Assembly: GCF_014831675.1 (NCBI RefSeq)
Contig: NZ_VJXY01000099.1
Coordinates: 1-10,528 of the forward strand
Direction of reading: 5' to 3'
Source: Komarekiella delphini-convector SJRDD-AB1
GTDB lineage: Bacteria > Cyanobacteriota > Cyanobacteriia > Cyanobacteriales > Nostocaceae
DNA length: 10,528 nt
In this document: positions 1-10,528 of the stretch, in pieces
Position numbering within the stretch: the stretch's first letter is position 1
Layout: every line of letters starts with the position of its first letter
Made by a program: the position numbers and the translations under genes
The notes under the pieces: model-generated
What the model was told of the DNA's origin: nothing
What the model saw: only the letters and a program-made list of their open reading frames with translations
The model's database searches: none

Positions 1-174
1 AGTATCTTCTTTGGCAAAGCTATCTCCAATAGACAACATCGGTTTAATAAACTATTACGTCCTACAGCCCGAAACTAAGGGAACATCTAGTACATAAGGT
101 AAGAAAACTTGTCTTTTGTGGGCTGCTGTGCTATCTCCATACTTGTATACATAGTTGCACAAGCTTCAGCATTA

Positions 175-205
175 TTGACCGACTACAAGCAAAATTACAT
201 AAATT
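175..205 (+). promoter_or_regulatory. Candidate sigma70-type promoter for the recombinase gene
   Basis: TTGACC lies at 175-180. After a 17-nt spacer comes CATAAA at 198-203, with TAAATT at 200-205 as an alternative -10. This would give a 5' UTR of roughly 100 nt containing the 255-299 inverted repeat. The call rests on hexamer resemblance only. Confidence 0.2.
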
Positions 206-254
206 AGTCAATTAAATAAAGTGAGTTGGAATGCCCATAACGAGGGAGAATAAA

Positions 255-299
255 AATCAGACACTATAAAACCAGACGAAACTGTGCTTGTGTCTGATT
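255..299. repeat. Perfect 10-bp inverted repeat (AATCAGACAC / GTGTCTGATT) with a 25-nt spacer, just upstream of the recombinase RBS
   Basis: Arms at 255-264 and 290-299 are exact reverse complements. GGGAG (305-309) and the ATG at 317 follow directly. It could be an operator, a 5' UTR hairpin or a recombinase-binding element. The function cannot be determined from the sequence. Confidence 0.5.
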
Positions 300-316
300 A
301 ATTAGGGAGTATAAGA

Positions 317-1246
317 ATGACGCTCTCTGTTGTCCACATAAACAAGTACCGCAAGGCGATCGCTTCTCTTGGGGCAGTGCAGGCAGAGGCGAAGTTGATT
401 GCGCTATGGCTGGATGGAAAAGCTGATTCTTCTGTCCAGGCATATCGGCGCTACATTAGGCGGTTCTTAGATTTCTTGGACAAGCCCCTCAAGAAAGTAA
501 CTTATGAAGATTTGGTGGAATACAGTACACAATTCCAGGGGCAAGCTGACAGTACCCGGCGAATTTACATTGCCGCAGTCAAAAGCCTGATTAGTTTCGC
601 TCACAAAATTGGATATATCCCTTTTAATGTTGGTATGGCAATAAAGCTGGGTGAACTGCCGGATGTCATTAATGAACGCTATTTAGACGAAGCAGACATC
701 AAATTAATGGTGCGGGCAGCACAAAAACATCTAGAACTTGCCACAACTCCTAAGCGACAATATACAGCTAAAAGAAATTTACTGATAATTAAGCTGCTGT
801 ACCAAGCAGGGCTTAGGGCCAACGAAATCTGTCAGTTAACTTGGGCAGACTTAACTCCCAGAAACGAAAGTGGTCAGGTGTACGTGCGAAAAGCTAAAGG
901 CAGCAAAAACCGTACCATCCTCATCAAGCCGAAGTTATGGACTGAACTAATGGAGTTTAAGTCAGATGCTAGTGCTACAGATGCAGTTTTCTCCAGTCAA
1001 AAGGGTGGACACTTGGAGCGCCAAAATTTACACCCGATAGTGAAAGCGATCGCAGCCGTTGCTGGACTAAGTGATAAAGTGTCAGCTCACTGGTTGCGTC
1101 ATGCCCACGGGTCACATGCCATTGAGAGAGGAACCAACCCTGTACTGGTAAAAGATACTTTGGGTCACTCCAACCTGGCAATTACTGACCGCTACCTCAA
1201 AGCTAGACCCAACGACAGCAGTGCTTTAAACTTAATGGATCTTTGA
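317..1246 (+). CDS. Tyrosine recombinase (phage-integrase / XerC-XerD-like family)
   Basis: The 309-aa ORF has an ATG preceded by GGGAG 7 nt upstream. The N-terminal part resembles a SAM-like core-binding domain (YRRYIRRFLDFL...TYEDLVEY...RRIYIAAVKSLISFA). The catalytic signature is complete: R167 (AGLRANE), H258-x-x-R261 (HWLRH), H284 (LGHSNLAIT) and Y293 (DRYL). Confidence 0.92.
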   Translation: MTLSVVHINKYRKAIASLGAVQAEAKLIALWLDGKADSSVQAYRRYIRRFLDFLDKPLKKVTYEDLVEYSTQFQGQADSTRRIYIAAVKSLISFAHKIGYIPFNVGMAIKLGELPDVINERYLDEADIKLMVRAAQKHLELATTPKRQYTAKRNLLIIKLLYQAGLRANEICQLTWADLTPRNESGQVYVRKAKGSKNRTILIKPKLWTELMEFKSDASATDAVFSSQKGGHLERQNLHPIVKAIAAVAGLSDKVSAHWLRHAHGSHAIERGTNPVLVKDTLGHSNLAITDRYLKARPNDSSALNLMDL

Positions 1247-1476
1247 CATTTACGCAGTTTGCTCTGCGGAAATCTACCAATTTCTGACCATTCACCACTC
1301 GAATAGCCAAATACTGCCGCAGCAAAACTCTCGACTTGCCCCCAGTTGCACGTGTGAACAGCAACTTGCGGGCCGACAATCAGCACTCAGCGCGATCGCT
1401 CTTTGTTATAAAGTGGAGCATATAAGGAGAGTACAACAGATACAGCCAAGCCAAATTGTAACTAAAAACTGAGCAA

Positions 1477-1746
1477 TTGAAGACCCAAGCCGACCACACG
1501 GAGAACATCAAAAATCTAGCGACCAGTTGCAATCAGCTAGGGATAGCCTTGAGCGCATTAAATCTAACGTCGCAGCAACAGCTAGAGCAATTGACTCACT
1601 TAACCAAACTCTCAGCCAATTTGAGCAATGTTTCCCCACAGCAACCAGAGACATTGAGCCAACCGTTGCAAGAACAATTGAACGAGATTCAGGCGAAGAT
1701 TTCTCTATTGAACCAAAAAGACGTGGAATCGGTCGTTAAAGGTTAG
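1477..1746 (+). CDS. Hypothetical Q/L/S-rich helical protein (TTG start); the reading frame is uncertain
   Basis: This 89-codon frame has no ATG. TTG at 1477 is the first possible start and there is no clear SD. An overlapping frame (1527-1739, also TTG-initiated) is equally open. The frame ends at TAG 1744-1746 but continues in frame for a further 68 sense codons (see findings). Confidence 0.3.
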   Translation: MKTQADHTENIKNLATSCNQLGIALSALNLTSQQQLEQLTHLTKLSANLSNVSPQQPETLSQPLQEQLNEIQAKISLLNQKDVESVVKG

Positions 1747-1815
1747 GGTAGAGCTTTTATTATCTGGCTTGTCTCTCCGATCTCATTTTTTATTCTGTTT
1801 TGGTTTTATTCACAC

Positions 1816-1953
1816 ATGACCCCAATCCCTACTCCTATTGAAACTACCGAGTCTCTACAGAAAATTTTGCAGAATACTGATTGGAGTAATGCCAAGCTTC
1901 AACGGGTTGAGAAAAAGTTGGGGACAGATCCTAATCAGAGACGGCGGCGGTAA
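1816..1953 (+). CDS. Possible 45-aa basic-tailed small protein, or the distal part of an amber-interrupted gene
   Basis: ATG at 1816 opens MTPIPTPIETTESLQKILQNTDWSNAKLQRVEKKLGTDPNQRRRR, ending at TAA 1951-1953. It is below the ORF-track cutoff and lacks a convincing SD. It shares its frame with 1477-1746. Confidence 0.2.
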   Translation: MTPIPTPIETTESLQKILQNTDWSNAKLQRVEKKLGTDPNQRRRR

Positions 1954-2107
1954 AAAAATGATGTTGAAAACGTGATTTAAAACAACTGTGTCTGCATTAC
2001 ACGTAATGGAGATTTGGTGTAATCAAAAAATTATGTGAATTTACGGAATCTCTTAGAGAAACCATGTATATTCAGTAAAATATGCTGCTCAAGAAGGTAG
2101 ATAGTAC

Positions 2108-2530
2108 ATGGAGCCACTAACAGCGGGTGCGATCGCTTTTACAACATGGGTGGTGGGTAAACTGATTGACTGGTCAACAGACAAAACTTTTGATATAGCT
2201 TCGGAACGGCTGATGCAACTGATAAAGCAGAAATCGCCAGACACAGCCAAAACCTTAACGGCAGCAGCAGGACGTGCAGCTTTAGTGCCTGATGAGAGAG
2301 AAGATATTGGGGAAGCTGTCTTGGTGGAAGAAGTGAAAAAGGCCGCAGCTAAAGACCCGGAAATTAAAGCAGCAGTACAAGCATTAGGAAATGATGTAAA
2401 TCAAACTGTAAAGGAGAATACTGAAGTTGAAAAGCGTTTGACAACTGTGATTGAAAATTGGCAAGGCATTAACATCAAAGGCGGAAAGCCAACTATCAGC
2501 AACAATACCTTCAATTTTGGTAACAAATGA
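2108..2530 (+). CDS. Small helical protein with a hydrophobic N-terminal helix and a C-terminal N/Q/G-rich motif; candidate Bell-like membrane-targeting executioner
   Basis: The 140-aa ORF has GAAGG about 11 nt upstream of the ATG. The N-terminus is MEPLTAGAIAFTTWVVGKLIDW, followed by a charged Ala/Lys/Glu-rich helical body. The C-terminal peptide ENWQGINIKGGKPTISNNTFNF recurs in the next gene. The stop overlaps the next start (ATGA at 2527-2530). Confidence 0.85.
   Translation: MEPLTAGAIAFTTWVVGKLIDWSTDKTFDIASERLMQLIKQKSPDTAKTLTAAAGRAALVPDEREDIGEAVLVEEVKKAAAKDPEIKAAVQALGNDVNQTVKENTEVEKRLTTVIENWQGINIKGGKPTISNNTFNFGNK
2453..2518 (+). other. Copy 1 of the shared 22-aa motif (residues 116-137 of the 140-aa protein); candidate amyloid signalling or adaptor motif
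   Basis: ENWQGINIKGGKPTISNNTFNF, ending 3 residues before the stop codon. Confidence 0.7.
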
Positions 2531-5500
2531 CTAATGAAAACTGGCAAGGTATCAATATAAAAGGCGGAAATCCGATTATTAAGGATAATAATATTATCTT
2601 TGAGTCGCCTGAAGAAAATCCCCCAAATAATATTTTATTTCAAGGTTCTGCCAACTTTGTAGGGCGAGAGCTAGAACTGAGGATAGTAAGTGAAAAGTTG
2701 CACAAATCAAGTGTAGTAGCAATATCTGCTATGTCAGGTATGGGAGGAGTGGGCAAAACGGAATTAGCAACACAGTATGCACGAAGATATGAAGCAGATT
2801 ATTCAGGAGGCATTTGTTGGTTAAGTGCAAGAGAATTAAATCTAGCAGCACAAGTTGTGCAGTTTGCTAGTGAGCAAATGAAATTAGAAGTACCGCAGCA
2901 GAATGTGAACGGAGAGGCGCTAAGTCTGAGTGAACAGGTAACTTGGTGTTGGCGAAACTGGCGACCGCAACAAGGGTTAGTGTTGGTAGTTCTAGACGAT
3001 GTTACAGAATTAGAAAGTTGTCGGGAGTTTTTGCCGAGTAGTAACCGTTTTCGTGTACTGATCACAACGCGGCGACGAAATTTAGACTCGAATATTTATG
3101 AGATACCTCTAGATGTGCTGTCAGCACCAGAAGCTTTGCAGTTGTTAACAGCCTTAGTGGGTGAAACAAAAGTCAAGCGTGAATTAGAGACAGCCAAAGA
3201 GTTATGTGAATGGTTGGGATATTTGCCGTTAGGGTTGGAATTGGTAGGGGGGTATATAGCAAAAAAGCCTCCCAATTGGACTATAGCAAAAATGTTGCAG
3301 AGGCTAAAAGAGCAGCAATTAAAAGATGAAGCGCTTAATGTAGAGCAGCAAAAATTACAAAAAACTTTAAGTACAGCACAGCGAGGGGTATTAGCAGCAT
3401 TTGAGTTAAGTTGGCTGGAGCTGGAACATAGAACTCAAAATGTTGCAATATTGTTGAGTTTATTTGCTCCAGGGATTTTTATATGGGAGTGGGTAGAATC
3501 TACAGTTGGTTCACTCAAATGGGTGGCGAGTGATGCTGATACAGCAAATGAGCAATTATATGAACGTAATTTGATTCAATGGGTAGAAGATACGGATGGA
3601 AACTATAAAATCAAAATACATCCTTTAATTCGGGAGTTTTTAAAAGTCAAGCTAGCACTCTCAGAACAAGCTTATGATTTGAAGTCGGCTTTTGTGAAAA
3701 CATTTGTAGAAATTGCCCAAACAATCTCTCCTCCACTTACTCAAGAGAACATTAAATTATTAAAAGATGCAATACCGCATTTGGCGGAGGTAGCACAAAA
3801 TCTAACTGATGTACTTAGTAATGAAAATTTAAGCCAGCCCTTTGTTGGCTTAGGTAGATTTTATCAGGAACAGGGGTTGTATACTTTAGCAGAACCTTGG
3901 TATGAAGGATGCATATCAGCATTAAAAGCCCGTTTTGGGGAAGAACATCCTGAGGTTGCAGCCACTTGTAACAACTTGGCTCTACTCTACAGAAGTCAAG
4001 GAAAATACATGGAAGCAGAACCTCTGTACCTCAAAGCATTATCCTTAGAGCAAGAGCTGCTGGGAGAGGAGCATCTTGAGGTTGCAACCACTTATAACAA
4101 CTTGGCAGTACTCTACAAAAGACAAGGTAGGTACACAGAAGCAGAACCTCTCTATCTCAAAGCATTATCCTTAAGGCAAAAGCTGCTGGGGGAGGAGCAT
4201 CCTGAGGTCGCAAGCAATTGCAATAACTTGGGTATGCTCTACGAAAGCCAAGGTAGGTACACAGAAGCAGAACCGCTCTTGCTCAAAGCATTAGAACTTT
4301 GGCAAAGACTGTCGGGGGAGGAGCATCCTCATGTCGCCTTCGCTTACAGCAACTTGGGTATACTCTACGAAAGACAAGGTAGGTACACAGAAGCAGAACC
4401 GCTCTTGCTCAAAGCATTATCCTTAAGGCAAAGGCTGCTGGGGGATGAGCATCCTGATGTTGCAACCAGTTACAACAACTTGGCAGTACTCTACAAAAGC
4501 CAGGGTAGGTATACAGAAGCAGAATCTCTGTACCTCAAAGCATTAGAACTTGAGCAAAGGCTGCTGGGGGAGGAGCATCCTGATGTCGCAACCGCTTACC
4601 ATAACTTGGCTTTCCTCTACTATAGCCAAGGACGGTACATAGAAACAGAACCTCTGTACCTCAAAGTATTAGAACTAAGGCAAAGGCTGCTGGGCGAGGA
4701 GCATCCTGATGTCGCAACCACTTACAAAAGCTTGGCTGAACTCTACGACAACTGGGCTTTAGTCTACGATAACCAAGGACGGTATGCAGAAGCAGAACTC
4801 CTGTACCTCAAACTATTATCCTTAACGCAAAGGTTGCTGGGGGAGGAACATCGTGATGTCCTAACCAGTTACAACCACTTGGCAGGAATCTATTATAGCC
4901 AAGGACGGTACATAGAAGCAGAACCTCTGTTGCTCAAAGCATTATCTTTAAGGCAAATGCTGCTGGGGGAGGAGCATTCTGATGTTGCAATTAGTTACAA
5001 CAATTTGGCTCAACTCTACTATAGCCAAGGTAAGTACACAGAAGCAGAGCCTATGTACCTCAAAGCATTATCCCTAATGCAAAGGCCGCTGCTAGAGGAG
5101 CATTCTTGGATCGCAATCAGTTACAACAACTTAGCAGTAATCTACGAAAGACAAGGTAGATACACAGAGGCAGAACCGATATACCTTAAAGCATTATCCC
5201 TAATGCAAATGCTGCTGGGGGAGGAGCATCCTGATGTCGCAACCAGTTACAACAACTTGGCAGGAATCTACTATAGCCAAGGTAGGTATACAGAAGCAGA
5301 ACCGGTCTTGCTCAAAGCATTAGAACTAGAGCAAAGGCTGCTGGGAGAGGAGCATCGTGCAGTCGCAACCACTTACCACAACTTGGCTCAACTTTACGAA
5401 AAACAAGGAAGGTATACAGAAGCGGAACCTCTGTGCCTCAAAGCATTATCTCTAATGCAAAGACTGCTAGGGGAGAAGCATTATGAGGTCGCAAACAGTT

Positions 5501-5796
5501 ACAACATCTTGGGTCAACTCTACAATAGCCAAGGAAGGTACATAGAGGCAGAACCGCTATTTCTCAAAGCATTAGAACTAAGGCAAAGGCTGCTGGGGGA
5601 GGAGCATCCTGATGTTGCAACTAGTTACAACAGCTTGGCTCAACTCTACAATAGCCAAGGAAAGTACACACAAGCAGAACCGCTTTTGCTCAAAGCCTTG
5701 AGAATTGTTGAACAAAGATTAGGAGTTGCACATCATAACACAATTACTATTCGTAAAAATCTGGAATGGGTGCGAGATGAAATTTCAAAAAGTTAA
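2527..5796 (+). CDS. STAND NTPase with NB-ARC nucleotide-binding module and C-terminal TPR array (bacterial NLR-like protein)
   Basis: The ORF is 1089 aa. Motifs seen: FVGRELEL pre-P-loop motif, Walker A GMGGVGKTELA (aa 71-81), Walker B LVLVVLDDV (aa 151-159), RVLITTR (aa 176-182), GLPL-like GYLPLGL (aa 221-227) and MHD-like IHPLIRE (aa 364-370). About 15 kinesin-light-chain-type 42-aa TPR units follow from aa 449. Confidence 0.95.
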   Translation: MTNENWQGINIKGGNPIIKDNNIIFESPEENPPNNILFQGSANFVGRELELRIVSEKLHKSSVVAISAMSGMGGVGKTELATQYARRYEADYSGGICWLSARELNLAAQVVQFASEQMKLEVPQQNVNGEALSLSEQVTWCWRNWRPQQGLVLVVLDDVTELESCREFLPSSNRFRVLITTRRRNLDSNIYEIPLDVLSAPEALQLLTALVGETKVKRELETAKELCEWLGYLPLGLELVGGYIAKKPPNWTIAKMLQRLKEQQLKDEALNVEQQKLQKTLSTAQRGVLAAFELSWLELEHRTQNVAILLSLFAPGIFIWEWVESTVGSLKWVASDADTANEQLYERNLIQWVEDTDGNYKIKIHPLIREFLKVKLALSEQAYDLKSAFVKTFVEIAQTISPPLTQENIKLLKDAIPHLAEVAQNLTDVLSNENLSQPFVGLGRFYQEQGLYTLAEPWYEGCISALKARFGEEHPEVAATCNNLALLYRSQGKYMEAEPLYLKALSLEQELLGEEHLEVATTYNNLAVLYKRQGRYTEAEPLYLKALSLRQKLLGEEHPEVASNCNNLGMLYESQGRYTEAEPLLLKALELWQRLSGEEHPHVAFAYSNLGILYERQGRYTEAEPLLLKALSLRQRLLGDEHPDVATSYNNLAVLYKSQGRYTEAESLYLKALELEQRLLGEEHPDVATAYHNLAFLYYSQGRYIETEPLYLKVLELRQRLLGEEHPDVATTYKSLAELYDNWALVYDNQGRYAEAELLYLKLLSLTQRLLGEEHRDVLTSYNHLAGIYYSQGRYIEAEPLLLKALSLRQMLLGEEHSDVAISYNNLAQLYYSQGKYTEAEPMYLKALSLMQRPLLEEHSWIAISYNNLAVIYERQGRYTEAEPIYLKALSLMQMLLGEEHPDVATSYNNLAGIYYSQGRYTEAEPVLLKALELEQRLLGEEHRAVATTYHNLAQLYEKQGRYTEAEPLCLKALSLMQRLLGEKHYEVANSYNILGQLYNSQGRYIEAEPLFLKALELRQRLLGEEHPDVATSYNSLAQLYNSQGKYTQAEPLLLKALRIVEQRLGVAHHNTITIRKNLEWVRDEISKS
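2536..2601 (+). other. Copy 2 of the shared 22-aa motif (residues 4-25 of the NB-ARC/TPR protein)
   Basis: ENWQGINIKGGNPIIKDNNIIF is identical to copy 1 at 15 of 22 positions. The first 11 residues are identical despite 5 synonymous nucleotide differences. Confidence 0.7.
2653..3636 (+). other. NB-ARC nucleotide-binding/oligomerisation module of the NTPase
   Basis: It spans FVGRE through the MHD-like IHPLIRE. The order P-loop, hhhhDD, TTR, GLPL, MHD is canonical for the NB-ARC (AP-ATPase) clade. Confidence 0.85.
3871..5700 (+). repeat. Tandem array of 126-bp (42-codon) TPR-coding units: 14 full units plus a degenerate 15th
   Basis: Consensus unit: QGRYTEAEPLYLKALSL.Q.LLGEEHPDVA..YNNLA.LY... 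Phase is strict at 126 nt (for example 4127, 4253, 4379, 4505), except for unit 7, which is 147 nt. A 45-nt perfect match links 4249-4293 with 4375-4419. Confidence 0.95.
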
Positions 5797-5994
5797 TGTA
5801 GCGGAAAGTTGCGATCACTACTGAAGAGAAAAGTAATCACAAAGTCACACCTTGGGTGATCGCAGGGAATTAAGCCAGTGCCGAGCAACAGCGATGCGAG
5901 GCTGCGGCTCTCACTCATGCTTTGAGAGTTCAGCTTTCACGCTCAAAGTAAGAAAGAGTATAATCTGCATTGCTTAATTATTTGCCGCGAACGC

Positions 5995-6106
5995 TTACAA
6001 TTCTGGCCCCGCCTGCCACAGTAAATCCTCACTCCATTGCTTGAGCAGGGCTTTGATAATATAGCTTCAAGTTCAGCGATCGCTCTAATTAACCGTCGCC
6101 ATCATC
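5995..6106 (-). pseudogene. Remnant of a replication-gene paralogue: two non-contiguous pieces of the 934-aa ORF fused together
   Basis: Minus-strand 6095-6051 reads RLIRAIAELEAILSK, against RLIRAIASLEAILSE in the large ORF (8377-8436). This includes a 21-nt exact match, AGCGATCGCTCTAATTAACCG, at 6075-6095 and 8402-8422. After a frame shift, 6051-5995 reads ALLKQWSEDLLWQAGPEL-stop, against ILKRWTSDLRWQAVLEL (7649-7705). Confidence 0.5.
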
Positions 6107-7550
6107 TCTCACCTCCATGCTGCCAAAACCGCAACTCGGACTTGAAATACCTCTCAGTTTTCTTAGACTCATTGCGCCAGTGATCCCAAGCCACTATCAC
6201 CTCCTCTCCGAAATCCTCTATGACTTCCCCCCTCTCCATATATAAAGTGCGGTAAGGGTCAGCGTGGGCAACAATGGAACCAACTTCAATCAATTCGCAA
6301 TTAGAAGAACCAGATGCGGCAAGACTTTCGTGAGAAACCGTCTGTTCTGCAATTTTGGAGGATTCAGCTTTCTCTAGGGCCGCGATTAGCTCTGTCTGTT
6401 GTGGTGTCAACTCTGCTCTAATGTCCTGCTTGATTACCTCGTACTCTTGCGCCACTGCCCAATAGTCCTGCCAGCTACACCCAGGGTTTAACAACACCCG
6501 TCTAATATCGCTAACCGCCTGTGGCAGCGGTTGCAATTGTTCCGTCCTTATGGCAATCGCCTCTGGTGTAGGACTACTGCCCAAGATTATCGCCGCAGCT
6601 TCCATCGCTTTGGTGTTGTTCATCGCGGTGGCGATCTGCTTCAGTGCCATGCCCATGAGCCGCAGACATTCTTGGGCATTGTCTAGTGGCGGCGAAACTG
6701 CTAGCTCACGCAGATCAATAGTTTCTAAGAGCGCTTGTTTGACCTGCTTGTTTAAAGCTTTGGTTGCCTGCTGGGTCATGGTATTCCCCCACTGCTGGGC
6801 AGGTCGTGATTCTACAGCGTGTTCCAATTCCTGGATACGTTGCTGTAGCTGCTGGTTCTCAATCTCCAACTGCCGGAGCGATTCCATCTCATCCAAACGT
6901 TGCTGCAACTGAATATTTTGCTCTTTCTGTTGCTGGAGTAATTTCTGGTATGCCTCCAGTTGCTCCTTAATTTGTGCTTCGGCTCTGGCAGTAGCCTCTG
7001 CTTGCAAGCCAATCCTCAATTCCTGTTCCAGTCGCTCTAACTCAAGCTTGTGCTGCTCTTTGATTGCTGCGACGTTTTCAATATTTTCAGGAACCAATGG
7101 TTCCTGAACTTTTTTGCGTAGTGGCAAAGGAACCACTTTTTTGGCAGCAGCGGCAAAGTCCGATTCGCTGGGGGAGGGATTTTCCTCAAGTGCAAGAGCT
7201 ACGGCAGCCTTAAGTTTTTCTGGCTCTTTGGCTAACCGAGCTAGTGAACGGGCTTGGCGCTCATTTTTGATGTGTTCGCCAAATTCCCCGGCAGCCTCAA
7301 TAACCTTATGCGCTCCTAGCAGCTGATTGATCCGCCGATACCCACCCCAAGCAGATAGTTCATGCTGGCAGTATTCTTCAAAGTTGTTATATCCAGCATC
7401 CTTAAATACCTGTTGCGATCGCATAAGGAGAATTTCGTCTACCGCCTGGGACTCGAATCGGTCGATGGCGGTGAAGGTTTCTTTGATATTGCTGTTGATC
7501 ACATCGTAGTCGAGTGCTGTTGTTGGTTCTTCTTTATTTAGTGTCAGCAT
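6102..7550 (-). CDS. Hypothetical protein with putative N-terminal HTH/DNA-binding region, central Q/E/L coiled coil and a small C-terminal beta-rich domain; coupled to the replication gene
   Basis: The ORF is 482 aa. Its ATG lies 2 nt after the TAA of the upstream ORF (minus strand reads ...tcg TAA ct ATG...). FKDAGYNNFEEYCQHELSAWGGYRRINQLLGAHKVIE resembles the HTH region common in ParB/KorB-like plasmid and phage proteins. Residues about 165-250 are heptad-like (QLQQRLDEMESLRQLEIENQQLQQRIQELE). Confidence 0.85.
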   Translation of the reverse strand: MLTLNKEEPTTALDYDVINSNIKETFTAIDRFESQAVDEILLMRSQQVFKDAGYNNFEEYCQHELSAWGGYRRINQLLGAHKVIEAAGEFGEHIKNERQARSLARLAKEPEKLKAAVALALEENPSPSESDFAAAAKKVVPLPLRKKVQEPLVPENIENVAAIKEQHKLELERLEQELRIGLQAEATARAEAQIKEQLEAYQKLLQQQKEQNIQLQQRLDEMESLRQLEIENQQLQQRIQELEHAVESRPAQQWGNTMTQQATKALNKQVKQALLETIDLRELAVSPPLDNAQECLRLMGMALKQIATAMNNTKAMEAAAIILGSSPTPEAIAIRTEQLQPLPQAVSDIRRVLLNPGCSWQDYWAVAQEYEVIKQDIRAELTPQQTELIAALEKAESSKIAEQTVSHESLAASGSSNCELIEVGSIVAHADPYRTLYMERGEVIEDFGEEVIVAWDHWRNESKKTERYFKSELRFWQHGGER

Positions 7551-7552
7551 AG

Positions 7553-10528
7553 TTACGAACCCTCCATCGGCAACACCTCTTCTGTTAGCAAGGCATAAAA
7601 CTCCGGTACTACCTGCTCCAAAGAGCGCAGTTCATTCGCCGCTAGAGCCTCCAATTCCAGCACCGCCTGCCAGCGCAAATCAGATGTCCAGCGTTTAAGG
7701 ATGCCTTTAATCGCATCTACCCCTTTAGCAATGCCATCTCTAAGCGTTTGCACACAGTCGAGTAGAGGAGTCGATTCATTGAATTGCGTGGTATCCACCC
7801 CTCCCGATAGGGGGTTCCCTATAGCAATATAGGGGGGGGTGGATACGGGAGAGCTATTCGGCTCAATCCCGTACTCAGTCTGGATTTTAGCTTGATAATA
7901 GAAGGAATTGGCGCTCAATTCCCGTTTGTTTTGGCGATGAGCCATTACTTGTTTTGCAAATTCCAATTCCTCCACAGCAAGCGAATAAATTTTCACCTGC
8001 TCACCGCGTGGCCCCTGCTTGCGGCAAGCTAACTTGAGTCCCAGCTGCTCAAGCATTGTGGCCAGCAACCAAACTGGTTCACAATTACTGGGGATTGTGA
8101 AACCAAGAATTGCTTTAATGTGAGCAGCACAATCAATTGCGATCGCCCTCATATTTAGTAAGTCGCAGTCAGTGGACGTAATTTCGCTTCCGACTACCAA
8201 TTGTTTAAGAATGTGATGCAAACCCAAGTTAAATCTCGCCAACCAATGAGCGGAATAATTACCCCAGTCGAAGCTAAAAGGTAAATTATCCCGTTGGCTG
8301 CGGTCTTTTTGGGTGACAATTGTTGGTGGTGCGGGGTATTGCTGTCCAGTCTTGGGGTCAACAATCGATTCACTTGGTTCAGATAATATGGCCTCAAGAG
8401 AAGCGATCGCTCTAATTAACCGACCGCCGTCATCTAATTCAACCAGTTCGGGCGTAACGGACATCCCGTAGGAATCAAATATGCGAAACTTTTCACATTC
8501 AAAAACTTCCTGGGGTGTCAGGTAATCTTTGCTCTGACGGGCGCGGTATTCACTCAAGGTAATATTGTTAGCCTTGGCAACAGCCGAATAATGGGCAATG
8601 TCCAAAGCCGATGCCGCAACTTTTAGAGATTCTAGAGATTCATGATCATCATCACTGCCCACTGATACTATGGTATTGCCCATCTCCGTAAGCAGCGATC
8701 GCAGATCATCCCGGAGATTATTGAGAGAATAGTGACGGTTAGCTTGAATTTGACAGTAAGCTTCTAGCGCCCAATCTTTCTCTGCTCCCCGTGCTCCTGT
8801 TTTGCGGTCAATTCGCAACAGAAAAGCAGTCATTTCGTTGGTTTGGAGTAATCGCTGTTTGATTTTTGTGGCGTTGGTATCTTTGTAACCAAAGGGAGGG
8901 CGAGGAGCCACCCAAACGTGAAACGGAACTTTGGGGCGATAACGGTAGAGCTGTTGAGCGCATTCGGTTGCCGTTTGGGAAACGCCGTGAAAAACACCAA
9001 ACACCAAATCAAAATGATATTGGGAGATATCTACACCAGTTCCCAAGCTGGGGGAGGTGAGTAAAGCATCGAGGTTTTTGACGGCGTTGGTAATATCTTT
9101 GATGAAAGCAATGTTCTCCTCGCTGCCGGAGTTGTCTGAATGCACAGACCAAATCCGTAATTTTGTGAGTGTAGGAGACGGGGAAGAGTTAGGAGATTCT
9201 TCGCACTTGGAGGAGAGTGATTTTTCAAGTTTCTTGATGAAACGCTTGGAGTCGCTGACCACCATGATTTTCTGTCCTGCCATTAGTGCCGCCGAGATTT
9301 GCGCGACTAGAGCGCTGGAATTATCCCCCTCGTACCAGTGAATAGTGCGTGAGCCATTTCTCCACTCGTTTTTGATGATGTACGGGATTTCCCCTGATGG
9401 ACGCATTGCTCGAAAGAAGTCCACCGTCAGGTCATCCATGTGTGCATCGGCGATGACCACCAATGGCGCATTGTATACTATATATTCCAGTACTTCCAGT
9501 ATTGCGGCGCGATGTGATTTGCAAGTATTACTGTGTAGTAGGTGAGTGAGGTATTGGCAGGCCTCATCAATAAATATGCAGCCGTAGGTGAGAGATTGGG
9601 TATTTAGCTTGTGCAAGCTGTCAATAGTAATGCTCAGAGCTGTGGCTTTGGCTAACCCCACGTAACCAAGTTCTGAATACATGGCAGTCCCCAAGCGTTC
9701 GGCAAGATTTTTCAGGAGATTTACGCGATGACCATTGTTAAGAAATCTTGCTGAAGGATTTTGGTCACGCCACCAGCGCATTAGTTCAGTTTTGCCAGTG
9801 CCCATGTCACTCCATAAAATCACAAGTCCTGCAAACGGAAAGCGGAAAGTAGAGCGACTCTGAGATTTGTATGAATCAACTTCAAGAGAATCTTTTGACT
9901 CCTTGTTGAATTTTTCTTCGATAACAGAAGGAGTAAACAATTTTTCCTTTTCAATCTCATAAAGCTCTGGTACGGATGAACATTCTTCAAGCTCTTTAAT
10001 GCACAAGGCTTGGGAGAGATATTTGACGTTGACTGTCACATCTGGTTTGTACTTACTAAGTCCCCACTTCTTAGCCCGATACGAGCGCTGGTAATCTTTA
10101 AGCGATTTGGCATCATCAATGATCGCGCTCAGTAAGACATTCGCATCTTTATTTCGCGCTACCACAAAATCATCAACGCCTTTCTCTGGCCCCGGCAGTA
10201 ATGCCACTTCGCATTCCCCACCAGCTGCTTCGATTGCTCTACCAGTACGAACCGTTGCCTGAAAAACTGACCAGCGGGTATTTGACCTGGTTTCGTAGTC
10301 AAATAATATAATGAACTTGCGTCCCGCCTGAGCCAATGGTACTAAGTCAGGATGCAACCGTTCATCAAAATCCAGCTTGCCAACTCGCCCGTTCCAAATG
10401 CCGGGGAGTGCTAGAGCTACAAACCCCAGACTTAGTAAGCAAGCGGCCTTCTTCTCACCTTCGCAAAGTATTATTGGTATCTCCGAGTGTGCGATGACCC
10501 ACTCCCAGAAGATCAGCGGATTGAGTCG
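7553..10528 (-). CDS. Large plasmid-type replication protein (N-terminal Toprim/DUF3854-like domain plus P-loop helicase-like NTPase), 5' partial; possibly CyRepA1-like
   Basis: The codon labelled M at 10357 in the ORF track is an internal TTG. The frame stays open for all 57 codons out to position 10528: RLNPLIFWEWVIAHSEIPIILCEGEKKAACLLSLGFVALALPGIWNG. This is a Toprim-type E-G-x-x-K-A signature, followed by FIILFDYE and KGVDDF acidic motifs. Walker A is WSDMGTGKTE (GTGKT at 9788-9802), Walker B is IFIDEA (DE at 9563-9568), and there is a helicase-like TSPSLGTGVDI. Confidence 0.85.
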   Translation of the reverse strand, partial: RLNPLIFWEWVIAHSEIPIILCEGEKKAACLLSLGFVALALPGIWNGRVGKLDFDERLHPDLVPLAQAGRKFIILFDYETRSNTRWSVFQATVRTGRAIEAAGGECEVALLPGPEKGVDDFVVARNKDANVLLSAIIDDAKSLKDYQRSYRAKKWGLSKYKPDVTVNVKYLSQALCIKELEECSSVPELYEIEKEKLFTPSVIEEKFNKESKDSLEVDSYKSQSRSTFRFPFAGLVILWSDMGTGKTELMRWWRDQNPSARFLNNGHRVNLLKNLAERLGTAMYSELGYVGLAKATALSITIDSLHKLNTQSLTYGCIFIDEACQYLTHLLHSNTCKSHRAAILEVLEYIVYNAPLVVIADAHMDDLTVDFFRAMRPSGEIPYIIKNEWRNGSRTIHWYEGDNSSALVAQISAALMAGQKIMVVSDSKRFIKKLEKSLSSKCEESPNSSPSPTLTKLRIWSVHSDNSGSEENIAFIKDITNAVKNLDALLTSPSLGTGVDISQYHFDLVFGVFHGVSQTATECAQQLYRYRPKVPFHVWVAPRPPFGYKDTNATKIKQRLLQTNEMTAFLLRIDRKTGARGAEKDWALEAYCQIQANRHYSLNNLRDDLRSLLTEMGNTIVSVGSDDDHESLESLKVAASALDIAHYSAVAKANNITLSEYRARQSKDYLTPQEVFECEKFRIFDSYGMSVTPELVELDDGGRLIRAIASLEAILSEPSESIVDPKTGQQYPAPPTIVTQKDRSQRDNLPFSFDWGNYSAHWLARFNLGLHHILKQLVVGSEITSTDCDLLNMRAIAIDCAAHIKAILGFTIPSNCEPVWLLATMLEQLGLKLACRKQGPRGEQVKIYSLAVEELEFAKQVMAHRQNKRELSANSFYYQAKIQTEYGIEPNSSPVSTPPYIAIGNPLSGGVDTTQFNESTPLLDCVQTLRDGIAKGVDAIKGILKRWTSDLRWQAVLELEALAANELRSLEQVVPEFYALLTEEVLPMEGS
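7791..7846. repeat. Nested palindrome with a G8/C8 homopolymer inside the replication gene
   Basis: Outer 11-bp perfect arms are GTATCCACCCC (7791-7801) and GGGGTGGATAC (7836-7846). Inside, CCCTATA (7817-7823) can pair with TATAGGG (7828-7834) across a GCAA loop. Alternatively CCCTAT pairs with ATAGGG (7807-7812) across GGTT. The G8 run lies at 7832-7839. Confidence 0.6.

Follow-up and report, generated by a model that had tools for sequence, protein, structure and literature searches.

Organization of the locus

The locus lies in a 10,528-nucleotide window, the whole stretch of DNA analyzed here, from contig NZ_VJXY01000099.1 of Komarekiella delphini-convector SJRDD-AB1. At its center are two collinear genes on the forward strand, encoding a small protein predicted to be a Bell-domain effector and a large NLR-type STAND NTPase, with plasmid genes on either side. 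The features of the window are listed below.

317–1246, + strand: tyrosine recombinase (Xer-like), plasmid backbone (domain/family matches)
2054–2081, + strand: possible, weak promoter, TAGAGA-16-TAAAAT, 26 nt upstream of the Bell start (consensus scan, 9/12)
2108–2530, + strand: gene for a predicted Bell-domain effector with C-terminal BASS7 motif, 140 aa (ORF call and homologs)
2108–2158, + strand: MEP and hydrophobic helix, putatively membrane-inserting, residues 1–17 (conservation, hydrophobicity and model)
2108–2461, + strand: helical Bell domain, residues 1–118 (AlphaFold2 model)
2453–2518, + strand: Bell-side BASS7 motif, ENWQGINIKGGKPTISNNTFNF, Bell residues 116–137 (alignment; bass_07 strings of Table S2)
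2527–2530, + strand: stop/start overlap ATGA, putative translational coupling site (ATG at 2527, TGA at 2528–2530)
2527–5796, + strand: NB-ARC/TPR NLR-type STAND NTPase gene, 1089 aa (ORF call, Pfam and motifs)
2536–2601, + strand: NLR-side BASS7 motif, ENWQGINIKGGNPIIKDNNIIF, NLR residues 4–25 (ungapped alignment to the Bell-side motif)
2656–3372, + strand: NB-ARC module, residues 44–282, GLPL-like motif at 231 (Pfam PF00931, E 4.7e-18)
2737–2760, + strand: Walker A P-loop GMGGVGKT (motif at residue 71)
3910–5793, + strand: TPR array, putative sensor arm, made of 14 units (42 aa each) and a C-terminal cap (TRF)
4734–4773, + strand: 21-nt (7-aa) duplication within TPR unit 7 (repeat analysis)
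7553–>10528, − strand: CyRepA1 gene for plasmid replication, truncated at its N-terminus where the window ends (NCBIfam)

Both open reading frames of the pair, described from sequence alone as coupled through ATGA, were recovered with this overlap. Genes of Bell/BASS/NLR pairs are collinear and usually no more than 10 bp apart or overlapping, and here they share 4 bp. Through termination-reinitiation at this site, the sensor is probably kept at lower stoichiometry than the effector. Promoter-like sites identified by consensus scan are no more numerous in the region than in shuffled sequence. At 3.7 kb, the module is compact and apparently self-contained.

The neighboring gene, previously taken for a plasmid replication gene, is indeed one, matching CyRepA1 at 346.9 bits against a cut-off of 200 (NCBIfam). 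In related plasmids, the recombinase and repA are adjacent with nothing between them; here the gene pair lies between the two as cargo on a CyRepA1-type Nostocales plasmid. The remaining sizeable ORFs in the window are the recombinase, CyRepA1 and a 482-aa protein without a family match.

The small Bell-domain protein

The 140-aa protein has no match in Pfam, NCBIfam, PADLOC or PHROG. Even at E ≤ 0.1, Pfam returned nothing but two sub-threshold helical matches, and the HeLo/HELL search proposed for this protein gave no HeLo or HeLo-like match. Homology searches recovered 95 homologs, all cyanobacterial and 105–166 aa long, and a profile search extended the family to 366 clusters at 50% identity. 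On the strength of these homologs and its N-terminus, we assign the small protein to the Bell-domain proteins.

The N-terminus reads MEPLTAGAIAF; across 93 homologs, residues M1, E2, P3, T5 and A10 either never vary or show conservation of at least 90%. Of all 15-residue segments of the protein, the most hydrophobic lies in the helix spanning residues 1–17. The AlphaFold2 model, built from 93 sequences, is all-alpha with six helices (pLDDT 78.6, pTM 0.71) and a disordered tail; helix 1 covers residues 3–16, and in the monomer model pLDDT falls under 50 across the Bell-side motif. The proposed hydrophobic N-terminal helix of Bell type therefore stands: MEPLT followed by a helix corresponds to the 'MEPIS' signature of Bell/Hell domains, a hydrophobic N-terminal helix in which residue 2 or 3 is acidic.

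The NB-ARC/TPR NTPase

The large protein combines NB-ARC with TPR repeats, as expected of a partner NLR, which has NB-ARC or NACHT plus TPR or WD repeats. FVGRELE occurs at residue 44, and the Pfam NB-ARC match spans residues 51–282. The NTPase motifs are intact, including Walker B (LVVLDD at residue 153), and an IHPL (MHD-like) motif lies beyond the NB-ARC span at residue 364. From approximately residue 462 to the end, Pfam identifies 14–15 TPR_12/TPR_10 units (TPR_12, E 1.2e-212), which appear in the DNA as a repeat of period 126 with 13.9 copies (TRF). Mean unit-to-unit identity is 67%, and positions 5, 7, 14, 15, 18, 19, 25, 28 and 40 of the unit are hypervariable. The domain search found nothing besides NB-ARC and TPR and no effector domain, in agreement with the sequence-only reading, which had placed about 40 residues before the NB-ARC module and seen no effector in the NTPase. 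The BASS7 motif is the sole N-terminal appendage of the NLR.

A shared BASS7 motif

The C-terminal motif of the small protein recurs at the N-terminus of the adjacent NLR, over 22 aligned residues where such motifs measure approximately 20–25 aa. Fifteen of the 22 positions are identical, 11 of them consecutive, without gaps. The local BLOSUM62 score of 84 is far above chance, given 24.6 ± 5.1 and a maximum of 52 in 5000 shuffles. The 22-residue duplicate claimed earlier is therefore a real shared peptide; at 68% identity, the word 'duplicate' is slightly generous. The two copies agree at 47 of 66 nucleotides, and for 7 of the 15 identical residues the codons differ, so the match has been kept at the protein level and does not reflect a fresh duplication.

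Matching of the motif strings to those listed as bass_07 in Table S2 of Dyrka et al. 2020 (bioRxiv 10.1101/2020.01.06.895854) assigns the peptide, at the level of sequence, to BASS7, one of the ten bacterial amyloid signaling motif families described there. Asparagine, glutamine and glycine make up 41% of the Bell-side motif versus 16% of the whole Bell protein.

Orthologous loci and mobility of the module

In the pair from a Nostoc lichen cyanobiont, the Bell protein is 85% identical and the motif strings equal those of OYE01691.1/OYE01692.1 (Table S2, Dyrka et al. 2020). Calothrix sp. 336/3 encodes a Bell homolog (E 6.4e-24) with the motif string of AKG20974.1 at residues 112–138. Equating these two loci with the Table S2 accessions rests on organism, position and motif string. 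The small protein is thus homologous to the Bell proteins of that table and its motif is the published BASS7, which bears out the Bell/BASS/NLR interpretation first made from the DNA. The architecture was known before, and Dyrka et al. 2020 already catalogue a near-identical ortholog pair.

The adjacency and the shared peptide, whose loss in other genomes had been named as evidence against a two-gene module, are kept in 24 loci, all of which preserve the order and strand of the genes and have an NLR beginning with M-[TS]-x followed by BASS7; the ATGA overlap is present in 10 of them. The two motif copies co-vary within pairs: identity in the variable half of the motif is 5.6/11 within pairs versus 4.1/11 between pairs (permutation p < 1e-4, uncorrected for shared ancestry). 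DNA homology to two orthologous modules starts at approximately position 2057. Because homology to orthologous loci covers the module only, the two genes move as a unit.

Proposed function and alternative explanations

The most probable explanation, to which we assign a probability of roughly 0.75, is that the locus is a Bell/BASS7/NB-ARC-TPR amyloid-signaling module that rides as cargo on a CyRepA1-type plasmid of the Nostocales. By analogy with the fungal HET-S/NWD2 paradigm, experiments on BASS1 and BASS3, and the E. coli Bab/Agp system, we infer amyloid templating, pore formation and abortive infection for the BASS7 pair. The TPR arm would bind a ligand, most likely an invader-derived protein, upon which the NB-ARC domain would oligomerize. 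The oligomerized NLRs would bring their N-terminal BASS7 segments together and nucleate a cross-beta fold, which would template the identical-type motif of the more abundant Bell protein. In the published description of the Bell domain, helix 1 is cupped by the other helices of a bundle. Conversion of the Bell tail would then release helix 1 from this helical sheath, and the freed helix would attack the membrane, leading to cell death in the form of abortive infection or another regulated program.

Several results count against this explanation. Helix 1 has no more than moderate hydrophobicity (mean Kyte-Doolittle 1.3–1.5), and Foldseek found no match of the Bell model to the PDB at E ≤ 0.001, including HeLo, MLKL and CC structures. 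No PADLOC model marks either the NLR or the Bell protein as a defense component, the NLR matching only a generic TPR model. The 10.5-kb contig contains no phage-related gene and no defense island.

The last of these observations would also suit the same module acting in a role other than phage defense, such as plasmid maintenance or exclusion, kin recognition or developmental cell death. The first variant could involve killing of cells that lose or mishandle the plasmid, and the others could apply to a filamentous multicellular cyanobacterium. Consistent with such roles, the module sits between a recombinase and a replication gene, where related plasmids have nothing; Bell/NLR pairs are limited to multicellular prokaryotes; and HET-S, the fungal paradigm, acts in allorecognition. 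However, the sole Bell-type system of tested function performs abortive infection, and the hypervariable TPR arm suits recognition of diverse non-self ligands. Orthologous modules are also found in other, non-replication contexts, so an obligate link to plasmid biology is not indicated. We regard a non-phage role as unlikely.

Still less probable, in our estimation, is that the shared peptide serves as a heterotypic docking tag, for example by beta-strand addition, with the small protein an adaptor or regulator of the NTPase and neither amyloid nor membrane action involved. The missing pore-former fold would fit this arrangement, as would the scope of the published motif experiments, which cover only BASS1 and BASS3 (bioRxiv 10.1101/2020.01.06.895854), for which NLR-side motifs turn Bell-side motifs into prions. 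Against it, the BASS7 motif resembles validated BASS and fungal motifs in length, N/Q/G bias and alternating hydrophobic pattern, and the Bell domain combines with several N/Q/G-rich tails of unrelated sequence, every one paired with an NLR of matching motif, which fits self-templating better than a specific docking interface. Furthermore, the MEP N-terminus is common to Bab, in which the helix 1 mutation G11K abolishes killing.

An FxSxx-COOH system is defined by the genes that accompany it in the genome, namely those for an FxSxx-COOH precursor and a radical-SAM/SPASM maturase. That the large protein supplies the TPR component of such a peptide-modification system, with the small protein unrelated to cell death, is scarcely credible: residues 41–737 do match NCBIfam NF040586 (FxSxx_TPR) at 415.9 bits against a 300-bit cut-off, and NCBI rule-based naming would follow this match, but it reflects a generic NB-ARC plus TPR_12 body and is silent on the N-terminal motif shared with the neighbor, and neither maturase nor precursor is encoded within the window.

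Related loci with an in-frame stop codon

A separate observation concerns relatives of the window locus rather than the locus itself. At 41 related Nostocales loci, 23 of them from species genomes and 18 from metagenome contigs, a Bell-motif ORF and an NB-ARC/TPR ORF lie in one frame with a single stop codon between them. TGA or TAG serves as this stop and TAA never does; the codon after it is CTA or CTG in every case. Counted across the loci, the segments ahead of the stop carry at least six unrelated amyloid-type motifs, and the NLR itself is without one. In 25 aligned long-linker junctions, a 5-bp stem with compensatory changes begins 8 nt past the stop. These relatives form a large clade that appears to encode effector and sensor in a single frame across a conserved stop of leaky type, a less expected result of the comparison.

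We give even odds to programmed stop-codon readthrough at these loci, by which one ORF would yield a minor Bell-motif-NLR fusion as sensor and a major Bell-motif protein as effector. Readthrough of this kind would set sensor/effector stoichiometry and motif identity together; it would be a rare bacterial example of chromosomal recoding and a new mechanistic answer to motif sharing at a controlled sensor/effector ratio. The duplicated-motif, ATGA-coupled pair of the window may then be one of two genetic solutions for motif sharing in the family.

Comparison with known systems

HET-S/NWD2 of Podospora anserina likewise consists of adjacent genes, with an NLR that bears a single N-terminal motif and no effector domain and an effector that combines a helical membrane-targeting domain (here putative) with a C-terminal motif; templating is proposed to follow the same logic in both. 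In contrast, no similarity of the Bell protein to HeLo could be detected in sequence or fold, the sensor here pairs NB-ARC with TPR where the fungal one has NACHT/WD, the effector has one motif copy instead of two pseudo-repeats, and the genes are bacterial and co-transcribed, with an overlap. Without a Pfam or PDB fold match, the Bell protein is not a member of the fungal HeLo/Hell effectors (HET-S, HELLP), although it would work like them.

Bab/Agp of E. coli ECOR25 is a BASS11 abortive infection system of demonstrated function (bioRxiv 10.1101/2024.11.07.622273), in which the Bell-type Bab executes abortive infection after amyloid signaling. Its motif is BASS11 rather than BASS7, its Babybell domain is shorter (~80 aa), and its locus lies in a prophage defense hotspot. 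The present pair does not belong to this system: its motif is BASS7 and its NB-ARC/TPR sensor lacks GreA/B and PIN, whereas the sensor of Bab/Agp has a TPR-GreA/B-C-PIN architecture.

The antiviral Avs/Avast2 and bNACHT proteins, which bear killing domains at the N-terminus, also combine a STAND NTPase with a repeat sensor arm, and some carry the same 'MEPIS' N-terminal helix. Their effector is fused to the sensor, whereas here it is a separate protein linked by the shared motif only. Neither protein matches any PADLOC Avs or bNACHT model, and the pair was not placed among these anti-phage STAND systems.

The closest counterparts are the Nostocales Bell/BASS7/NB-ARC-TPR pairs (Dyrka et al. 2020), which agree in motif family, Bell family, NLR type, gene order and overlap, and in the position of the motif at Bell residues 116–137 and from NLR residue 4. 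The present locus differs in its Komarekiella host and its adjoining CyRepA1 gene, in a longer TPR arm (NLR of 1089 aa versus ~740–845 aa in the closest orthologs) and in a more diverged NLR-side motif (15/22 versus 17–19/22). The window thereby adds, with modest value, a plasmid-borne BASS7 module to a family whose cyanobacterial role is so far argued by analogy. It shows that Bell/BASS7/NLR modules of two genes travel as cargo of CyRepA1 plasmids, and its compactness makes it convenient for studies of expression, toxicity and challenge with cyanophages.

Gene pair and shared terminal peptide

Two overlapping genes were identified in the window by ORF finding, their overlap being read from the sequence and their shared peptide delimited by pairwise alignment:

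2108..2530, forward strand: Bell gene, 140-aa ORF
2527..5796, forward strand: NB-ARC/TPR NLR gene, 1089-aa ORF
2527-2530, forward strand: ATGA overlap of the Bell and NLR ORFs
2453-2518, forward strand: Bell-side motif ENWQGINIKGGKPTISNNTFNF, residues 116-137
2536-2601, forward strand: NLR-side motif ENWQGINIKGGNPIIKDNNIIF, residues 4-25

Bell residues 116-137 and NLR residues 4-25 align without gaps, sharing 15 identities, 11 of them consecutive. The local BLOSUM62 score of 84 compares with a mean of 24.6 (sd 5.1, maximum 52) for shuffled NLR N-termini (n=5000). These coordinates, the ATGA and the score confirm the two overlapping ORFs with a common peptide described in the sequence-only reading. 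Its description of the peptide as a duplicate requires qualification: the common 22-residue stretch stands, at 68% identity, and it is not an exact copy. At the DNA level, 47/66 nucleotides of the two stretches are identical, and different codons are used at 7 of the 15 shared residues; the likeness is therefore kept at the protein level and does not reflect a recent duplication.

Identity and structure of the Bell protein

Scans of the small protein against Pfam, NCBIfam, PADLOC and PHROGs returned nothing usable. Its 95 homologs are cyanobacterial without exception, range from 105 to 166 aa and are each annotated as hypothetical; the 100% match to the window protein is FNW02_35960 of Komarekiella sp. 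'clone 1'. A profile of the family, searched against 1.84 billion cluster representatives, matched 366 clusters at E <= 0.001, nearly all of 60-170 aa. In the family alignment, the N-terminus is almost invariant (MEP-(L/I/V)-T-x-G-A-I-A, then hydrophobic residues), and most members end in ENWQGINIKGG..TI.NNTFNF, a string belonging to bass_07, one of ten families of bacterial amyloid signalling motifs (Table S2, Dyrka et al. 2020, bioRxiv 10.1101/2020.01.06.895854). Two bass_07 pairs of that table were matched to homologs or loci of this analysis. The motif of Calothrix sp. 336/3 AKG20974.1, listed at 112-138 as PTIINENWQGINIKGGTNTINNNTFNF (Table S2, bioRxiv 10.1101/2020.01.06.895854), is the exact C-terminus of homolog P0050, itself similar to the window protein at E 6.4e-24; the Bell protein of locus L003, whose motif strings are those of the published pair OYE01691.1/OYE01692.1, shares 85% identity with the window protein. 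The string match and these two homologies identify the small protein as a Bell-domain protein and the peptide as BASS7. The literature and model invoked in the sequence-only reading proved to be the right ones. By sequence, the window pair is orthologous to one already catalogued, and its architecture is known.

An AlphaFold2 model of the protein built from 29 sequences (pLDDT 66.6) places helices up to residue 119, followed by a tail with pLDDT < 50. With 93 sequences, residues 1-118 alone were modelled as six helices (pLDDT 78.6, pTM 0.71). Foldseek searches of both models against the PDB gave no match at E <= 0.001, the top matches being RbcX and Bcl-xL with TM 0.3 or less, and the Bell alignment profile found only noise among PDB sequences (E >= 0.06), with no solved relative. 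The lack of a PDB match for the models is consistent with the report that Bell-type domains, whose topology varies, have little in common beyond an N-terminal 'MEPIS' helix (Ibarlosa et al. 2024). The Foldseek searches speak neither for nor against a fold link to HeLo, MLKL, CC or Bab.

Other C-terminal motifs, such as NSIEKVVNLAQGIKSSINIQNQTINL and AETIGINKQNISGGEVYQTFGQGNINI, occur in four close homologs (P0020, P0025, P0076 and P0087; columns 140-176 of the homolog alignment A1), which are 45-57% identical to the window protein. Judged from these alignments, the Bell domain stays conserved while its tail motif is exchanged. The CENA369 contigs that encode P0020 (I8752_35925) and the BASS7-bearing P0006 (I8752_35960) each measure 34,655 bp and are probably one and the same.

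NLR domains and sensor arm

The following features were assigned to the NLR, the array by TRF and unit alignment and the repeats by domain scan:

NLR residue 44, forward strand: FVGRELE motif
NLR residues 51-282, forward strand: Pfam NB-ARC domain, E 4.7e-18
NLR residue 71, forward strand: Walker A motif, GMGGVGKT
NLR residue 153, forward strand: Walker B motif, LVVLDD
NLR residue 231, forward strand: GLPL-like motif
NLR residue 364, forward strand: IHPL motif
NLR ~residue 462 to end, forward strand: TPR_12/TPR_10 repeats
3910-5793, forward strand: TPR sensor arm, 14 near-identical units of 42 aa

The domain scan detected nothing on the NLR besides NB-ARC with its motifs and TPR, bearing out the earlier claim that it has no effector domain of its own. 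TRF resolves the TPR array as 13.9 copies of period 126 (3937-5704). Its units share a mean mutual identity of 67%, their variation is focused on nine positions (5, 7, 14, 15, 18, 19, 25, 28 and 40), and one unit contains a 21-nt (7-aa) duplication (4734-4773). The closest ortholog NLRs measure ~740-845 aa, 250-350 aa less than the 1089 aa in the window, indicating that TPR repeat number varies or is unstable. This agrees with the internally conserved, fast-reshuffling repeats discussed in the literature for fungal and bacterial NLRs.

Conservation of the two-gene arrangement

Searching for the peptide ENWQGINI in a single genome for each species yielded 55 loci. In 24 of these, the window counted, a Bell gene is followed by a same-strand NB-ARC gene with its own BASS7 copy, in line with the expectation that adjacency and common peptide would be conserved in other genomes. 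The NB-ARC genes of these pairs begin ATG-[Thr/Ser]-x, then BASS7; ten of the pairs overlap by ATGA, and the remainder are separated by 5-359 nt. Over the motif's variable half, identity is 5.6/11 within pairs vs 4.1/11 between pairs (p < 1e-4 by a permutation that ignores relatedness), and 'NP' vs 'NN/DN' variants co-occur on both partners of a pair. Such co-variation should be expected of co-evolving, interacting motifs.

Some BASS7 Bell genes lack an intact partner nearby (L001, L016, L018, L048 and L050). The Bell 3' end of L001 is disrupted, with no NB-ARC within 6 kb (L001:5997-6573); NB-ARC ORFs are fragmented or N-terminally truncated in L016 and L018; in Crocosphaera (L048) and in L050 the Bell gene is an orphan. 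Possible explanations are decay of the module or a partner encoded at another site. At L054 (6515-8900), a BASS7 Bell gene precedes a 795-aa protein that begins with the BASS7-like peptide QQGINAGGGINYIHGNQFFF and has no match to the NB-ARC query; it may represent a different sensor class.

In-frame stop arrangement in related loci

A different layout was seen in 41 related loci, where one reading frame, split by a single stop, holds first the Bell-motif ORF and then the NB-ARC/TPR ORF. Twenty-three are among the 55 genome loci (L023, L024, L026-L029, L031-L037, L039-L047 and L049), from Nostoc spp., N. calcicola, N. minutum, Dendronalium and N. punctiforme NIES-2108 (twice). The other 18 (L059-L061, L065-L067, L070, L071, L076, L078 and L080-L087) are among the 29 loci recovered when metagenomes were scanned with the NLR start PQN.P..SGV..FVGR as anchor.

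In all 23 genome loci, the Bell-BASS7 ORF stops at TGA, the next codon is CTA, and the frame stays open across a linker of 22-26 aa and on into FVGREEEL and NB-ARC; the junction lies at ~6376-6378 in most. These NLRs have no BASS7 of their own, 21/23 lack an ATG before the P-loop, and gene callers place their start at an in-frame TTG ~17 codons downstream of the stop. Within 54 nt after the TGA, the shared frame contains 0 stops vs 40 and 20 in the other two, and linker length variants differ by whole codons.

Among the metagenome loci, the Bell profile matches the upstream ORF in 17/18 (E 1e-9 to 1e-39); only the 48-aa ORF of L081 has no match. Throughout the 41 one-frame loci, the NLR is without a motif of its own and mostly without an ATG. 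Their upstream ORFs carry at least six unrelated N/Q/G-rich tails; sequence upstream is unrelated between motif families, and conservation starts exactly at the stop. Junction stops are TGA-CTA, TGA-CTG or TAG-CTA, with TAA in 0/41, whereas free-standing Bell genes use TAA in 12/14. In L083 (1-2573), one of the 17 with a Bell-profile match, the N-terminal part of the 384-aa ORF ending at TGA-CTA resembles alpha/beta-hydrolases ('HSMGG'), and the C-terminal half of a Bell domain follows with BASS7, a pattern suggestive of effectors being swapped at this junction.

An alignment of 25 long-linker junctions (A6) reveals a 5-bp stem beginning 8 nt after the stop and closing an 8-nt loop (columns 18-22 with 31-35, e.g. 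L059:1004-1021). It is paired in 120/120 cells, with CG<->UA compensatory changes at two pairs; 0/500 shuffles equalled this pairing, and slid controls reached at most 40%. In thermodynamic stability, single sequences of this stem-loop were no better than shuffles. The linker has no third-codon-position bias (10/10/9 variable sites), so its translation is not supported by this measure. The post-motif linker of the window NLR resembles the long post-stop linkers at p 0.003-0.09 and shows no similarity to the short variant, a likeness that is only suggestive.

Termination is weak at a UGA with C as the next base. Taken together, the one-frame loci are candidates for programmed stop-codon readthrough, which would yield a minor Bell-motif-NLR fusion alongside a major Bell-motif protein; we give this reading even odds. 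Alternatively, the NLR may initiate at a downstream TTG or GTG, without any motif, which leaves unexplained why the frame is conserved in six motif families, why TAA is avoided and why a Leu codon invariably follows the stop. As regards readthrough, no natural Bell-BASS7-NLR fusion, its stop replaced by a sense codon, was present in the best 150 of 366 profile matches, where long matches had unrelated architectures only, and a literature search found no paper connecting readthrough with Bell/BASS/NLR systems.

Plasmid context

The module is flanked by the following features:

317..1246: Xer-like tyrosine recombinase (domain/family scan)
6102-7550, reverse strand: 482-aa ORF, Q/E-rich, without match in Pfam, NCBIfam, PADLOC or PHROG
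7553-10528, reverse strand: CyRepA1 plasmid replication gene (NCBIfam 346.9 bits, cut-off 200)

The CyRepA1 score substantiates the plasmid replication gene that had been proposed beside the module. Its ORF (called 7553..10357) stays in frame to the window end, so that the gene is cut by the contig end; it lacks ~165 N-terminal residues relative to the 1151-aa homolog of plasmid p057_G. The TTG start at 10357 is an ORF-finder artefact. A terminal overlap indicating contig circularity was sought, and none was found. Megablast against plasmids matched 40 Nostocales plasmids, over the recombinase and repA only. These genes are 129 bp apart in p057_G of Nostoc sp. C057 vs 6.3 kb in the window, where the intervening stretch holds the Bell/NLR pair and the 482-aa ORF. 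DNA homology to the closest loci (L001-L004) begins ~10-50 nt upstream of the Bell start (L002 from 1471) and is limited to the module (L001: Bell gene only); neither recombinase nor repA occurs within 6 kb in these loci. The two genes thus form a mobile cargo unit.

The 482-aa protein is probably a coiled-coil. Its start codon abuts the CyRepA1 stop codon with zero intergenic nucleotides, and it is missing from p057_G, where the recombinase adjoins repA. Upstream of the module, an 89-aa ORF (1477-1746, forward strand) shares 63% identity over 76 aligned residues with a translated stretch of L002 at the equivalent relative position; L003 and L004 lack a conserved counterpart.

Proposed mechanism and comparison with known systems

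The architecture, the intact NTPase, the common co-varying motif and the translational overlap are direct observations. By analogy, the Bell/BASS7/NLR module would be an amyloid-signalling cell-death system, to which we assign a probability of about 0.75. Ligand binding to the TPR arm would drive NLR oligomerisation, nucleating the cross-beta fold of the N-terminal BASS7; this fold would template the Bell tail, leading to release of helix 1, membrane damage and death. It is improbable that the same machine is used for plasmid maintenance or kin recognition, and less probable still that the BASS7 peptide is a non-amyloid docking tag. That the NLR (2527-5796) is the TPR protein of an FxSxx-COOH system, as the NCBIfam equivalog FxSxx_TPR would name it (415.9 bits vs cut-off 300), is scarcely credible and was rejected because the partner genes are absent; BASS-type NLRs are likely prone to such misnaming by rule-based annotation.

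The amyloid-signalling mechanism is modelled on HET-S/NWD2, on work with BASS1 and BASS3 and on E. coli Bab/Agp. BASS1 and BASS3 behave as prions and form fibrils, and their NLR-side motifs convert the Bell-side motifs (bioRxiv 10.1101/2020.01.06.895854). In E. coli Bab/Agp, amyloid signalling is followed by abortive infection, carried out by a Bell-type protein; the helix-1 mutation G11K in Bab abolishes killing (bioRxiv 10.1101/2024.11.07.622273).

Follow-up and report, generated by a model that had tools for sequence, protein, structure and literature searches.

BASS7 is one of the ten families of bacterial amyloid signalling sequences (BASS) described by Dyrka et al. (2020, bioRxiv 10.1101/2020.01.06.895854). 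It is specific to cyanobacteria, and the pairs of Bell and NLR genes that carry such motifs are typical of multicellular (filamentous) bacteria; among collinear Bell/NLR pairs, 42% have overlapping genes, under a criterion that places the members of a pair no more than 5 kb apart. The Bell domain itself is helical and about 100–120 residues long, and starts with a hydrophobic helix whose second or third residue is acidic (Dyrka et al. 2020). For BASS1 and BASS3, the formation of fibrils and prions has been shown, and motifs from the NLR side convert those from the Bell side. An N-terminal 'MEPIS' signature marks the Bell, Hell and Bab domains, helical domains whose topologies vary widely and among which membrane-targeting cell-death activity has been demonstrated for Bab only (Ibarlosa et al. 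2024, bioRxiv 10.1101/2024.11.07.622273). The BASS11 pair Bab/Agp constitutes an abortive-infection antiphage system in which β-breaker mutations abolish activity; the same authors note that what Bell/NLR pairs do biologically in multicellular bacteria has yet to be established (Ibarlosa et al. 2024). In the literature that we searched, fibril or prion demonstrations were found for BASS1, BASS3 and BASS11 only, and none for BASS7. The catalogue of the ten families reportedly appeared later in the Journal of Molecular Biology.

The window analysed here is a 10,528-nucleotide stretch from Komarekiella delphini-convector SJRDD-AB1 (contig NZ_VJXY01000099.1), a filamentous cyanobacterium. [quoted passage not shown] The stop codon of the former and the start codon of the latter overlap in an ATGA (2527..2530), the four nucleotides common to both open reading frames, and the two genes are probably co-translated. 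A unit of 22 residues recurs on either side of this overlap, as ENWQGINIKGGKPTISNNTFNF in residues 116–137 of the Bell protein (2453..2518) and as ENWQGINIKGGNPIIKDNNIIF in residues 4–25 of the NLR (2536..2601). A preliminary description of the window had drawn attention to these two copies, and its coordinates, peptides and codon differences were recovered exactly. We consider it probable that each copy is one half of a BASS7 amyloid-signalling pair, comprising a Bell effector and an NLR sensor, in a filamentous cyanobacterium.

On sequence grounds the repeated peptide belongs to BASS7, a published family of amyloid signalling motifs. The BASS7 rows of Table S2 in Dyrka et al. (2020) include the pairs NENWQGINFKNANPTISGNTFNF / NENWQGINFKDSNPIIQGNNFNF and TTVIENWQGINIKGGKPIIKNNTLNF / SENWQGINIKGGEPTIKDNT, the latter being from Nostoc sp. 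232 (OYE01691.1/OYE01692.1). A hidden Markov model trained solely on the ten BASS7 sequences of that table matches both copies in the window, the Bell-side copy at 49.5 bits and the NLR-side copy at 37.9 bits, and both scores exceed those of many NLR-side copies at clearly orthologous loci. One of the related loci that we collected (L003, Nostoc sp. 232) is the published pair OYE01691.1/OYE01692.1 itself, an orthologue of the pair in the window: its Bell protein is 85% identical to that of the window and has the motif of OYE01691.1 at residues 112–137, as published. Another homologue (P0050, E 6e-24) belongs to the same strain as the published AKG20974.1 and has the identical motif at identical residues. 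The question raised in the preliminary description, whether the BASS profiles would reveal a known family or a new one, is thereby answered in favour of a known one. The window shares with the published BASS7 pairs the motif ENWQGINIKGG...NTFNF, the Bell effector, the NB-ARC/TPR partner, the gene order, the overlap and the provenance from Nostocales. It differs from them in nothing essential: the Komarekiella locus is absent from their table, it adjoins genes for CyRepA1 and a tyrosine recombinase, and the tails of its NLR-side and Bell-side motifs are less alike than those of its closest relatives. The locus is hence a further example of a described system and not a new one, and the pair in the window is already explained by BASS7.

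The 140-aa protein is 100% identical to 'hypothetical protein FNW02_35960' of Komarekiella sp. 'clone 1' and belongs to no family in Pfam, NCBIfam, PADLOC or PHROG. It has 95 homologues, of which all those with an organism name are cyanobacterial, mostly from Nostocales. The protein begins MEPLTAGAIAF, and its first helix is hydrophobic; M1 and P3 do not vary among the 37 aligned homologues, of which 35 have E2 and two have D in its place. An AlphaFold2 model shows six helices over residues 3–118 (mean pLDDT 70, pTM 0.65), and the Bell helical domain is placed at residues 1–115 (2108..2452), with the N-terminal hydrophobic helix MEPLTAGAIAFTTWVV. Judged by its sequence, the 140-aa protein is a Bell-domain protein. 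A Foldseek comparison of this medium-confidence model with the PDB gave no significant link to Bab, HeLo or MLKL, whose bundles of four or five helices cup helix 1, or to any other entry (best E 2.2, TM below 0.3), and searching the PDB sequences with a profile of the Bell domain returned nothing below E 0.08. Residues 120–140, the tail in which the first BASS7 copy sits, have pLDDT values below 50 and no predicted secondary structure; a tail modelled at such low pLDDT would be expected of the monomer and is not positive evidence for amyloid. The protein has one significant match to BASS7 (the second scores 0 bits at an i-E of 460), whereas effectors of the HET-s type have two pseudo-repeats of their motif.

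In the NLR protein, Pfam detects an NB-ARC nucleotide-binding oligomerisation domain (E 4.7e-18; residues 51–282, 2677..3372), in which the Walker A (GMGGVGKT, from residue 71) and Walker B (LVVLDD, from residue 153) motifs are both intact, and TPR_12 repeats in 14 stretches (E 1.2e-212). The latter correspond to an array of about 14 tandem units of 126 nt (42 aa) at 3937..5704, for which Tandem Repeats Finder reports a period of 126, 13.9 copies and 70% matches; at the protein level the 13 units extracted have a mean pairwise identity of 69% and a maximum of 83%. This array is the predicted ligand-sensing part. Pfam places no domain over either BASS7 copy, and its RHIM model matches neither protein. 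An alternative assignment of the NLR as an 'FxSxx-COOH system TPR protein' (NCBIfam, 415.9 bits against a cut-off of 300) was rejected, the score being taken to reflect a shared NB-ARC/TPR architecture inflated by the 14 repeats; the open reading frames of the window include neither a radical-SAM gene nor a peptide ending in FxSxx. PADLOC has no model for the Bell/NLR pair, and the PHROGs and PADLOC searches yielded nothing informative. A scan for promoters and terminators gave a result not above chance, and no pointer to the trigger was found within the window.

The two copies of the N/G/I-rich unit agree at 47 of 66 nucleotides and 15 of 22 residues, with complete identity in the 11-residue core, ENWQGINIKGG; exact 11-mers are expected to be shared by chance between proteins of these lengths about 6e-8 times. 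Five nucleotide differences fall in the first 11 codons (aat/aac, ggc/ggt, att/atc, aac/aat and atc/ata), and all are synonymous. By the Nei-Gojobori count this core comprises 6.0 synonymous and 27.0 non-synonymous sites, so that 5/6 of the former and 0/27 of the latter have changed, and the probability under neutrality that all five changes would fall on synonymous sites is about 2e-4. The pattern extends to relatives: in the window and throughout the clade of loci L005–L008/L020 the copies differ at 4–6 synonymous and no non-synonymous sites, and in these relatives the Bell copies group with Bell copies and the NLR copies with NLR copies, differing only synonymously. Among eight Bell-side copies from Nostoc, variable sites are distributed over the three codon positions as 1, 1 and 10. 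As the copies evolve as orthologues with the peptide fixed, the conservation acts on the protein. Purifying selection thus acts on both BASS7 copies, as the preliminary description had proposed for two matching peptides. In the second half of the motif the copies retain P13, I15, N18 and F22 in common, and the two tails (the second 11 positions) match at only 4/11 positions as against 6–8/11 in the closest relatives, which makes the efficiency of cross-seeding in the window pair uncertain.

Co-variation between the partners, which the preliminary description had suggested as a test, was assessed over 28 loci with both copies (27 distinct pairs), and the outcome was positive. Position 18 of the motif is alike in both partners, either N/N or P/P, in 25 of the 27 distinct pairs, a count that ignores phylogeny. 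The first 25 distinct pairs comprise 13 with N/N, 10 with P/P and two mismatches, in one of which the NLR is truncated; the two pairs added to these, from Lyngbya and an Oculatellaceae member, also agree. Positions 12, 13 and 16 likewise match between partners more often than expected. The N and P states at position 18 are scattered across several clades of the Bell-domain tree, and the partners use different codons for them (in L005, AAT CCC ACT versus AAC CCA ACA), which argues against recent gene conversion. Over the whole tail, true pairs share on average 5.5 of 11 residues as opposed to 4.25 ± 0.27 with shuffled partners, and none of 10,000 shuffles reached the observed value. Such matching of the same position in both partners is what in-register stacking would predict.

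Several better-characterized systems resemble the locus. Like the window, the Bab/Agp pair of E. coli ECOR25 combines a small Bell-related helical effector, starting with an MEP-type N-terminal helix, with a C-terminal motif of about 20 residues that recurs at the N-terminal end of the sensor next to it, and its control of abortive infection by amyloid has been demonstrated (Ibarlosa et al. 2024). It differs in its motif family (BASS11), its shorter effector domain (about 80 aa, 'Babybell'), its unicellular host and its location within a prophage defence island. The fungal pairs, namely NWD2/HET-S and those with HRAM, sigma and PP motifs, similarly have adjacent genes and an NLR with an N-terminal motif; their pore-forming helical effector has a C-terminal motif, and amyloid templating serves as the signal (Ibarlosa et al. 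2024), whereas the organisms are eukaryotic and the effector domain is HeLo or Hell. The RHIM of RIPK1/RIPK3 and BASS3 are, as BASS7 is presumed to be, short amyloid-forming signalling motifs for heterotypic assembly in cell-death pathways. RHIM and BASS3 have a common (I/V)-Q-(I/V)-G core, whereas the motif of the window runs W-Q-G-I-N-I-K-G-G, in which that tetrad does not occur.

The fungal NWD2/HET-S and E. coli Agp/Bab systems suggest a mechanism by analogy, in which the nature of the trigger, the formation of amyloid by BASS7, the templating and the attack on the membrane are all inferred. A ligand bound to the TPR array might cause the NB-ARC domain to oligomerise, and the oligomer would gather several N-terminal BASS7 peptides, which could then nucleate an in-register cross-β fold. 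With this nucleus as template, the tail of the Bell protein would adopt the same fold, and this refolding might free the N-terminal helix of the Bell domain to attack the membrane, leading to cell death in the form of abortive infection or regulated cell death.

The best-surviving alternative to an amyloid-signalling pair, which we nonetheless judge unlikely, is that the copies act as a non-amyloid homotypic adaptor: they would pair one-to-one or in a small oligomer, for instance by β-strand augmentation or by folding upon binding, and so bring the Bell effector to the NLR once this is activated, without any self-propagating cross-β polymer. Such coupling would resemble that of the effector-associated domains EAD1–10 and bDLD (Kaur, Burroughs, Iyer, Aravind 2020, PMC7159879), where the NTPase carries one copy, the effector of the neighbouring gene carries another, and copies from adjacent genes are more alike than those from non-adjacent genes. 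The layout of the window is the same, a symmetric homotypic contact would likewise give rise to same-position co-variation, and direct amyloid data for BASS7 were not found in the literature searched. Against it, the EADs are small folded, non-enzymatic domains, α-helical or α+β, that Kaur et al. (2020) discuss without any mention of amyloid, whereas the unit here is a 22-residue, N/G/I-rich peptide of an unstructured tail, free of Pfam domains in both copies and defined alongside motifs that do form amyloids or prions. Of the EAD-type adaptor that the preliminary description had offered as its second option, the coupling logic therefore holds good, while membership of those families does not, the peptide being a disordered-tail unit classed with amyloid motifs and not a folded domain.

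An explanation at the level of DNA has much less to commend it and appears very improbable. Here the copies would be direct repeats, 83 nt apart, that serve as a substrate for deletions or duplications fusing or splitting the Bell and NLR genes, with the likeness of the peptides a by-product of occasional gene conversion. The reading frames imply that a deletion between the copies would yield an in-frame Bell-BASS7-NLR fusion, and a collapsed single-copy layout does exist in 23 Nostoc genomes. The closest relatives, L003 and L004, even have 33-nt cores with the same DNA sequence in both copies, so that occasional gene conversion between copies has probably taken place within the family. The window itself points the other way: copies alike at only 47/66 nt, with 5/6 synonymous core sites changed, are a poor substrate for homologous recombination and present the opposite of the trace that conversion leaves, and in the L005–L008/L020 clade the copies evolve as orthologues around a fixed peptide. 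The earlier contention that the repeat is not a recent DNA duplication is accordingly sound for the window but does not extend to the whole family, given L003 and L004.

Nothing beyond the N/G-rich composition favours a reading of the repeat as a common low-complexity linker, or as what a tandem duplication between the two genes left behind without any function. This reading, the least probable of all, is already refuted by the substitution pattern (0/27 non-synonymous against 5/6 synonymous sites changed) and by the retention of the pair in 28 loci of Nostoc, Calothrix, Rivularia, Tolypothrix, Lyngbya, Oculatellaceae and others. The preliminary description had named the occurrence of the motif in unrelated proteins with no partner copy as an observation that would tell against it. 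When 1.84 billion representative proteins were searched exhaustively with the 30-residue tail, at a sensitivity that suffices only for Bell-side copies, just 10 came out at E ≤ 0.001. Six of these are short proteins with the motif at the C-terminus, four of them recognised by inspection and two (P0022 and P0072) as Bell homologues; the other four are long proteins with 4–13 separate stretches, and the two inspected proved to be unrelated tandem repeats. A word-indexed search with a 40-residue query gave a single candidate.

The 23 Nostoc genomes with the single-copy layout lie outside the window; in them, one BASS7 copy is followed by an in-frame TGA-C that runs into the NLR. Read-through at this TGA-C was considered and is unsupported, as the stretch from the TGA to the next start codon has no third-position excess of the kind seen in coding sequence.

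The Bell/NLR pair that we favour as an amyloid-signalling unit is situated between the genes for a tyrosine recombinase and the plasmid replication protein CyRepA1, which occupy opposite ends of the 10.5-kb contig. The Nostoc plasmid p057_G has its recombinase and Rep genes side by side in convergent orientation, and so the window resembles that backbone with an insertion of 6.3 kb separating both genes. The pair is probably plasmid-borne. The contig as a complete circular plasmid is unsupported, as its termini do not overlap. A further possibility, which we advance only tentatively, is that the co-variation represents a specificity code preventing cross-seeding among parallel BASS7 pairs in one genome; the pair in the window would then be a mobile, self-contained cell-death cassette, acting in abortive infection or plasmid-linked exclusion, and its diverged tail would mark a private signalling channel.

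BASS7 is compact and strongly conserved and shows a clean N/N–P/P signal, which makes it a convenient motif for testing the position-by-position specificity of templating. The practical value is modest. The Komarekiella pair adds an instance to the prokaryotic NLR/amyloid signalling family that links regulated cell death in bacteria, fungi and animals.

The two copies of the 22-residue motif (2453-2518 and 2536-2601) are encoded by adjoining genes on the forward strand. The first gene (2108-2530) specifies a 140-residue protein ending in ...TTVIENWQGINIKGGKPTISNNTFNFGNK and the second (2527-5796) a 1089-residue protein starting with MTNENWQGINIKGGNPIIKDNNIIFESPEE..., and the two ORFs overlap in an ATGA tetranucleotide common to the stop of the former and the start of the latter. 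Because of this layout, one copy forms the C-terminal tail of the first protein and the other the N-terminal tip of the second. The coordinates, peptides and codon changes reported in the preliminary description were all reproduced: the copies have 47/66 nucleotides and 15/22 residues in common, residues 1-11 are the same with five codon differences, each of them synonymous, and P13, I15, N18 and F22 are kept in the second half. Of the 6.0 synonymous and 27.0 non-synonymous sites in the 11-codon core, 5 and 0, respectively, are changed; all five changes would be synonymous by chance with a probability of about 2e-4 under neutrality, and the expected number of shared exact 11-mers for proteins of these sizes is about 6e-8.

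The 1089-residue protein is a bacterial NLR-type STAND NTPase. It contains an NB-ARC domain (residues 51-282; Pfam, E = 4.7e-18) in which the Walker A (GMGGVGKT) and Walker B (LVVLDD) motifs are intact, and then a TPR array of about 14 TPR_12 units (E = 1.2e-212), which corresponds to a tandem repeat of 126-nt period at 3937-5704 on the forward strand. The 42-residue TPR units show a mean pairwise protein identity of 69% (up to 83%), and the orthologues vary widely in length, with 739, 808 and 841 residues after the motif versus 1086 in the window, a pattern consistent with the reshuffling of repeats that has been discussed in both fungal and bacterial NLRs. The protein also scores 415.9 bits against the NCBIfam equivalog 'FxSxx-COOH system TPR protein' (curated cut-off 300), a name that automatic annotation could wrongly attach to it; none of the remaining parts of that system lies within the window.

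The 140-residue protein matched no family in Pfam, NCBIfam, PADLOC or PHROG. Its 95 homologues are cyanobacterial wherever an organism is named, and include a 100% identical 'hypothetical protein FNW02_35960' from Komarekiella sp. 'clone 1'. Across the homologues M1 and P3 are invariant and the acidic residue 2 is nearly so; a hydrophobic segment comes next. An AlphaFold2 model (37 sequences) has six helices spanning residues 3-118 (mean pLDDT 70) and an unstructured tail at residues 120-140 (pLDDT < 50). The Bell domain, a predicted cell-death effector domain, was defined as a helical unit of about 100 residues whose N-terminal hydrophobic helix bears an acidic residue at position 2 or 3, typically in proteins of 120-140 residues (Dyrka et al. 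2020, bioRxiv 10.1101/2020.01.06.895854). An N-terminal 'MEPIS' motif is common to the Bell, Hell and Bab domains (Ibarlosa et al. 2024), to be compared with the MEPLT at the N-terminus of the window protein.

Bell C-termini and the N-termini of adjoining NB-ARC or NACHT proteins carry ten families of bacterial amyloid signalling sequences, BASS1-10, in gene pairs of filamentous Actinobacteria and Cyanobacteria that are mostly collinear and often overlapping (Dyrka et al. 2020). A bass_07 row in Table S2 of that study gives PHIVNENWQGINFKNANPTISGNTFNF / NENWQGINFKDSNPIIQGNNFNF from Calothrix elsteri, and several further rows are assigned to the same family. The Nostoc 232 contig, locus L003 in our collection, reproduces the Table S2 bass_07 peptides of OYE01691.1/OYE01692.1 exactly and at the stated residue positions; its Bell protein and that of the window are 85% identical. 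The homologue P0050 belongs to the strain that also supplied AKG20974.1, another Bell protein of the table, and the motif of the two is identical and lies at identical residue positions. A profile derived from the published BASS7 sequences only (n=10) scores 49.5 bits with the Bell copy of the window and 37.9 bits with the NLR copy. The profile matches, the L003 orthologue and the MEPLT start therefore place the window pair in BASS7, and the comparison with the BASS families that had been proposed for this motif thus ends in a known family. Motif, effector domain, partner and proposed mechanism had all been in print since 2020, together with an orthologous pair of 85% identity; the preliminary description was correct in its observation and essentially so in its interpretation as matched amyloid-type peptides.

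A scan of related loci, with one genome per species, yielded 55 loci; both BASS7 copies are present in 26 loci when the window is counted, and two further pairs came from Lyngbya and from an Oculatellaceae genome. The purifying selection postulated for the peptides is borne out in the clade of L005-L008 and L020, where 4-6 synonymous and 0 non-synonymous sites separate the two cores, and where the Bell copies cluster together, as do the NLR copies. Among eight Nostoc Bell-side copies, 1, 1 and 10 sites vary at codon positions 1, 2 and 3. The co-variation suggested as a check is likewise present: at position 18, with no phylogenetic correction, 25 distinct pairs comprise 13 N/N, 10 P/P and 2 discordant cases, in one of which the NLR is cut to 36 residues, and the additional Lyngbya and Oculatellaceae pairs are concordant (P/P and N/N). 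Also uncorrected for phylogeny, partner matches at motif positions 12, 13 and 16 are commoner than column frequencies predict, and variable-half identity is 5.5/11 for true partners versus 4.25 +/- 0.27 for shuffled ones, with 0/10,000 shuffles reaching the observed value. Neighbour-joining analysis of the Bell domains shows N and P dispersed among several clades, with both partners always in the same state. Recent gene conversion does not account for this agreement, because the partner copies use different codons; in L005, for example, matching residues are encoded by AAT CCC ACT and AAC CCA ACA.

The 33-nt cores on the Bell and NLR sides are identical in L003 and L004, so homogenisation between the copies probably happens occasionally; these sequences suggest occasional gene conversion between two copies 83 nt apart. 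The window cores differ at 5 sites, and each is 4 sites off the L003 type. The NLR-side copy is present in L016, L018 and L048, but in an ORF that ends 24-47 residues past the motif start, probably owing to a frameshift or to decay of the NLR gene. L048, from Crocosphaera, accounts for one of the two discordant pairs at position 18.

A non-amyloid homotypic adaptor, comparable to the effector-associated domains (EADs) of Kaur et al. 2020, would have the same coupling logic as the window pair; however, EADs are folded domains and amyloid is unmentioned in that study, making this an improbable reading. Direct repeats with a role at the DNA level are still less credible, and very unlikely here, given that divergence has affected the DNA but not the peptide. 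A functionless duplication or low-complexity linker is ruled out by the substitution pattern and phylogenetic spread. With the 30-residue tail as query, an exhaustive HMMER search across 1.84 billion representative proteins recovered ten at E <= 0.001: six short proteins with the motif at the C-terminal end (four of them inspected, and P0022 and P0072, which are Bell homologues) and four long proteins with 4-13 separate matched stretches (the two inspected are unrelated tandem repeats), indicating that the motif is not a generic linker.

Several close Bell homologues (P0008, P0010, P0011, P0013, P0015, P0020, P0026, P0057, P0071, P0076 and P0087) possess wholly different C-terminal tails (e.g. 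...NNFEKVVNLAQGIEPSINIQNQTVNL and ...ETIGINTQNISGGEVYQTFGQGGISITKQY), with helical-domain identity of up to 78%. Motif exchange thus appears to have taken place on a conserved Bell scaffold. P0006, with BASS7, and P0020, with another tail, belong to one strain, Nostocaceae cyanobacterium CENA369; judged by their locus tags (I8752_35960 and I8752_35925) and the matching length of their contigs, they apparently lie on one 34.7-kb contig. The tail ...NNFEKVVNLAQGIEPSINIQNQTVNL is loosely like published BASS5 rows (...GNIQNQ); Table S2 of Dyrka et al. 2020 yielded no exact match.

Alongside the observed architecture, BASS7 membership by sequence, selection on both peptides and same-position co-variation, a mechanism of four steps can be proposed from homologous or analogous systems. 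Binding of a ligand by the TPR array would cause the NB-ARC domain to oligomerise; the clustered N-terminal BASS7 peptides might then nucleate an in-register cross-beta fold; this fold would template the tail of the Bell protein; and the N-terminal Bell helix, once freed, could damage the membrane. BASS1 and BASS3 form fibrils and prions, with Bell-side motifs being converted by NLR-side motifs (Dyrka et al. 2020), and the Bab/Agp pair of E. coli (BASS11) is an abortive-infection system (Ibarlosa et al. 2024) that is lost upon beta-breaker mutation in either motif or mutation in Bab helix 1. In-register parallel stacking, with like residues upon like, would predict same-position agreement between partners. 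Counting against the mechanism, fold and sequence searches with the Bell protein gave no significant match among solved structures, the published BASS literature searched contained no fibril data for BASS7, and Ibarlosa et al. 2024 state that the function these pairs serve in multicellular bacteria has yet to be established.

The gene pair is flanked by a tyrosine recombinase (317-1246, forward strand; Pfam Phage_integrase, E = 1.6e-29) and a CyRepA1-family plasmid replication protein (7553-10357, reverse strand; NCBIfam, E = 2.7e-103), whose genes were found by megablast in 40 plasmid records, mostly of Nostoc. In plasmid p057_G of Nostoc sp. C057 these two genes are adjacent and convergent, with 129 nt between them, versus 6.3 kb in the window with the Bell/NLR pair within; thus the pair is probably cargo inserted in a plasmid backbone. 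The contig has no terminal overlap that would support its being a complete circle. Directly downstream of the CyRepA1 gene is a 482-residue ORF (6102-7550, reverse strand) with no family match in Pfam, NCBIfam, PADLOC or PHROGs. An 89-residue ORF upstream of the Bell gene (1477-1746, forward strand) has a 63% identical counterpart, also upstream of a Bell gene, in locus L002 only.

Outside the window, 23 species-level Nostoc-type genomes (L023, L024, L026-L029, L031-L037, L039-L047 and L049; e.g. L031, 6001-8268) have BASS7 only once, with an in-frame TGA-C and then the NLR behind it. The Bell-BASS7 ORF ends in ...GNTFNF-TGA, and the frame stays open beyond it, without an ATG, through a P/E/S-rich stretch of 24-28 codons that leads in the same frame into the NB-ARC/TPR ORF. 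This linker measures 72, 75, 78 or 84 nt, in every case a multiple of 3, and the stop context is TGA-C in 23/23 loci. Gene callers take an in-frame TTG as the start, with the last 7-8 codons of the stretch 3' of it, giving an NLR without the motif; tblastn alignments with the window NLR cross the stop, and no third-position bias was seen in the linker. UGA-C is reportedly the weakest termination context in E. coli. The layout might represent a fusion made by read-through, loss of the motif from the NLR or the relic of a split fusion gene. It is, with the clean N/P co-variation at position 18, one of the two most useful by-products of this analysis.
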